DNA of 64,000 nucleotides from an uncultured Spirochaetota bacterium (lineage in GTDB: Bacteria > Spirochaetota > Spirochaetia > SZUA-6 > Fen-1364): positions 1 through 64,000 of the forward strand of contig CAVUXE010000058.1 in assembly GCA_963745235.1 (NCBI GenBank), in the 5' to 3' direction. Under the pieces are notes generated by a model. That model was not told where the DNA came from and did no database searches. It worked only from the letters and a program-made list of their open reading frames with translations. Positions 1-64,000 of the stretch are shown in pieces. The position numbers and the translations under genes were made by a program. Position 1 is the first letter of the stretch. Every line of letters begins with the position of its first letter.

Positions 1-3000
1 TGGACGGGAGTGCGGCTCAAGGGGTGGACTTCACAGGGTGGACGCTGACCAACCTGACGGTAAACAACTCCACGGGTGCCACGGTGACGGTGAGCACCAC
101 GGGGATCACCCTGGGGGGGAACCTTGCGCTGAGCAAGGGAACGCTGGCGATGGCAGCCCTGGGGTTGAACGTAGCGGGGAACATCACGCAAGCGGGCGGT
201 GCAGTCACGTTTACCGGAGCGGGGACTTTGACGCTGGACGGGAATGCAGCAGGGCAGACGGCGGATCTGTCGACCTCGACGCTGATCAACCTGACGGTCA
301 ATAGCGCCTACGCTACGGCTCCCCAGGTGAGCCTGGCGGGAAACCTCACGGTGTCCAACCTGTTGACCATGACGCAGGGAGTTCTTGCCTTGGGCGGCAA
401 CCTCCTGAGGCTCGGCACCAACCTTTCGCTGAGCTCGACAAATGTAACAGGAATTGCCATCGGCACAGGGACCCTGGACGGCTTGACCAACGGGAAGACC
501 ATTACCATCAGCAACGCGAACGCCTCGATTACCCAGTCCACGGGCACGCTGAGTGCGGCTTCGTTGACCGTGAGTGCTGGGGCCTACACCCTTTCCGGGG
601 CGGGGACGGTCACCCTGGGCGCGGGCGGGTTGGTCCAAATCGGAGGAACCATCACAGCCGCCAATGCAGCCATAAGCTCCAGCGGCAGCGTCGATGTGCA
701 GGCCGTGGCCACATTCATCGCAAACACGTCCACTCTAACGATGAGCGGTCCCGGAACAACCATCCATTTTGCGCAGACACCTCTGCACCAGCCCTATGAC
801 CTGACTATCAGCGCCGGGGGGGCCGGAGTAGCCATCGCGACAGAGGCTCTCACGGTTGGGAACAACCTGACGATTTCCGCCGGCGGGCTCTTTAGCACTG
901 CCAACAACAATCTCACCGTGGCAGGGAGCCTGACGGGAGCAGGGGCGCTGACAGCCGCGGCTTCAGAGGCCATCGGCGTTGGTGGCAATTGGGGCGTGAC
1001 GGGCTTCAACGCGGCAAGCAGCACGGTGAGCTTCACGGGGACAGGATCGATTCAGAGCGCCGCAACCTTCTACAACCTGACGATTGCAGCCTCGGCGAAC
1101 GTAACTCTGCAGGCCGGCATCGGGATCAACAACACGCTGAGCGTGAGCGGGACGGGGACCTTGAACGGCGGAGCAGGGTCCTTCACCATCACGATGAACG
1201 GCGCGCAGTGGAACAACGCGGGGACTTTCACTCCCGGAAACGGGACAGTCTCTTTCACCTTGCAGAACGCCGCGCAGCTTTCGATCACAGGAAACAACAG
1301 TTGGTACAACTTCAGCGTCACCGCGGCCAGCGCCGCGGGCAAGACCATCCAGTTCCAGCACCTGATGACCCAGACAATAGTTGCGGGAGGGAGCTTCACG
1401 GTGCTGGGGAGCAGCTCCTCCCTGATCACACTGACAACTGACAGTCCGAATGCAACGTCCAACACGACTCCGCCGCCGACCTTGCTGGGGCAGTGGGTCA
1501 TCACGAATAATGGGGCGCCACCGAATGTCAACAACGCGATCGTTTCGTGGAGCTATGCGACAAACCAGATCGTCCCCGGGGCAAATGCAAATGACGGGGG
1601 CAACAACTACAACTGGATTTTCTCCGTTCCCATCGTGGCCAGCTGGACTCTGGACACGCTCAACAGCGGCCGCATAAACAGAATCCGTGTCCAGGTTCTG
1701 CCAACGATACCCCTCAACAACAGCTTTGGAGGCTTTACCGCGCAGGTAAGTGGATACACCGTTACCGGCTACCAGCAAGTGGTCCCCGGCACGGACGTTT
1801 TCGATATCCTCCTGCAGCAAGGACCGCAGGAAGATACGAACGCCACGCCGACGTGGCAGGTGACCGCAAACACGAGCCTCGGGGTTGCCGGAGGCGCCCT
1901 GGTGGCGCACAACACGGCGGGGACCACGAAGCTCTACATCGCCGCAAGCGGCGCTCGGCCCGTGATCACGTACAGCCTTGCTGCTTTGGGGAGTACCCAG
2001 GCATACGTGCACTTCTCCGAGCCGGTGTATGGCGCCGACAACGGAACCACGTCTATCAGCAATACGAGCATCTCCTACTCGGGAGGGGCCATCACGGTTC
2101 AGCCCGTGGAGACAAGCGGCAGCGCGGCTCACGCCGCCATAGTCACACTGCCGACGCCGTTGGTTGTGAACGATATTCTCTTGGGCCAAAAGTCAATCAG
2201 CGCGGCAACCTTGGCCGGCACTGGCCAGATCTGGAGCAACCAGGTCTATCCAACTACGTTCGACTATCCATCAAACTTCGCTTCGGCCTCGCAGAGTCAC
2301 TATTCGGGCAACCCGGGGGCAGCGGCATATACGAATACGAACCCCGACGGGAACCTTCCTCCCAGCGTGACCGCGGTAGCCCCCTTCAGCGGCAGGGCCA
2401 TGCTCACGCCCAGCTCCGCTCCCGGTCCGACTGCGCCCGCTCACAACATCTCGGACGTCGGGATAGGATTTGTTGTCCCCGTTCTTGCTGAGGACCAGAG
2501 TACCGCTCGTAATCCGACCCTCGGCGGGGTCGGCCTGGTCACAAACTTTGACGGCTCGCAGTGGCTGCCGCCTGACAACACCTTCCTGGAAGCCAGGATA
2601 ATGCCGCCCACGCTGAGTGGGGCCACCGTGACGCTGTACTGGGACATCAACCCTCCGCCCTCGTATGACTTCAACAACCTGTGGATTCCGACGACGGCGA
2701 CAACGATCTCCGCGGGAGCCCCGGGGACCGGCGATCGGGCTCATTTCCCCGGAGATTCCCAGGCGCGCTCGGTATCATCCACGGTCAACGGGGCGCTGCG
2801 AGACTTCACGATCGCTTCCACTAACCCGGCGATCAAAGACGGGGCCCTTTTCCAGTTCATGTTCATCCTGGACGATGGGGCAGGACACAAGCTCCCGTGC
2901 GCCTTCCCCGCTGACCCCGCCAACCCGGCCAATGTCCGGCCGTTTGAGTACATGTTCCATTCCATCATCCGGCAGCGCGGCGGGGTCACCATAACGAACA

Positions 3001-3260
3001 ACGTGATCCGTCCCGACAATGGGCAAATGGCGTACCTGACCTACACGGTGAGCACCGCAGGCCAGGTGACGATCACGGTGTTCGATCTCAGCGGCAGCAT
3101 CGTGAACGTCCTGCAGCGCGGCTCACAGGGGACGGGAACCTATACGACCGCCTGGGACGGCAGGAACCGCGGCGGCCGCGCGGTGGCCAGGGGGATCTAT
3201 TTCATCCGCGTGGTCGGCCCCGGGTTCGACGAGATCCGCAAGGTGCTGGTGGTCAGGTAG
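1..3260 (+). CDS. Large secreted/surface protein, beta-helix-like Gly/Thr/Asn-rich repeats with C-terminal FlgD-Ig-like domain (5' end outside window)
   Basis: Frame is open upstream of the listed start at 24. Repeated xxNLTVN/LTI motifs. C-terminus TAWDGRNRGGRAVARGIYFIRV...RKVLVVR is typical of FlgD_ig domains. Confidence 0.8.
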   Translation, partial: DGSAAQGVDFTGWTLTNLTVNNSTGATVTVSTTGITLGGNLALSKGTLAMAALGLNVAGNITQAGGAVTFTGAGTLTLDGNAAGQTADLSTSTLINLTVNSAYATAPQVSLAGNLTVSNLLTMTQGVLALGGNLLRLGTNLSLSSTNVTGIAIGTGTLDGLTNGKTITISNANASITQSTGTLSAASLTVSAGAYTLSGAGTVTLGAGGLVQIGGTITAANAAISSSGSVDVQAVATFIANTSTLTMSGPGTTIHFAQTPLHQPYDLTISAGGAGVAIATEALTVGNNLTISAGGLFSTANNNLTVAGSLTGAGALTAAASEAIGVGGNWGVTGFNAASSTVSFTGTGSIQSAATFYNLTIAASANVTLQAGIGINNTLSVSGTGTLNGGAGSFTITMNGAQWNNAGTFTPGNGTVSFTLQNAAQLSITGNNSWYNFSVTAASAAGKTIQFQHLMTQTIVAGGSFTVLGSSSSLITLTTDSPNATSNTTPPPTLLGQWVITNNGAPPNVNNAIVSWSYATNQIVPGANANDGGNNYNWIFSVPIVASWTLDTLNSGRINRIRVQVLPTIPLNNSFGGFTAQVSGYTVTGYQQVVPGTDVFDILLQQGPQEDTNATPTWQVTANTSLGVAGGALVAHNTAGTTKLYIAASGARPVITYSLAALGSTQAYVHFSEPVYGADNGTTSISNTSISYSGGAITVQPVETSGSAAHAAIVTLPTPLVVNDILLGQKSISAATLAGTGQIWSNQVYPTTFDYPSNFASASQSHYSGNPGAAAYTNTNPDGNLPPSVTAVAPFSGRAMLTPSSAPGPTAPAHNISDVGIGFVVPVLAEDQSTARNPTLGGVGLVTNFDGSQWLPPDNTFLEARIMPPTLSGATVTLYWDINPPPSYDFNNLWIPTTATTISAGAPGTGDRAHFPGDSQARSVSSTVNGALRDFTIASTNPAIKDGALFQFMFILDDGAGHKLPCAFPADPANPANVRPFEYMFHSIIRQRGGVTITNNVIRPDNGQMAYLTYTVSTAGQVTITVFDLSGSIVNVLQRGSQGTGTYTTAWDGRNRGGRAVARGIYFIRVVGPGFDEIRKVLVVR

Positions 3261-3325
3261 CCCCGGCAGCGGCAGCCCCGCCGGCGCCTTGAACTCTGAA
3301 GGGATTCACGTCAAACTGCGGGGGA

Positions 3326-4681
3326 ATGGATCCCGGCGCGAGGAGAGGTGGGCCGCTGCGGCTGATCATCGGGCATTCCAACATGGATCTCGATTGCCTC
3401 GGTTCAGTAGCGCTGGCGCGCAAGCTTTTCCCCGGCTCCATTGGCGTTCGCAGCCGCATGATCCACCCCGTGGCGCGCAATCTCTACAACCTCTACGGGG
3501 AATACCTCGACCTCGTGAGCATCCAGGAGATCAGCAAGGAAACCGTTGAGCAGCTCGTGGTTGTCGACACCAGGTCCCTTGGCCGCATCAAGGAATATAT
3601 CGTGGAAATGGATCAGCTCCCCTCCCGGGTGGAGGTCTACGATCATCATCCCGCGGATTCATCCGATATTCCCGGCGCGGTCATCCACGAGGGCAGTGTC
3701 GGAGCCAATACGACTCTCCTCGGGATGGAAGCCATGCGGAAGGGCGTTCGCTTGACGCCGGAGGAAGCAACCATAGCCCTCACCGGCCTCTATGCGGACA
3801 CCGGCAGCTTCACCCATGAAAACGTCGCCCTGGTGGATTTCGAAGTGGCGGGCTATCTCGTTTCCCAGGGCGCCTCGATTTCCCTGGTGAAAAGCTTTCT
3901 CCAGACGCTCAAGGACGAGACGCAAATCTCCCTGTTTCACGAGATCCTCAACAGGCTGACCTATCAGACCCTGCATGGCCATCAGATCGTCACGACATAC
4001 ATGGAGATGGAGAAGCAGATCGGGGGGCTTTCCGCCGTGGTGGAGAAGGTCTTCGAGGTCGAGAACCCTGACGCGATTTTTGCAGTGTTCTATTTCCAGA
4101 AGGAACGGGACTCCCTCATCATCGCCCGCAGCCAGCAGCATCGAATCGACCTTGCCCGGATCCTTGCCACCTTCGGAGGGGGAGGACACTCCCAGGCTTC
4201 CTCCGCCCTGCTGAAGAACCAGCCGGGGAGAAAGACCTTTCACGCTCTCCAGGCGTACCTCAAGACGATGCTGGACGAGGCCGCGACGGCGCGCGGGATC
4301 ATGAGAGACAGCGTCAAGGTGGCCAAAGACTCGTGGACCCTGCGGGAGGCCTCGGAGTTCCTGGAGAAGCTGGATCGCACAGGGGCGCCCGTTGTGGACC
4401 GCGCGGGACAGCTCTGCGGGTTTGTCACGCTTCGCGATATCTCCAAGGGCCGCAGCGCGGGCCAGATGGAGGCACCCGTTCGCGCCTTCATGACGCGCAA
4501 GGTGATCAGCGCGGCGCCCTCGACGACCTTCCGGGAGCTCGAGCACATCTTCTTTTCCCACACGATATTCTCTCTTCCCATCGTCGAAGACGGGAAGGTC
4601 ACGGGCCTTGTCACCCGGGCGGACTACTTGAAAGCCCGCATGGGAGAGGAAGGCGGACCGTCCCCAGAGCTCCCCGCGTGA
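3326..4681 (+). CDS. DHH/DHHA1 phosphoesterase with C-terminal CBS pair
   Basis: GHSNMDLDCLGS, VVVDT, YDHH, ADTGSF and GGGGH motifs, followed by two CBS repeats. Confidence 0.85.
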   Translation: MDPGARRGGPLRLIIGHSNMDLDCLGSVALARKLFPGSIGVRSRMIHPVARNLYNLYGEYLDLVSIQEISKETVEQLVVVDTRSLGRIKEYIVEMDQLPSRVEVYDHHPADSSDIPGAVIHEGSVGANTTLLGMEAMRKGVRLTPEEATIALTGLYADTGSFTHENVALVDFEVAGYLVSQGASISLVKSFLQTLKDETQISLFHEILNRLTYQTLHGHQIVTTYMEMEKQIGGLSAVVEKVFEVENPDAIFAVFYFQKERDSLIIARSQQHRIDLARILATFGGGGHSQASSALLKNQPGRKTFHALQAYLKTMLDEAATARGIMRDSVKVAKDSWTLREASEFLEKLDRTGAPVVDRAGQLCGFVTLRDISKGRSAGQMEAPVRAFMTRKVISAAPSTTFRELEHIFFSHTIFSLPIVEDGKVTGLVTRADYLKARMGEEGGPSPELPA

Positions 4682-5559
4682 TACTGAGACCTCCCTCCTC
4701 CGTCCCCGAGATCGTGGCCGACCAGGCATGTCGGCTGGCCGGCGCACCCGTCTGGCACCCGGTTTCGAACCTCCTCTATTGGACAGATGCGCATTCCGCT
4801 TGCCTCTATTCTTACGATCCGGGAGCCGCACGGAGCGTCCTGTCTCCCACGGCGGAGAAAGTGCTCCAGGTGGCCGCCTGTGATGACGGCAGCCTTCTCC
4901 TTTTTACCGCGGACGGGGCGCTCAAGGCTTTGCGCGGCACGAGTATCCTGACTCTCGCGGAACGTCTGCCGTTGGGTCCCGGGGCGCAGATCGACGCGGC
5001 GGCGGCGGATCGTCAGGGCAGGCTGTATTGCGCGGTGAGATCAAAGGGCAGGAAGGGGAGCTTGTACCTTGTCCACTCAGATGGCGCAATTGAGCCGGTG
5101 CCCGGCGGAGCGGGCCGGGTGTGCGGGCTGAGCTTCGATTCAGACGGAGGCCTCCTGTACTGCTGCGACGCGGTGACGCGGGAGATCTCCTGTCTTGCCC
5201 ATGACAGCGCCACGGGCGCTCTTTCCAGCCGTGCAGTGGTTCACCGCGTGCCTGAGTCGCTGGGCGCGCCGCGGGGGATTGCGGCGGATGCCAAGGGCTT
5301 CGTGTGGGTTGCGGTCTGGGGGGGAAGCTGCATCATTCGACTTGCGCCGACCGGCAAGGAGGAGAGGCGCGTCTACTTCACGGCCAGGCTCCTCAGCGGG
5401 GTCACCTTCGGGGGGCCGGATCTCCGGGACCTCTATGTCGTTGCATCCGGCGGGGAGGACCGGAAGGCGAATGGACCGGGGGCGGGAGCGCTTTACAGGC
5501 TGCGCGCCGGCGTGAAGGGCGCGTCGACGGCCCTCGTCCCGGGGCGACTCCTCCCTTGA
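4678..5559 (+). CDS. SMP-30/gluconolactonase/LRE family protein
   Basis: GAPVW...LYWTD and DAKGFVWVAVWGG...TFGGPDLRDLYV motifs. GTG start overlaps the upstream stop (GTGA). Confidence 0.8.
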   Translation: MILRPPSSVPEIVADQACRLAGAPVWHPVSNLLYWTDAHSACLYSYDPGAARSVLSPTAEKVLQVAACDDGSLLLFTADGALKALRGTSILTLAERLPLGPGAQIDAAAADRQGRLYCAVRSKGRKGSLYLVHSDGAIEPVPGGAGRVCGLSFDSDGGLLYCCDAVTREISCLAHDSATGALSSRAVVHRVPESLGAPRGIAADAKGFVWVAVWGGSCIIRLAPTGKEERRVYFTARLLSGVTFGGPDLRDLYVVASGGEDRKANGPGAGALYRLRAGVKGASTALVPGRLLP

Positions 5560-5584
5560 CTCTGAAAGGGGCGGCCGCTATCAT
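5556..5584 (+). promoter_or_regulatory. sigma70-type promoter for the small Zn-ribbon gene
   Basis: TTGACT-17 bp-TATCAT, with GAGGAG RBS downstream before ATG 5616. Confidence 0.6.
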
Positions 5585-5615
5585 GCGGCCACTATCGTTT
5601 CTGTGAGGAGAGCCA

Positions 5616-5846
5616 ATGGCAAAGAGCCATCGTGGAAAGGGATTGCAGGGGCAGGTACGAGGCGGTCGCGGCCTTTGCCCGCTGTGCAAGAGGACGGCGG
5701 TGAAAGTCGTCTATGAGGCGCAGGTGAAGGACAAGACCATCAAAGTGTGCAAGACGTGCAAGGCCGCGCTCAGCCACGGCAAGTACCAGCAGGAGGCAGA
5801 GGCCCTGGTTTCAGCCGCCCCGGCAGCGGCTCCCGCGTCGACGTAA
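5616..5846 (+). CDS. Small basic zinc-ribbon protein (CPLC...CKTC), function unknown
   Basis: 76 aa, strong RBS, own promoter, two CxxC pairs, Lys/Arg-rich. Confidence 0.75.
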   Translation: MAKSHRGKGLQGQVRGGRGLCPLCKRTAVKVVYEAQVKDKTIKVCKTCKAALSHGKYQQEAEALVSAAPAAAPAST

Positions 5847-5962
5847 TCCCCTTCACTGACATACCCAGATCCTCTTCCCGTCCTGACCACGTCACCAAAG
5901 CTCGCGGGCGGGTTTCCCTATCCTGCCTGCTCTGATAGACTTCACTCCAGGAGACATGGGGA

Positions 5963-6379
5963 ATGCCTGAGCCGGTGTTTGTCGCCCTTCTCATTGCGGA
6001 CAGGGTCGTCACGGAGGACAACCAGAAAAAGGGGATCATCGGGACCTTCACGCAGTTCACCGTCCGCCAGGTCCCTGCCGCTCTGCCGCCGTGGTACATC
6101 TACGCCGCGGTGACGAACATTGCCGGCGAGCACGTCTTTTCCCTCAACCTTCTCTTTGACCGCAGTCAGCAGGTGATCTTTTCCGCCGGCGGGAAAGTGT
6201 CCGTGGATGATCCGCGCAGGGTGGTGGAGCTGGTCATCCAGGTGCCCAATGTCGTATTCCCGGAAGAGGGCACGTACAACGTTTCCTTCCATATAGATGC
6301 GGACCTCATCGCAACCCGGATCCTGGACGTCGTGAAAGCTCCCGAGCAGCGGCCCGTCATCCCTGGTCACCCCGGATAA
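5963..6379 (+). CDS. Conserved hypothetical protein (DUF6941-like beta-sandwich)
   Basis: [11 protein letters not shown]...KKGIIGTF N-terminus and FPEEGTY motif. AGGAG RBS upstream. Confidence 0.65.
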
Positions 6380-7684
6380 CAGGCATCCTTGAACCTGCAG
6401 CTCCTGGCGCAGTGGCGGCGCCGGCGTTCCAGCTGCGCCGGGTAGGATTCCAGGTCGATGCGGACCCGGGCCACCCCGGATTCCATGGCTGCCTTTGCAA
6501 CCGCGGGGGCCTCCCAGAAAAGCAGGCGCGTGTCGAGCGGCGTCGGGATCAGGTAGTCCTCACCGAAGGCCAGGGAGGACTTTCCGTAGGCCTCCAGCAC
6601 GCACTCCGGCACTCCCTCATGGGCAAGTGCCGCAAGGGACCGCGCGGCGGCCAGCTTCATCTGTTCGTTGATGGCCCGCGCGCGAACGTCCAGCGCCCCC
6701 CGAAAGATGAAGGGGAACCCGAGCAGGTTGTTGATCTGGTTGGGGTAGTCGCTGCGCCCCGTGCCAACGATCACGTCCCGGCGCGTTTCCCGGGCCAGCT
6801 CGTAGCGGATCTCCGGGTCAGGGTTTGCGCAGGCAAACACCACCGGTCGCTCTGCCATGGAGAGGAGCATGGCCGGGCAGAAGAACGTCCTTGCCTGACA
6901 GTCCCAGGAAAACGTCGGCGCCCCGCACGGCGTCCGCGAGCGTCCGTTCGTCCGTTGCCGCCGCGAAACGCTCCTTGTACGGGTTCATGTTCTCCTGTCG
7001 TCCCGCGTACACCACTCCCTTGGTGTCCACCAGCCGGATGTTTTTCCGCTCGGCGCCCATGGTGACGTAGAACTCCGCGCAGGCGATGGCCGCCGCGCCG
7101 GCGCCGCTGACCACCACCTTGATGTCGCCGATCTTCTTCCCGCTGATCTCCAGGGCGTTCAGGAGCGCGGCGCCGGTGATGATGGCCGTGCCGTGCTGGT
7201 CGTCGTGGAAAACCGGGATGTCGAGGGCTTCCTTGAGCCGCCGCTCCACTTCGAAGCACTCCGGCGCCTTGATGTCCTCCAGGTTGATGCCGCCGAAGGT
7301 CGGCGCCAGCGCCGTGACCGCGCCCACCATCTGGTCCGCCGTCGGGGCGTCCAGCTCGATGTCGAACACGTCGATATCGGCAAACCTCTTGAAGAGGATT
7401 CCCTTGCCTTCCATGACCGGCTTGGCGGCAAGAGGCCCCCGGTTGCCCAGCCCGAGGATGGCGGTGCCGTTGGTGATCACCGCGACGAGGTTGCCCCGCG
7501 CCGTGTACTCGAATGCCGCCTCCGGCGCGCGCTCGATCTCCTCCACCACGGCGGCCACCCCTGGTGTATAGGCAAGGGAGAGGTCGCGCTGGGTGTCCAG
7601 CTTCTTGGTCGGCACCACCTCGATCTTGCCGGGTCGGCCGGCCCTGTGATACTCGAAGACGTCCTGGGGGGTGATTGCTGCCAT
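6367..7684 (-). CDS. NADP-dependent malic enzyme (MaeB-type ME module only), frameshifted near 6875
   Basis: [33 protein letters not shown] and [12 protein letters not shown] motifs, split between ORFs 6818-7684 and 6367-6870. Confidence 0.85.
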
Positions 7685-7687
7685 CGC

Positions 7688-10600
7688 CTATTTCCCGATG
7701 GTGTACACGGCGCCGCCTGTCCGCCCGAAGACCTCGGGCTGGTACATCAGCTCCGCCTGCACGGGCGGGGTGGGGAAGACGCCCGGGGTGGTCGTTCGGA
7801 ACAGGAAGCTCACCTCGTGCTTGCCCCGATCGAGCTGGTCGAAGAAGAACCGCACCTCGCTGTCGTAGATTCGCGTCGTGTAGTCCGGTGCCGACACCTC
7901 CTCGTCTCCGGTGTCCCCGTTGTCCGAGTCCGCTGAGGCCTGCTGGGACGGCCGGCGGCTTCACGATCTGCGAGGTCACCAGGGACCCGTCGATCGGCTC
8001 CGCTCCCGAAGGGATGGGCGCGCGCAGCGCCACGAACGTCCTGTCCCGGGAGGAGTAGAAGACGACTTCATCGTGTAGACCTGGCCCAGCGCCAGCTCCG
8101 TCCCGTCCACCGTGTCGCCCTTCTGGTCCAGGATCTCCGCGGCAATCCCGATCCCTTCGTCCCTCGGGTCCACGTCTCCGGCCGCGATGGAGTAGCGAAG
8201 CTCCGCCGTGTAGTACAGCGTGCCCGTCCCATCCAGGGCGAAGGTAAGCGGCAGCAGCGTGCCCCCGGCAGCATGGTCTCCCTGCCCGGGCAGATGCGAT
8301 GCCCGTCAGGTCCGCGGCTGGAACCTGCTTCCTGAACGGGGCCTTCGAAAGCCCTTTGAAGCTGCTGCGGGCGACCTCGGAGTCGCCCAGCTTCACCTGC
8401 GCCGTGAAGCTCGCCTCCGCCTCCTTGTTCTGGGCAGATCAGTTGCGCGAAAGCCTGGAGCACCCAGCCCGCGTTGCTCGTGTTGCCCCAGTAGCCGCTT
8501 GCGTTCGCCGTCAGCAGGTCGTTGGCAAGACCCAGGACGAGCTGCGAATCCGGCTGGAGCCGCGCATACAGCATGAGGAGGAGCGCCTTGGCCTGGATGT
8601 TGCCGCCGTACCAGAACCAGTCGTTCACCGTTCCGACAAGGGTGACCGTACGCGTGCCCACCCGCACGAAGTTCTTCATCCGGGTCAGGATCTTCGCGGC
8701 AGCTCTCCGGTCTCCCATCCCGTCGTATGCAAGGCCCAGGAAGCCATATCCGAAGATGCCGATCTCATCCCCTCTGGCCGCAAGGGCATCCGCCTTGTCC
8801 TTCTCCATTCTGCCGAAGAGGGAGAATACGTACACGGCATACGACTGCAGGTAGCTGTCGTCGTTGAGCTTTTCCCACCCCTTGGAGAGGTAGTCGAGGA
8901 GCGCGTCGGTATCCAGCTTCTCGGGGATGTCGAATCCCCGGTCCTGGGCCACCGCAAGGAGGTGCGCGACGCGAAGGGACACGTAATAGCTCGAGCGCCG
9001 CGGAGCGGGATCATCCCAGTAGGAAAACCCGCCGTCCGGATTCGCGAAGCGCTCCAGCGTCGTGAGGTCCGCCTTTGCGTCTCCGGCGAGCTGCGGGAAA
9101 AGGATGCGGGCGAACATCTTGCTCGTCACCTGCTCCAGGCAGTCGAAGGGGTAGATTTCGAGGAATCGCACCGCTCCCGCAAGGTTGGATGCGATTGTGG
9201 AGTCCAGGGTCAAGAACAGTCCCTCGTCCGGCACGCCAAGGAAGGTTGGCGGTACCACCACCGCTTCCCGCGAAGCGCTGGTCGTCTTTCCAATCACCGT
9301 GAAGGTCTCGCTTACATGCTCGGAAGCGACCCCGAGGGAGTCCTCCAGTCTTTCTCTCAGGATGTCCGAATCCACGTCGAAGAGCAGGCGGGCGGAACCC
9401 TCTTTCGGAGCCTGGAGGTCGAATGCGACTTCCGCGGTCGCACCCGCGCCGAGCTGGACTGTCTTCTTCGCGGCGCCTTTGAGCGCAAGAGGCTCGCCTG
9501 CAGTGAGTGACACGGTGACCGCGTGGGGCTTTGCGTCCAGGTTCGTGAGGACGACGCCTGCCGTTGCCGAGTCACCGACCCTCATTCGCCGCGGGAGCGC
9601 GGTCCGCACGTTGATGGGGTTCTGCACAAGGATCTCGCTCTCTCCCATGCCGAAAAGCTCATCCTTCGAGGCAACCGCGGTCGCCCGAAATCGCGTCAGC
9701 GAGTCCGGCAGGGTGAAGGTCACCGTGACGGTGCCGTCCTTGCCGGTCTTGAGACCCGTTCGAAAAACAGCGGTGGGATTGAAGTTCTTCCTGACGTTGA
9801 CGCCAGCCCCCGCTTCCGGGGCGGCCTCGCCTTTCTCATCTCCACCGGGGAGGTCCCGTGCTTTCCACGTCACGGGGTCCAGGAGCAGGTCACGGGACTC
9901 ATAGTGGGCGACCTTGTCAGGGAAATTGCCCTGGTTGTAGAAGAAGTCCAGCGGGCTGGGCAGGTGGTAGTCGATCAGATCAAGCACCCCTCTATCCGCA
10001 GCAACCAGGGCTACCTCCGCTCCAGCAAGCGGCTTTCCTTTCAACGTGGCCTTCACGGTGAGCGACGCCTGCGTGCCGGGGAGGTAGCTTTGACGGGAGC
10101 TGGTTATGTCCACGTGAATGCTTCGAGAATCGACCCGGACGGGAACTTCCAGGAGCCCCGAGTATCCTCGCGGCTTCCCGAAATCCGGCGAATCCGGTCC
10201 GTCCGCCGGCGGCTTGGTCCGCGGGGTGCCCGTGGACACGAAAACATAGAAGGTCGGGACATAGCCTTCCTTCACGGGGATATCGATGGTCGGCGCGCTC
10301 CCTTCGAGGGTCACGGCCTTTTGCTCGATGATCCCCTCCCTTTCAACGGTCACAAGGAAGTTCCCCCTGGCCACCGGGCTCTTGATCAGAAGACGGGCCG
10401 TGTCCCCCGGGGCGTAGCTCTTCTTGTCAGGAACGATCTCGATCTGCCGTTCATCCGCGCTGTTCCAGCGGATGAAGTCAGCCCCTGTAGAATAGAAGGA
10501 AACGCGCGTAAAGCTTTCCCTGCCCTGGGAGTCCTTGCCGGAGAGCTCGATTGCATATGAGCCCGCCTTTTGCGTTGCAAGCTGGACGCTCCCAAAAGGC

Positions 10601-13336
10601 ATGTCGGGTCTCACGGTGAACTCTTTCTCTGTTGTCTCCTCCTGCTCCCAGTGCGTGTCAACCATGCCGCCCACCGCCCTTTCACGGACAAGCTTCCAGT
10701 CCTCCCGAATGAGCTTGCCCTGCGCCTCACCTGAGCGATACGGCTTTCCGTCAGGGTCCACGGAAACGACCTTGAGAGTGAACGGCACGTCCTTCTGGAC
10801 GAAATACAGGGAGTCATCCGCCTTCGGGTTGGACGATATCAGTGCGCCCAGGAGCTGCTCAGATGAGAACACGAGGCGCGAGTCCTGCCTGGAGATTGCC
10901 TGCCGGTCGACATCCTCCACGGTTGCCGCAAGCTCGTAGTCGTACACGCGGCCCTTGTCACCGTCAGCCAGGGCCTGGGTCGCCGTGACTGTCCCGTCGC
11001 CGGAAAGGCTTCCGGCCTGCGAGCCGAGGTCTTCGGGGTAGGAACGCGTGACCGCCCCAAAGCTGTAGGGAGCCAGGGCGTCGCCGGGCGGCTGATACCA
11101 CTGCTCCCGCCGGGTCCAGAACCAGCTCCATTTTCCCTGGGAGACATTTCCCCCCGCCAGGTACTTGCCGACAAAGCTGCCGCTCAGGGAATCACCCATG
11201 AACTTCCTGGCGTCCGGCAGGGAGAGATCAACGGAGAACGTGACCCTGCGGAAGTTGGCGATCTTGATCCACGCCTGGCCGGTTGCGTGGTCCTTGCCTC
11301 CGCTGGTCCGATTGAAAGAAAGAGACCAGTCCCCCGGCTCGATATCCTTCGGGAGGGTGATCTGGCCGGCGAAGCTGCCGGACGGCGAAGTGGTGCCGGT
11401 GAGGGAAGCGACGGGCTGGGCGTCCTCCGAGTCCGTCTTCAGGTCGACGCGGTATTTCCCGGCAGCCGCGGCGAGCTTTCCGACAACGAGGTCCTGGTCT
11501 ATCCCGGCAAAGGAGACAGTCTCTCCGGGCCGGTAGATCCCCCGGTCAGACCACATGTAGGTGAGAGGGCGCGGCACCTCCGCCGAATACGGCTCCGAGG
11601 AGTTCCATGTCAGGCAGGGCATCTGGGATGGGCTCACGACGAGCCTGTCGTTTCCCTTGGTTATCTCTACCTGGGCGTCCTCTTCGTGCCCCCGGAATGC
11701 GTTCATCAGCGCTCCGGGAGGAACGACAAGCGCGGCCAGGCCGGAGGCATCCGTGGTGCCGGACGCGACACGCTGGCCACCCTTCCGCAGCGTCACCGTT
11801 GCGTCTCCCAAGGGCGCCCCCGTCGAAAGCGAGCCGGCAAGCACCACCAGAGAGTTGTATGCCACGTGCACGGAGGCCCCGATGTCCGTAACCTGGACCA
11901 CCAGGTCGTCCGTGACCACCTGCGGGGTGTCGCTTTCCTCGAAGTTTCCCGTGAAAGCCCAGGACAGCCAGGCCGTTCCCTTGTGCTCGCTATTGAGATA
12001 CGGGGACAGGTCGAAGAGCTCGAAATGACGCGTGTTCTTGGGGACCCGGCGCACGTCAATCCTCTTGCTCGGGTTGCCGGGCTTCTGCAGGAACGGCTCT
12101 TTCAACGGGCCCATTCCGAACTTCCCCGAGATCACGTTCTGGAACTCCACGGCGACCCGCGGAGGAAACTGGGACTCCAGGAGCTTCTGGCCGTTGGCGT
12201 GGAACACCACGAAGCTGGCCGCGGGCCCGACCTGGAGACTGACCGGCTCGTCCTGTCCCAGGGTCTGCCCGTAGACGTCCGTGAGCCCGCGGAGGACCTT
12301 CATGTCAAACTTCGATTCGAAGGGGACCGGGAGCTGGTTCAGGTACACCCAGGATCCCGAGACCTCCACGTGGCTTTCCAGCGAATAGTCCTTCAGCGGG
12401 ACGTCGAGATTCGGGATGACGGTCTCTTCCGTGAGAGCGTGGTTGAAGCGCAGCACCGCGCTTGGCGATGCCTCTCCCATGGCGACCTCGCTTGTTTCCA
12501 GCTCGAGCGGCCTGAGCGTGTGGAACGACGCCGTGATGTCCTCCGAAGTCCCATAGTTCTCAGGTCGCGGCTTTGCGCCCTTTCGGACAACCACCTTTAT
12601 GTCCGCATCCCTGGGCAGTGGCGCGATGGGCTTCAGGGAAACCAGGCGGGCAGCGTTCTCGTACGGCCCGAGCTCGCTCTTGTCCTTGATCACTGTTCGG
12701 GCGGCGCTGAAGCGCACCGCGTTGCCATCCGCCTCCAGGCGAATGAACGGAACGATGGTCGAGAGATCGACCGGAAAGTTGAACGTGACCACGATCTCTT
12801 TGCTCGCCTCAGGGATGACATCGTTTCCCCGCGGGCTCATGTTCACTATCCCCAGGGGCTCGGTGCGGAAGGTGAACTCCGTGTCTCCTGTGACCGCTTC
12901 TCCTTCCAGCGAGCGCAGGGATTTGTTCACGCTGACCTTGTATTCCGTTGCGGGGGCCAGCTGCCCCTTGGGCTCGAAGGACAAGAGCCGCGAGCCGTAC
13001 CAGCGGAAGACACCGTCCACGCCGGGGGAGATGGAGAGCACGTTCGACGCGGTTACGGGTTTGGCAAGCTTCGTCAGGGGCACCACCGGTTTGTTGAAAA
13101 GGACCCAGACGCCGCCCTCCAGGTTCTCGTGGGGAACGGTGCCGCTGGGCCCCGTCTCCGCGACCTGGAACGGCAGGCCTTTGTCCTGGCCGGACTGCTG
13201 GTCGCTGTTGCCCGGCGTGTACAGGGCCGGGAAGCGCGATCACGCGCTGCGGGACAGGCGCCCGTGAAACGCTGCATGCCGCGACGAAGCCTGCTGTAAG
13301 CGCCAATCCGAGCAAGAGCCGGCACAACCTCTTCAT
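7688..13336 (-). CDS. Bacterial alpha-2-macroglobulin family lipoprotein, with several frameshifts (~13240, ~8430, ~8280, ~8070, ~7900)
   Basis: Signal peptide ending VAAC. SDRGIYRPGE, VRKNF, LPDSLTRFR, thioester motif PFDCLEQ, and C-terminal PGVFPTPPVQAELMYQPEVFGR. Confidence 0.85.
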
Positions 13337-13420
13337 GAAGGCCTCCTGGGAGAAGGCGATTGTACCTCGACACGAGCCCGGGGTTCAATGAAAACAATCC
13401 TGGTTGCGATAATCGCAGGC

Positions 13421-13460
13421 AGCCGTGCCTGTACCAGCCGTGCCTGTACCAGCCGTGCCT
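13421..13460. repeat. 15-bp tandem repeat AGCCGTGCCTGTACC (2.7 copies)
   Basis: Read directly. Followed by short (T/C)GC(A/G)GCGAC-like units up to about 13487. Confidence 0.9.
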
Positions 13461-13495
13461 ACTGCAGCGACCGCGGCGACTGCGGCGCCTACGGA

Positions 13496-13524
13496 TTGAC
13501 AAAACGGCCCACTTTGATCATATT
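13496..13524 (+). promoter_or_regulatory. sigma70 promoter of the tRNA-His/Arg/Lys operon
   Basis: TTGACA-17 bp-CATATT, 12 nt before tRNA-His. Confidence 0.7.
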
Positions 13525-13535
13525 TGCCACCGCAT

Positions 13536-13609
13536 GGTGGGTGTAGTTCAATTGGCAGAGCACCAGACTGTGGATCTGGAAGTTGTGGGTTCGAGACCCA
13601 TCACCCACC
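13536..13609 (+). tRNA. tRNA-His(GTG)
   Basis: Cloverleaf with G-1, acceptor GTGGGTG/CACCCAC, anticodon arm CCAGA-CTGTGGA-TCTGG, GGTTCGA T-loop. No encoded CCA. Confidence 0.95.
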
Positions 13610-13701
13610 CGTAGCACGCCCGGAGGGCGTGCAGAGGTCGGCGCTCTGCGCTGACCGTAGCGCGAAGAAACAGCTACGGTCGGCAACTGCACACCGTGCG
13701 T

Positions 13702-13775
13702 GCGTTCGTAGCTCAGTTGGATAGAGCGCCGGGCTTCGAACCCGTAGGTCGCAGGTTCGAGTCCTGCCGGACGCG
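13702..13775 (+). tRNA. tRNA-Arg(TCG)
   Basis: Acceptor GCGTTCG/CGGACGC, anticodon loop CTTCGAA, GGTTCGAGTCC T-arm. Confidence 0.93.
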
Positions 13776-13788
13776 CTTCTGGAATCGA

Positions 13789-13861
13789 GGGCCGCTAGCT
13801 CAGTTGGTAGAGCAGAAGACTCTTAATCTTCGGGTCGCAGGTTCGAGTCCTGCGCGGCTCA
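13789..13861 (+). tRNA. tRNA-Lys(CTT)
   Basis: Acceptor GGGCCGC/GCGGCTC, anticodon arm GAAGA-CTCTTAA-TCTTC. Confidence 0.95.
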
Positions 13862-14046
13862 AAAGTTTCTTCAGAGCAAAGATTTAGAAGTAGCCCGTCC
13901 CCAAAGATGCGGGACCAAAAGCAAATCGCTCTTCTGGGGATTTCGGTCAAGCCGCAACTGCATTGTGAACAATCATGCGCTCTGGGTGAAATACTGCCTG
14001 GTATTCCTCGGAGGTCTTTGGGCAAACCCACTTGGAGGCGCGTCAT

Positions 14047-14874
14047 CTATCCCGCCCGTCTGATCCACTCTTCCACACGATCCAGCCACTCGCTCGTCAA
14101 CGCTCGAAAGAGTCCCTCTTGTTCGGTGCAGAGTGCGTGCCCGCTGCGGTCGAGGACGGCAAAAGTTCCTCTTGGAAAGTTCTCCAAGAGCGAGAGGGCA
14201 TTCCGATAGCCAACCAAGGAGTCTTGCCGACCCGTCAGGGTCAGCGTTGGGCCAGGGAACGGGGACTCCAGGCGGTCGACCTCGAAGGAAAAGGCCAGGT
14301 GCTCGTTCAGTCGCTTCAAGAACGTTTGGTCGGCCAGGGGCAGCGCTGGTTGGATGACGGTGCGGAACGACTCCACTTGCGCTGGGCTTTGAACCACGAA
14401 CAGATCACGCAGGGGGCCTTCATCGGGTCGAATCATTTCCAAGAACTGACGGTCTTCGACCAAAACCTGTCGGGGCGGAATTATTTTCTTTGACTCCTCC
14501 ATTTCCACCATCGGCATCATGAGCAGGACTCCGTCGACCAGACTTGCCATTTCGTGCACGAGGCCTCGCACGAGGTAGCCGCCGTAGGAAGTCCCAGCGA
14601 GTACGAAACGGCGGTTGGGGGCAAGCTCGCGGACAAAAGACTTGAGGATCTCCAGGACGTCGTCGTCGTTTTTGATCCATTCTGCACTCGAAGTTTTTCC
14701 CATTCCTGGAAGGTCGGGATAGATTCGCCGCCAACCCGAGCGAGCCGCGAAAAGCGGTTCCATGTCGGCCTGAATGTGACGGTGGTCGATTCCAAGGCCG
14801 TGAAGAAGGAAGAGCGGGATTCCTTCGCCAATCTCTTCGTAGTGGATGGGTAGGGACTTGATCGTCACTTCCAC
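14047..14874 (-). CDS. Alpha/beta fold hydrolase
   Basis: LLHGLG, YPDLPGMG, nucleophile elbow GTSYGG, D...SGH. GTG start after AAGGAG RBS. Confidence 0.85.
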   Translation of the reverse strand: MEVTIKSLPIHYEEIGEGIPLFLLHGLGIDHRHIQADMEPLFAARSGWRRIYPDLPGMGKTSSAEWIKNDDDVLEILKSFVRELAPNRRFVLAGTSYGGYLVRGLVHEMASLVDGVLLMMPMVEMEESKKIIPPRQVLVEDRQFLEMIRPDEGPLRDLFVVQSPAQVESFRTVIQPALPLADQTFLKRLNEHLAFSFEVDRLESPFPGPTLTLTGRQDSLVGYRNALSLLENFPRGTFAVLDRSGHALCTEQEGLFRALTSEWLDRVEEWIRRAG

Positions 14875-15031
14875 GGCAGACTCCTTCTGTGAAACAGCCC
14901 CGCCCAGCGCGTTGGCATAAGATACTGTGCAGACGACGCGGGCGACAAACACGCGCTCGGGCTTGTGTGAGATCTCTTGGCTCCACGAGCTTTGAATAGT
15001 AGACTCGACACGTCAAGCAGGAGGGCTTCCT

Positions 15032-16048
15032 ATGCAGCAGCTATGGATCACCAAAGCGGGTCCACCCAGTGTCCTGAAGGTGCGCGAGGCTCCTGATCCC
15101 ACCCCTGGACCAGCGGAGGTCCGAATCCGGGTAGAGGCAAGCGGCGTCAACTTCGCCGACCTGATGGCTCGCATGGGGCTGTATCCCGATGCCCCCAAGA
15201 TCCCGTGCGTTGTTGGCTACGAAGTCGCTGGAGTAGTTGACGCGATTGGTCAGGGTGTGACCGGGTTCTATCCAGGTGATGCTGTCTTGTCGATGACCAA
15301 CTTCGGAGGCTATTCGGACGTTGTCTGCGTTCCCGCTGTCCAGGTTTTCACCCGTCCGCTCAAAATGAGCGCTCAGGAGGGAGCGGCTTTTCTGGTAAGC
15401 TATCTCACGGCATACGGGCTGCTCGTTGTAATGGGCTCGCTTCGCAAAGGGGATCGCGTTCTGATCCAGAGTGCAGCGGGTGGCCTCGGCCTGGCCGCTC
15501 TGGACATCTGCCGAATCCATGGCGCTGAGACTCTTGGCCTTGCGTCTCCAGCCAAGCATGGTTTTCTGAAAGAGCGAGGGCTCGACTACGCTATGGACTC
15601 TCGCGCCTCTGATTGGGCCGAAGAGGTACGTCGGATCACCGAGGGGCAAGGAGTGGAGATTGTCCTGAACTCGCAAGGCGGTCAGTCTTTGCGTCAGAGC
15701 TACGAGCTCCTTGTCGCAACTGGGCGACTGCTCACATTCGGAGCCAGCAGCATTGCCCCCGGCAGCCGTCGATCAGTGGGCGCTCTTCTTTCGTTCATCA
15801 CTTCTACGCCTCGTTTTGCGCCCCTTCGCCTGATGAACGACAGCAAAGGAGTCCTCGGAATCCATATCGGACACTTCCGAGGCCAAGAACGAAAGGTGCG
15901 TGCTTGGACCGAGGAACTGCTGACCTGGTACAACGAAGGGAAGCTTCACCCCCATGTGGACCGCGCGTTTTCGTTCTCCGAGGCACCAGAAGCCCACCAA
16001 TATCTGCACGACCGCAAGGCAACTGGGAAGGTGATATTGGTCCCGTAA
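15032..16048 (+). CDS. Medium-chain dehydrogenase/reductase, VAT-1/quinone oxidoreductase-like
   Basis: ASGVNFADLMARMGLY, GYEVAG, AAGGLG and GKVIL motifs. AGGAGG RBS. Confidence 0.88.
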   Translation: MQQLWITKAGPPSVLKVREAPDPTPGPAEVRIRVEASGVNFADLMARMGLYPDAPKIPCVVGYEVAGVVDAIGQGVTGFYPGDAVLSMTNFGGYSDVVCVPAVQVFTRPLKMSAQEGAAFLVSYLTAYGLLVVMGSLRKGDRVLIQSAAGGLGLAALDICRIHGAETLGLASPAKHGFLKERGLDYAMDSRASDWAEEVRRITEGQGVEIVLNSQGGQSLRQSYELLVATGRLLTFGASSIAPGSRRSVGALLSFITSTPRFAPLRLMNDSKGVLGIHIGHFRGQERKVRAWTEELLTWYNEGKLHPHVDRAFSFSEAPEAHQYLHDRKATGKVILVP

Positions 16049-16089
16049 CGGAGTGCGTCGAGGAGGCGCGCCGAGTAGACCAACGCCGT

Positions 16090-16220
16090 CCCTGCATTGA
16101 CGGCAACGGCCACTCTACGAGTCGAAGCGCAACGGATACGCCCTCAGGGAACAGCCGCCGGCCCGGTCCGAGTATAAGGGGATAGATCGACAGCAAGTAC
16201 TCGTCGACAAGGTTGAGACG
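16090..16220 (-). pseudogene. C-terminal remnant of a RibD_C/dihydrofolate-reductase-like gene
   Basis: LNLVDEYLLSIYPLILGPGRRLFPEG matches the RibD_C signature, with no N-terminus or start. Boundaries approximate. Confidence 0.65.
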
Positions 16221-16299
16221 CTCTGCGGAGGGGTTGTCCGTCCGTCCGTCCGTTTGGGCCAAACAGCGAAGAAATCCTCGTAGGTTCGCCGAGCATAAC

Positions 16300-16495
16300 C
16301 GAATCGCCGTAGGGCATGCCCCGCCCGCCTTGAACAACGAAAACCGCGCTCTCGTGCTCGTGGCCGAGATGGTGGATGCGGCGGAGTGGGGCCACCCCAG
16401 GGGAGGGGACGTGTGGGGAACGGGCAACGGGCTTTCCCGCCAACAGCGTGACGGAGCTGCTCTGGCACTTCGTACACGCATTCCTCTCTTGCATG
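16300..16495 (-). pseudogene. Possible degraded cupin-domain gene
   Basis: Fragments in different frames: GGPTPPH and HHLGHEHESAVFVVQGGRG, resembling cupin motif 1. Confidence 0.35.
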
Positions 16496-16528
16496 CTCAT
16501 GAGCTCAATTCGTATCATCTAGCAGCAT

Positions 16529-17317
16529 ATGCTCGATCATCGCGACCTCAGGGAGCCCTCGCTGTTCACCCCCGGAAACCTGCTGCGGGAAGCCAGGCGA
16601 CAGAAGTCGATGGTCAAGCGGCGGATCCCGCCGGTTTGCATGCTCGACCCTGACGGGGACATTGTCAGATACCTCGTCCGCAAAGGCCGGGCGACCCCCA
16701 ATCAGGACTGGGCCTGCTACCACACCATGATGTTCGAGTGCAGGCTCGCCGACACCCGGGTCGGGATCGTGGGCAACGCAGTGGGGTCCCCGTTCGCCGT
16801 GCTCGTGGCGGAGGAAATGTTCGCATCAGGGTGCGCGCTGCTCGTGAGCGTGACATCCGCGGGACGGGTAAGCGAGCATACGGATCTTCCGCGCTTTCTT
16901 CTGATTGCCAAAGCGCTGCGTGACGAAGGGACGAGCGACCGTTATGTGCGGCGCAACAGTTCGAGCCGTCTCGATGCCGTGTTGCTCAAAGCGCTCCGCC
17001 CTGCCTTGAAACGCTCTCCGCCCTCTCTTGAGGTCGGAACGTCATGGACCACGGACGCTCCGTTTCGAGAGACGGCGACCGCCATCCGCCGTGCCCGGAA
17101 GCTGGGCGCGGACTGCGTGGAAATGGAAGCCGCCGCTCTGTACGCTTTTGCCAGGGCTCGGAAGAAAAGGGTCGTGTGCCTTGCTCATGTCACCAACTCA
17201 ATGGCGCTGTCGAAAGGGGACTTCGAGAAGGGCGAAGAGGAGGGGAGTGTGGACTCCCTCACGGTCGTCGAGCTCATTCTTCGAGCTTTGCGGCACAATC
17301 GGCCCCCTGTTGATTGA
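16529..17317 (+). CDS. Nucleoside phosphorylase family protein (PNP_UDP_1)
   Basis: ALRDEGTS, WTTDAPFRET and VEMEAAALY motifs. Confidence 0.85.
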   Translation: MLDHRDLREPSLFTPGNLLREARRQKSMVKRRIPPVCMLDPDGDIVRYLVRKGRATPNQDWACYHTMMFECRLADTRVGIVGNAVGSPFAVLVAEEMFASGCALLVSVTSAGRVSEHTDLPRFLLIAKALRDEGTSDRYVRRNSSSRLDAVLLKALRPALKRSPPSLEVGTSWTTDAPFRETATAIRRARKLGADCVEMEAAALYAFARARKKRVVCLAHVTNSMALSKGDFEKGEEEGSVDSLTVVELILRALRHNRPPVD

Positions 17318-17350
17318 TCCGTGATGGCTGCTTGCAATGCTTTTTTTGGT

Positions 17351-17379
17351 TTGATATATTCCACTGTCGTTGCTACTAT
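17351..17379 (+). promoter_or_regulatory. sigma70 promoter of tRNA-Leu/Gly
   Basis: TTGATA-17 bp-TACTAT with TGn extension and an upstream T-tract. Confidence 0.6.
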
Positions 17380-17383
17380 CCAG

Positions 17384-17467
17384 GCGAGAGTGGTGGAATT
17401 TGGCAGACACGCCAGACTTAGGATCTGGTGCCCAAAAGGCTTGAGGGTTCAAATCCCTTCTCTCGCA
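17384..17467 (+). tRNA. tRNA-Leu(TAG)
   Basis: Acceptor GCGAGAG/CTCTCGC, anticodon arm CCAGA-CTTAGGA-TCTGG, long variable arm. Confidence 0.95.
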
Positions 17468-17481
17468 GTGGTGTAGGACAC

Positions 17482-17554
17482 GCGGGAATAGCTCAGTTGG
17501 TAGAGCTCCACCTTGCCAAGGTGGATGTCGCGGGTTCAAGTCCCGTTTCCCGCT
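17482..17554 (+). tRNA. tRNA-Gly(GCC)
   Basis: Acceptor GCGGGAA/TTCCCGC, anticodon arm CCACC-TTGCCAA-GGTGG. Confidence 0.95.
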
Positions 17555-17741
17555 CAAGTCTTTTGGTCGTAAGCAATTAGATTGCGCTGCAGCCGAACAT
17601 GACGTTCGGCGACCAGTGTGGTAGTCTGAGCCCTCCGTTTTCTAACTTCTTTCGCCATAAACAATTGAACAGACTCTTAGAGCTTCCTTTTCACAAGGTG
17701 GAGCTCTCCCGCGAACACTGCACTCCAGGTCTTTCACTGCT

Positions 17742-17864
17742 TCAGACCAGAAACACCCGCCCCGCATCGTCGAAGCCCGGCGCTGTCCTGCAGTTGGGGC
17801 AGCGGTGGCGTCCTGCCGCAACGATCTTCAATGGCCGCTGGCACATCGGACACTTGGTCTCCAT
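17742..17864 (-). CDS. 40-aa zinc-ribbon microprotein (below the ORF-track cutoff)
   Basis: METKCPMCQRPLKIVAAGRHRCPNCRTAPGFDDAGRVFLV*, with AAAGGA upstream. May instead be the tail of a decayed gene. Confidence 0.5.
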   Translation of the reverse strand: METKCPMCQRPLKIVAAGRHRCPNCRTAPGFDDAGRVFLV

Positions 17865-17967
17865 GGGATAAACGTCCTTTCGGCTGCATGTTCGGCCTCG
17901 CCGTAAAGGTGATCAACAGGATTAGCGCAGCCACGATGAGGATCTTATCAAGAGTTCGGGGACAAGA

Positions 17968-18744
17968 TCATACACTGTGGCTTCCAACGATCCTCGGCAG
18001 GACTTCCTCGGCTTTCCCGAGGATGGTTCGGTCGAAGCTGTCTTCCGACCCTATCAAGGGTTCAAGGTTGATGTAGACAGTCTCTGCTCCAGTGTACCGA
18101 GCCGAACGCATGTAGCCGTTCGCTGGGTACACGGTCCCTGAAGTACCGACGGAGATGAAGAGATCAACTTTCCGAAGGGCCATCTTCACTGCCCACTCAG
18201 CGTCGAGATCAGACCGCTCCCCGAAGAAGACGAGATCGGGTCGAAGCAGGGAGCCGCATTTCGGGCAGACGGGCTTCTTCTCAGCATAGCATTCGGTGTC
18301 GTCGAAGGGCTGGAGATCGCACTCGTAGTTTGAGCACCGTGTCCTGAGAACGCTCCCGTGCAGTTCGACCATGCGGCGGCTTCCCGCCTTCTGGTGAAGA
18401 CCGTCAACGTTCTGCGTGATGAGGAGGAACTCCTGGTCCGTCCGAAGGCTCTTTTCCAGGCGGACCAACGCATGGTGGGCGGCGTTCGGCTCCGCCTTGA
18501 GCGAGGCGGACCGTAGGAGGGCAAAGAACCGCCAAGCCCCCTCGGGGTCATCGTCAAGCCCCTCTCTATGCGCGAACCGCTCGACCTTGGGATCGTTCCA
18601 TAGTCCGTCAGGCCCTCGGAACGGGTTGATGCCTGAGGCGACAGAGACTCCTGCGCCCGTCAGGATAACGATGTTGCGGTAGTGGGCGAAGTTGAGTGCC
18701 TCAGCTTCGTCGAGTCGTTCGACCTCTGTTGTTTCATCGTTCAT
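17968..18744 (-). CDS. cobB: NAD-dependent protein deacylase, Sir2/CobB family
   Basis: LTGAGVSVASGI, TQNVDGLH, ELHGS, Zn-binding Cys, LRPDLVFFGE and GTSGTVYPA motifs. GGAGG RBS. Confidence 0.88.
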   Translation of the reverse strand: MNDETTEVERLDEAEALNFAHYRNIVILTGAGVSVASGINPFRGPDGLWNDPKVERFAHREGLDDDPEGAWRFFALLRSASLKAEPNAAHHALVRLEKSLRTDQEFLLITQNVDGLHQKAGSRRMVELHGSVLRTRCSNYECDLQPFDDTECYAEKKPVCPKCGSLLRPDLVFFGERSDLDAEWAVKMALRKVDLFISVGTSGTVYPANGYMRSARYTGAETVYINLEPLIGSEDSFDRTILGKAEEVLPRIVGSHSV

Positions 18745-19264
18745 ACAGCGCCCTCCTGGTCCGTTCGCGTCAGTAGATGCAACAGGTGAAGTGGAGGAAT
18801 TGGCCAATACGCATCATGTCGAAAACCTGTCGCAACCTGGATCGAGATTTGTTGAGCGTATAGGCGACGTGGTCGGCAAGCAAGTCCTCCGCGATCACGC
18901 CGACATCAAAGGACCTTAGCAGAAAACCCTCGATAGGCCTCGGAAGGGCTGTGCATGTCGCTGGTGAAGAGGATTCTCACCGCTGACAACCCCTGCCTCG
19001 GTTGCGAAGAGTACGGCCAAACCCTCGGGGAAGCGCATAGTGTTTCAGCGTGCTTTCAAGACAAACTGTGTCTTCAATTGCCAGATCCTGCATCCATGAT
19101 ATGCGGGCAAGGTGACAAGCTTGACGACGTTGGTTGGGGCAAGCCATGATATGTTGAAGCTCAGACAGTGAGTCTCTGCTTCCGCGGGGCGACCCTTCTT
19201 GTGGCGCTTCAAGTCGCAACCCGCAGAGTACGGCGTTCGGAAAGCGATCAAGCAGGAGGCTGCT

Positions 19265-19786
19265 ATTTCCTGGATCATGGTCGACATCGAAGCTGACGGC
19301 CCGATTCCTGGGGACTTCTCCATGATCGAGATCGGGGCGGTTGTGGTAGACATCGCCGCGAAGGACATGAGTCGCAGGTTCAGCGCGAACCTCCAACCGA
19401 TCTCCGAGAAGTTCCTTCCTGAAGCACTCGCGATCTCTGGTTACACTCGCGAGCAGACCATGACGTTCGAGCGCCCCGAGAAGGTGATGGCGGATTTTGC
19501 GGGATGGATAGCTCGCGAAGGCGGCAACGGTCCGAGATTCATCTCCGACAACAACGGCTTCGATTGGATGTTCACTTGCTGGTACTTGCACCATTTCCTG
19601 GGAAAAAACCCCTTCGGCCACTCATCCACGAATCTGGGGTCGTTCTACAAGGGGGTGGAGCGGAGCTTCGCGAAAAGCTTCAAGGGTTATCGCCAGACCA
19701 GGCACAACCACAAGGCCGTCGACGACGCCGTGGGGAATGCCGAGGCATTTCTCGCGATCATCAGCAGGTTTGGTGTGAAGACGTAG
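19265..19786 (+). CDS. DEDDh 3'-5' exonuclease family protein
   Basis: VDIEADGP, NGFDW and HKAVDDA motifs. Start is either ATT 19265 after AGGAGG or ATG 19277. Confidence 0.8.
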   Translation: MSWIMVDIEADGPIPGDFSMIEIGAVVVDIAAKDMSRRFSANLQPISEKFLPEALAISGYTREQTMTFERPEKVMADFAGWIAREGGNGPRFISDNNGFDWMFTCWYLHHFLGKNPFGHSSTNLGSFYKGVERSFAKSFKGYRQTRHNHKAVDDAVGNAEAFLAIISRFGVKT

Positions 19787-20154
19787 GTGGCCTCGATGCA
19801 ACCCGAGAAAGAAGCGGTACTCATGTCCTGGAGCGGCGGCAAAGACAGCGCTCTCGCCTTGTACGAGGTCCTGAAGAGCGGGGCTTACCACGTCGCGGCG
19901 GTGCTGACCACTGTGACCGAGGACTACGACCGCATCTCGATGCACGGCGTTCGCAGAGTGCTACTCGAGCGACAGGCGGAGTCGCTCGGGCTCCACCTGG
20001 AGAAGGTGTTGATCCCCAGCAAGGCCTCCAACGAGATTTATGAGCAGAGCTGGGAAAGCGTTCTTGCGAGGTACGGAGAGCAGGGCGTCAAGACGGTTGT
20101 CTTCGGAGACATCTTTCTGGAGGACCTCAGAAGGTATCGAGAGGAAAGGCTCGC
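19787..20154 (+). pseudogene. DUF71/diphthine-ammonia-ligase-like PP-loop ATPase, 5' half (interrupted by transposon)
   Basis: SWSGGKDS PP-loop, SMHGVR and VFGDIFLEDLR motifs. Ends at the element boundary. Confidence 0.85.
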
Positions 20155-20210
20155 TGTCCGCTGCCGCGCTCTGGTTTGAGAAAGTAGGGGAAATTGCCGA
20201 ATTGCTGTAG

Positions 20211-20928
20211 TTGGGGATTCCCGGAGGAAGGACGGGAAATCGGGAACGGTGTACTCTGTCGCGGAGGACCGTCCCCGACCCCCAAACCAACACAGTACTT
20301 ATACTCGACAGTTCTGAGAAAGACTATAGCCCCGCCGAAGTTTGGCGCCGGTGGCGGAGGCCTGCCCCTTCGCTGCGTTGCCCTGCCTGTGGGACTGAGG
20401 GCCAGTTCCATCGTCACGGCAGCTATCACAAGTACCACTTCTTCGAACGGATCCGCGTCGTGCGGGTACGCTGTGGACACTGTCGGCGCACTCACGCGCT
20501 GATCCCCAGCTTCTCGTTGCCCGGACTATCCATCGGCAGCGCGGAGGCCGAGCGCTACCTGGCCGCCCGGGAGGAGGGGGCGAGCCGCGGATGTGCCGCC
20601 GGGGAGCTTCTGGCCCGTGGCATGAGCCAGAGCTATCCCAAACGCTTGGAGCGAATGCTGGTCACGACGGTCACCCGTGGCAAGGCGCTGCTGGCTGCCC
20701 CGGGCAGAGAGCGGCTGCAAGGGCTATGCGTGGGTGCGTTCGGTTGTGGGCGATCTCGATCACCCCCTGGTGGAGCTGAATCGGTTCGGCCTGGCGCATG
20801 GGGTCAACGGAATGTGTTTGTGCCGCGCTTCGATCTTGCTTTTCTCCTCCTCGGTTCAAAGGAGGCGTGTTTCACATAACAAGGGCACTGCCCAGGAGGA
20901 GACTACCGCGGTAGCCTCAAGCCCATGA
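20211..20928 (+). CDS. Transposon orfA, zinc-ribbon (DUF6431-like) protein; frameshift near 20722, start uncertain
   Basis: CPACG...HRHGSY...RVRCGHCRRTHALIP, continuing in ORF 20677-20928. Confidence 0.7.
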
Positions 20929-20951
20929 GAAAGACGGCAAGGAGGCAGTGC

Positions 20952-22326
20952 ATGAATCACGAGGAGCGCGAAGTTCGGGCCAAGGAGATTGCAGCATTTC
21001 GCTACAGCCTGATCGCGGAGCTGGCCAACCCGTACCTCAAGCGCGAGGAGCTACGGGCGCTGATGCGCCAGAAAGCAGGGCGGGAGCATGAGATTCCCTT
21101 CCTGGGCAAGCGCACCTTGACGGAGAGCTGCCTACGCAAGTGGCTGACAGCCTATAAGGCTCGAGGCATGGAGGGCCTGATGCCCAACCCCCGCCGAGAC
21201 AGTGGCAGTTCTCGTGCGCTGAGCCCGCAGGAGACGGCGCTTCTGGTCACCGAGCTTGAGACTCACCCGGAGCTCACCGCGACGGCCGCCTTGAAGAAGT
21301 TGCAGGCCCAAGGCGGCATCCAGTCCCACCCTTCCAGCTCCTCCCTGTCGCGGCTTGTGCGCTCGGCGGGGTTGGATCGCGAGGGACGCCTGCGAGTGCA
21401 CCAGCAGGAACAGACACTGCCCTTCGAGTTCTTTGCCCCCCTGGAATGCGTGCAGGTCGATTGCATGTACACCGTGGAAGTGCCTGACTCCAAGGGCAGG
21501 CTGCGCCAGGCGGTGCTGCTGGCATTCCTGGATGATGCCACCCGAAGGATTCTCTATGCCTGCTTCGGCTTCAGCGAGAATGCACTGGCCTTCGAGTGCG
21601 GCATCAAACACGTGCTGGCCGCCCACGGCAAGATCGGACGCCTATACACAGATAACGGGGCGGGGTTTGTTTCGCTGCAAACACGCCGCATCCTGGACAT
21701 CCTGGGCATCGTGCTGGTGCACTCACGTCCCTACAGGCCCAAGGGACGTGGAAAGATCGAGCGCTTCTTCCGAACCGTACGGCAACAATTTCTCAGCACC
21801 CACTGTGAATCACTGGCCAGCCTCCAGGACCTGGACGCACGGTTTCATACCTGGCTGGAAAGTGAGTACCACCGAAGCCCTCATCGCGGTCTGGGCGGCA
21901 GGACCCCGCTGGAGCTGTGGCTGGAGAAGGCTCATCTGATCATTCCCATCGACCCCACGGTGAACCTCGACGAGCTTGTTCAAGCACGAGGACATCCGCA
22001 AGGTGCACAAGGATTCCACCGTCACCCTCCACGGGGTGCTCTACGAGGTGGACTCCACTCTCATCGGCGAGCACATCCACCTGCGCTACGACGTCTCCAT
22101 TCCTCCCCTGCGTCGCCGAGTCGTGGTCTTGCTTGACGGCAAGCCCCGTGCAGATGCCCGCATCGTGGATACCTACGCCAATAGTCGCGTCCGACGCGCC
22201 TTCAACTCCGACCAGTTGGTTGTGGAAAAGCAACCCAGCCAGTCTCCACAACCATCCACCACACCGGTGAGTGCCTCTTTGGCGGCCTCCCGACTACTCG
22301 ATACCTCCAAGGAGCAGCGTTCATGA
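20952..22326 (+). CDS. DDE integrase/transposase with HTH and Mu-transposase-like C-terminus; frameshift near 21976
   Basis: QVDCM, FLDDATR, YTDNG and RPYRPKGRGKIERFF motifs. C-terminal RKVHKDSTVTLHGVLYEV in the second frame. Confidence 0.9.
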
Positions 22327-23126
22327 ACTGGAAAGAGATGCTCAGCTACTACAGCCTGACTCAGTTGCCCTTCGGCAAGGAGATCCCCACCGAATCCCTG
22401 CAGCTTCTGCCCTCGGTGGAGAACAATCTCGCTGCCGCCCGGCTTCTGGTCGACACGCACGGCATCGGAGTGATGGTCGGCAAATCGGGCACAGGCAAGA
22501 GCTGCCTCTTGCGCCTGCTGGTCTCCCGGCTGCCCGCAGGTCTTTTCAAACCCCTGTATCTCTGCCACACCTCTGTGGGCATCCTGGAGTTCTACACCCA
22601 CCTGTGCGCGCTTTTCGGTCTGTCCTCATCCTGCCGTCGCGCAGTCATGTTCCGCGACATCCAAGCCCACATCCTCTCGATGAACAGTTCGCGCCACTTG
22701 CATCCGGTATTGCTCATCGATGAAGCGCACCTTTTGAGCAATGAGATTCTGGCTGAGATCCGACTGCTGACCAACTTCCACATCGACTCGCTCAACGCCC
22801 TGACGGTGATGCTCTGCGGAGCGGAGACCCTCTCGTTGCGTTTCGGCTTGTCCATGTTGGAAGCCCTGGCCAACTCCATCACTGTGACCATTCCGCTGGA
22901 GGGACTCCCTCCTGAAGAGAGCATCAGTTTCATCGAAGGTCGTCTCAGCGCTTGTGGAGCACGGACGCCTCTGTTTACCAAGAATGCCCTCACCCTCGTT
23001 CATCAGGCATCCGGCGGCATTCTTCGTACCATCGGTACCATCGCCAACGCCGCGCTATTCAAGGCTTTCGTTGCCAAGAGCACTCAGGTGGAAGCCGAGC
23101 ATGTGCAGTCTGTGGTGCAACGATGA
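22323..23126 (+). CDS. ExeA/TnsC/MuB-like AAA+ ATPase of the transposon
   Basis: Walker A GKSGTGKS, Walker B LLIDEAH. ATGA overlap with the transposase stop. Confidence 0.88.
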   Translation: MNWKEMLSYYSLTQLPFGKEIPTESLQLLPSVENNLAAARLLVDTHGIGVMVGKSGTGKSCLLRLLVSRLPAGLFKPLYLCHTSVGILEFYTHLCALFGLSSSCRRAVMFRDIQAHILSMNSSRHLHPVLLIDEAHLLSNEILAEIRLLTNFHIDSLNALTVMLCGAETLSLRFGLSMLEALANSITVTIPLEGLPPEESISFIEGRLSACGARTPLFTKNALTLVHQASGGILRTIGTIANAALFKAFVAKSTQVEAEHVQSVVQR

Positions 23127-23218
23127 GCCTTTTAAAGCGGGAATTGTATCCTGTCAATGCGGCAAAATACGCGCACGGGAACGTGGGAATCCCGCGGACC
23201 AGAGTGCGGCAGCTAACA

Positions 23219-23542
23219 CTCGCCACGGTCGGCATGAGCGGGGTGTTTCCCATCTGGATGAGGGGCACGAAGGAGCTCGCGAAGTCGCTTATCTCGCTCG
23301 GATTCAAGGCGATCACGACCTGCGTCGACACCAACGTGCTTGGGAAGGAGTTTGTTGGCCGAGTCATCGACGAGGAATTCCTGGCGGACCTTCCAGCCTT
23401 CGTCGATCCGTGTGGTGAGAACGGCGAGTACCACTCGTTTGTCTTCGACGGGCCGATCTTCGGCGGGGCGGTACGATTCTCCGTTGGGGAGAAGGTTCTG
23501 CGGGACGAGCGTTTCTATTTCTGCGACTTGGTACCCGAGTAG
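23219..23542 (+). pseudogene. DUF71/diphthine-ammonia-ligase-like ATPase, 3' half
   Basis: LATVGMSGVFPIW...VDPCGENGEYHSFVFDGPIF. Confidence 0.85.
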
Positions 23543-23669
23543 GGCGACCGTTTCCAGTCCGATCAGATCGAATGCTGAGGCGGTGAGCGCCGACTCAGAA
23601 TTGACCCACGGCCGCGAGGAGAGGAGAAGGGGGCGCTGCCCGCTCTGCCTTCCCCATAGAGGGAGCCGA

Positions 23670-23831
23670 TCACTTTGCCCAACGTCCAGTAGTCTGAATG
23701 ACCATTTCCGAAGAAGGGATATTGATGCTGAAGTAGCCACTTTCCTTGATCCCTCGATTCGTAAAGTCCGCTCCAGCAATCACAGTGGAAAACGGACCGA
23801 AGGGGTAGTTGCTGATTTTGGCTTTCGCCAT
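23670..23831 (-). pseudogene. Internally deleted flavin reductase (flavoredoxin-like) remnant
   Basis: AGGAGG RBS, then MAKAKISNYPFGPFSTVIAGA joined directly to TNRGIKESGYFSINIPS, then degenerates. Confidence 0.55.
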
Positions 23832-24023
23832 AGAGAGGCCTCCTGGGAGTAATCCTGGGCTTGTGAATCCGAACGTGACCGTCTCAGCTTCATGGCTGTC
23901 GTCGTCGCGCATGAACGCGAGAAGCTCGGCTCGGGCCATAAGAAAGCTGATCCAGGACCATCGCAAATTGATACTTGCTCAGGCCGCCTTCGCGCATCAA
24001 TAATTCCCCCAGGAGGCCGCACT

Positions 24024-24326
24024 ATGCCAGAAAATCCCTTGAGCACTGCTCTCGAAATTGACCCGAAAGTTGTGGAGCACATGAGATCCACCGACGAGTG
24101 GGTCTTCTCCGACGGAGCCCTTTCCAAGAAGGTGAAGCTGCTCGTGGCGGTGGCTTTCGACGCGGCTCACGGCGCGGTCGGCGGCGTGAGGGGCTTGGCG
24201 CAGCGCGCGATCAGGGAGGGAGCAACGAAGGAGGAGATTGCTGAGGTTCTTCGTGTCGCCTATGTGATGAATGGAGTCGGAGCCATCTACATTGGATCGC
24301 AGGGCCTCAAGGATGTGATTTCATAG
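24024..24326 (+). CDS. Carboxymuconolactone decarboxylase/AhpD-like protein
   Basis: DGALSKKVKLLVAVA...RAIREGATKEEIAEVL. AGGAGG RBS. Confidence 0.82.
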   Translation: MPENPLSTALEIDPKVVEHMRSTDEWVFSDGALSKKVKLLVAVAFDAAHGAVGGVRGLAQRAIREGATKEEIAEVLRVAYVMNGVGAIYIGSQGLKDVIS

Positions 24327-24348
24327 AGGATTTTTCGCCGGCGTAAGC

Positions 24349-25188
24349 ATGAAAGAAAACCAATCAAGCGATACTGCGTTGGGAGCCTCGGCGATCAGGG
24401 CGGTTCATCAACTGCTCGACGAGAAGCCTCCTATTCTCGAAGACCCGATCTCGCCTTTGGTGATCGGCGATCAGGGCGTCCGCGAGATCTTGGAGCATCC
24501 AGAAAGATACAAAACGCTCTCAGCCAGGGCCCTTCGCTCCCATGTCGTGCTTCGAAGCAGATACGCGGAGGACGAACTACGTCTCGCTTCCGAGTCGGGA
24601 ATCACGCAATTCATCAATCTCGGCGCCGGGTATGACACCTTCGCCTTTCGGCAACCGGAGTGGACTCGCGGGCTGAGGATCGTGGAAATGGACCACCCAG
24701 CGACCCAGGCTGCCAAGCGAAACGCGATTGAGAAGATAGGCTTGCAGATCATGCCAGGCGTAGCTCTCATCCCGTTGGATCTCGAGATAGGCGAGCTTTC
24801 GCTTGCCGTTGCAACGCCCTTCCTGGATCCGTCGCTCCCGACGTTCATCGCCTGTCTCGGCGTTCTGGCATACCTGCGAAGGGCAACCGTGGAAGCCGTT
24901 TTCCATTCCGCTGCGAAGATGCCGAAAGGCAGCAGGCTCTTGTTCGCGTTTGCTCCCCCCGAGACGGATTCTCCGTTCAAGAGCTCAGACGCCGCTTCAA
25001 GGGCTGCCGCGAAGGGCGAGCCATGGCATACGAGGCTTGACGTCGACGAATTGAAGCAGAAGCTGATGGCCAGCAGTTTCAGCGTGGTGCGCTTTCTGGA
25101 TCCCGCGCAAGCCGCGGAGAGATACTACAAGGGGCGGCACGACCTTCCTGCGCCGAGCAAGACGCGGCTTTGCCAGGCGTTCGTCTGA
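24349..25188 (+). CDS. Class I SAM-dependent methyltransferase (LCM/TIGR00027-like)
   Basis: VLRSRYAED, NLGAGYDTFAFR, EMDHPATQ and LGVLAYL motifs. Confidence 0.85.
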   Translation: MKENQSSDTALGASAIRAVHQLLDEKPPILEDPISPLVIGDQGVREILEHPERYKTLSARALRSHVVLRSRYAEDELRLASESGITQFINLGAGYDTFAFRQPEWTRGLRIVEMDHPATQAAKRNAIEKIGLQIMPGVALIPLDLEIGELSLAVATPFLDPSLPTFIACLGVLAYLRRATVEAVFHSAAKMPKGSRLLFAFAPPETDSPFKSSDAASRAAAKGEPWHTRLDVDELKQKLMASSFSVVRFLDPAQAAERYYKGRHDLPAPSKTRLCQAFV

Positions 25189-25201
25189 GGGAACTCCAAA
25201 G

Positions 25202-26086
25202 ATGCAAGATGGTCGAGCGAGTCACACAGCCCGGTACATGGCGCTCTTCCGCGCTATCGAGTCTACCAGACGGCCAGGGCGACGCCTGTTTCACGACCCC
25301 CTTGCCCGTCTATTTCTGAGTCCCAAACTGCGATTGGCCGCCGCAGTAGTGGCGGTCCCTCTGATCGGAAACATTATCCCCTGGATTCTGGACTTGTTCT
25401 GGCCAGGGGCACGAACTTCAGCGATTGCCCGAACCCGTTTCATAGATGATCGCCTTCGGCGTGCGCTTCAGGAAGGGTATAACCAGGTCGTCATCCTTGG
25501 CGCAGGATTCGACAGCCGTCCGTACCGCATGGCGGAGCTGGCAAACACAACGGTAATCGAGGTCGATCATCCAGCGACCTCACGCGAAAAGCAAAGAGCC
25601 TTGAGGAGCGGGATTCACGGGCTGCCTTTGAACGTCCAGTTTCTCGAAATCGACTTCAACACCGAAGGCTTGCAAGATGCGATGCGGCGTGTTGCCTTCG
25701 ATCCCCTTGCACCGACGGTCATTGTCTGGGAGGGGGTGACCAACTATCTCGCAGAAGAAGCGGTCGACTCGACGTTCCAATCGCTCAGGGCGATCTTCGC
25801 ACGATGCCTTGTCCTGTTCACCTACATAAACAGGGCAGTCCTTGAGAGTAGTGGGTCGTTCGATGGGACGTCGAGCGTGGAACAGCGGCTGAAAAAAGTC
25901 GGGGAACGATGGACGTTTGGCTTCGACCCAGCGGCTCTGCCTGTCTACCTGGGCGCTCGTGGATATGACCTTCTTGAGGACGTGGGGTCTGTCCAATACA
26001 GGACGGCTTACCTGCCGACCCGTAGACGGCTTCTTCGCGGCTATGAGTTCTACCGAATAGCGGCTGCACAAAGCGGGGAAGCGTGA
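25202..26086 (+). CDS. Class I SAM-dependent methyltransferase (LCM/TIGR00027-like), second copy
   Basis: RTRFIDD, ILGAGFDSRPYR, EVDHPATS and WEGVTNYL motifs. Confidence 0.85.
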   Translation: MQDGRASHTARYMALFRAIESTRRPGRRLFHDPLARLFLSPKLRLAAAVVAVPLIGNIIPWILDLFWPGARTSAIARTRFIDDRLRRALQEGYNQVVILGAGFDSRPYRMAELANTTVIEVDHPATSREKQRALRSGIHGLPLNVQFLEIDFNTEGLQDAMRRVAFDPLAPTVIVWEGVTNYLAEEAVDSTFQSLRAIFARCLVLFTYINRAVLESSGSFDGTSSVEQRLKKVGERWTFGFDPAALPVYLGARGYDLLEDVGSVQYRTAYLPTRRRLLRGYEFYRIAAAQSGEA

Positions 26087-26180
26087 TCGAAATCGATGCT
26101 CACGATCTCGGGAAGCTTCCTCGTCGAATCACCAGGCGCCCTTGACGACGATGACACATCCCGCTCCCAAGTCTGGCAAA

Positions 26181-26555
26181 TCACACTGACGATTCGACAC
26201 TAACACCCCGCCTCCAGATGGAATGGATATTCAACGTGTCAGTAATGTTGGTGGTTGGATCGCCTTTGACCAACAACAAGTCTGCTCTGGCACCACGCGC
26301 TACGCGGCCGCGGTCCGTGAGCCCGAAGCGACGGGCAGGGACCGAGGTGGCCGATCGAAGCGCCTCAACGGGAGTGAGGCCGGCAGCAACCAGGAGCTGG
26401 AGTTCATGATGTAAGCTCGCGCCATGGGCGAGTCCTCCAGGGATGGGAAGAGGCTCCGAGACGTCACTGCCAGCAAGAATGTCCACACCTGCCTTGTGGA
26501 GGGCCATGACACTGGCGGAGGCCTCTTTCATCTTGCCTTGAGGATAGACATTCAT
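26181..26555 (-). pseudogene. C-terminal fragment of an amidohydrolase-family gene
   Basis: ILAGSD, HHELQLLVAAGLTPVEALRSAT and GARADLLLVKGDP motifs. The N-terminal metal-binding part is absent. Confidence 0.7.
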
Positions 26556-26680
26556 GCTTCGCCCGGACCATGACGATGGTTCACGTGAGGTTCACGAGGC
26601 CGGGTGGACCGTAGTGGACCTTTCGCCTCAAATGTGAACCGCAGGGGGATCGCTACTTGGCTGACTGCCGTAGGAGCGGA

Positions 26681-27127
26681 CTACTGGTTGTTCTGCCTTT
26701 GAAGCCTCACCGAGACAAGACAGACCTGAACGAAGTAGAGCGAGAAAGCGACCAGGAAGCCCGTCGCCATGCCATGCGAGTAGCCGTCGTTCTTGAATCC
26801 TGACAAGGTGAAAAGGACGCCGTTGACAGCCGAAAGAGTCGTACCCAGGAAAGCGATGATTCCGATGACGACCACGCTCCTCGTCTTCGTCACGAGGGAG
26901 AACACGAGACCGGCGATCGCGGCCACAACGAGCAAGGTCCCCAACACGGCATGAGTGAGAGCCTCTCCGCCTATCGAAGCGAGGATCTTCCAGAGGTCGG
27001 CAAAGCCAACGGGTGGAACCTCTTTGAGGTTCGGCGAAAGGTTTACTACCATTCCGAGTTCAAACTGGAGAGCAAGCAGGGCAAGCAAGACGATGACGGC
27101 AACACGAAGGGACTTCAGGTTGCGCAT
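26681..27127 (-). CDS. Small four-TM membrane protein, unknown function
   Basis: Four hydrophobic segments, AGAGGA RBS, His residues in TM2 and TM4. Confidence 0.65.
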   Translation of the reverse strand: MRNLKSLRVAVIVLLALLALQFELGMVVNLSPNLKEVPPVGFADLWKILASIGGEALTHAVLGTLLVVAAIAGLVFSLVTKTRSVVVIGIIAFLGTTLSAVNGVLFTLSGFKNDGYSHGMATGFLVAFSLYFVQVCLVSVRLQRQNNQ

Positions 27128-27464
27128 GAGAGGTCCTCTATGCTGAAAGCTACTCACCGAGCCATCGAAAACCAAGGGGACTGTGCCGTGCCTGAAGAGC
27201 CGCGCGGTTTCGAACGACGAATGCCCTCACGGTCGTTCGGAAATGCTGACGAGCCCGGGTGTTCCAGGGAGTGGAACACCTTTCGTTCCAGTGGAACACG
27301 CCTGGCCTGCATCGTTCACCTCCCGACACATTTCAATTCGGTCTGGCGACTCAATGCGCGATGCCTAAGTCACATAGCCGTATTAATTGCAACCCTCTGC
27401 CCCTGTCCCCATCCGATTGTTGCTGTGCATGCCTGCTTGGCCCCGCATTTGCTCCCAATGCGGC

Positions 27465-29291
27465 ATGCGGAACATGAAACTCCTCCCCAGGCTCCTTGGA
27501 GGATTCGTCCTTGTTGCCTTGATAGTGGTGGGAGTGGGCTACTTCGGAGTCACCGGGAGCGCGCGCCTCTCGGGCCAGCTCGACGCGGTGGGCAAGGTAG
27601 TCCTTCCGAGCGCAACGGGCATCCTGAGGATGCGGCTTGCGATGTCGGAAATCCACTCGAGCGAACAGGCCCTTCTGAGAAAAGGACTGGGTGACTCAGA
27701 GAGGGCTGACGCGTACTCCATGATCGCCTCTGCAAAGCAGGAGCTGGACAAGGCCCGGGATGCCTACAACGCCATTCCAAAAACGCCGGCAGAAAAGGCG
27801 CTTTGGGACAGGTTCAACTCGACGTGGGATTCCTGGTGGAAAGTGCACCTTGCCTTCGAGGACCTGGAGAAAGACCACAGGGCCCGGCCATTCGACCAGC
27901 TGGCAGACATGGTGTACGACCAGACCATCTCGCAGACCCTTGACCAGGCAGCGGTACCCTTCGACGCGCTGACCAAGATCCTGGCGGACATCGACCTGCT
28001 GCAATTCCAGTATGCCGCCGCGGCTCTCAGCTCCGGCGCCAGGGCCACCGCACAGGTGCGGCTTGCGACGGCCGCGGGCTTCGCGGCCGGTCCCCTTCTT
28101 GCCCTTCTCTTCGGGTTCCTGATCGCCATCTCCATCTCCCGGCCGCTCGCAAAAGGCGTCGCGTTTGCGGAAAACGTTGCCCGTGGAGACCTGACTCAGC
28201 GCCTGGAGATTGCGCGGAAAGACGAGGTGGGGAAACTGGCCGTTGCCCTCAACAGCATGGTGGAAAAGCTGAACGGGCTGATGAAGGGCATCCAGGAGAG
28301 CGCGCACAAGGTTGCCTCCTCGAGTGAGGCCCTGAGCACGGCGGCCTCCCGCCTCTCCGAGGGAGCGCAGACCCAGGCGTCCACCCTCGAGGAGACGAGC
28401 GCTTCCGTGGAAGAGCTGACAGCCTCTGTGGACCAGGTCTCGGAGCATGCGCAGGCGCAGGCGGCGGCCGTCGAGCAGGGCACCAGCTCCATGACGCAGG
28501 TGCACACCGCCATCGAGGATGTGACGCAGAGCCTCAGCGCGATAGCGGATCTGGCGGAGAAATCCGTGGAGAAGTCTGTCGAGGGGGCCCGGGCGGTCCA
28601 GGAGGTTGCCAGGGGCATCGGCTTGATTGCCGAAGGCTCCGGGAAGATCGGGGGGATCGTTTCCGTGATCTCCGACATCGCTGACCAGACAAACCTGCTG
28701 GCCCTGAACGCCTCCATCGAAGCAGCGCGCGCGGGGGAGCACGGGCGGGGATTTGCCGTCGTTGCGGAAGAGGTCAGCAAGCTTGCGGACAGGAGCTCAG
28801 CGTCCACAAAAGAAATCGAATCGCTGATCCGGGACAGCGAAAGGAACGTGACCAGGGGAGTGCAGACGGCGCAGGGATCGCAGGACGCCATGGACCAGAT
28901 ACGAGCTACCTCCGAGACGGTGAGGGGGATGATTGCCGGGCTCTCACAATCCATGGCGAAACAGCTGGCGGCGGTCAGAGAGCTGGCAAACGCGTTGACG
29001 AACGTCAACGAGATGAGCCGGAGCATCTCCGCGGCGACCGAGGAGCAGACGACGAACGCGAAGCAGGTCTCGAAAGCCGTGGAGAGCGTGAACGATGTGA
29101 CCCAGGCTGCCGCCGCTTCAGCCGAAGAGATGTCAGGCGCCACAGATGAAATGTTGCTGATGGCGCAGGACCTGCAGAGACTCGTGGCGCAGTTCCGCGT
29201 TGCCGAGGGAGCGGGCCCGGCGCCGGCGCTGGGTCTGGGGCAACCGCGGACGCCGAGCCTGGTTGCCGACGGGCCCGGCCAAGCTGTATAG
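27465..29291 (+). CDS. Methyl-accepting chemotaxis protein (four-helix-bundle sensor, HAMP, signalling domain)
   Basis: Two TM segments, [52 protein letters not shown]. Confidence 0.92.
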
Positions 29292-29402
29292 TATAAAGCA
29301 TATATTTACGGCGCTTGACTCGAATCGCCCCGCGATATACCGTGGCATGCGGATCGCTGCGCGCAAGCGGTTCGTAACTCACGTCGAAAAAGGAATTGCA
29401 GG

Positions 29403-30749
29403 GTGAACGCAACGAAGGAAGTCCAGCTTCTCGAAAACTCGCAGGTGAAGCTCACCATCCGGGTCCCGACGGAGGATGTCAGGAAGCAGTACGACGACAT
29501 CCTCAAGGAGTACACGGAGAAGGCCCACCTGAAAGGCTTTCGGCCCGGCAAGGTCCCCGCGGACATCATTGTGCGCAAGCTCGGTCCGGCGCTCATGGAC
29601 CAGACAAAGTCCGAGGTGCTGGAGAAAAGCCTCTCCGAGGCCTTTGAGAGCGTGGAGCAGAAGCCCATTCCCTACGCGACGCCAGAGATCAAGGCGGACA
29701 ACGCGCTGGAGCTTGGAAAAGAGTTCGCCTTCGAGGTGATCTACGACACGTGGCCGGCCGTGGAGCTGGGCCCGTACGCGGGCCTGGAGATCGACCAGCC
29801 GCAGTGGGAGATCACGGATGAGGACATTGGCCGGGAGCTCAAGGGCATCCAGGAGCAGAACGCTCTTTTCACCGACAAGGAAAGCGGCGAGGTGGAGAAG
29901 GGCAACATCGTGAACGTGGACTACGTGGAGATGGAGACGGGGGCGGAGAAGCCGGGGACCAAGAGGGAGGCGTTCGTCTTCGAAGTGGGAACGGGATACA
30001 ACGTCTACAAGATTGATGACGAGCTGGTCGGGATGAAGAAGGGGGAGATGAAGACCATCACCAAGATTTTCCCCGAAGACTTCGAGACCGGCGCCCTGGC
30101 TGGAAAAACGGTCAACCTCAGGGTGACGTTGAACAGCATCAAGGAGAAGAAGCTCCCCGAGATCAACGATGAGCTCGCCCAGGACATCAGTGAGAAGTTC
30201 ACCGGTCTCGACGATCTGAAGACCGATATCCGTTCCAAGCTTGAGCAGGCCGTGAAGCAGAACGTCCGTTCGCGCACCGTGTCCCGCATCCTTGACTCGG
30301 TTGTGGAGACATCGAAGATCCCGCTGCCGCAGTCCATTGTGGACTACCAGCTCGAGAACATGTGGCAGGAATACGTCAGCCAGATGCGGATCGAGGAGAA
30401 GAAGCTCGTGGAGCTCCTGGAGACGCAGGGGACCACCATGGAAAGCCTGCGCAAGGACTGGCTGCCGTCCGCGGAAAAGCGGGCGAGGCTCCAGCTCGTC
30501 CTCTCCGAGATCGCCCGCCGGGAGAATATCGCAATCGAGGAAGGCGAGCTGGATGCGGAGATCGCGAAGATGGCGGAGGAGCGCAAGGTCAAGGCCGAAG
30601 AGCTCAAGGAGAGCCTCGCGCGGAGCAACCTCGTGGATTACATGAAGTCGAACCTCAGGATCGACAAGCTCTACGACTTCCTCCTCTCCAAGACCACCCT
30701 GAGGACCGGTGACAAGCGGAAAGTATTGGACATATTGACGGGGAATTAG
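29403..30749 (+). CDS. tig: Trigger factor
   Basis: GFRPGKVP ribosome-binding motif. Lies upstream of clpP. Confidence 0.93.
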   Translation: MNATKEVQLLENSQVKLTIRVPTEDVRKQYDDILKEYTEKAHLKGFRPGKVPADIIVRKLGPALMDQTKSEVLEKSLSEAFESVEQKPIPYATPEIKADNALELGKEFAFEVIYDTWPAVELGPYAGLEIDQPQWEITDEDIGRELKGIQEQNALFTDKESGEVEKGNIVNVDYVEMETGAEKPGTKREAFVFEVGTGYNVYKIDDELVGMKKGEMKTITKIFPEDFETGALAGKTVNLRVTLNSIKEKKLPEINDELAQDISEKFTGLDDLKTDIRSKLEQAVKQNVRSRTVSRILDSVVETSKIPLPQSIVDYQLENMWQEYVSQMRIEEKKLVELLETQGTTMESLRKDWLPSAEKRARLQLVLSEIARRENIAIEEGELDAEIAKMAEERKVKAEELKESLARSNLVDYMKSNLRIDKLYDFLLSKTTLRTGDKRKVLDILTGN

Positions 30750-30761
30750 GTACCATTCAGT

Positions 30762-31406
30762 ATGACGAAAATGGAAGGGCAGCTCATGGAAGAAATGGAC
30801 ACGAACCTTGTCCCGATCGTCATCGAGCAGACGGGCCGAGGGGAGCGTTCCTACGACATCTATTCACGGCTCCTCAAGGACAGGATCGTTTTCGTGGATG
30901 GCGAGATCTACGACGTGAATGCGGACCTCGTGGTCGCGCAGCTCCTTTTCCTGGAGTCGCAGGACCCCGAGAAGGATATCCATCTGTACGTGAACTCTCC
31001 CGGGGGAACCGTGACCGCGGGCCTTGCGATCTACGACACCATCCAGTACATCAAGCCGGACGTGCAGTCCATCTGCCTGGGACAGGCCGCCTCCATGGGC
31101 GCGCTGCTCCTGGCGTGCGGCGCCCATGGCAAGCGCGTTGCGCTTCCCTCCTCGAGGATCCTCATTCACCAGCCCTGGGGAGGCGTTTCCGGGCAGGCAG
31201 TGGACATCAGCATCCAGGCGCGGGAGCTGGTGCGGATCAAGAAGCTCATCATCTCCTACTTTGCGGAGCACACGGGGAAATCCGCAGATACTGTGGAAAA
31301 GGACCTCGAGAGGGATTATTATATGTCCGCGGAAGAGGCCCTCGAATACGGCCTCATCGACAAGATCCTAAGGCGGAGCAAGAGTGGCGAAAACCCCCAA
31401 AAGTGA
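30762..31406 (+). CDS. clpP: ATP-dependent Clp protease proteolytic subunit
   Basis: [26 protein letters not shown] and DYYMSA motifs. Start may be 30786. Confidence 0.95.
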
Positions 31407-32638
31407 CGGCTTCAAGGTCTGCTCTTTCTGCGGAAAGAGCGCGGACGTGGCGCGGCGCCTCATTGCCGGGCCCGGCGTCTTCATCTGCGACGAATGCGTC
31501 AACGTCTGCAAGAAAATACTCGATGAAGAGGAAGAAAACCTCTCCATCGAGTTCACGGAAGACATCCCCAAGCCGCGCGAGATCAAGGACTACCTGGATC
31601 AGTACGTGATTGCGCAGGAGCAGGCCAAGAAGGTCCTCTCCGTCGCGGTCTACAACCACTACAAGCGCATAGCCCTGGGTCACAAGGTCCAGAACGACGT
31701 GGAGCTGGAAAAGTCCAACGTCCTTCTCATCGGGCCCACGGGGACGGGAAAGACTCTGCTCGCCCGCACCCTTGCGCGCAAGCTCAAGGTGCCTTTTGCC
31801 ATCGCGGACGCCACCACCCTCACCGAGGCCGGCTACGTGGGGGAGGACGTGGAGAACATCCTCCTGAAGCTCATCCAGAACGCGGGAAACAACATCTCCG
31901 CCGCGGAGCGGGGCATCGTCTACATCGACGAGATCGACAAGATCGCCCGCAAGAGCGGGGACAACCCGTCCATCACGCGCGACGTATCGGGGGAAGGGCG
32001 TCCAGCAGGCGCTCCTGAAGATCGTGGAAGGCACGGTGGCCTCGGTGCCGCCGCAGGGCGGCCGCAAGCACCCCAACCAGGAGATGCTGCGCATCGACAC
32101 CACCAACATCCTCTTCATCTGCGGCGGGGCGTTCGTCGGCCTGGACAAGATCGTGGAGCAGCGGACGGTCGCGCATCCCCTGGGCTTCGGGTCCGACCCC
32201 AAGGGCCTCGGAGAAAAGGACCTGGTGGAGCTCTATAGCCAGCTCCAGCCGGATGACCTGATCAAATACGGGCTCATCCCGGAGTTCGTGGGCAGGCTTC
32301 CCATTGTCGTCCCGCTGGAAGAGCTGGACGCGGATGCCTTGCGGCGCATCATCACGGAGCCCCACAACGCCATCCTCAAGCAGTACAAGGCTTCCTTCAA
32401 GCTGGACGAGGTGGAGCTGGAGTTCGACGAGCGCGCCATAGACGCAATCGCGCACAAGGCCATAGAGCGCAAGACTGGCGCGCGCGGCCTGCGTGCCATC
32501 GTCGAGGCCCTGATGATGGACGTCATGTTCGATATCCCCTCCCTCAAGGGCGCCAAGAAGGTCGTCATCACCGAGCGCGTGGTCACGAGCTCCGAGAAGC
32601 CCGAGATCATCCTTTCCGGTCAGAAGAAGACCGCCTAG
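31384..32638 (+). CDS. clpX: Clp protease ATP-binding subunit ClpX, frameshift near 31997
   Basis: CSFCGK Zn finger, [22 protein letters not shown] and GARGLR motifs across two frames. Confidence 0.93.
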
Positions 32639-32652
32639 CGCTTTCAAGCGCA

Positions 32653-35260
32653 ATGAAGATCCTCCTCAAGAGACACGAGATGTTCATGGTCCCGCTGAAG
32701 GACCTGGCGGTTTTCCCCCGGATGGTCGTGCCTCTGTTCGTGGGCCGAAGACGGTCCCTGCGCAGCGTGGAAGAGGCGATGCGCCTGGGTCGGCCGCTCT
32801 TCCTGGTGTCGCAAAGGAAGACCGGCGTGGAGGAGCCGGATGAGCGAGATGTGCACGACGTGGGCACGGTGGCGCGCGTGCTGCAGATGCTCAAGCTTCC
32901 GGATGGGAAGATCCGGCTTCTGGTCGAAGGGCTGGAGAGGGCCGCCATCTCGAAATACTCGGAGACGCGGGATTCATTCCGCGTGATCGTGAGGCCGCTG
33001 CCGGAAACCCGGGACATCACTCCCCAGATGTCAGCCCTCATGCGCACGGCGCTCTCGCAGTTCACCCGGTTCGCCGAGGTCTCCAAGAAGGTCCCCCCGG
33101 AAGCCGTCACCGCCGTGGAGGGCGCGGAGCTGCCGGACGCCCTCGTTGACCTGATTGCGGGAAACCTGCCTCTGAAGCTCCCCCAGAAGCTGGAGCTCCT
33201 CTCCATCGAGAACCCGGAGACCCGCCTGGAGAGGTGCGCGGCAATCGTGGCTTCGGAGATCGAGGTGCTCTCCCTGGAGCAGGAGATCACCGGCAAGGTC
33301 AAGCGGAAGCTGGAGAAGACGCAGAAAGACTACTTTCTCAACGAGCAACTCAAGGAGATCCAGCGGGAGCTGGGCGCGGAGGGGGAGGACCCGACCGGCG
33401 CCAGGGAGCTGGAAGAGAAGGTGAAAGCCAAGGGGCTTCCCGCCGAAGTGGCGGAGAAATGCCAGAAAGAGCTCAAGCGCCTGGGTCGCATGCAGCCCAT
33501 GTCACCGGAGTCTGCGCTCCTGCGGACCTACCTGGAATGGATCGTGGACCTGCCATGGAAAGAGGCCACCGCGGACAATCATGACATCGAGCGCGCCCGC
33601 CAGATCCTGGATGAAGACCACTACGACCTGAAGAAGGTCAAAGAGCGCATCCTCGACTTCATTGCGGTGCGCCAGCTCTCCCCCACGGTGAAGGGGCCGA
33701 TCCTCTGCTTCATCGGTCCGCCCGGGCACGGGCAAGACCTCCCTTGGCCGCTCCGTTGCGCGCTCCCTGGGACGCAACTTCGTGCGCGTTTCCCTGGGCG
33801 GGGTCCGGGACGAAGCAGAGATCCGCGGGCACAGAAAGACGTACGTCGGCGCGCTTCCCGGCAAGATCATCCAGTCCATGCGCAAGGCTGGCTCACGCAA
33901 TCCGGTTTTTCTCCTGGACGAGATCGACAAGATGAGCTCCGACTGGCGGGGAGACCCTGCCTCCGCGCTGCTGGAGGTGCTGGACCCTGAGCAGAACGCG
34001 ACCTTCATGGATCACTACCTCGAAGTGCCGTATGACCTGTCCCACGTGATGTTCATCACGACGGCGAACTCCTCGCACAACATTCCCTATCCGCTTCGCG
34101 ACAGGATGGAAGTGATCGAGATCTCCGGATACACCGAGTTCGAAAAAGAGAAGATCGCGGAGAGGTTCCTCGTTCCCAAGCAGATCCGGGAAAACGGGCT
34201 GGGCTGGGCAGACATCACGTTCCAGAAGTCCGCCATCCTCAAGCTCATCAGGGGTTTCACGATGGAGGCGGGGGTCCGAAACCTCGAGCGGGAGATTGCG
34301 AACATCATCAGGAAGGTCGCGCGGGAAGCGGTGAAGCAGGGCAGGATGCCTTCGGCGGCGGTCCCGCCGGCGGAGCTCGAAAGCCCGGAGGCGGCCGCAC
34401 AGGGGGAGACACCTTCCGCCGCCGCAGCCGCGCCCGACGTCACTGCTGCTCCGGCGTCCGTACCTGATGCAGCGGCAATTCCGGCAGCCGACCAGACCGC
34501 CCCCGTGCCTGAGCTATTCAAGGTCACCGTCACCGGCAGGAATGTGGAGAAGTACCTCGGCAAAGTCAAGTTCCTGGAAAGCACCTTCTCCCGTGACATG
34601 AAGCCGGGGCTCGCCTACGGACTTGCGTGGACCGAGGTGGGAGGACAGCTCCTCCCCGTTGAGGTGGCCATCCTCGAGGGAAAGGGAGAGCTCATGCTCA
34701 CCGGAAGCCTCGGGGACGTGATGAAGGAAAGCGCCCAGGCCGCGCTCTCTTTCCTGCGCGCCCACCATGCGACCCTGGGCATCCCGGCGGATTTCACGAA
34801 GGACCGCGACATTCACATCCACGTTCCCGAGGGGGCAATCCCGAAAGACGGCCCATCCGCGGGCATCACCCTGGCCGCCGCCGTCCTTTCCGCCGTCACG
34901 GGGGTCGCGCTGAAAAGCGGCTTCGCGATGACCGGGGAGATCACGCTGACCGGCCGGCTCCTTCCCATTGGCGGAGTGAAGGAAAAAGTGCTGGCCGCGC
35001 ACCGCTACAAAATGACGCACGTTCTCCTCCCCCTGCGAAACGAGAAGGACCTGGAGGAGATCCCCGCCGAAGTGCATCAGGACATGGGCTTCGAATTCGC
35101 GGATTCGGTGCTGGATGCCATTGCGATACTGTTCCCGCGGGGGAGCTTTCCCGAGGCGGATTCAGCGGGGCAGCCCGGCCGCCAGGAGGACCATGCGAAG
35201 CTCCCGGAAGGCGCGGCAACGCCTGAGGACGACGTCCCGCTGACCCAGCCGACCGTCTAG
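32653..35260 (+). CDS. lon: Lon protease, frameshift near 33725
   Basis: LON N domain, GPP(G)TGKT broken by an extra [16 protein letters not shown] and GGVKEK motifs. Confidence 0.93.
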
Positions 35261-35320
35261 GAAGCAGACGCTGCCCGCCCGGGAATTGCCCCCCCGGAAT
35301 TTCTGTATATTCATTCCACC

Positions 35321-36451
35321 ATGAATAGTCTTGACCGGTCCGTGGCCTGGGCGCGCATGAATATGCCCCTGACGGAAGGAGAAATCGCCGCGCTGGAAAG
35401 GCTTGAAGGGATCCGGCTGGCCTGCTCCATGCACCTGGAGCCGAAGGCGCTCCCCTTCTTCGAGGCGTTCCTCGAAAAGGGCGGAGAGCTGTTCCTGACG
35501 ACGTGCAACCCTCGCACCGTGCGTGATGAAGTGGTCACCCGCCTGGTTTCGCGCGGCGCCGCGGCGCATGCGTGGAGAGACATGACGGGGGAGGACCAGG
35601 CGGAAGCGACGAGGCGCGCTCTTGCCTGGGGACCGACCCACCTGTACGAAATGGGAGCAACGTTCACCGCGCATGTCCTGGAAACGGCCGCAGAGGTTTC
35701 CGTCACCGCGGGGCTGGAAGCAACGGGGTCCGGGATCTCGCGGATCGCCGGGCTCACCCGGGACGGTCTCGTGCTCGGCTTTCCCGTGTTCAACTGCGAC
35801 GACGTTCCGATCAAGGAAGGCCTGCACAACCGCCACCTGGTCGGGCTGAGCACCTGGAATACGTTCATGGAGCGAACGCAGCTCAGCCTGCATGGCCGCC
35901 GCGTCCTGGTGGTGGGTTTCGGCCTGGTGGGGCAGGGAGTCGCCGAGGTGGCCCGGGCTTTCGGCGGGACCGTGAGCGTCGCGGAATCGGACCCGTCCCG
36001 CGCCCTGTTTGCCGCGTACGCGGGTTACCCTGCCGGCCGCCTGGAGGACCTGGTGGACCAGGCGGACGTCATAGTGACCGCGACGGGCAGGCCTGGCGTC
36101 CTGAACGCGCGGCATTTTGCGCACCTGAAAGGCGGGTGCTTTCTCCTGAACGTCGGTCACACGCCGGATGAGATAGACGTTGCCGCCCTGGGCCCTCGGA
36201 ACGAGATCCTTCCCTTCGTGGAGCAAGTGGCGCCATGTGGCAGAAAGGCGTTTCTTTTTGCAGGAGGGTCTATGGCCAACCTCACCGCGGGGCAGGGCGA
36301 TTCGCTCAATTCCTTTGACATCACGATGGCGACCCTGGCTTCCGGCGTCCGCTTCCTGGTCAGCCGGGAGGCCGGCCGGTTTCCCGCGGGCCTTCACGCT
36401 CTTCCCCGCAGCGCGTGGGAGCACGTTGCCCGCCTGGCCTCAGGTGTTTGA
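35321..36451 (+). CDS. Divergent adenosylhomocysteinase-family protein
   Basis: ACSMHL, TCNP, GFGLVGQG, IVTATG, NVGH and ANL motifs. Several active-site positions differ from canonical AhcY. Confidence 0.78.
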   Translation: MNSLDRSVAWARMNMPLTEGEIAALERLEGIRLACSMHLEPKALPFFEAFLEKGGELFLTTCNPRTVRDEVVTRLVSRGAAAHAWRDMTGEDQAEATRRALAWGPTHLYEMGATFTAHVLETAAEVSVTAGLEATGSGISRIAGLTRDGLVLGFPVFNCDDVPIKEGLHNRHLVGLSTWNTFMERTQLSLHGRRVLVVGFGLVGQGVAEVARAFGGTVSVAESDPSRALFAAYAGYPAGRLEDLVDQADVIVTATGRPGVLNARHFAHLKGGCFLLNVGHTPDEIDVAALGPRNEILPFVEQVAPCGRKAFLFAGGSMANLTAGQGDSLNSFDITMATLASGVRFLVSREAGRFPAGLHALPRSAWEHVARLASGV

Positions 36452-37234
36452 CGCGCTGCGGCGGTGACCCTCCATCCGACGCCTGAGCTCGCCCATGAGC
36501 GATCGCATGGCCTGATCACCCCGATCGACGAGCTCATCCAGTTTTTTCAGGTTCCTGTAGTGCATCCCGCGCAGGTCGGGGTTGACCGTCACGTCCGCGT
36601 CAGCCAGGCCTTTCTGGCCCGCGCTGCCCAGCAGAATGTCGAAGGTGTAATAGGCGATATCGAGGATGTTGCGGGGAGGGCCGGATTGCTGCTTGCGCGC
36701 GTGCAGGTTCACCGCTATGACCACATCCGCTCCCAGCCTGCGCGCAACGTCGGCCGGCACGTCATTCACAAGCCCCCCGTCAACAAGGGCAGACTCACCG
36801 TTACGGACCGGCTCGAAGAGCCCCGGCACGCTGCAGCTGGCCCGCACGGCCCGGGCCACGGATCCGGCGGTGAAGACAACCGGCTCACCGCGTTCGAGAT
36901 CCGTGGCGACAGCCGCGAACGGAATGCGCAGGTCGGAGAAATCACGCACCCCGATCATGGCCTCCACGTAGCGTTCAAGCTTGTCGAGGCGCATCATCCC
37001 CTGCCGGGGAATGGTGAGGGATACGATGTGGGACCATTCCAGGCGGCGGGCCGCATCACGGATCTGCTGCCATGAGCGTCCCGCGCAGAAGGCGGCGCCC
37101 ACCACGCTTCCCGCGCTGGTGCCGGCGACGCAGTCCACACGAATGCCTTCCTCCGAAAGGACCCTGAGGACGCCGATATGGGCAAGACCAAGCGCGGCGC
37201 CCCCGCCGAGGGCGAGCCCGATGCGGACGCTCAC
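36440..37234 (-). CDS. Patatin-like phospholipase (RssA type)
   Basis: LALGGGAALGLAHIGV, GTSAG and DGG motifs. Confidence 0.9.
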   Translation of the reverse strand: MSVRIGLALGGGAALGLAHIGVLRVLSEEGIRVDCVAGTSAGSVVGAAFCAGRSWQQIRDAARRLEWSHIVSLTIPRQGMMRLDKLERYVEAMIGVRDFSDLRIPFAAVATDLERGEPVVFTAGSVARAVRASCSVPGLFEPVRNGESALVDGGLVNDVPADVARRLGADVVIAVNLHARKQQSGPPRNILDIAYYTFDILLGSAGQKGLADADVTVNPDLRGMHYRNLKKLDELVDRGDQAMRSLMGELRRRMEGHRRSASNT

Positions 37235-37331
37235 GTCAGGAGGATAGCGGCGACGGTGGACGGGAGTCAAGGTTGCCCGGTGGACGACACCGCGCACGGG
37301 TGCCTACATTTGTGACAAGGAGCACTTTTCC

Positions 37332-37949
37332 ATGAAAGAGCACATTCGACCGGCCACCCCGGTTCTGGTCATCTCGATTGCCCTCCTTCTTGCGGGCGCG
37401 GCTGCCGCTGGCTTTGCGCAGGCGGCAGTGCCCGTGTCGATCGACGGCACGGTGACGTCCATAAGCGCCACGCGGATCACTCTCACGGCAGCGGACGGCA
37501 GCACGAAAAGCGCCACTGTTTCCCCGGGCACACTGGCCCTGGAGCGGCGCAGTGCGACACTCTCCGACATCCGTGAGGGAGACGCCATGGGAGTCACCAC
37601 CCACCGGGCGGAGGACGGCGCAATGACGGCGACGGCAATCAATATCTTCTCCGCGGAGCTGTACAAGGTCGTCAAGAAGGGGCAGTTCCCCATGCAGCAA
37701 CCGGGCCAGATCATGACCAACGCGGTGGTCACGGCGTTCCTGCCCAAGGGAGACACGCATGCGCTCACCATGACCTATAATGGTGAGAAGTTTCCCATCG
37801 TGGTCCCCGGCAGCGCCGAGGTTCACCGCCTGGTGACCGTGAGCCTGGCCATGGTGAAGGCAGGAATGCACATCCTGGTCAGAGGCAGTCCGAACGCCGA
37901 CGGGAGCATCAAGGCGGCCGTGGTGAGCTTCGACAGTCCGCAGGGATAG
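37332..37949 (+). CDS. Exported protein with two beta-barrel (DUF5666-like) repeats
   Basis: Signal peptide ending GFAQA. Repeats ATLSDIREGD and VSLAMVKAGM. Confidence 0.6.
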   Translation: MKEHIRPATPVLVISIALLLAGAAAAGFAQAAVPVSIDGTVTSISATRITLTAADGSTKSATVSPGTLALERRSATLSDIREGDAMGVTTHRAEDGAMTATAINIFSAELYKVVKKGQFPMQQPGQIMTNAVVTAFLPKGDTHALTMTYNGEKFPIVVPGSAEVHRLVTVSLAMVKAGMHILVRGSPNADGSIKAAVVSFDSPQG

Positions 37950-38030
37950 CCGCGCAATCTTCCCTTGCATATTCGCGCCCCCGCGGCTAAGAATAGTGGA
38001 CGCCGCCGGGCGACCTCCGCGCGGAGAGGT

Positions 38031-39822
38031 ATGCCTCGGCGGGGCTTTGGGGGCGCTTCCTGAAGTATCGCAGCATTCGAGCAAAGCTCCTCGTCTACTT
38101 CGTCGCCGTCATAGTGCTGCCCCTCCTGACCCTGGGAATCCTGGGGCCGTCCATCTCGGCGCGGATCATCGAGAGAGAAGTCACAAACCACACGGTCCAG
38201 CTGATCCGGCAGGTGACGCGAAATATCGAGTTCTATATCCGGGAGATGGAGGGCATCATATCGATCCTCGCCGAGGATGGGGATATCCAGGCCTTCTACG
38301 GCATCAGCGACGCCGGAGCGCCTTTTTCCCCGCAGCGGAAAGCCGGGGCCTTGCGCCTTCTTGGCAACATCACCCAGGTAAACACGGAGATTGCCGGTAT
38401 CCTCCTGGTGAACGATCTGGACGGGCACCTCAGCAACGAGATCCAGCCGATAACCCGGGACCCTCTCTGGGAAGAGGGGTGGTATCGTCAAGCGGTGCGC
38501 TTCGCGCCGGCCGTCCAGCTTCTCCCCCGGCCCGTTGGCAGGAACCTGCGGAACACCCCCGGCTACAGCGCTGACGACGTGGTCTCCATCGTGAAGGCGG
38601 TCATGGACCCTCGCACCGGGCGGGCCCGGGGAGTGGTCCTGATCGATATGAAGCTGCAGGTCGTCCAGGACATCTTCGTCGACATGAAAGTCGGGCAGGG
38701 CGGGTTTCTCTTCATCGAGGATGCGGAAGGCGGCACCGTCTACGCGCCGGTCAATCCCGTCGTGTACCGCGTGAGAAGCGAGTGGCTCACGGGCCCGCGG
38801 ACCAGCACCATGCGCAGGATCAGGCGGCGCCGGACTACCAGATCATCGCCCAGAGCTCGGATTACACCAGATGGAAGACAATCGGAGTCTTCCCGCTGAA
38901 CGAGATCATGAGCCAGGTGAGCCTCATCCGGTACTACTCCTTCATCATCGCCGGTGTGACGCTCCTGGTTGCCGTGATAGTCTCCATCTTCTTCACGGGA
39001 TCGATCGCCCGGCCGGTCATTGCGCTGCGGGCCCTCATGAAAGAGGCGGAGGAGGGGAACCTCGCCGTACGCTTCAAGGGACACCAGGAAGACGAGATCG
39101 GCTACCTGGGCAAGAGCTTCAACACGATGATCGAGGAGATCCAGAAGCTCATCGACCTGGTCTATCGAGAGCAGCAGAGCAAGAGGGAGGCGGAGCTGAA
39201 GACGCTTCAGGAGCAGATCAAGCCGCACTTCCTCTACAACACCCTGGACACCATCCAGTGGATGGCGCAGGACCACGGGGCGAAGGACATCGTCCAGGTC
39301 GTGGGCGCCCTCACGAGCCTCTTCCGCATCGCCCTGTCCCGGGGCAAGGAGATGATCAGCCTGAGCGACGAGCTGGAGCACGTGCGAAGCTACCTCATCA
39401 TCCAGAAGCTGCGCTACGAGGACAAGTTCGATTTCTCGCTCTGCGTCCAGGACGAGGTGCTGCCGTACATGGTGCTGAAGCTGACGCTCCAGCCCCTCGT
39501 GGAGAACGCGATCTATCACGGGATCAAGGAACGGCGCGGGCACGGGTCCATCCGGGTCGAGGCGCTGCGAAGCGACGGGGTGCTGGTGCTGCGCGTGCGC
39601 GATGACGGGGTCGGGATGTCGGAGGAAAAGCTTGCCGCCGTCCGCGCCCTCCTCACGAAGGCCCCCGAGGAAAGCTCCCAGAAGAACGGCTACGGCATCT
39701 CGAACGTGAACGAGAGGATCCAGCTTTCCTTCGGCAAGGATTTCGGGCTTCGCTTCGAGAGCGCGCCCGGGGAGGGAACCACCGTCGAGATCCTGCACCC
39801 TCTGATCCAGGGGGAGGTATGA
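38031..39822 (+). CDS. YesM/LytS-type sensor histidine kinase (Cache, HAMP), frameshifts near 38050 and 38825
   Basis: QIKPHFLYNTL, LQPLVENAIYHG, DDGVGM and GYGISNV motifs. Confidence 0.88.
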
Positions 39823-39829
39823 GGCGACC

Positions 39830-41035
39830 ATGTGGAAAGTCCTGATTGCGGATGACGAGCCCAAGATCCGGCGGGGTCTCCGCTCGACCATAGAGCAGAT
39901 ACGCCCGGACATGCGGGTGGTTGCGGAGGCGGAGGATGGGGAAACGGCGCTTGCCCTTGTCCAGAAGGAGAAGCCCGACATCCTCATGATCGATGTGCGC
40001 ATGCCCTTCCTGAACGGCCTTGACCTGATCCAGAAGATCAACGAGGTCTGGCGGGACTGCGTCATCATTGTCGTGTCCGGACACGACGAGTTCGAGTACG
40101 CCCAGCGCGCTCTTTCCCTCAGGGTCTTCGAGTACGTGCTGAAGCCCGTCCCCCGGGACGCCCTTGCATCCGTGCTGGTGCGCGCGGAGGCGGAGCTCAC
40201 CGCCGCCCGGCAGCGCAACCATTACATGAGCTGGGCGCACGAGCAACTGGAACGCAACATGCCCATCCTCCGCGAGCAGCTTTTCCGCGACTGGGTGCGC
40301 GGACGGCTGTCCCGTTCCGAGATCAAGGAGCAGGCGGCCTTCCTGGGCATCGTCACCACCGGCTACCGCATGATTGCGCTCGTGCACGTCATGGAGAAAA
40401 TGGCGACGGCCGAGCTTTCCCGGGAGAAGGACAGGCGCGTCGAGCTGTTCGCGGTGCGGCGGATCGCGGAGGAGGCGTTCAAGGATTTTCCTCCCGTCTC
40501 CGTGTTCCTTGACGAGCAGGATGACGTGGTTGTCCTCGCCGGGGCCTCCGTGGGCCCCCCCTGGACCCGCGCGGTGGAAACCGCGGAGTCTCACGCCGCG
40601 GGGTCGCTGGCGCATGCCCTCTTCATAGCGCACGCCCCCATTCCCGAAGGAGCGGAAGGCGTGGCGGAGACCTACGAGGCCCTCAGCGCGGAGGTCGCCC
40701 GCAGGAGCGGGCACCACTCCTTCGTCCTCCTGGCGCAGAACTACGTGGATTCCCACTACGGCAAGGCGGAGCTCACCCTGGAAGAGGTGGCCGGGGCGGT
40801 CCAGGTGAGCCCGGGCTACTTGAGCCGACTCTTGAAGCGGGAGACGGGCTTCTCCTTCGTCGACTATCTCACACGGGTGCGCATCAACACGGCGGTCAAC
40901 CTCATGGCGGATCCGGCGGTCAAGGTCTACGAGGTGGCGGAAGCGGTGGGCTACCAGAGCCAGCACTATTTCAGCCGCGCATTCAAGCGCGTCTTCGGCC
41001 GTTCTCCCGTGGAGTACAGGAAGGGGGGTGCGTAG
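39830..41035 (+). CDS. YesN-type response regulator (receiver plus AraC HTH)
   Basis: LIADDE, DVRMP, LKP and VGYQSQHYFSRAFKRVFGRSPVEYR motifs. Confidence 0.92.
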   Translation: MWKVLIADDEPKIRRGLRSTIEQIRPDMRVVAEAEDGETALALVQKEKPDILMIDVRMPFLNGLDLIQKINEVWRDCVIIVVSGHDEFEYAQRALSLRVFEYVLKPVPRDALASVLVRAEAELTAARQRNHYMSWAHEQLERNMPILREQLFRDWVRGRLSRSEIKEQAAFLGIVTTGYRMIALVHVMEKMATAELSREKDRRVELFAVRRIAEEAFKDFPPVSVFLDEQDDVVVLAGASVGPPWTRAVETAESHAAGSLAHALFIAHAPIPEGAEGVAETYEALSAEVARRSGHHSFVLLAQNYVDSHYGKAELTLEEVAGAVQVSPGYLSRLLKRETGFSFVDYLTRVRINTAVNLMADPAVKVYEVAEAVGYQSQHYFSRAFKRVFGRSPVEYRKGGA

Positions 41036-42896
41036 GGTGCAGAGGTCATGGAGGGCAGGGTTTTCCTGCGTGCTGTTGTTTGCCTCACTCTTCGCGTGCA
41101 GTCGGGAACGTCCCGTTGACCAGGCCTACCAGTTCCTGATCGGAGTATCCCTGGCGAACCTCACCGAGCCCTGGCGGATCAACATGAGCGAGGAAATAAA
41201 GAGCCAGGCGTCCCATTACCCGAATCTCCGCGTCGTGTTCACCGACGCCGCAGATTCCAGCAGCAGGCAGATCCAGGACGTGAAAAAGCTCCTGGATTGC
41301 GGGATCGACCTCCTCATCATCTCTCCCAACGACTCCGAGGCGCTGACACCCATTATCGCGGAGGCGTACAAGCGCATCCCGGTCATCCTCCTGGACCGCT
41401 CCGTGGTGGGCTACGACTACACCCTCTTTATCGGCCCCGACAACAGGCTGATCGGCAAGCAGGCCGGGCAGTACGTCACCGACCTGCTGGGCGGCAAGGG
41501 AGGGAAGGTCGTGGAGATCATGGGACGCTCCGGCTCGCCTCCTGTCCTCGACAGGCGCCTGGGTTTCCAGGAGGCCATTGCGCCGCACAAGAGCATCAGG
41601 ATCGTTGCCAGCATCAACGCGGACTGGCTGCGGGACAAGGCGGAGGACGAGCTGACGGCATGGCTCGCGAAGAACGGCCCCGTGGACGTGATCTTTGCCC
41701 AGAATGACGCGATGGCTGACGGAGCGCACCGGGCCGCGGTGAAGCTCGGTATCAACGGGATCCGCGTCGTCGGCATCGACGGGCTGCCGGGGCCCGGCGG
41801 CGGCATCGACCTGGTGCGCAGCGGGGCCCTTGCCGCCACCTTCACCTGCCCCACCGGCGGCAAGGAGGCCCTCATCTATGCGATGGATATCCTCCACCAC
41901 GAAGAGGGCATCCCGAAGAAGATGATCCTTCGGACTTCCCTCGTCACGAAGAAGATAATCGAGAGCGGCGCCCTGGGGGCGCCCGCGCGGCCGCGCCTTC
42001 CCGCAGACCACCGCATTGTGCTGGGTTTCGCCCAGACAGGGACGGAAAGCAACTGGCGCCTGGCGAACACCGAATCCATCAAGACCGCGGCGCGCCAGGC
42101 CGGGATCGACCTCGTCTTCGTGGACTCTGAAGGTCAGCCGGAAAGGCAGATCGCTGCCGTGCGGTCATTCATCGCGCGCAAGGTGGACGTCATTGCATTC
42201 TCCCCGATCGTCGAGTCGGGGTGGGAGCCCGTGCTCCGGGAGGCGAAAGCCGCCGGGATCCCGGTCTTCCTGTCCGACCGCACCGTCGACGTAAAGGACG
42301 AGTCGCTCTGGGCCAGCTTCATGGGCTCGGATTTCCTGGAGGAAGGGCGCCGCGCCGCGCGATGGCTCATCAACTATATGAAGACGGACAAACCCGTCAA
42401 CATCGTCGAGCTGCTGGGCACAATCGGCTCTGCCCCCGAAATCGACAGGACCCAGGGCTTCAAGGAGATACTCAAGGACCATCCCAACTACCGCATCATC
42501 GTTTCAGAGAGCGGCAACTTCGAGCGAAGCACGGGCAGGCAGGTCATGCAGCAGATCCTCAAAGACCTGGTCGCGAAGGGCCAGAACATGGACGTGCTGT
42601 TCGCGCACAACGATGACATGGCCATCGGCGCCATCGCGGCCATGGAAGAGGCGGGTCTGAAGCCGGGGAAGGACGTGGTCATCGTGTCGGTAGACGGCAT
42701 CCGTGACGCATTCAGCGCCATGATCGCGGGGAAGCTCAACTGTTCCGTGGAGTGCAGCCCCCTCCTTGGCCCGCAGCTCATGAAGGCCGTGAAGGACTAC
42801 GAGCTGGGCAAGGAACTGCCTGTCCGGATCATCACGGCGGAGAGCGTGTTCCCGGCCGCGGTGGCAAGCAGGGTTCTGCCGTACAGAAAGTACTAG
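41028..42896 (+). CDS. Lipoprotein with two tandem sugar-binding (Peripla_BP_4) domains
   Basis: Lipobox LFAC. Domain 1 has IGPDN and FAQND. Domain 2 has GFAQTGTESNWR, MGSDF and VECSPLLGP (YtfQ-like). Confidence 0.88.
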   Translation: MRRVQRSWRAGFSCVLLFASLFACSRERPVDQAYQFLIGVSLANLTEPWRINMSEEIKSQASHYPNLRVVFTDAADSSSRQIQDVKKLLDCGIDLLIISPNDSEALTPIIAEAYKRIPVILLDRSVVGYDYTLFIGPDNRLIGKQAGQYVTDLLGGKGGKVVEIMGRSGSPPVLDRRLGFQEAIAPHKSIRIVASINADWLRDKAEDELTAWLAKNGPVDVIFAQNDAMADGAHRAAVKLGINGIRVVGIDGLPGPGGGIDLVRSGALAATFTCPTGGKEALIYAMDILHHEEGIPKKMILRTSLVTKKIIESGALGAPARPRLPADHRIVLGFAQTGTESNWRLANTESIKTAARQAGIDLVFVDSEGQPERQIAAVRSFIARKVDVIAFSPIVESGWEPVLREAKAAGIPVFLSDRTVDVKDESLWASFMGSDFLEEGRRAARWLINYMKTDKPVNIVELLGTIGSAPEIDRTQGFKEILKDHPNYRIIVSESGNFERSTGRQVMQQILKDLVAKGQNMDVLFAHNDDMAIGAIAAMEEAGLKPGKDVVIVSVDGIRDAFSAMIAGKLNCSVECSPLLGPQLMKAVKDYELGKELPVRIITAESVFPAAVASRVLPYRKY

Positions 42897-43047
42897 ACCC
42901 CCGGGAGCCCGCGGCGACGGCGGAAAAGTACACAAAATAGCTGATTCGTCTAAATACAGCCGACCTCGAAATATGCTCAGATAGAATCGCTTTCGGATTC
43001 GAAGGTGATCTTTGCCAGGGGACAGCCGAACGCGGGGGGGCAGGGTT

Positions 43048-43680
43048 ATGCGGCAAATTCTGAGGGGGTTGGCGGCGGTATCCTTCTTCCTGCTGTTTGC
43101 GGCAGCGGGATCATACGCCGCGGGGGGACGCACGGTGACCTGTGTCGGCATCTACTCCGAAACAGACGCCGGCTATGTCAGTTACCGCGTCGGAACCGGG
43201 AATTGGATTGTCGTCAAGCTCGGAGACATCATCCCCGCAAACGCGGAGATTCGAGTCAACGTGGACAGGGACTGGATAGAGGTCACCCCGTCGGACAACC
43301 CGAATGCGGTGTACGAAATCCACGGCCCTGATACGGGTGAGCTCGTGAAGAAAGTATCTGATCTCCTGAAGGGCAAGCCGAAGATCGTCAGCTTCCCCAA
43401 GGGAAGCGCCTCCAATCCCGACCCGAAGTTCAAGAACAAGCTGGTTGTCGGACCGTACCTGGGCAGGCAGGTCTACGTGACCCCGGACGGGGATGAGAAC
43501 GACATCAGGTACGGCGATGTCCTGGACAGAAAAGGGAAGGTACGAATCATCGCGATCAACAACACGATTGCCCTCATGAATGCCAGCCGCAAAGTCACCA
43601 CCGTCATCGGTCCGCTCAACTTCGACCTGGAGAAAGTGCTTACGAACCAGAAGCTCTACAAGTACTTGAACGCCCCCTGA
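43048..43680 (+). CDS. Exported hypothetical protein with an internal beta-strand duplication
   Basis: Signal peptide ending SYA. Codon usage matches its neighbours. Confidence 0.7.
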   Translation: MRQILRGLAAVSFFLLFAAAGSYAAGGRTVTCVGIYSETDAGYVSYRVGTGNWIVVKLGDIIPANAEIRVNVDRDWIEVTPSDNPNAVYEIHGPDTGELVKKVSDLLKGKPKIVSFPKGSASNPDPKFKNKLVVGPYLGRQVYVTPDGDENDIRYGDVLDRKGKVRIIAINNTIALMNASRKVTTVIGPLNFDLEKVLTNQKLYKYLNAP

Positions 43681-43842
43681 GAGGAGGGCTGAAAGAGGGG
43701 AGGGCAGGAGAAAGAAGAGAAACTCACCTGAACATCCGTCATGAATGACGGAGAGGCGTCTGCAGGCTTTTCCTTGCCGGCCGAGGCCGGCGTGGAAGAG
43801 GAAAATCAGATCAGAGAGACACTTTTCTAAGGAGGAGCTTTC

Positions 43843-44817
43843 ATGAGGAACTGGAGAAAGGTCCTGGTGCTGGCGGCGGTGGCAATGATGGTTCTTTCGG
43901 TTGCCGCCTTCGCAGCTCCCAAGACGTGGGTTGTTGGTTTTTCGCAGATCGGATCAGAGAGTGAGTGGCGGACCGCTGATACGAGGTCTGTCCAGGATGC
44001 AATCAGCGGCGACCCGACGCTCGTGATGGTCTATTCGGACGCGCAGCAGAAGCAGGAGAACCAGATCAGGGCCCTGCGGTCATTCATTGCGCGCAAAGTC
44101 GACGTCATCCTCTTTACCGCCCTTGTTGAGACCGGGTATGGCCCCGTGCTCCAGGAAGCCCAGCGGGCCCACATTCCCGTCATCATGATCGACCGGGACG
44201 TCGCGAAAGATGACCAGAAGTACCGCCTGACGATCATGGGCTCTGATTTCATCAAGGAAGGCGAGAAGGTAGGACACTGGCTCGAGACGTACCTGAAGGA
44301 CAAGGGCATCGATGACGGGTCCACGCCCGTCGACTTCGCCGAGCTCCAGGGAACGACAGGCTCAGCTCCCGCCGTCGACAGAGCTACCGGTTTCCGCAAC
44401 ATTCAGAAACTTCATGCCAACTGGGTAATCAAGCACTCGCAGGATGGCGACTTCACCTCTTCCCAGGGGAAGCAGGTCATGGAAGCCTTCCTGAAGGATG
44501 ACCCGAAGATCCAGGTGCTCTTTGCGCACAACGATCAGATGGCGCTCGGTGCCATCCAGGCAATCAAGGAAGCCGGACTCCAGCCGGGCAAGGATATCGT
44601 CATCATTTCGATAGATGGCGTGAAGGGCATTTTCCAGGCAATCGTCAACGGTGAGGCGAACGCCACCGTGGAATGCAACCCGCTGCTCGGACCGCAGGCC
44701 GTCCAGGCCATCCACGATCTGAGAGCAGGCAAGAAGCTCCCGGGGCGCATCTGGACCATCGAAAGCCAGTTCGATGCCTCCAATGCAGCGGCCGCCCTTC
44801 CGGATCGCCAGTACTAA
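43843..44817 (+). CDS. ytfQ: Sugar ABC transporter substrate-binding protein, YtfQ (galactofuranose)-like
   Basis: VGFSQIGSESEWRTA, SDAQQKQENQI and VECNPLLGP motifs. AAGGAGG RBS. Confidence 0.85.
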   Translation: MRNWRKVLVLAAVAMMVLSVAAFAAPKTWVVGFSQIGSESEWRTADTRSVQDAISGDPTLVMVYSDAQQKQENQIRALRSFIARKVDVILFTALVETGYGPVLQEAQRAHIPVIMIDRDVAKDDQKYRLTIMGSDFIKEGEKVGHWLETYLKDKGIDDGSTPVDFAELQGTTGSAPAVDRATGFRNIQKLHANWVIKHSQDGDFTSSQGKQVMEAFLKDDPKIQVLFAHNDQMALGAIQAIKEAGLQPGKDIVIISIDGVKGIFQAIVNGEANATVECNPLLGPQAVQAIHDLRAGKKLPGRIWTIESQFDASNAAAALPDRQY

Positions 44818-44862
44818 GTCTTCCCCGAATCGGCATCTGATTGATACAATAGAGAATGATGA

Positions 44863-44884
44863 GGGACCACCAGGGGGTGGTCCC
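44863..44884 (+). terminator. Stem-loop after the binding-protein gene (partial terminator or mRNA stabiliser)
   Basis: GGGACCACC-AGGG-GGTGGTCCC followed by a weak U-tract. Confidence 0.55.
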
Positions 44885-44925
44885 GCCTTTCAAAGGGATT
44901 TCACGCGGCCAGAGGAGACGCTGGA

Positions 44926-46452
44926 ATGACAGAAGAGACGCCCGTCCTCTCCATGAAAAGGATCACGAAATCATTTCCAGGCGTGAAGGCCCTTTCCGGC
45001 GTTGACTTCCGCCTTTTCAAGGGAGAGGTCCACGCAATCATGGGCCAGAATGGCGCCGGAAAGTCCACGCTGATCAAGGTTCTCACCGGAGTGCATGAGC
45101 AGGATTCCGGGGAGATCGTGCTGGAAGGCAAACGCATACGCCCGGATTCTCCTCTTGCAGCGCAGAAGCTCGGAATCAACTCGGTATACCAGGAGATCAA
45201 CCTCTGCCCGAATCTCTCGGTTGCGGAGAATATCTTCGCCGGCAGGCAACCCGTGCGGTTCGCACGGATCGACTGGAGGACAATGGCTCGGAGGTCGGAA
45301 GAGATCCTGAAGCGGTTGAACATCGTCATCGATGTCACACAGACCCTCTCATCGTATTCTATTGCGATTCAGCAGATGGTGGCCATTGCCCGCGTGCTGG
45401 ATACTTCCTCCAGAATACTCATCCTTGACGAGCCGACCTCCAGCCTGGATGAAACTGAAGTGGAGCAGCTCTTCAAGGTCATCCGGTCCCTGCGGGACGA
45501 GGGAATGGCAATCATCTTCATCACCCATTTCCTTGACCAGACCTTCGAGATTTCGGACCGGATCACGGTGCTGAAGAACGGCGAGTTCGTTGGCGAGTTC
45601 AAGACGGGAGAGATTTCGAAATTGGACCTGATTGCCAGGATGCTTGGCAAGGAGCTCTCAGAGTTCAGCTACGCTGCGGACAAGGAGCATGCGAAGAAGA
45701 GTTTCGACGGTGCGGAGGAGGGCGCAAAAAGCCTGCTCAAAGTGAAGAACCTGGGGCTGCGGGGATCAATTGCCCCCTTTGATCTTGTTCTGAACGAAGG
45801 TGAGGTCCTCGGATTGGCCGGGCTCCTGGGTTCCGGCAGGACGGAGATGGCGCGCCTCATCTTCGGCATCGACAGCGCCAACCAGGGCGAAATCCAGGTC
45901 AAAGGAAGGAAGACGGCCATCAATTCCCCCCGAAGCGCAATGATGGCCGGCATGGGGTTCTGCTCCGAAGACCGGAAAAGCGAGGGCGTGTTCACGGACC
46001 TCACCGTTCGGGAAAACATCATCCTGGCCCTGCAGGCCAGGAACGGCGTGTTCAAATACATCACGCCGCGAAAGCAGCTGGAGATCGCGGATGAAATGAT
46101 AAAGTCTCTGGCCATCATGACTCCGAGCGCGAACAGCCGGACCGGACAGCTCAGCGGCGGCAACCAGCAGAAGGTGATGCTCGCCCGATGGCTTGCCACC
46201 CATCCCGTCGTCCTGATCCTTGACGAGCCCACGAGGGGCATCGACGTCGGAGCCAAGCTGGAGATCATGGAGCTGATCCTGAAACTGAGCATGCAGGGGA
46301 TGGGCGTCATCTTCATTTCCTCCGAGCTGGAGGAAGTGGTGCGCTTGAGCAGCAAGATCGCCGTGCTGAAAGACAAGGCAAAGATAGCCGAGTTGAACGG
46401 GGATGAGATGAACGAGAGCAACATCATGCGGACCATCGCGGGGGGGAATTGA
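44926..46452 (+). CDS. ytfR: Sugar ABC transporter ATP-binding protein (two ABC domains)
   Basis: GQNGAGKST, LDEPT, LSGGNQQK and DEPTRGIDVGAK motifs. Confidence 0.88.
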   Translation: MTEETPVLSMKRITKSFPGVKALSGVDFRLFKGEVHAIMGQNGAGKSTLIKVLTGVHEQDSGEIVLEGKRIRPDSPLAAQKLGINSVYQEINLCPNLSVAENIFAGRQPVRFARIDWRTMARRSEEILKRLNIVIDVTQTLSSYSIAIQQMVAIARVLDTSSRILILDEPTSSLDETEVEQLFKVIRSLRDEGMAIIFITHFLDQTFEISDRITVLKNGEFVGEFKTGEISKLDLIARMLGKELSEFSYAADKEHAKKSFDGAEEGAKSLLKVKNLGLRGSIAPFDLVLNEGEVLGLAGLLGSGRTEMARLIFGIDSANQGEIQVKGRKTAINSPRSAMMAGMGFCSEDRKSEGVFTDLTVRENIILALQARNGVFKYITPRKQLEIADEMIKSLAIMTPSANSRTGQLSGGNQQKVMLARWLATHPVVLILDEPTRGIDVGAKLEIMELILKLSMQGMGVIFISSELEEVVRLSSKIAVLKDKAKIAELNGDEMNESNIMRTIAGGN

Positions 46453-46453
46453 C

Positions 46454-47476
46454 ATGTCCTGGTGGAAGTCCTTGAGCCGCAGCAACATCGCGTGGGCCCT
46501 CATTGCCCTCGCGGCTCTCCTGCTTTTCAACGTGGTCTTCACGCCGAACTTCATGCACGTTGAGATCCGTGAAGGACACCTGTACGGCCACCTGATCGAT
46601 ATCCTGAAAAATGGCGCACCCATCATGCTGCTGGCCATCGGCATGACGCTCGTGATTGCCACGCACGGAATCGACATCTCGGTGGGCTCCGTGGTGGCCG
46701 TTGCCGCCGGAGCGGTGGCCATTCTCATTGGCGGAGACCTGGCAGGCCATCCGAAGTACCCCATCATCGTGGCCATGCTCGCGGCACTGCTGGTATGCGG
46801 CGCTGCGGGAATGTGGAACGGGATGCTGGTCTCCCGGATCGGCATGCAGCCCATCATTGCCACCCTGATCCTTTTCGTGGCCGGCCGCGGGATCGCCATG
46901 CTCTTCACGAACTCCATGCAGATCTGGCTGTACGCAAAACCATTCGCCATCCTGGGACAGGGCTACGTCCTGGGTCTCCCGTTCGACGTGTACATCGTCG
47001 CATTCGTCCTGCTCATGACGCATATCTTTACCCGGCGGACCGCCGCGGGGATGTTCATCGAGGCGGTGGGAATCAACCCCACGGCGGCCCGGTTCTCCGG
47101 AATCAACTCCCGGAACATCGTCTTCTGGGTGTACACGTTCAGCGGGCTGTGCGCGGGAATTGCGGGGCTTGTCGTGTGCTCCACCGTCATGAACGCTGAC
47201 GGCAACAACGCAGGAAGACTGTTCGAGTTGGATGCCATCCTGGCCGTCGTGCTCGGCGGAACCTCGCTGAACGGCGGAAGGTTCTATCTCATGGGCAGCA
47301 TCATAGGCGCCCTCATCATCCAGACCCTCACCACCACCATCTACGCGTTCGGCGTCCCTTCTGACGTTGCCCCCGTCGTCAAGGCACTGGTCGTGTGGAC
47401 CTTCTGCCTGCTGCAGTCTCCGAAGTTCAGGCTCAAGGTATCGCAGGTCTTCGTCCACAGGGAGCAGACGACATGA
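46454..47476 (+). CDS. ytfT: Sugar ABC transporter permease
   Basis: GIDISVGS, QPIIATL and ELDAILAVVLGGT motifs. Confidence 0.85.
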   Translation: MSWWKSLSRSNIAWALIALAALLLFNVVFTPNFMHVEIREGHLYGHLIDILKNGAPIMLLAIGMTLVIATHGIDISVGSVVAVAAGAVAILIGGDLAGHPKYPIIVAMLAALLVCGAAGMWNGMLVSRIGMQPIIATLILFVAGRGIAMLFTNSMQIWLYAKPFAILGQGYVLGLPFDVYIVAFVLLMTHIFTRRTAAGMFIEAVGINPTAARFSGINSRNIVFWVYTFSGLCAGIAGLVVCSTVMNADGNNAGRLFELDAILAVVLGGTSLNGGRFYLMGSIIGALIIQTLTTTIYAFGVPSDVAPVVKALVVWTFCLLQSPKFRLKVSQVFVHREQTT

Positions 47477-48474
47477 AAAGGAAATCCCTGGCCAGCTTCC
47501 GCAACCTTCCCGTTTTCGTCACCCTGGGATTGTTCATCATCATGTTCAGCGTCGGATCCATTTCGTTCCCCGGGTTTTTCGCGCTGCAGAACTTTCTCAA
47601 CCTGTTCATTGACAACTCATTCCTGCTGATCCTCGCGGTGGGCATGACTTTTGTCATCATATCCGGAGGCATCGACCTGTCCGTCGGATCGGTGCTCGCC
47701 CTGGCCGGGATGGTCACCTCCAGCCTCCTGGAAAAGTCCCACATGAGCCCCGTCGTCGTGATTCCGATCGTCCTCGCCATCGGGACGACGCTCGGCCTGT
47801 TCATGGGATACCTGATCCAGACCTTCGACCTGCCGCCTTTCATCGTGACTCTTGCCGGGCTGTACCTCGCTCGCGGCCTGTGCTATATCGTCAGCCTCTT
47901 CACGATCGCGGTCACGAACCCGTTCTTCGTGAGCACGGCGCATGCGCAGATCAACATCGTCGGCACCAATTTCCTCTCGCCGGGCGCGCTGGTCGCGATT
48001 GTCGTCGTCCTTGTCGGGTTCTTCATCTCCCGCTATACGAAGTTCGGCCGAACCGTCTTCGCCATCGGCGGCAGCGAGCAGTCCGCGATCCTGATGGGGC
48101 TTCCCGTGGCGCGGACCAAGATCGCCATCTACGCCTTGAGCGGCTTCTGTTCGGCGCTGGGCGGCATCGTGTTCACGCTGTACACGCTTTCCGGCTACGG
48201 GTTGAACGGAAGCGGGATGGAGCTGGACACCATCGCAACGGTGGTCATTGGCGGCACCCTTCTGACGGGCGGCGTCGGGAACATTTTTGGAACGGTCCTC
48301 GGCGTGCTCGTCTACGGGATCATCCAGGTGCTGATCGTTTTCCAGGGCACGCTCAATTCGTGGTGGACCCGCATCGTCATAGGCTTTCTCGTCTTCGTAT
48401 TCTGCCTGATGCAGAGGCTGTTCGAAAACAGGAAAGGCGCCCAGGTCCTCAGAAGCGTCGGCGCGAGAGGTTGA
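47473..48474 (+). CDS. yjfF: Sugar ABC transporter permease
   Basis: GGIDLSVGS, SAILMGLPV and GTLNSWWTRI motifs. Confidence 0.85.
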   Translation: MKRKSLASFRNLPVFVTLGLFIIMFSVGSISFPGFFALQNFLNLFIDNSFLLILAVGMTFVIISGGIDLSVGSVLALAGMVTSSLLEKSHMSPVVVIPIVLAIGTTLGLFMGYLIQTFDLPPFIVTLAGLYLARGLCYIVSLFTIAVTNPFFVSTAHAQINIVGTNFLSPGALVAIVVVLVGFFISRYTKFGRTVFAIGGSEQSAILMGLPVARTKIAIYALSGFCSALGGIVFTLYTLSGYGLNGSGMELDTIATVVIGGTLLTGGVGNIFGTVLGVLVYGIIQVLIVFQGTLNSWWTRIVIGFLVFVFCLMQRLFENRKGAQVLRSVGARG

Positions 48475-48486
48475 AACCGAGGCCGG

Positions 48487-51165
48487 CTACCGCCGCGCCT
48501 CTCCGCCGTCCGGCCTGCCGGCCAGCCCCCGAAGGACCGCGGGCAGAATGCCGCCGTTCCTGTAATACAGGAGCTCGATGTCGGTGTCGATCCGCGCCGT
48601 CACCGTGAACCTGGTGGTCCCTCCGCGAACACTTTCTGCGCTGACTTCCAGGGCATCCCCTGGTCGAGACGGTGCTCCAATCGCGTACAGCTCTTCGCCC
48701 GTAAGCCCAAGGCTTGCCGCGCCCTGTCCCTCGGCAAATTGAAGCGGGAGGACCCCCATTCCCACGAGGTTGGACCTGTGAATGCGCTCGAAGCTCTGGG
48801 CGATCACCGCGCGCACTCCCAGGAGACGGGTTCCCTTTGCCGCCCAGTCCCGTGAGCTTCCGGTGCCATACTCCTTTCCCGCGATGATGATGAGGGACAC
48901 CCCTTCTGACCGGTATCTCTGCGCCGCGTCGAAAATCGGCATCCTGTCCCCTGACGGGAGATGGCGTGTGATCCCGCCCTCAGCGCCGGGAACGAGCCCG
49001 TTGCGAAGCCGGATGTTCCCGAAGGTCCCTCGGATCATCACCTCGTGGTTCCCCCGACGGGAACCGAAGGTGTTGAACTCTTTCGCATCGACGGCGCGAT
49101 CTTTCAGCCACCGCGCGGCCGGGCTGTCCTCAGGGATCTCCCCCGCCGGGGAGATGTGGTCCGTGGTCACGGAGTCTCCCAGCAGCGCAAGCACCCGGGC
49201 CTCGCTGACGGCAGCCACCTCCTGCGCATCCGGGGTCAGCCCGTCGAAGAAGGGGGGTTTCCGGATGTAGGTGGATGTTTCCATCCACCTGTACCGGCTG
49301 CCTCCCGGCACCTCGATGGTGTTCCAGCTCTCGCTGCCCGTGAAGACCGACGCATATGCCTTGTGAAAGACCTCGGGGCCAAGCGCGGAGCGGATCATCC
49401 CTTCGATCTCCGCCTGCCTCGGCCAGAGATCCCGCAGGTAGACCGGCTCCCCGTCATGGTCAACACCGACGGGGTCCGTGGCCAGGTCTATGTCCATCGT
49501 TCCCGCCAGGGCATAGGCGACCACGAGCGGAGGGGACGCGAGGTAGCTCGCCTTGACCGACGGGTGGATCCTTCCATCGAAATTGCGGTTGCCCGAAAGC
49601 ACCGCGGCCACCGTCAGGTCGTTTTCCCTGATGGCCCTGTTCACGGCTTCGGGGAGCGGGCCCGAGTTGCCGATGCACGTGGTGCACCCGTACCCGACGA
49701 GATGGAATCCGAGGGCTTCCAGGTACGGGGTGAGCCCGGCGCGGTCGAGGTACATCGAGACAGCGCGCGAGCCAGGGGCAAGGCTCGTCTTGACGTGGGG
49801 AGGCACGCGCAAGCCCAGCTGCACGGCATTTCGCGCAAGGAGCCCTGCGCCGATCATCACGGCCGGGTTCGACGTGTTCGTACAGCTGGTGATTGCGGCG
49901 ATGACCACCGAGCCGCTGCGAATGGTCTCCCGAGCTCCCATGATCTCGATCTCCGCCTCGCGCCCGGCGGTCTCCTCGCGTCCCGCCGGCTTCCAGGAGC
50001 CCCGGGTCTTCGACAGCGGGATGCGGTCCTGCGGCCTGCGCGGGCCGGCCACGCAGGGCTCAACGCCGCCAAGGTCCAGCTCCAGCACCTCGGAGTACTC
50101 CGTTTCTCCTCCCTGGTCGGAACGGAACAGCCCCTGCTCCTTGCAATACCTCTCCACCAGGTCGACCAGCTCCTGCGTCCGTCCCGTGTCCCTCAGGTAC
50201 GCCAGCGTCTTTTCGTCCACCGGGAAAAATCCGCCGGTCGCCCCGTATTCGGGGGACATGTTTGCGATTGTCGCCCTGTCCGCCACGCTCAGAAGCGACA
50301 ACCCGGGACCGAAGAACTCCACGATCTTCTCCACCACCCCGTGTGCTCGGAGCATCTGCGTGACGGTGAGCACGAGGTCGGTTGCCGTCACGCCCTCCCG
50401 CAGCGCGCCCCGCAGGCGCATCCCCACCACCTGCGGCACGAGCATGTACAGGGGCTGTCCCAGCAGAGCTGCCTCCGCTTCGATCCCCCCGACTCCCCAT
50501 CCCAGGACGCCGATCCCGCAGATCATGGTCGTGTGGGAATCCGTACCCACCACCGTGTCGGGGAATGCGACGCCGTCCCTGACGTCAACGACGCGCGCCA
50601 GGAGCTCGAGGTTCACCTGGTGAACAATGCCGGTCGCGGGAGGAACCACCCGAAGGCCGCTGAAAGCCCCGGCTCCCCAGCGAAGGAACTGGTAGCGCTC
50701 CCTGTTCCTTTCGTACTCGCGCGCGCTGTTTGCTTCGAAAGCAATCCTCGACGCAAAGCGATCCACCTGGACGGAATGATCGATGACGAGGTCCACCGGG
50801 ATGAGCGGGTTGATGCGGGCGGGGTCTCCGCCCAGGTCCGCCATGGCGTCCCGCATTGCGGCGAGGTCCGCGACGGCCGGCACACCGGTGAAGTCCTGCA
50901 TGATGACGCGAGCCGGCATGAAGGGGATCTCGCGCTGTCGGGGTGAGCGTCGGGCGGCCAGGACGGAGGAGACGTCCTCCTCACGCACCACGAAACCGTC
51001 AACGTGGCGGAGCACGGACTCCAGCAGGACCTTCGTCGCAAAGGGGAGCCTGGATACGCTGCCCAGTCCCTTCTTTTCCAGCTTCTCCAGGCTGTAGTAG
51101 TGCAATCGTGTGCGGCCGGACAGCGCGGTCCGTGTGCCCAGGGGATCACGCGGGTTTTTCATCAT
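48487..51165 (-). CDS. acnA: Aconitate hydratase A
   Basis: QDFTGVPA, IDHSVQVD, DSHTT, AAITSCTNTSNP, GCTTCIGNSG and GSSRDWAAKG motifs. Confidence 0.95.
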   Translation of the reverse strand: MMKNPRDPLGTRTALSGRTRLHYYSLEKLEKKGLGSVSRLPFATKVLLESVLRHVDGFVVREEDVSSVLAARRSPRQREIPFMPARVIMQDFTGVPAVADLAAMRDAMADLGGDPARINPLIPVDLVIDHSVQVDRFASRIAFEANSAREYERNRERYQFLRWGAGAFSGLRVVPPATGIVHQVNLELLARVVDVRDGVAFPDTVVGTDSHTTMICGIGVLGWGVGGIEAEAALLGQPLYMLVPQVVGMRLRGALREGVTATDLVLTVTQMLRAHGVVEKIVEFFGPGLSLLSVADRATIANMSPEYGATGGFFPVDEKTLAYLRDTGRTQELVDLVERYCKEQGLFRSDQGGETEYSEVLELDLGGVEPCVAGPRRPQDRIPLSKTRGSWKPAGREETAGREAEIEIMGARETIRSGSVVIAAITSCTNTSNPAVMIGAGLLARNAVQLGLRVPPHVKTSLAPGSRAVSMYLDRAGLTPYLEALGFHLVGYGCTTCIGNSGPLPEAVNRAIRENDLTVAAVLSGNRNFDGRIHPSVKASYLASPPLVVAYALAGTMDIDLATDPVGVDHDGEPVYLRDLWPRQAEIEGMIRSALGPEVFHKAYASVFTGSESWNTIEVPGGSRYRWMETSTYIRKPPFFDGLTPDAQEVAAVSEARVLALLGDSVTTDHISPAGEIPEDSPAARWLKDRAVDAKEFNTFGSRRGNHEVMIRGTFGNIRLRNGLVPGAEGGITRHLPSGDRMPIFDAAQRYRSEGVSLIIIAGKEYGTGSSRDWAAKGTRLLGVRAVIAQSFERIHRSNLVGMGVLPLQFAEGQGAASLGLTGEELYAIGAPSRPGDALEVSAESVRGGTTRFTVTARIDTDIELLYYRNGGILPAVLRGLAGRPDGGEARR

Positions 51166-51260
51166 CGTTTCCTGTCCCCTTATACACCATGGGAAGGAAG
51201 CTGTGCTATTGTCATCTCCCCCGGTTTGCTCTATCATTGATGCGAGAGAGTTGGAAAGAG

Positions 51261-51875
51261 ATGCTGGTTCCTGCCGAGGTCTGGACAGTGGCGAAAGCCG
51301 AGCAGGGCAACGCGGTGCTTGTCAGACCCCTCGGTCTGGACGTCGCAGTGCCCATTTTCATAGCGCCCCTGGAGGCGCAGTCCATTCTCATCGGGCTCGG
51401 GAGCGTGAAGATGCCCCGGCCGCTCACGCATGATCTTTTCATCACGGTCCTCGAGAGCCTGGAGTCCTCCGTCAACCGCGTGGAGATTACGGCGCTCAAG
51501 GAAGGCACCTACTACGCGAAGCTGATCCTTGATTCCTCGGGGTCCGAGATCGCCGTGGATGCGCGTCCATCCGACTGCCTTGCCCTGGCGGTCCGCGTCA
51601 AGTGCCCCATCTACATCGATGAGGCCGTGGTGGACGAGGCCGGCATCTCCGTGAAGATGGTTGAAGAGAAGAACAGGGAGCTCAAGCAGGAACAGGGAGC
51701 CGGGGAAACGGCAACGGAAGAAAGCGAGACGCCCACGGTCACCGAGGTGGCACCCCTGGTGCAGGAAGACGAAATGTCGAGCCTCAGAAAGCTCCTTCAG
51801 GCGGCTATTGATGAGGAAAACTACGAGGAAGCGGCTCGCCTGAGAGACAAGATCAGGGAAATAGAAAGCGCCTGA
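51261..51875 (+). CDS. Bifunctional nuclease (DUF151) domain protein with C-terminal UVR motif
   Basis: PIFI...EAQSI, RPLTHDL, DARPSD and EENYEEAARLRDKI motifs. Promoter TTGTCA-17-TATCAT at 51209-51237. Confidence 0.88.
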   Translation: MLVPAEVWTVAKAEQGNAVLVRPLGLDVAVPIFIAPLEAQSILIGLGSVKMPRPLTHDLFITVLESLESSVNRVEITALKEGTYYAKLILDSSGSEIAVDARPSDCLALAVRVKCPIYIDEAVVDEAGISVKMVEEKNRELKQEQGAGETATEESETPTVTEVAPLVQEDEMSSLRKLLQAAIDEENYEEAARLRDKIREIESA

Positions 51876-53412
51876 GTAGCCTGTCGGACTGAGTCGGCAG
51901 CCGAAGCGGCCACCGAGCGTCCACGGCGGGGCATTTTGCGCCCGGTCGGCCCCGTTGTCCGTCGCGAGGCTGTCGGCCTCCCGCGAAAGCCTGTTGGGTG
52001 ATCTTTCCGAGCCCACTTCCTTTCCCTTCAGGCAGTCGAGAGGCTCCAGAGCCGTCTCATGTTGTACGCCAGGCAGACCAGATCCCACTCGATGCGCACC
52101 TTGGCCATGCCGCGAAGCAGAAACTGCCGCAGCCCCATCGCGCTCTTGATGATGCCGAATACCGGCTCGACGCTGGAGGCTCGCCTGCCATAGATGCGCT
52201 TGCCCTCATCAGATGTCACCTTCTCGCGCATGGCGATCAGTCGAGGATCAACGACCTTCTTGGCAGGATGGTTCTTGGGCGGCCGGTAGTCGTAGCGGCG
52301 ATAGTTGTTGTCCTCACTGCTGATCGCCACGTACAGATCCACCTTCTGCTGAACGCGCTCAATTGCCTCGGCGTTCACATAGCCCCCGTCGGCCAGCATC
52401 CCCTGCACGGGTCCGACCGACTCCACCACGTTCTGCAAGGCCACCTCCAGCTGATTCGCGTCGCTGGGGGTGGCAATGACATCGGTGGCCAGGATCAACT
52501 GGCTGCCCTCGGCGTCCACAACCGCCTGCGCGTTGTAGGCCTGTTCGTAGCTGTCGCGGCGGCTCTTGCGCATCAGGGCGCTATCGGGATCGGTGAGGTT
52601 GATCTGCTGAGAGTCCTTCGGCTGCTTCACAGGACTCTCACCCCCCGACTTCGGTCCTTGCGGTTTGTCCTTGTCGTCTTGCTTCTCACCCTCGTCCTTC
52701 GCCCGCTTCTCCAGTTCCTCGCGAGCCCAGCGCATCTTTTCCAAAAGCGCTTCGCGTCGTGCTATCTCCGGGGGGAGCTTCTGTCCATCCTCAGCAGGCT
52801 CCGCATCTGCTTTTGCCGCGCGTTGCAACAACTCCTCTATGTCCTTGCGCAATTGCTCTTCCAGTTGCCCTGCCCGATCATAGCGCACACTCTTGTGCTT
52901 GGAGGCGTTCGCTTTGATGTGCGTCCCGTCCACGCTGACCATCCCCACCTTCACCAGACCCATTTGCCGCCCCAGGCGTAGAACCTCAACAAATGCTTCC
53001 TTGACGACCTTCCCGTTCTCTCGACGAAACTCGCAGATGGTGTCGTGATCCGGATGGGTGTCCCCGCTCAGGTAGCGAACCGCTACGTCACGATAGGTCG
53101 CCCGCTCGATTCTCCGCGAGGCGAAGACTCCGTTGCAGTAGCAATAGATCAGCAACGCCAGCATCATTCGGGGTGGATATTGCTTGCTGCCGCTGCCGCG
53201 GGTGTTCACCGACATGGTGGAGAGCCTCATCGAATCCACCGCGCCGATCACGAAGTGCACCAAATCGTTCTCGGGGACCCACTGACGAAGATCCACAGGA
53301 AGGAGCATCGGCGTGTCCCGATCCACGTTCACCAGCCGCTCTGCCATGCCTTCAATTTACCATGCCCCGCGGATTTCCGGAATACCCGACGACGAAAGTC
53401 CGACAGGCTACT
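51875..53412 (-). mobile_element. IS1182-family insertion sequence
   Basis: Perfect 16-bp IR AGTAGCCTGTCGGACT (51875-51890) / AGTCCGACAGGCTACT (53397-53412). Exact termini uncertain by a few bp, possible TA duplication. Confidence 0.85.
52028..53347 (-). CDS. IS1182-family transposase
   Basis: YPPRMML, PDHDTI, VDGTHIKANAS, NLTDPDS, YNAQ, ADGGY and VEPVFG motifs. Confidence 0.92.
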   Translation of the reverse strand: MAERLVNVDRDTPMLLPVDLRQWVPENDLVHFVIGAVDSMRLSTMSVNTRGSGSKQYPPRMMLALLIYCYCNGVFASRRIERATYRDVAVRYLSGDTHPDHDTICEFRRENGKVVKEAFVEVLRLGRQMGLVKVGMVSVDGTHIKANASKHKSVRYDRAGQLEEQLRKDIEELLQRAAKADAEPAEDGQKLPPEIARREALLEKMRWAREELEKRAKDEGEKQDDKDKPQGPKSGGESPVKQPKDSQQINLTDPDSALMRKSRRDSYEQAYNAQAVVDAEGSQLILATDVIATPSDANQLEVALQNVVESVGPVQGMLADGGYVNAEAIERVQQKVDLYVAISSEDNNYRRYDYRPPKNHPAKKVVDPRLIAMREKVTSDEGKRIYGRRASSVEPVFGIIKSAMGLRQFLLRGMAKVRIEWDLVCLAYNMRRLWSLSTA

Positions 53413-53425
53413 ACTATGATGCGCG

Positions 53426-54523
53426 TCAAGCCGCCTCTTGGTTTCCCCCTTTCTTGATTTCCTTCGCATAGTCTCCGAGCTTCTTCTCATAGAGCCTCGG
53501 ATCAATCCAGCGGTATAACTCGCGAGACAAGAGCATTCGGCGCATTATGGAGAAGGTCTTGCGCAGTAGAGCGATCCGCGCGCGCCCGTACCCTTTACGG
53601 TCAACCAACTCGCGGTAGAAACGAGCCAGCACAGGAGAGGAGTCCACGAGGTGGATCACCGTCTGGGTGAAGAGGCTGCGGGTTAGTCCTCGGCTACGTC
53701 GGTTGATCGCCCCGTTGTGTGTTACCCCGCCACTGGAGCGCACTGTAGGTACCACCCCCAAGTAGGAGTGTAGCCGCCGGGCGCTCCTGAACCTTGTGAT
53801 GTCTCCCACCTCCGAGAGGAAGGCCAAGGCCAACAAAGGGGTTACTCCGCGGATGCTGATGAGCAGCTTCACTTCGGCCTCAAACGGCCTGCCTGCCTGG
53901 TAGATCGCGCGTTTGAGATTTTCCTTCTGGTCCTGCAAGCTTGCCAGAAGTGCCAGGCTGGTTTTGATGCAGACACGACTTGCCGCGGAGAGCTCTACCG
54001 TCTTCAGAAGCTCCTCTGTTCCAGTAGGATTGTCCACAAGACGGTTTCCCAGTACTCGATCCCTTATCCCGTTGTCTAATAGAACCCCGTGAATCTCGTT
54101 CTTCAATTGACGGATCTGTTTGTTCAACAACTCGTACAGTCCGAAGTACCTTCTCAACTCCCGCACCACTGGTCCCGGCTGCCACACCTCCGGCAGCTTC
54201 ATCTCTCCGCTGCGTGAGGCCAGCCACAACGCCAAGGACAGATTGGCCGCGTCCCGTTTGTCCGTCTTTTGCCAAGAGTCGCGGATGATACGGAAGCGGT
54301 AGGCGTCGATCACCGCGCAGCTCGCTCCCTGGTTCTGAATCTTCTCCGCCCAGTACAGCGCTCCGGCAGAGGCTTCCAGCACAACCGCGTCCTCGTTGCC
54401 CAGGCTCGCGACGTAGCCCTTGATATCCACCTGGGTCCGCACAAAACTCTCCTCCGTTCCTCCCTCGTCCCGTACGGAAATCGTTGCGTACTTCTTGTGC
54501 AGATCCACCCCGTAATACCTCAT
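53426..54523 (-). CDS. IS110-family DEDD recombinase/transposase
   Basis: GVDLHK, VLEAS, KTDKRDA, IGDITRF-like VGDITRF and GVVPTVRSSGG motifs. GGAGGG RBS. Confidence 0.92.
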   Translation of the reverse strand: MRYYGVDLHKKYATISVRDEGGTEESFVRTQVDIKGYVASLGNEDAVVLEASAGALYWAEKIQNQGASCAVIDAYRFRIIRDSWQKTDKRDAANLSLALWLASRSGEMKLPEVWQPGPVVRELRRYFGLYELLNKQIRQLKNEIHGVLLDNGIRDRVLGNRLVDNPTGTEELLKTVELSAASRVCIKTSLALLASLQDQKENLKRAIYQAGRPFEAEVKLLISIRGVTPLLALAFLSEVGDITRFRSARRLHSYLGVVPTVRSSGGVTHNGAINRRSRGLTRSLFTQTVIHLVDSSPVLARFYRELVDRKGYGRARIALLRKTFSIMRRMLLSRELYRWIDPRLYEKKLGDYAKEIKKGGNQEAA

Positions 54524-54564
54524 GTCCCCCTCCCTTCTCGAAACCCTCAGGGTCCAAACGAGGA

Positions 54565-54800
54565 GACTTCCTGGAAGGCGCTGGTAACTCCATCCTACTA
54601 TCCAGCATCGCCAGTGGCGTGCTATTTTGTCGGTACGGAACGGCGGTGGGTGGCCTGCCAAACTCTTAGTCGTGGTCGCCGCTCGGGTGCCACAAGCCTA
54701 TAGAAGGCCATCTACCGTCCTCCTCTTGGGTCCCGGGTCTTCGAGGAATTCAGTATACAGCCACCAACCACTTGATCATCAACGCCTTCCGGGAACTGCA
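54565..54800 (-). ncRNA. Candidate IS110 bridge/seek RNA
   Basis: Non-coding leader between the junction promoter and the recombinase, closed by a 16-bp stem (54780-54795 with 54568-54583). Boundaries approximate. Confidence 0.6.
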
Positions 54801-54819
54801 AGGCGCATCATAACAACTC

Positions 54820-55519
54820 CTAGTCCGGGCCGATGGTCGTTCCGACGTACGCTCCGCCGGTCAGTATCCGCTCGAGGTTCGCCAGGTCCCTTCCTTCCGC
54901 AAAGACCACGGGGATGCGGGATTCAGCGGCGGCGCGGGCCGCCGTGGCGTCAAACGGCGTGTTTTTCCCCGGCGTCCAATCCCCGCCGACGATCCCCAGC
55001 ATCTCTTTCCACGTCAGTCGCTCCAGCGCGCGGGCGTCCGGATCGAGTACGGGGGTCCTCGGAATAGACCATCGCGATGTTCGACAGGTTGACGACGAGC
55101 GAGGCGGAGAACCTCTGGGCAAGGACCACGGCGTCGTTGTCCGTCGAAAAACCCGGCTTCCAGCCCGCTGCAACCATCACCCTGCCGGCAAACACGGCGG
55201 CCGCCGTGGGGTCCGTGACCAGATTCTCCACGCACCAGGGGCGCAGGATGCGGCGCACCAGCTCGCCGTTCAGCCGTGTGGCGGCTATCCCCACCCAGTC
55301 CTGGTCCTCGCTGCTCGCGGCCGGAGCCACTTCACGCAGCGCTGCCTGGTATTCGCGCGCGAGGCTTCCTCCGCCGCAGACGATGATCAGCTTGCGGTCC
55401 TGGTCCCCCGCAAGGTAGCTTTCCACCAGGCGCGCAAAGCCGTCGAGGTAGGAGATGTCCAGCCCGTGCGGCGCGATGATGGATCCGCCCAGGGAAATGA
55501 CGGTGACATTCGGCATCAT
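54820..55519 (-). CDS. pyrH: UMP kinase (archaeal/spirochaetal type), frameshift near 55053
   Basis: ISLGGS, CGGGSLAREYQ, GIAATRLN, GWKPGFSTD and WTPGKNTPFD motifs. Confidence 0.88.
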
Positions 55520-55525
55520 GGGTGA

Positions 55526-55576
55526 ACTATAGCAGAGGACCCTGCCCTTGCAAAATAAGGGCTGGGAGTCTATATC
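55526..55576. promoter_or_regulatory. Back-to-back promoters for pyrH and serA sharing palindromic TTGCAA
   Basis: TTGCAA at 55548-55553. Plus-strand -10 TATATC at 55571-55576. Minus-strand -10 TGcTATAGT at 55531-55526. Confidence 0.5.
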
Positions 55577-55582
55577 TGCATC

Positions 55583-56539
55583 ATGGAAAAGATGAAAGTC
55601 TTCATTGCGGATTCGATTGCGAAAGAAGGGATGGCGGAGTTCGCCCGCTACCCGGAGCTGGAGCTGGTGGTGAAAACCGGATTGTCCCCGGAGAAGCTCG
55701 CCGCGGAGCTCGGAGACTGCGTCGGGCTGGTGGTGCGCTCGGCCACGCAGGCTTCGCGGGACGTCATCTGCGCAGGCAAGAGCCTCAAGGTCATTGGCCG
55801 GGCCGGCGCCGGGGTGGACAACATCGACGTCACGGCAGCCTCTGAACGGAGCATCGTCGTTCTGAACACCCCCGGCGGAAACGCGGAAGCAGCCGGAGAG
55901 CTTGCCGTCGCCATGATGTTCTGTCTTGCGCGCGAGATCGCGCGGGCCGACGCGTCCATGAAGGCGGGGACGTGGGACAAGAAGAGCTTCAGCGGGTGCG
56001 AGCTCCTGGGAAAGACGCTCGGGCTCATAGGAATCGGCAACGTCGGACGCATCGTCGGCACGCGGGCCCTTGGCCTGGGAATGAAGGTCATGGCCTATGA
56101 CCCGTTCGTGAGCGCGGACAAGACAAAGGCCCTCGGATTTGCGCCGGCGGGATTCGATGAGGTCATCCGGGCGGCGGACTTCATTTCTGTTCATGCCCCC
56201 AGGACTCCGGAAACGAAAGGGATCCTGAACGCGGCGACCTTCGCAAAAATGAAGAAGGGCGTGTACATCCTCAACTGCGCGCGCGGCGGAATCGTCGTGG
56301 AGAAGGACCTGCTTGCCGCCCTGGAGGACGGGACGGTGAAGGGCGCTGGAATAGACGTGCACGAGAAAGAGCCTCCGGATGACTGGAGCCTGGCGCGGCA
56401 CCCCCGCGTGCTGGCAACGCCGCACATCGGGGCTTCGACCGCCGAGGCTCAGGTCAATGTCTCCGTGATGATCGCGAAGCAGATCGCCGCGTACCTCATC
56501 AAGGGTGAGGTCATCAACGCCGTCAACGGGGTGGCATAG
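55583..56539 (+). CDS. serA: D-3-phosphoglycerate dehydrogenase-like protein (short form, no ACT domain)
   Basis: GRAGAGVDNID, GIGNVG, NCARGG and TPHIGASTAEAQ motifs. Confidence 0.75.
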   Translation: MEKMKVFIADSIAKEGMAEFARYPELELVVKTGLSPEKLAAELGDCVGLVVRSATQASRDVICAGKSLKVIGRAGAGVDNIDVTAASERSIVVLNTPGGNAEAAGELAVAMMFCLAREIARADASMKAGTWDKKSFSGCELLGKTLGLIGIGNVGRIVGTRALGLGMKVMAYDPFVSADKTKALGFAPAGFDEVIRAADFISVHAPRTPETKGILNAATFAKMKKGVYILNCARGGIVVEKDLLAALEDGTVKGAGIDVHEKEPPDDWSLARHPRVLATPHIGASTAEAQVNVSVMIAKQIAAYLIKGEVINAVNGVA

Positions 56540-56619
56540 GCGCGTTCCCGCGAGCTTCGGACCCCGGAGATATTGCCGAATCGCCGGTACGGGGGTACAT
56601 TGCGACAGGGAGCGGGAAT

Positions 56620-57390
56620 ATGAGCTCTGACATAACTGACCTCCTTCGGGACTGGGAGTTCGACTCAGACAATCAGATCCGGATCATCCAGGCGGACGAT
56701 GGCAGACAGGTGCTACAGGTGCGCCAGCCCATGGGGATCGAGCAGTATGAGCTGGACGGACGGCCTGACGGCAAACGGCCCCTGGGTCGCGAGAGCATGG
56801 TGGAGGAGTACCAGGCGCGGCTGGAGAACTACCGGTCTGCCCACGGAACCGATGACGGCTTCGCGATAACGCACGACGATTTCGCCAATCTTCAGGGGGA
56901 AGGAGTTCTGTACTACTTCCGCTATCTCGTCCTGTTCCAGATCGGTGACTTCGTGCGGACGGCCCGGGACACGGAGCACAATCTCAACCTTTTCACCCTC
57001 GTGGAGAAGTACGGGGCGAATGACGAGGACCGAAAGGACCTGCTCCAGTACAAGCCCTACGTCGTGCGCATGAACGCAATAGCCCGGGCCATGATCTCCC
57101 TTCACAAGGAAATGAAGGATGCGGCGGAGGACATCCTCACAAACGCCATCAGCGCCATCGAAGGGATGAACGAGATCGACACGCCGGCGTTCCAGTTCGA
57201 ACGTGTGAGGTCGCTCAACTACCTCAAGGCGACACTGAAGCAGATCCATGAAAAGAAGGAGACGCCCCTGGACGCGCTGAAGAATGAGCTCTCCGCGGCC
57301 ATCGAGGAGGAAGACTACGAGAAGGCGGCTGTGATCAGGGACCAGATCCGCCAGGCAGAAGAAGACCCCGCCGCCGATTCTGCGGAATAA
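56620..57390 (+). CDS. UvrB/UvrC (UVR) motif-containing protein
   Basis: LQVRQPMGIEQYELDGRPDG and C-terminal EEEDYEKAAVIRDQI. Promoter TTGCCG-17-TACATT at 56573-56601. Confidence 0.75.
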   Translation: MSSDITDLLRDWEFDSDNQIRIIQADDGRQVLQVRQPMGIEQYELDGRPDGKRPLGRESMVEEYQARLENYRSAHGTDDGFAITHDDFANLQGEGVLYYFRYLVLFQIGDFVRTARDTEHNLNLFTLVEKYGANDEDRKDLLQYKPYVVRMNAIARAMISLHKEMKDAAEDILTNAISAIEGMNEIDTPAFQFERVRSLNYLKATLKQIHEKKETPLDALKNELSAAIEEEDYEKAAVIRDQIRQAEEDPAADSAE

Positions 57391-57455
57391 CGTCTTTCCG
57401 TCGCATCTTGTTCCTTCGCGCTCACGCTGGTATCCTCATGGCAAGGCACGCACAG

Positions 57456-57803
57456 ATGATCAGGAAAAAAGCAGAGATGGAGAGAGAGGTGCGCGAGCGC
57501 ATGCGCGACGGCACGGGGGTCGTGGAGATCCTCCATGTATTCCGGCAGAAGGAGCTGCATGGAAAGGTCCGACTCCTGGCGCGCATGCGCCTCGTGAAGG
57601 GCAGCTCGATCGGGTACCACCTCCATGAAGGGGAGGAAGAGATTTTCTACATCCTATCCGGGACCGGCCAGGTGACAGAAGGAAGCACCACCTCCACTGT
57701 CGGGCCGGGAGACGCGGTCCTCACCGCAAGCGGCGGTGGACATTCCATCGAAAACCTGGGTGAGGAACCCCTGGATTTCCTCGCAACCATACTGCTGTAT
57801 TGA
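57456..57803 (+). CDS. Cupin domain protein
   Basis: SIGYHLHEGEEEIFYILSG and GHSIEN motifs. Start may be 57438. Confidence 0.85.
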   Translation: MIRKKAEMEREVRERMRDGTGVVEILHVFRQKELHGKVRLLARMRLVKGSSIGYHLHEGEEEIFYILSGTGQVTEGSTTSTVGPGDAVLTASGGGHSIENLGEEPLDFLATILLY

Positions 57804-57814
57804 GACGGTAATCG

Positions 57815-60262
57815 ATGCTCGCCTTTCTTCGCTCCCCCCGGCCGCCGGACAGGCTGGCAAGCTCGTTCCGCTGGCTCGACAGGAAGCTCTTTCCCCGGAC
57901 AGAGGCCCCCGGGTATTCCGCCCGCCACGAGCGTGGCTCGTTTCGGCTGGAGCTTCGCAGGGAGAGCTACTTCGCCTGGGAGACGATGGTGCCCGAGAAG
58001 CAGGTTTCTGACTTCGTCCTGGAGGCGGATCTGGAGGCGGACCCTGCCAACGGGCATTCGGCGCTTGGCGTTGTCCTGCGGCACGTGAACGACGAAAACT
58101 TCTATTTCTTCCTCATCTCTTCCCGCGGGAACTACCGCTTCGACCTGCTCTTCAATAACCATCCCCGGCACCTCGTCGAATGGACCCCTTTGCCGGAAGC
58201 GGACGGCCCGACGAGGAGGCTTTCCGTTGTCGCCCATGGCTCTCATTTCTCTTTTGTCGTGGATGACGAGTGGGTCGGTGAAATCGATGACGAAGTACTT
58301 CCCGCCGGGGGAGTCGGATTCGCGGCCCAGACGTTCCCGGGGACGAAGGAGGGGGTGTTTCGCATAAGGCGGATCGCGTTGAATGCCCACCCCCTGGACG
58401 TGGAGCGGGAGCACCTGCGCTGGACGTACTTCTTCCCCGTGTCGCCGCAGGCCCGCGTCCGGCTGGCCGAGGCCTTTTTCGGCATGGGGAGCTTCAGCGC
58501 GGCGGTTGTCCAGCTTCGACGGGCGCTGAAGGGCAGGGAGGGAACGGCCGCCGAGCACTTCCTGCTCGCGGAGTCCTGCGCCCGGCTGTCTCTCCTGCCC
58601 GAAGCGCTGACGGAGATCGACACGGTGCTTCGGCTGGAACCGGGGCACACGGGTGCTCGCAAGGAGAAGCCAAACCTCCTCTACCTCGAGAACCGACTGC
58701 TGGAAGCCCGTGACGAGATGAGCGCCCTCCTGGCAGACGGGACAGTGCCTTCCGGACCCGCGGACTGGAACCTGCTCGGGAACGCTGAATACGGCCTGGG
58801 CAACTGGGCGAAGGCTTCAGAGGCCTATTTGCGGGCCTGCGATGCGCAGCCCGACATGCCTCTTTTCCTCGGAAACGCCGCGCGCAGCCGGGAAAAAGAA
58901 GGACGCATGGAGGAGGCCAGAGACCTGTACCTGAGGGCCGCGCGCGTCCTGTTCGCCGAAGAGACGTTCGACGAGCTGTCCCTGCTTCTGCCTCGACTCC
59001 ACGCCCTGGATCCCGGCAACCCGGAGGTCCGCTCCCTCGAGGCGAGGATGCTCTACCGGGAGGGAAAGACAGAGGACGCATACGCCATCCTCGGCGCGCT
59101 CGCTGAGGAGGGGAAGGCTGACGGCACGGCCAGCTATCTCCTGGGCATCATCCTCAGCGCAAAAGGCCGCCGGGAAGAGGCGCTCCCTCACCTGGAGCGC
59201 GCGGCGCGGGCGGAACCCTCATTCCCCCTGTACCAGTTTCGGCTGGCGGAGACCCTTCACATGCTGGGCCGGGACCCGGGGTCCGTCCTGGAGACGGCCC
59301 TCACTCTCGCTCCGAACGACCCCTGGACAAACAACCTCGCGGGAATGATCAGGCTCGAAGGGAAAGACCTGGATGGTGCCGTGGAGTTTCTGAGCAAGGC
59401 GCACGCGGAGGCGCCTGCCGAGGTTGACATCTCCATGAATCTTTCCGAGGCGTTGTCCCGCGGGGACCGGCACGAGCAGGCTCTTGCCGTCCTGGACGAG
59501 CTGGATCGCGCTGTCGGCCCCAGCGCAGCCGTGGCCAACCAGAAAGGGAACGTTCGCGGCCGCATGGGTGATCACGCGGCGGCGGTGATGGAATACGAGA
59601 GCGCGCTCCGCCTCGACCCGCAGAACCCGGTCTACAAGGAGAACTGCGCGGCTGCATGCATCGAGATCGACATGGTCCACAGGGCGGAGGAGCTGCTGGG
59701 CCAGGTGGAGGAGGAGCACCCCTCCGCGTCCGTCTACAACCTGCTGGGCAACGTCGCGGTCCTGAAGGGAGAGCTCATTCGCGCGGAGATGGCGTACGCC
59801 GCCGGCCTCCGCATCCAGCCGCGCAACCCCGACCTCCAGGTCAACCTCGCCATGCTGCACCTGCAGAAGAACGAGTATGGGAAGGCGAAGGAGATACTCC
59901 AGGGCGTGCTTGCGTCGACTCCCGGTCACCCTCGCGCGGCGCGCGTGCTGGACAGAGCGCGCGCTCAGCGGGAGACGCTCATCTCCTGCGCTCAATGCGG
60001 CCGGCAGTGGTGGGCGCCGAAAGACCTGCCATCCCAGCCGGGGTTGAAGATTCGAGGCGAGCCTCCCGGGGATGCCCCCGCGGGCCGCTGTCCCACCTGC
60101 GGCAGGGTCTCCTGCGTCGCGTGCGCCTCAGCCCACATCAGGGACATGCACTTTTTCTGCGAATACTGCGGAGAGAACCTGAAGCTCTCGGAAGATTCCC
60201 TCAAATGGCTCCTTGCGCGGGCAATCGAAGCTGCGCCCGTACCCGGGGAAGGGGATGGATAA
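57815..60262 (+). CDS. TPR-repeat protein with N-terminal beta-sandwich and C-terminal 8-Cys zinc finger
   Basis: Multiple TPRs (WNLLGNAEYGLG, YNLLGNV). CAQC, CPTC, CVAC and CEYC at the C-terminus. Confidence 0.8.
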   Translation: MLAFLRSPRPPDRLASSFRWLDRKLFPRTEAPGYSARHERGSFRLELRRESYFAWETMVPEKQVSDFVLEADLEADPANGHSALGVVLRHVNDENFYFFLISSRGNYRFDLLFNNHPRHLVEWTPLPEADGPTRRLSVVAHGSHFSFVVDDEWVGEIDDEVLPAGGVGFAAQTFPGTKEGVFRIRRIALNAHPLDVEREHLRWTYFFPVSPQARVRLAEAFFGMGSFSAAVVQLRRALKGREGTAAEHFLLAESCARLSLLPEALTEIDTVLRLEPGHTGARKEKPNLLYLENRLLEARDEMSALLADGTVPSGPADWNLLGNAEYGLGNWAKASEAYLRACDAQPDMPLFLGNAARSREKEGRMEEARDLYLRAARVLFAEETFDELSLLLPRLHALDPGNPEVRSLEARMLYREGKTEDAYAILGALAEEGKADGTASYLLGIILSAKGRREEALPHLERAARAEPSFPLYQFRLAETLHMLGRDPGSVLETALTLAPNDPWTNNLAGMIRLEGKDLDGAVEFLSKAHAEAPAEVDISMNLSEALSRGDRHEQALAVLDELDRAVGPSAAVANQKGNVRGRMGDHAAAVMEYESALRLDPQNPVYKENCAAACIEIDMVHRAEELLGQVEEEHPSASVYNLLGNVAVLKGELIRAEMAYAAGLRIQPRNPDLQVNLAMLHLQKNEYGKAKEILQGVLASTPGHPRAARVLDRARAQRETLISCAQCGRQWWAPKDLPSQPGLKIRGEPPGDAPAGRCPTCGRVSCVACASAHIRDMHFFCEYCGENLKLSEDSLKWLLARAIEAAPVPGEGDG

Positions 60263-60420
60263 CCAGTGCACGGCCTCGAAGCGGCCTCCCTCCCGCACAT
60301 CCCTGTGCTCGGTCGGCCTCGACATCCTTGTCTACGCTTGACAAACATTGGGCCATCGATAGTATGGTAATAACAGATGAGCGCTCGCTGCGCGCTCGGG
60401 AATCGACAAAAGGGCACTTG

Positions 60421-61095
60421 TTGAGCAGAAAAGCTTTCATACTTTCTCTTTTTCTCATTTTCGTTGCATGCCTGTCGTTCGCGCAGGAGATGGTGTCCGC
60501 GGAGAAGTTCTTTGCCGCCCTGTCGACAAGCTTCGGGGCGGTCAAGGACTACGAAGCGGCAATCACCATTACGCAGGGGAAGTCCGTTTCTCATGGAAAG
60601 GTTTCCTATAAGACTCCGTTCTACCTCCGTATTGATTTTGATGACCCCAAGGGCCAGGTGGTCGTCTTCAACGGGGAGACGCTCACGTTCTACTCTCCCC
60701 AGTACGAGGTTGTCCTCGAGCAGAAGTACAAGAAGAAGGGCGCGGCCCAGATAGAGAATCTTGCCAGCAGCCAGGGGCTGACGCTCCTGCAGCGCAACTA
60801 CTCCATGGCGTACCTCACAGGGCCCGCGCCTGTTCCGCTGGAGGACGGCTCACGGGAGATGGTCGTGAAGATGAAGCTGACCTCGCATGGCACGACGGGC
60901 TTCAACCAGCTCATCGTCTCCGTAAAGGACCAGCTCATCAGGAGGATCGAAGGGACAGAGGTGAACGGAGACAAGGTCACGATGGACATCGCCAACATCC
61001 GCGTCAACCAGGGCGTGCCTGACGAACGGTTCAACTATGACCCTCCGCCCTATGCGAATGTCATCTCCGACTGGCTCTTTGATCCGGAAGAGTGA
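60421..61095 (+). CDS. lolA: LolA-family lipoprotein carrier
   Basis: Signal peptide. GKVSYKTPFYLRIDF, FNGETL and FNYDPP motifs. Lies upstream of rodZ-rimO. TTGACA promoter at 60338. Confidence 0.75.
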   Translation: MSRKAFILSLFLIFVACLSFAQEMVSAEKFFAALSTSFGAVKDYEAAITITQGKSVSHGKVSYKTPFYLRIDFDDPKGQVVVFNGETLTFYSPQYEVVLEQKYKKKGAAQIENLASSQGLTLLQRNYSMAYLTGPAPVPLEDGSREMVVKMKLTSHGTTGFNQLIVSVKDQLIRRIEGTEVNGDKVTMDIANIRVNQGVPDERFNYDPPPYANVISDWLFDPEE

Positions 61096-61100
61096 GGCAT

Positions 61101-62240
61101 ATGGAATCGATCGGTGAGAAGCTTCGGCTCGCCCGAGAGCGGAACAACCTGACGATAGACCAGATTGCCCGAGACACCCATGTTGCGAAACGGTTCCTGA
61201 AGGCGCTGGAGGACGAGGACTTCTCCGTTTTCCCGGGTGAAACGTATGTCATGGGTTTCCTGCGCAACTATTCAGAATACCTGGGGCTGAATCCCGAGGA
61301 GCTGATCACCGTCTACCGCAACATCAAGATCCAGGAGCAGCCGCTGCCCATGAGCGAGCTCCTGGAGTCGAAACCGAAATACCCGCCGCTCCTGGTGGTC
61401 GTTGCCGTGGTCACCGCCGTGCTCATCCTTGGCGCAACCGGCTACCTCATCTATCGGGCAGCCTCCCACGGCGGGGGAACCGCGCCTGCCTCTGCCGGAT
61501 CACAGCCGGGCGGCCACCAGGAGTTCGTCTTTCAGGACGAGGTCCGCACCATGTGGTTCGCGTCGGGAGACGTGATCAGCGTGCCGATTTCCGGCAAATC
61601 ATATCGCATCCAGATCGGCTCGATCGGAGATACGCTGACTCTCAAGGTGCCGGGCGGCACGGTGGATCTCAGCCTCGGCAAGGAGAGATACATAGACCTG
61701 CAGGGGGATTCCTCCGCTGACGTCAAGATCGTCTGGAATGACGTGGACCGCACCTCCCCGCAGATGCGGGTGAACCTGGGGCTCTACCGCACCTCGGGTC
61801 AACCGGCCGACACCTCCGCGGGAGCGGGCACGCCTGCGGCGGCCGGGCAGGCCCCGGATACCGGCGCCAACGCGGTCCCGGCCGCGGCTGCCGCTCCGCC
61901 CATGCGGAGCGCGGACTTCGCCCCCGTTGCCCTCCTGAAGAACGCCTCCTCCGAACCATTCACTCTTGCCTTCACCTTCAAGGGAGACTGCCTGTTCCGT
62001 TTCCTCGTGGACGACAAGGATCGGGAGGACCGCTTCTTCCAGAAAGGTGAGCAGTTCAGCATCGAGGCCGCCAGGAACCAGGTTACCATCTGGATGTCCA
62101 ATGCCGGTGCCGCCCGGATGCGCGTGGACAACAGGGATTTCGAGCTGGGCGCGCTCGGAGAGGTTGCCACACGGAAGGTCGCCTGGCGCAAGGATGCCGC
62201 GGCGGCCGGGTATGTCCTCGAGATCACGGCGCTCTACTAG
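61101..62240 (+). CDS. rodZ: RodZ-like helix-turn-helix membrane protein
   Basis: SIGEKLRLARE...YVMGFLRNYSEYLGL, one TM segment, C-terminal SNAGA (DUF4115-like). Confidence 0.75.
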   Translation: MESIGEKLRLARERNNLTIDQIARDTHVAKRFLKALEDEDFSVFPGETYVMGFLRNYSEYLGLNPEELITVYRNIKIQEQPLPMSELLESKPKYPPLLVVVAVVTAVLILGATGYLIYRAASHGGGTAPASAGSQPGGHQEFVFQDEVRTMWFASGDVISVPISGKSYRIQIGSIGDTLTLKVPGGTVDLSLGKERYIDLQGDSSADVKIVWNDVDRTSPQMRVNLGLYRTSGQPADTSAGAGTPAAAGQAPDTGANAVPAAAAAPPMRSADFAPVALLKNASSEPFTLAFTFKGDCLFRFLVDDKDREDRFFQKGEQFSIEAARNQVTIWMSNAGAARMRVDNRDFELGALGEVATRKVAWRKDAAAAGYVLEITALY

Positions 62241-63559
62241 GCGCGAAGGTCCCGGGATCCCTCCCTCCCGCTCTTTCCACATAGAGAGCCTCGGTTGCGC
62301 AAAGAACCAGGTGGATTCCGAGCTGATGATGGCTGCTCTCCAGAGGAAGGGGTGGTCCCTTGCGGAGGGCCCCGAGGCTGCCGATGTCCTGATCGTGAAC
62401 ACGTGCGGTTTCATCTCCGCGGCAAAGAAGGAATCCCTCGAAACGACCCTGGAGCTCAAGGCGCGCTATCCCGGGCAAGAAGGTCATCATGGTGGGCTGC
62501 CTGAGCGAACGCTACGGGAAGGCGCTGGAGGACCAGCTGCCTGAGCTGGACGGCTTCCTTGGCAACAAGGACCCCGCCGCAATTGTGGGCCTGGTGGAAG
62601 GCACCGGCGCGGCGGCCCCCGGCACTCGCATCCCGCGCCTGGAGAGGACCCGCCTTCTCTCGTTTCCCGGGACCGCATATGTGAAGATCGCGGAAGGATG
62701 CGCCAACCGCTGCACATACTGCGCGATCCCCCTGATCCGCGGCGACCTCTCCTCCCGGCCCGTAGAATCCATCACCGAAGAGGTCCGGGGGCTTCTGCGC
62801 CGGGGAGTGAAAGAGCTCGTGCTCATCGCGCAGGACCTCGGAAGCTTCGGCTCAGACCGCGACGGGCCCGAGTTGCCCCTCCTTCTGCGGGAGATCGCCT
62901 CACTGCCCGGGCAATTCTGGGTGCGGCTCCTGTACATCCATCCCGACAAGTTCCCCCGGGGAATCCTGGACATCATGGCTGCCGACCCGAGGTTTCTTCC
63001 CTATTTCGACCTGCCCTTTCAACACGCCTCCCCCGGTATCCTTCGCGCCATGGGTCGCAGGGGAGTCCCCGAGGCGAACCTCGGGCTCCTGGAAGAAATC
63101 CGCCTCCGGCTCCCGCGGGCGGTGATTCGGTCCACGTTCCTTGTCGGGTTCCCCGGAGAATCGGATGCAGACTTCCAGCGTCTCCTCGATTTCCAGGAGA
63201 AGGCGAGGTTCGACTGGCTCGGCGCTTTCACCTATTCGCGGGAGGAAGACACCCCCGCGTATTCGATGAAAGACCAGGTTCCCAAGGCGGTTGCGGAGAA
63301 GAGGCTGCGCGAGGTCGAAAGCCGGCAGACCCTCGCGACAGCGGGAGCGCTGGATGCGCAGGTCGGGAGGACGCTCGACATCCTTGTCGAGGAGAGAGTG
63401 GACGGAGAAGACATGAGCATCGGAAGGGCATACCTCCATGCCCCCGATGTGGACGGGCTCGTGGTAGTGCGCAGGAGCCTTCCCCCGGGGGAGTGGGTGC
63501 GGGCGCGCATCACCCGTCGCAACGGGGTGGACCTCGAAGCAGAGCCGGCGCATGAGTGA
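62212..63559 (+). CDS. rimO: Ribosomal protein S12 methylthiotransferase RimO, frameshift near 62474, start uncertain
   Basis: SLGCAKNQVDSE, NTCGFI, EGCANRCTYCAIP and APDVDG motifs. Confidence 0.9.
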
Positions 63560-64000
63560 ACCTTCCTGGCTCGAGTCACTCAACGAAGAGCAGAAAGAGG
63601 CTGTCGTTCACGAGGGGGGCCCTCTCCTCATCCTTGCGGGCGCAGGCTCGGGAAAGACGCGGGTCATCACCACGAAGATCGCCTATCTGCTAGAATGCAA
63701 GGGCCTGAGTCCGCGCTCCATCCTTGCCGTGACCTTCACCAACAAGGCGGCCCAGGAAATGAAGGGGCGCGTCCTGACCATGGTCCCGCGCGCGCAGGAT
63801 GTCATGGTCAGGACTTTCCATTCCTTCGGCGCGTGGTTCCTCCGCGTCAACGCCGCACTGGCGGGACTGACGCCGCATTTTCACATCTATGACGAGGACG
63901 ACTCACTGTCCCTCTTGAAAGGCTGCCTTGAGAATGCGGGGGACAAGGGGGCCCTGAGACAGGTGTACAACCAGATCAGCAGGGTCAAAGATTTCGCGCT
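63552..64000 (+). CDS. UvrD/PcrA-family helicase (runs off window)
   Basis: LNEEQKEAV, LAGAGSGKTRVIT, TFTNKAA and TFHSFG motifs. Confidence 0.9.
   Translation, partial: MSEPSWLESLNEEQKEAVVHEGGPLLILAGAGSGKTRVITTKIAYLLECKGLSPRSILAVTFTNKAAQEMKGRVLTMVPRAQDVMVRTFHSFGAWFLRVNAALAGLTPHFHIYDEDDSLSLLKGCLENAGDKGALRQVYNQISRVKDFA

Follow-up and report, generated by a model that had tools for sequence, protein, structure and literature searches.

A 3064-bp segment of the window, the whole 64,000-nucleotide stretch of Spirochaetota DNA analysed here, is a mobile element, and is very probably a Tn6049-like insertion sequence (a cassette of DUF6431 protein, DDE transposase and AAA+ ATPase) that inserted into a Dph6-like gene with a 5-bp duplication of its target. 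Its boundaries are fixed by independent copies and by an empty site in nature, and each of its three proteins can be assigned to a family. The function of the first protein, OrfA, is less securely placed: it tentatively appears to be a binder of the element’s own ends or a repressor of its operon.

Boundaries and Mobility of the Element

The element occupies positions 20155–23218, with TGT at its first base and ACA at its last, and the 21-bp imperfect inverted repeats, CTCGC duplication and internal motifs that the original prediction had described are all correctly placed (Table 1). A search of its own genome gave eight matches, comprising two full copies (the window copy on contig C58 and another on C48), two copies cut by contig ends (C41 and C6), and fragments on C65. 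The C48 copy aligns exactly from the first to the last element base and is flanked by a different 5-bp duplication, ACAGG, and the two truncated copies have the same right tip as the window element. The boundaries are not due to chance. Of eight copies examined with both ends, seven are flanked by a 5-bp duplication (C58, C48, L015, L018, L020, L023, and L037), and in the remaining one (L022) the flanks do not match.

The unoccupied form of the site exists in public metagenomes. On a contig from public run X5, position 20149 is joined to 23219, with 3069 bases skipped and five bases that fit either side of the joint, and a shorter empty-site contig was found in public run X1. The element is patchily distributed among relatives, occurring in 3 of 12 other genomes of the same genus and in 2 of 8 genomes of the same order. 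In silico removal of the element and one copy of the duplication restores a 228-aa open frame encoding the Dph6-like host protein, and over the rejoined junction this frame shows no gap when aligned with an intact homologue from the same genus (47% identity, E = 3e-73), which bears out the earlier claim that excision restores the host peptide at the junction. In this genome the Dph6-like gene is knocked out by the insertion, and in natural populations the element is polymorphic.

Table 1. Features of the element and its flanks, in window coordinates.
Feature	Position	Strand	Basis or detail
Host gene 5′ part, Dph6-like PP-loop ATPase	19787..20154	+	PF01902 profile positions 5-102
Left copy of target-site duplication, CTCGC	20150..20154	.	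5 bases fit either side of empty-site joint
Left terminal inverted repeat, TGT first	20155..20175	+	18/21 vs right arm; same start in C48, L015
Subterminal 11-mer TTGCCGAATTG, position +40 of left end	20194..20204	+	sequence; also in subfamily with 59%-identical transposase
orfA, DUF6431 zinc-ribbon protein, frameshifted	20211..20928	+	ORFs 20211-20879 and 20677-20928; extra T near 20727
GGGATTCCC motif, left end	20214..20222	+	forms left-end cluster with CGGGAA repeats at ~20233-20246
DDE transposase (HTH_32 + rve + weak Mu-transposase C-terminal domain), frameshifted	20952..22326	+	extra G near 21978
Transposase catalytic triad D170, D234, E270	21459-61, 21651-53, 21759-61	+	invariant in 20/20 sequences
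AAA+ ATPase (AAA_22; ExeA/GspA-like, MuB/TnsC-like fold), intact, 267 aa	22323..23126	+	start overlaps transposase stop, ATGA
ATPase Walker A lysine codon	22497-22499	+	sequence
Inverted 11-mer, right end	23155..23165	-	1 mismatch here; exact in C41, C6, L015
Inverted GGGATTCCC, right end	23185..23193	-	sequence comparison of both ends
Right terminal inverted repeat, ACA last	23198..23218	-	18/21 vs left arm; same tip in C48
Right copy of target-site duplication, CTCGC	23219..23223	.	sequence and empty-site contig
Host gene 3′ part, Dph6-like	23224..23542	+	PF01902 profile positions 85-204

The same observations bear on the notion that the region is no discrete mobile element but was left behind by a Mu-like prophage or created by misassembly. 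The transposase and ATPase do match phage transposition proteins in PHROG, and the genome is a metagenome-assembled genome (MAG) with 5.87% contamination. Nevertheless, independent copies have exactly the same 3064-bp boundaries and separate 5-bp duplications, the empty site is present in a public run, removal of the element restores the host gene, and the inverted repeats enclose only three genes and no phage structural gene. We therefore regard this notion as extremely improbable.

Both ends carry shared subterminal motifs, which are modest evidence taken alone, since 35 of 2000 shuffles also reached a 9-mer common to both ends, but relatives add support. The 11-mer at +40 of the left end recurs in a subfamily with a transposase only 59% identical, and the right ends of three other copies carry its inverted form without mismatch. 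All five CGGGAA hexamers in the element, a motif picked post hoc, lie within the terminal 130 bp of either end. A scan of the element for promoters and terminators returned zero sites of either kind, with no sigma-70-like promoter. The description of a cargo-free transposable element with TG…CA tips, 5-bp duplications and clustered subterminal motifs was supported.

Transposase and ATPase

The transposase carries HTH_32, rve, and rve_3 domains and is closest to the IS481 family, at 161.8 bits against NCBIfam NF033577, for which the cut-off is 224. At its C-terminus lie about 130 additional residues weakly similar to the Mu-transposase C-terminal domain (19.1 and 18.7 bits, both below the Pfam cut-off). 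Its best sequence match among solved structures in the PDB is IstA (4.2e-6), and TnsB chains match at E = 0.004. The ATPase matches AAA_22 (70.8 bits) and the pepcterm/ExeA-like family TIGR03015 (1.6e-29), and its Walker A and Walker B residues are invariant in all 18 sequences compared. The fold matches of its predicted structure, a model of middling confidence (pLDDT 70.1, with residues 153–191 below 50), are headed by Cdc6/Orc1; the MuB filament 8xvb ranks third (1.9e-5), and TnsC (7m99) matches at 2.3e-4. The resemblance of the ATPase model to MuB and TnsC filaments, together with matches of the transposase to phrog_310 (4.5e-40) and of the ATPase to phrog_296, “DNA transposition protein” (1.7e-13), lends support to the proposal of a probable Mu-like pairing of transposase and AAA+ ATPase.

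Frameshifts in the Window Copy

Single extra bases interrupt two of the three genes in the window. The extra T in orfA is absent from C48, the sole other copy covering that position, where orfA is intact at 244 aa, and the extra G in the transposase gene is absent from C48, C41, and C6. Because of these one-base insertions the window copy is defective as assembled and probably dead; its movement would require proteins from an intact copy, for example that on C48. The two frameshifts could, however, be consensus errors of the assembly. Metagenome contigs that span the frameshift positions carry 19–105 other differences and therefore derive from other copies. Further single-base differences between the window and other copies or contigs lie at 23152, 23164, and 23570. 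Programmed frameshifting at the two breaks was considered and rejected, given that neither the other copies in the genome nor contigs of any of the four public runs carry the extra bases, which lie outside slippery or homopolymer runs. The original prediction of three coupled genes holds for gene order. It does not hold for the reading frames of orfA and the transposase gene or for coupling throughout, as overlap is confined to the transposase and ATPase genes (ATGA at 22323–22326) and 23 nt separate orfA from the transposase gene.

OrfA Belongs to the DUF6431 Family

OrfA is a member of DUF6431 (PF20020). Its score lies just below the 26.6-bit cut-off by hmmscan (25.3–25.4 bits) and above it in a six-frame scan of the genome (26.8 bits); 27 of its 30 Atlas matches are DUF6431 clusters, and profile alignment with a Geobacillus DUF6431 protein by hhalign gave a probability of 97.3 (E = 2.2e-11). 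From its sequence, OrfA looks like an ISL3-type DNA binder with a zinc ribbon followed by a helix-turn-helix. The window protein itself has a weak match to the ISL3 N-terminal model NF033550 (0.0078), the Geobacillus protein a weak match to Zn_ribbon_ISL3 (0.0028), and a Cupriavidus necator DUF6431 protein matches to HTH_28 (3e-6) and HTH_Tnp_ISL3 (4e-4); the helix-turn-helix part of this reading thus draws on weak matches, mostly in relatives.

Structure prediction, which had been proposed as a check on OrfA, gave a model (pLDDT 70.7) with a beta-ribbon followed by a helical domain, for which there was no fold match at E ≤ 0.001 in the PDB or BFVD. A sequence-profile search of the PDB gave nothing useful. 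Co-folding of OrfA residues 30–244 with the transposase and ATPase, with alignments as input, returned a score of 0.00 (mark, 0.32), with controls not folded, and so says nothing either way on binding. Fusions of orfA to the transposase were sought among the best 150 of 853 orfA-profile matches, none of which exceeded 270 aa.

Proposed Mechanism and the Role of OrfA

By analogy with characterised systems, transposition would begin with the IS481-like DDE transposase (DD35E) binding the inverted repeats with their TGT tips as well as the subterminal repeats, after which it would perform 3′-end cleavage and strand transfer with a 5-bp stagger. The ExeA/MuB-like AAA+ ATPase, which appears to be translationally coupled to the transposase, may coat or mark target DNA and deliver it to the transposase, a step modelled on MuB, TnsC, and IstB. 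OrfA would be a DNA-binding protein with a predicted zinc ribbon and helix-turn-helix, a view with which the motifs conserved at the ends and the beta-ribbon and helical domain of the model agree. The reading we favour, with some hesitation, is that OrfA may bind conserved sites, either subterminal or at the left end, and there help to recognise the ends or repress the operon in the manner of Ner or InsA, rather than select targets as TniQ does.

The original prediction had pointed the other way, likening OrfA to TniQ/TnsD as a target selector that recruits the AAA+ ATPase in a minimal system of the Tn7/Tn5053 type. Such a role would suit a small zinc-binding protein whose element has TGT/ACA tips, makes 5-bp duplications and encodes an ATPase like MuB or TnsC, and there is precedent in cargo-free Tn7-like elements with a single TniQ, one of which, Tn5469, is given in the review PMC11406308. 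Several target pentamers also contain CAG (ACAGG and GCAGG, together with CCAGG, GCAGT, and GCAGA at sites seen from the right flank only), and a paper on pHS87a gives GCAG for Tn6049. The sites nonetheless share no common sequence: five of the seven confirmed duplications lack CAG (CTCGC, CCAAC, CCATG, CGTGT, and GCTGT), the insertions lie in unrelated places, and with too few sites we make no claim of target bias. OrfA had no match to the TniQ Pfam model (PF06527) even at E ≤ 10, which is no proof of absence because HMMER filters drop many weak matches; among PDB matches at E ≤ 0.001 there were none to TniQ or TnsD chains, and the lack of any fold match in the PDB or BFVD likewise fails to sustain the analogy. 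Furthermore, orfA lies upstream of the transposase gene rather than downstream of the ATPase gene, and the transposase is nearer to IS481 than to anything Tn7-like. A target selector of this kind is accordingly improbable.

A purely regulatory role for OrfA, in which it would repress transcription of the transposase operon as Ner does in Mu and take no part in the transpososome, is a somewhat better prospect and still an unlikely one. In Mu the gene order is ner-A-B, which is mirrored here by a small DNA-binding protein, a transposase and an ATPase; the conserved 11-mer at +40 sits just upstream of, or overlaps, the orfA start, and helix-turn-helix is the only annotation given to the first gene in Rhodococcus relatives. 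Against this, the right end also carries the inverted 11-mer although it offers nothing to repress, and the promoter scan of the element was negative. OrfA is also retained with the transposase and ATPase across phyla at 34–38% transposase identity, which is more in keeping with a core role than with a regulator that the element could do without. A bolder proposal, which we consider possible but doubtful, is that a very widespread transposition machine made of an IS481-type transposase and a MuB-like ATPase has DUF6431 proteins as its third subunit, obligatory and so far unrecognised. If this were true, DUF6431 could recognise the ends in trans, or link the ATPase to particular DNA, and the 3-kb elements would represent a living intermediate between one-gene elements of the IS481/IS3 kind and the multi-protein systems of Mu and Tn7.

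Abundance and Significance

Relatives are numerous. Searches gave at least 2015 relatives of the transposase (E ≤ 1e-10, among the 8000 best-matching candidates), 714 relatives of the ATPase and 853 cluster representatives matching the orfA profile, many of them on contigs of about 3 kb, and the cassette family occurs in five phyla or more. With three proteins in 3 kb and an ATPase like MuB or TnsC, such a system would offer a compact model for how AAA+ proteins and small DNA-binding factors steer DDE transposases.

Comparison With Known Systems

The IS481 family provides the best NCBIfam match of the transposase and has in common with it an N-terminal helix-turn-helix and an rve core. IS481 elements are single-gene and about 1–1.3 kb long, in contrast to the 3064 bp and two further genes of the window element. 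The TGT/ACA tips of the latter are typical of IS481 according to PMC11406308. From IS21 (IstA-IstB) the element differs in both proteins, as the transposase scores 43.3 bits against NF033546 (cut-off 160) and no match to IstB_IS21 (PF01695) appeared at E ≤ 10; the view that the layout is other than the two-gene one of IS21 was therefore correct. Mu, Tn7, and Tn5053 share with it a DDE transposase and AAA+ ATPase, as does IS21, and also a 5-bp duplication, TG/CA tips and several subterminal sites. Unlike Tn7 and Tn5053, it has no recognisable TniQ/TnsD selector by Pfam or fold search, no TniB Pfam match at E ≤ 10, and neither TnsA nor a resolvase among the three genes between its repeats. It is also set apart from Mu, Tn7/Tn5053, and IS21 by its size of only 3 kb and by its upstream zinc-ribbon gene.

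The closest counterparts in gene content are cassettes with a zinc-ribbon ORF, a DDE transposase and an AAA ATPase in that order; in the window element the three genes lie on one strand between inverted repeats. The same order was found on plasmids of Geobacillus thermodenitrificans (pGeo12a), Geobacillus sp. LC300 (pGt35), Metabacillus (pB218), and Cupriavidus necator (pBB2), on an Acidithiobacillus caldus plasmid (whose ATPase gene is absent from the PLSDB gene table), in Rhodococcus, and in Spirochaetota and Dehalococcoidia MAGs. The plasmid cassettes match the window element in their three genes and in how these are ordered and oriented, with transposases 31–34% identical to that of the window over 88–91% of the length, and the C. 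necator ATPase is 27% identical to the window ATPase (E = 3e-26); the transposase and ATPase are thus homologous to those of named cassette members. The plasmid cassettes are nonetheless distant in sequence, as tblastn with the window orfA returned no match from 72,556 plasmid records at E ≤ 1e-3. The same cassette is present in 15 copies in Clostridium sp. JS66, according to a 2026 preprint (bioRxiv 10.64898/2026.08.16.744336).

Of the described elements, the one that gives the family its name here is Tn6049 of Cupriavidus metallidurans CH34, which is 3.5 kb long and present in 12 copies, as given by Janssen et al. (2010; PMC2864759). On pMOL30 it has, in the order seen in the window, a small CxxC…CxxC ORF, an “IS481 family transposase” and an AAA ATPase (“gspA”), and like the window element it has TGT…ACA tips, no cargo and multiple copies. 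Tn6049 was reportedly first described by Van Houdt et al. in 2009. Its transposase matches that of the window at E = 8e-20 with only 23% identity, and its ATPase at E = 4.2e-17. Its first ORF had no Pfam match, DUF6431 included, gave no BLASTP match to OrfA, and reached a probability of 0.2 (E = 0.3) by hhalign, where only the two CxxC pairs align, which does not support placing the window element in Tn6049 proper. Tn6049 further differs in an extra 71-aa ORF after the ATPase gene and in its flanks, as the same six bases lie on both sides of the pMOL30 copy and the paper on pHS87a gives a 4-bp duplication, compared with 5 bp for the window element. Its transposition module “could not be categorized”, in the words of a passage in PMC6210171.

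The original prediction had set the three-gene layout apart from the usual two-gene one of IS21. The layout is not new: it is already in print for Tn6049 and for Clostridium sp. JS66, and NCBI annotates it as a matter of routine. It had also offered, as grounds for giving up a novel orfA, a match to a described IS family with a known role for this gene; described elements do match, but literature searches gave no functional study of DUF6431-DDE-AAA cassettes that would assign a role to their first gene. The window element is a further member of this known, poorly characterised cassette.

Insertion Into a Dph6-Like Gene

The three-gene insertion sequence in the window is a real mobile element and a further member of an already known, uncharacterised kind. 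The terminal inverted repeats, 21 bp each, agree at 18 positions, and CTCGC flanks the element on both sides. When the genome that holds the window, a MAG of 104 contigs, was queried with the element in a DNA search, eight matches were obtained: the window copy, a further full-length copy with 96% identity on contig C48, copies on C41 and C6 that end at contig edges, and fragments on C65. With 100-base flanks on the query, the C48 alignment ran exactly from the element's first base to its last and none beyond, and that copy has a 5-bp duplication of its own (ACAGG). The limits originally predicted for the element are exact.

The ORFs flanking the element are two halves of one Diphthami_syn_2 domain (PF01902), covering profile positions 5-102 and 85-204. 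Removing the element and one duplication copy in silico gave a 228-aa frame whose alignment to an intact homologue from a genome of the same genus spans the junction without gaps (47% identity, E 3e-73). Contigs from four public metagenome runs were also placed on the region. One from run X5 (561 bases; 300 + 261 per side) joins 20149 to 23219, omitting 3069 bases, with 5 bases that fit either side; a contig from run X1 has the same joint, one side being short. This joint is the empty site of the element, which is an insertion and polymorphic in nature. Other contigs in the four runs end exactly at 20154/20155 and 23218 or continue from those points into unrelated sequence, the pattern that a multicopy element produces.

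A DEDDh/RNase_T exonuclease gene directly adjoins the interrupted Dph6-like gene and matches the PADLOC 'Effector Exonuclease' PDLC00753 (E 2.2e-34). Shortly downstream of the tRNA-Leu and tRNA-Gly genes, the opposite strand carries a SIR2-family gene. The stretch 17968-20154 could be a small defence-like islet disabled by the element insertion. Elsewhere in the window, a CMD-family gene is followed by two neighbouring paralogues that encode leucine carboxyl methyltransferases (LCM, PF04072).

Coordinates of the element, its window neighbours and its longer version
Feature	Position	Length	Remarks
Element	20155-23218	3064 bp	TGT first, ACA last
tRNA-Leu and tRNA-Gly	17384-17555
SIR2-family gene	17968-18807		other strand
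DEDDh/RNase_T exonuclease gene	19199-19786
CMD-family gene	23892-24326
LCM gene pair	24349-26086
4.16-kb version (loci L018, L020-L023)	about 2199-6359 in each locus	4.16 kb	Spirochaetia MAG

Gene Products and Damage in the Window Copy

The C48 copy is intact, and its three products are OrfA (244 aa, counted from the first TTG), a transposase (457 aa) and an ATPase (267 aa). OrfA has two CxxC pairs and a DUF6431 match; in an alignment of 22 relatives the ribbon, a helical domain and the C-terminal tail are all conserved, and the AlphaFold model (pLDDT 70.7) places beta hairpins at 72-105 and then helices at 116-201. Between the end of orfA and a Shine-Dalgarno-preceded ATG at 20952 lie 23 nt, and the ATPase start overlaps the transposase stop (ATGA). 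The transposase carries HTH_32, rve and rve_3 domains, with weak Mu-transposase-C matches in its C-terminal part; D170, D234 and E270 are invariant (20/20 sequences), and the curated family that fits it best, IS481, scores 161.8 bits, below the cut-off of 224. The ATPase is AAA_22, ExeA/pepcterm-like, with relatives named ExeA or GspA by JGI and Walker residues invariant in 18/18 sequences; its model (pLDDT 70.1) most resembles Cdc6/Orc1, the MuB filament and TnsC. PHROG matches were to 'transposase' (4.5e-40) and 'DNA transposition protein' (1.7e-13).

In the window, orfA is split by an extra T near 20727, absent from C48 (the sole other copy covering the position), and the transposase gene by an extra G near 21978, absent from C48, C41 and C6. 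Neither base lies within a homopolymer. Both are absent from contigs of 4/4 public runs, but with 19-105 further differences these contigs represent other element copies. Outside the element, one base at 23570 is missing from contigs of runs X1, X5 and X9, which is either strain variation or a hint of single-base indel errors in the assembly; this bears on trust in the two frameshifts. As assembled, the window copy is damaged, with assembly error a possible source, and it is probably inactive. On C65 (loci L005-L008), element fragments occur in rearranged order, with an inverted 46-base piece beside 408 bases that match the window copy exactly; the contig opens with an 86-base right end.

Element Ends and a Possible Role for OrfA

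Of the subterminal 11-mer that the original prediction saw in both ends, C41, C6 and locus L015 each have an exact inverted copy at the right end, and the 11-mer also stands at left-end +40 in a subfamily whose transposase is 59% identical. The shared 9-mer alone was equalled in 35 of 2000 shuffles. CGGGAA hexamers, a motif picked after looking, fall within the terminal 130 bp in 5/5 cases in the window element and 3/5 in a diverged relative. Such recurrence in copies, subfamily and terminal 130 bp makes several protein-binding sites per end plausible.

On the model of Mu, Tn7 and IS21, the transposase would cut and join the TGT/ACA ends with a stagger of 5 bp, and its AAA+ partner would ready target DNA. 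OrfA had been likened to the target selector TniQ, a reading that drew support from neither sequence nor fold comparison and that we consider improbable. Weak ISL3 zinc-ribbon and HTH matches in OrfA and its relatives are most simply read as predicting a DNA binder, which would work on the ends of the element itself or at its promoter.

Relatives and Known Systems

The same three-gene order occurs on plasmids of Cupriavidus necator, Acidithiobacillus caldus, Geobacillus (two), Metabacillus and Rhodococcus, as well as in Spirochaetota and Dehalococcoidia MAGs, and is kept in a complete genome from the same taxonomic order, at 37% transposase identity. In one Spirochaetia MAG, the longer version has 5-bp duplications and a fourth gene within its repeats, placed after the ExeA-like ATPase gene and before the right inverted repeat; this gene encodes a RecA-like ATPase (AAA_25, 101.7 bits). 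At loci L017 and L019, other sequence takes the place of the right part beyond about 5324/5344.

A literature search found no functional study of DUF6431. A DUF6431/DDE/AAA cassette is described in 15 copies in Clostridium sp. JS66 (2026 preprint, bioRxiv 10.64898/2026.08.16.744336). Tn6049 of Cupriavidus metallidurans is described as a 3.5-kb element with 12 copies and a 'gspA' ATPase (PMC2864759), and a 2018 paper states, in the passage on its transposition module, that this 'could not be categorized' (PMC6210171). Its gene order, checked on pMOL30, is the same as the element's; however, its first ORF has no demonstrable relation to orfA, and six identical bases flank it on pMOL30, whereas the element has a 5-bp duplication. 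An 'exeA-int' gene pair reported to adjoin mcr-9 in Tn6230-related regions (PMC13049778) may be what is left of an ATPase/DDE module of this kind.

Follow-up and report, generated by a model that had tools for sequence, protein, structure and literature searches.

We reason that positions 54816 to 53413 of the window (the whole stretch of 64,000 nucleotides analysed here, from an uncultured Spirochaetota bacterium) very probably hold, on the minus strand, an intact and likely active insertion sequence (IS) of the IS110 family, which moves via bridge-RNA-guided recombination. This reading is carried by the anatomy of the element, a second copy, an empty insertion site, the covariation of RNA loops with the flanking DNA, the covariation within the RNA structure, and the family, fold and catalytic residues of the encoded protein. 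The comparison draws on the accounts of the bridge RNA and recombinase mechanism of IS621 (Durrant 2024, PMC11208160; Hiraizumi 2024, PMC11208158) and of seekRNA (Siddiquee 2024, PMC11187229), and the preprint 10.64898/2026.08.14.744561 was part of the literature considered.

Boundaries, recombinase and relatives

The ends of the element proper (53413..54816, minus strand; 1404 bp) were read from a second copy on contig C71, from the junctions of relatives and from peat unitigs, which cover 53411-54823 end to end. The left end (LE) begins TTGTTATGATG and the right end (RE) finishes CATCATAGT. The initial annotation had started the element at 54822 and finished it at 53414; the other copies and the relatives, with AG beside each end, shift these limits to 54816 and 53413. 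The identical short core AG borders the element on both sides (left copy 54817..54818, right copy 53411..53412, both minus strand), and a target duplication is absent. Inside the ends lie 10-bp subterminal inverted repeats, TATGATGCGC at 54803..54812 (4 nt from the left end) and its exact partner GCGCATCATA at 53415..53424 (2 nt from the right end), both on the minus strand and complementary at 10/10 positions. The start of LE is separated from the ATG of the recombinase gene by 293 nt, and only about 13 nt follow the stop codon of that gene.

The gene (53426..54523, minus strand) encodes 365 aa, and its earlier assignment as an intact IS110-family recombinase was borne out by NCBIfam (NF033542, 180.6 bits against a cut-off of 140) and by the fold, which is nearest to those of IS621 and ISCro4. 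In Pfam, PF02371 was recovered with 64.8 bits and PF01548 with 24.9 bits (under its cut-off of 29). A single-sequence search of the PDB gave no match at E up to 0.01, and a search with a profile of 32 relatives returned IS621 (E 3.8e-6) and ISCro4 as the best matches. The AF2 model (pLDDT 87.2) was matched by Foldseek to IS621 with an E of 2.7e-11 and a TM of 0.58-0.72. In the profile alignment with 8wt6_A (chain numbering offset 2; N-terminal stretch weak, 2.7 bits), the residues D7, E50, D88, D91 and S264 align with the catalytic residues of IS621, given as D11, E60, D102, D105 and S241 (PMC11208158). The aligned residues are invariant in 32 relatives, and the serine is embedded in the motif G256-V-V-P259-TVRS-S264-G265.

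The second copy (C71:4401-5824) is 99.7% identical to that of the window; its left flank is different, and on the right it again meets the repeat of an IS1182-family element, adjoining the other end of another copy of that element. The nine distinct left junctions collected from near-identical copies read CTAGG (5), CTAAG (3) or ATAGG (1), followed by AG-TTGTT. A recombinase with 100% identical protein sequence is encoded on the metagenome contig L060, and G060 shows the left end of the same element five times, where contigs terminate. More generally, relatives occur in Spirochaetota MAGs as well as in contigs from peat, soil and sediment metagenomes; a tblastn search against plasmids recovered only genes labelled 'IS110 family transposase' at 31% identity or less (an ISHvo9-family gene being among the best). 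The short right end of the window element is present in 33/44 relatives, across all core clades, so the long form, which carries an extra 3' non-coding stretch, is considered derived. The opposite polarity (loss of a ~230-nt 3' non-coding region in the window type, through deletion between two copies of the right-end motif) had been entertained and was reversed. The extra stretch resembles the rest of the element in the end motif only.

The predicted leader RNA and its guides

A bridge or seek RNA had been suspected in the leader upstream of the gene, and sequence comparison supports it through the covariation of its structure and the correspondence of its loops with the flanks. The predicted core fold (54568..54795, minus strand; ~230 nt, with a start predicted near 54800) was built on 41 sequences and comprises 51 pairs in 7 helices, closed by a long stem (54795-54783 with 54580-54568) that lies within a 16-nt repeat of 88% complementarity (54780-54795 and 54568-54583). 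Cells are paired at 93.7% (versus 36-57% with the partners slid), compensatory changes are found in 25/51 pairs, and 0/500 shuffles equal the fold result, shuffle counts that overstate significance because the related sequences are not independent. The energy of the single-sequence fold is unexceptional (z = -1.66), and the curated covariance models of Rfam gave 0 matches at E up to 10 in the interval 53000-55300. Next to the gene, the MFE fold predicts a hairpin (54527..54566, minus strand) in which a CUCCUC stretch would pair with GGGAGG, the recombinase gene's ribosome-binding site; in distant relatives CTCCTC/GGGAGG is replaced by CTTCCT/AGGAAG (by eye, alignment A2).

Two short matches between leader and junctions, initially offered as tentative, turned out to be the 3' guide of the target-binding loop and that of the donor-binding loop: 54671-54661 matches 54825-54815 at 10/11 positions, and 54601-54595 matches 53417-53411 at 7/7. 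The target-binding loop carries a 5' guide (CTATAGG + CT, 54695..54703, minus strand), complementary to the top strand of core and right target (AG-CCTATAG), and a 3' guide (ACTAAG + AG, 54663..54670, minus strand), which is identical to the top strand of left target and core and therefore pairs with the bottom strand. In the donor-binding loop, the 5' guide (GACAA then AA opposite the core, 54625..54631, minus strand) pairs with the LE bases TTGTT, while the 3' guide (ATAGT + AG, 54595..54601, minus strand) is identical to the end of RE plus the core.

The check put forward in the initial annotation, namely covariation of loop bases with target and donor, gave a positive answer. For the left target and the 3' guide the match is 4.56/6 over 54 unique pairs (29 guides) versus 1.95, and for the right target and the 5' guide it is 4.71/7 over 34 unique pairs (24 guides) versus 1.87 in mismatched pairs, with 0/10000 shuffles reaching these values in each case; here, too, the kinship of the sequences inflates the significance of the shuffle counts. 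Family-wide, the left-flank positions -5..-1 match the guide in 76-93% of the 54 pairs. On the donor side, the first 4 bases of the 5' guide are the reverse complement of LE 1-4 in 53/65 elements (6 pair types); its core positions (AA in the window) are complementary to the core in only 15/65. The last two bases of the donor 3' guide track the core in every clade (AG, AC, AT, GG). Read at the left junction, the right junction, the target-loop 3' guide and the donor-loop 3' guide, the core agrees in 58/58 elements, distributed as AG 42, GG 7, AC 6 and AT 3. All right ends (at least 40) read CATAGT and then the core, with one exception (CATAGC, in the AC-core element L092).

The right flank of the window element fits its guide poorly: after AG it reads TAGCCTG, a 1/7 match that rises to 5/7 only on the assumption that the extra TAG separating the core from the IS1182 repeat (53408..53410, minus strand; missing in the C71 copy) is slipped element DNA. 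The 5' guide matches the right flank at 7/7 in L010 and at 5/7 in the C71 copy, and further relatives show a poor fit, or fit only with a 1-nt shift (L015 2/7, L108 1/7, L014/L071 1/7, L038 and L102 1/7), L015 and L038 having broken recombinase genes. The low right-target match, the extra TAG, a donor 5' guide that is not complementary to the core, a circle not seen in the contigs of four runs and the report that a half match suffices for recombination (10.64898/2026.08.31.748434) would all suit a copy left stranded or defective by a half-matched or slipped event, unable to excise or insert by itself. We regard this as unlikely, given an intact reading frame whose protein recurs unchanged in L060, a second copy that is only 0.3% different, and the five left ends of the same element in G060. 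Furthermore, core positions that are not complementary are the rule in the family (50/65), and excision is described as requiring the donor arms only (10.64898/2026.08.31.748434).

Insertion site, core and predicted circle junction

On the minus strand, the left side of the intact element reads GAC-TAG-GAGTTGT-TATGAT-GCGC (TAG = 54822-54820; TATGAT = 54812-54807) and the right side TTGACG (53429-53424)-CGCATCA-TAG-TAG-TAG. The left TAG belongs to the 3' end of pyrH (54820..54860, minus strand; ...GTTIGPD), an amino-acid kinase family gene (Pfam AA_kinase). Its recognition as the native stop codon was confirmed by orthologue loci and by empty-site contigs, pyrH ending in GP(D/E) plus a stop in 12/12 genus orthologue loci, the window included (TAG 6, TGA 5, TAA 1). 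The empty pyrH site was found in peat metagenome contigs of X9 and X10, which join 54819 (pyrH-TAGG) straight to native downstream DNA, and other peat contigs contain further insertion sites following CTAGG. In the window, the native DNA 3' of pyrH resumes at 51844..51873 (minus strand), as established from the X9/X10 contigs and from the orthologous locus L049, which reads GGACCGGACTAGGCGCTTTCGATTTCCC; the AGG at 51873-51871 repeats the AGG at 54821-54819.

Between the IS110-family element and this native DNA lies an IS1182-family DDE element (51874..~53407-53410, minus strand; NF033551, 338.8 bits against a cut-off of 270), with a transposase gene of 439 aa (53347-52028) and terminal repeats CCTGTCGGACT at 53407-53397 and 51880-51890. 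A second copy on C71 shares 94.8% identity, and an unoccupied end there reads CTAGG-AG-CCTGTCGGACT. The AG at 54817-54818 plus the G at 54819 make up the outermost GAG of the inverted repeat of this element, and the far end of its window copy shows an extra TAG as well, reading GAG-TAG-CCTG. Its candidate duplications are AG, AGG or CTAG. A CT core with a right end at 53397, suggested by the presence of CCTGTCGGACT after the TAGs in both copies, was dropped because this sequence is the terminal repeat of the IS1182-family neighbour and bounds that element on either side, on C71 as well as in the window.

The target encoded by the RNA is ~CTA(A/G)G-AG-CCTATAG, and in this genome it is offered by the outer tip of the IS1182-family element plus its flank. 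The left target (LT), CTAGG (54819..54823, minus strand), overlaps the pyrH stop and is the sequence that the target-binding loop reads with its 3' guide. Targeting of the stop codon itself, as first proposed, found no support: AG core and right target come from the real target, the outer tip of the IS1182-family element sited just after pyrH, and the native site (GGACTAGG followed by CGCTTTC) lacks both an AG at this position and a right-hand target. The pyrH stop survives because insertion took place downstream of it, and not through any role of this codon as the core. The order of events would be that the IS1182 element entered immediately after the native pyrH stop codon and that the IS110 element then entered 3 bp inside its terminal repeat, a position at which part of the left target is supplied by the flank.

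The initial annotation had preferred TAG over AG as the core, with an element of 54819-53417 lying between two TAGs and the pyrH stop targeted so that the essential gene stays intact. A TAG does stand at either side in the window, in C71 and in L010, joining via TAG likewise gives a 17-bp spacer, and the left TAG is that of pyrH; still, we judge this reading very improbable. The base before AG varies among relatives (A 20, T 13, G 10, C 5 in 48 distinct left flanks of AG-core relatives), and GAG would need to belong to the element, although the bases that precede AG vary in step with the RNA guide. As the five bases before AG covary with the RNA, the CTAGG of the window (TAG included) is target and not element. 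In addition, 3/9 near-identical copies have CTAAG in place of CTAGG, the tandem right-end duplications of C30 are joined after GAAG and GGAG rather than TAG, the other copy sits at an IS1182 end and not at a pyrH stop codon, and the right-hand target is missing from the native site. What stands of the proposal is its alternative, AG, together with the difference from a CT core on the sense strand. The possibility that the leader is a mere 5' untranslated region controlling recombinase translation, with the protein choosing the target, could appeal to the hairpin sequestering the ribosome-binding site, to the unremarkable fold energy and to an RNA neither matched by Rfam families nor observed in the contigs of four runs, but is left with hardly any probability by a core that changes in step at four places and by two short variable blocks that, amid nearly invariant surroundings, track the flanking DNA on both sides, a pattern that has been published as characteristic of bridge/seek RNAs (PMC11208160, PMC11187229).

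For the bridge-RNA element with an AG core, joining the ends yields the predicted promoter, TTGACG-17-nt spacer-TATGAT, which arises in either register (TAG or AG) and has a TG one base upstream of TATGAT (54815-54814). It is present only once the ends join, as anticipated, with 0 sigma-70-like sites in the integrated form (53300-54900). The 17-nt spacer recurs in 40/40 related elements with both ends in hand; the -10 box (54807..54812, minus strand) is TATGAT in 33 and CATGAT in 7 of the 40, and the -35 box (53424..53429, minus strand), which overlaps the TGA stop of the recombinase gene, is TTGACG in 39 and TTGACA in 1. The look-up in Logan contigs of four runs (X9 and X10, DNA; X19 and X20, RNA libraries) recovered no circle junction and no RNA end, both of which contigs show poorly, and two RNA-library contigs cover just 54400-54632 and 53410-53556, which indicates presence in the library and not transcription.

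By homology with IS621 and IS1111 elements, we infer the circle, the transcription, the RNA ends and the activity of the element. Upon excision as a circle, the end of RE (...CATCATAGT) would meet the beginning of LE (TTGTTATGAT...) across a single AG core, placing TTGACG and TATGAT 17 bp apart. The junction promoter would transcribe the ~230-nt structured RNA and then the recombinase mRNA. The first variable loop of the RNA would read the target, and the second the donor, its 5' side pairing with the first 4-5 LE bases and its 3' side with the last 5 RE bases plus AG. Strand exchange by the DEDD/Ser recombinase would take place at AG, so that an AG remains on either side and the target is not duplicated.

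Relation to known elements and significance

The element resembles IS621, its best structural match, in having a DEDD RuvC-like domain, a coiled coil and a Tnp domain with a catalytic Ser, a left end that encodes the RNA ahead of the gene, a promoter predicted to be rebuilt at the circle junction, one target loop and one donor loop, and a 2-nt core kept on both sides. It differs in recombinase sequence (16-18% identical in structural alignment), in its core (AG on the sense strand versus CT), in the reversed guide order (the 5' side pairs with the top strand here and with the bottom strand in IS621), in the length of the subterminal inverted repeat (10 bp versus 2-3 bp) and in its guides of 7+2 and 5+2 nt. 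Moreover, the donor 5' guide mostly leaves its core positions unpaired here, whereas all four guides of IS621 include the core (PMC11208160). From the traits of the narrow IS110 group, the upstream RNA in a long left end is shared, while a bottom-strand-first order and repeats that are absent or of 2-3 bp are not.

With the IS1111 group (ISEc11, ISKpn4, ISPa11, ISPst6; PMC11187229) the element has in common the subterminal repeats (7-17 bp in that group), an RNA that carries its top-strand match on the 5' side of its bottom-strand match (that paper, sections 9 and 12), a predicted junction promoter and the absence of a target duplication. Their non-coding region and RNA, however, are downstream of the gene and not upstream as here (PMC11187229). 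The pairing of IS1111-style subterminal repeats (10/10) with an upstream non-coding region, remarked upon at the outset, is upheld. Their transposases are described as having 330-350 aa and a GL-P----S(t)G motif (PMC11187229), against 365 aa and GV-P----SG in the element of the window. Section 6 of the same paper mentions ISMtsp17, an IS1111 relative with a long non-coding region upstream, and ISHvo10 and ISAcp5, with such regions on both sides; the latter two, by description, resemble the sub-clade with the added 3' non-coding stretch. In our literature search the name ISMtsp17 appeared only in PMC11187229 (both versions), and the sections of that paper covered here do not characterise its RNA.

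A specific target within another mobile element likens this IS110-family element to IS4321/IS5075 and ISEc21, the difference being that the host element here is an IS1182-family IS. IS4321/IS5075 reportedly target the terminal repeats of Tn21-family transposons (going by a title in the reference list of PMC11208160). ISEc21 targets IS3-family transposase genes (PMC11187229, section 12).

[quoted passage not shown] Relatives or upstream-RNA IS1111 elements may be included in Supplementary Table 5 and Data 1 of PMC11208160 and in Supplementary Fig. 2 of PMC11187229. If such a branch exists, guide order would be independent of which end carries the RNA, and the core positions left unpaired may be a sign that strand exchange is ordered or controlled differently. 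The elements would likewise offer a ready test bed for programmable recombination, a single scaffold that hardly varies carrying at least 29 guides for the left, 24 for the right and 4 cores.

For annotation, the locus exemplifies a trap, as its apparent 'stop-codon core' is a by-product of one IS nested in the tip of another, and a single copy is insufficient to set the ends of IS110-family elements. Elements with this type of RNA go unannotated because Rfam models do not find it. For genome engineering, the element adds a recombinase distant from IS621, with another core and guide geometry. An uncultured spirochaete appears to harbour an active, cleanly delimited bridge recombinase. Its second copy and its empty site are known, as are dozens of relatives that nature has reprogrammed, and its guide rules (5+2 and 7+2 nt guides; cores AG, AC, AT and GG; IS1111 polarity with an upstream RNA) are legible from sequence alone. 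For the biology of the IS110 family, it mostly confirms the publications of 2024-2026 and provides a clear new instance of a mechanism whose first description dates from 2024.

Boundaries, recombinase and junction promoter of the IS110 element

On the minus strand, the 3' end of pyrH (...GGC CCG GAC TAG, with the TAG at 54822-54820) is directly followed by GAG, TTGT and TATGAT (54812-54807), and further on by an open frame of 365 amino acids (54523-53426) whose TGA stop lies within TTGACG (53429-53424), itself trailed by CGCATCA, three TAGs and CCTGTCGGACT. The ends were assessed by comparison with relatives from three sources: 12 GenBank MAG contigs, 13 of the order's 92 genomes, and 80 contigs from metagenomes (44-100% protein identity). 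The source MAG (104 contigs, 85.7% complete) holds a second copy on contig C71 (99.7% identical over 1427 bases), a relative on contig C30 (83%) and fragments. To the left of C-TAGGAG the window and C71 copies differ at once, while on the right they are alike up to CCTGTCGGACT, except for the number of TAGs (three in the window, two in C71). Every left junction reads N-core-TT..TATGAT and every right end CATAGT-core, save one of an AC-core element (L092) that reads CATAGC-core, and the base preceding AG in the AG-core elements varies (A 20, T 13, G 10, C 5; 48 distinct flanks). These junctions and this variable base place the element at 54816-53413, with AG on both sides, and make the left TAG part of the target. 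Thus, relative to the initial annotation, the left end moves by 6 nt (from 54822) and the right end by 1 nt (from 53414), and of its 'TAG (or AG)' core the AG stands while the TAG does not. Repeat search confirmed a 10-bp subterminal inverted repeat that is exact (54803-54812 / 53415-53424).

The 365-aa frame belongs to the IS110-family recombinases, as initially proposed: it scores 180.6 bits with the NCBIfam model NF033542 ('IS110 family RNA-guided transposase'; cut-off 140) and 64.8 bits with PF02371, with PF01548 (24.9 bits) below its cut-off of 29. A profile of 32 relatives matched IS621 (8wt6, E 3.8e-6) and ISCro4 (9t56, E 7.3e-6) in the PDB, and in the profile alignment (weak in its N-terminal part) D7, E50, D88, D91 and S264 align with IS621 D11, E60, D102, D105 and S241, residues whose roles are described in PMC11208158. 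The AlphaFold2 model (mean pLDDT 87.2, pTM 0.82; serine loop 262-277 of low confidence) had IS621 (E 2.7e-11, TM 0.58-0.72) and ISCro4 as top structural matches. Upstream of the gene, its ribosome-binding site (GGGAGG) is base-paired to a CUCCUC stretch in a minus-strand hairpin (54527-54566), and in distant relatives both sides are altered together (CTTCCT with AGGAAG), which hints at translational control of the recombinase.

Upon excision, the circle junction would join the right end (...CATCATAGT) through a single AG to the left-end start (TTGTTATGAT...). TTGACG and TATGAT are then separated by 17 nt in either register (through AG, the right end contributes 11 nt, the core 2 and the left end 4), a spacing kept in 40/40 relatives with both ends, among which the -35 is TTGACG in 39 and TTGACA in 1, and the -10 TATGAT in 33 and CATGAT in 7. 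The integrated locus held no sigma-70-like site on either strand (0.5 expected), in agreement with the earlier proposal of a promoter present only in the joined form.

Guide RNA and core

The 293-nt leader is almost invariant across relatives, apart from short blocks. Its fold, evaluated on 41 non-redundant leaders, comprises 51 pairs in 7 helices; 93.7% of cells are paired (36-57% when partners were slid by 1-3 columns), 25 pairs show changes on both sides (5-13 when slid), and none of the five measures was reached in shuffles (0/500). The long stem noted initially, confirmed by repeat search (16 nt, 88% complementary; 54780-54795 / 54568-54583), corresponds to helix 1, with compensatory changes in 9/14 pairs and 83.9% of cells paired. 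Rfam 15 contained no match to the leader RNA region.

The variable blocks track the flanks and ends of the element. Block 1 (CTATAGG+CT, minus strand, 54703-54695) corresponds to the reverse complement of AG together with the 7 bases past the right junction, and block 2 (ACTAAG+AG, minus strand, 54670-54663) equals the 5 bases preceding the left junction plus AG. Regular expressions were used to extract guide/flank pairs from 97 table rows; a row lacking a parsed loop or flank was excluded, and the last end was taken in right-end arrays. With related sequences not being independent, block 1 matched the right flank at a mean of 4.71/7 (mismatched pairings 1.87; 34 unique pairs, 24 guides; 0/10000 shuffles) and block 2 the left flank at 4.56/6 (mismatched pairings 1.95; 54 unique pairs, 29 guides; 0/10000). 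Block 1 is perfect in seven relatives (L010, L061, L084, L091, L092, L103, L106) and fits 5/7 in C71; block 2 agrees with the flank in 76-93% of pairs at positions -5 to -1, and in 13% at -6. On the donor side, the 3' guide (ATAGT+AG, minus strand, 54601-54595) equals the right end plus core, and the 5' guide (minus strand, 54631-54627) pairs with the first left-end bases, its first four being the reverse complement of left-end bases 1-4 in 53/65 elements, with six pair types (four mis-parsed rows were left out of this count). Its core positions are AA in the window (54626-54625) and complementary to the core in only 15/65 elements. Hence, the two matches initially offered as tentative guides, at 54661-54671 and 54595-54601, are borne out as 3' guides. 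The core varies by clade (AG in 42 elements, GG in 7, AC in 6, AT in 3), and the two junctions and both 3' guides give the same core in 58/58 elements with at least three readouts.

Several relatives fit poorly (right-target matches of 1-2/7 in L015, L108, L014/L071, L038 and L102), and some of these fit after a 1-nt shift. Frameshifted recombinase genes occur in L015 (2501-2710) and L038 (1200-1466), both among the worst flank/guide fits.

Other variants touch the right end. Right ends stand two or three in a row, in repeat units of 24 to 85 bp, in L003 (4204-4354, equal to C30:9397-9547 of the source MAG), L013, L011 (3850-3907) and L060; in C30 the repeats are joined directly after GAAG and GGAG of upstream DNA, as if by recombination at AG. 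An ankyrin-repeat gene of ~350 codons separates the recombinase gene from the true right ends in L003 (3100-4165; the 83% relative on C30) and L013; in the 83% relative it looks like cargo within the element. One sub-clade (L011, L012, L014, L015, L067, L076, L083, L084) carries an additional ~230-330 nt that are non-coding and bounded on the inner side by a decayed right-end motif at the stop codon, on the outer side by a new right end. This stretch is conserved within the sub-clade and resembles the rest of the element at the end motif only. A short isolated stretch on C35 (105059-105080; …GCGCATCATAGTAG, then GAG) resembles the right end plus core within TAG-rich palindromic surroundings, and is possibly a remnant or miniature derivative.

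An IS1182 tip as target

The next gene downstream (53347-52028) encodes an IS1182-family DDE transposase (NF033551, 338.8 bits), and the 11-mer CCTGTCGGACT is the terminal inverted repeat of its element, present at both ends in the window (51874-53410; repeats at 53407 and 51880) and in the 94.8% identical C71 copy (2868-4411; repeats at 2868 and 4411). The window and C71 IS110 copies therefore adjoin IS1182 tips, at opposite ends; the C71 tip without insertion reads GGACTAGG-AG-CCTGTCGGACT. Candidate IS1182 target duplications are AG, AGG or CTAG, and further tips of this type (TAGGAG-CCTNTCGG) lie on C70 and C84. In one MAG, three window-type copies (L019, L020, L021; bases 100-140) adjoin one repeated sequence, CC[C/T]..TAGGGCGATGGCACGTCTGAC, probably the tip of another repeated element serving as target.

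The pyrH gene ends in GP[D/E]+stop at 12/12 orthologous loci within the genus, a count to which the window belongs. The nearest orthologous locus goes on TAGGCGCTTTCGATTTCCC, and the matching AGGCGCTTTCTATTTCCC is found in the window only on the distal side of the IS1182 element. Assembled contigs from two peat DNA runs (X9, X10) join 54819 directly to the 51873-51844 sequence and represent the empty site; these runs also hold other flanks after CTAGG, plus a C71-type junction. As the native pyrH site has CG in place of the core AG, the sequences argue that the IS1182 element inserted first and created the target of the IS110 element, which displaces the earlier reading of the stop codon as target. 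At 55040-55060 (minus strand) the window's pyrH changes frame within five consecutive C (...GAGGACCCCCGTACTCG...; orthologue ...DPRTHPDARALE) and so needs two frames. An assembly homopolymer error may account for this instead of a pseudogene; in the closest relative, pyrH also has a frame change, at another place.

By the fixed rule the window's right target is TAGCCTG (1/7), and it becomes CCTGTCG (5/7) only if the third TAG is counted as element DNA. With two AGs three bases apart in the right end, recombination could take place one register out, and TAG slips do occur, as L074 shows (~990-1000), with an additional TAG between core and left end (AGT-AG-TAG-TTGTT) that mirrors the one at the window's right junction. 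Since GAG-TAG-CCTG stands also at the far end of the window's IS1182 copy (GAG-CCTG in the C71 copy), the extra TAG may have been in the IS1182 repeat before the IS110 insertion, which would then have been half-matched.

Relation to known RNA-guided recombinases

The finding is real and its initial reading was largely right. Every part is accounted for by bridge RNAs (PMC11208160, PMC11208158) and seekRNAs (PMC11187229). The bottom strand is what a loop's 5' side pairs with in IS621 and ISEc21, whereas here the top-strand match comes first in the RNA, as in the IS1111-group elements, which the element also resembles in its inverted repeats; its RNA, however, lies upstream. PMC11187229 notes a few such exceptions whose RNAs were not studied (ISMtsp17, and also ISHvo10 and ISAcp5, which have non-coding regions on both sides of the gene). 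IS4321/IS5075 (in a title cited in PMC11208160) and ISEc21 (PMC11187229) likewise target another mobile element. Two 2026 preprints (10.64898/2026.08.14.744561, 10.64898/2026.08.31.748434) describe the growth of cargo, the tandem duplication of ends and recombination at half matches, and they cover the right-end arrays and ankyrin-gene cargo seen here. There is a modest chance that the element marks a distinct sub-branch.
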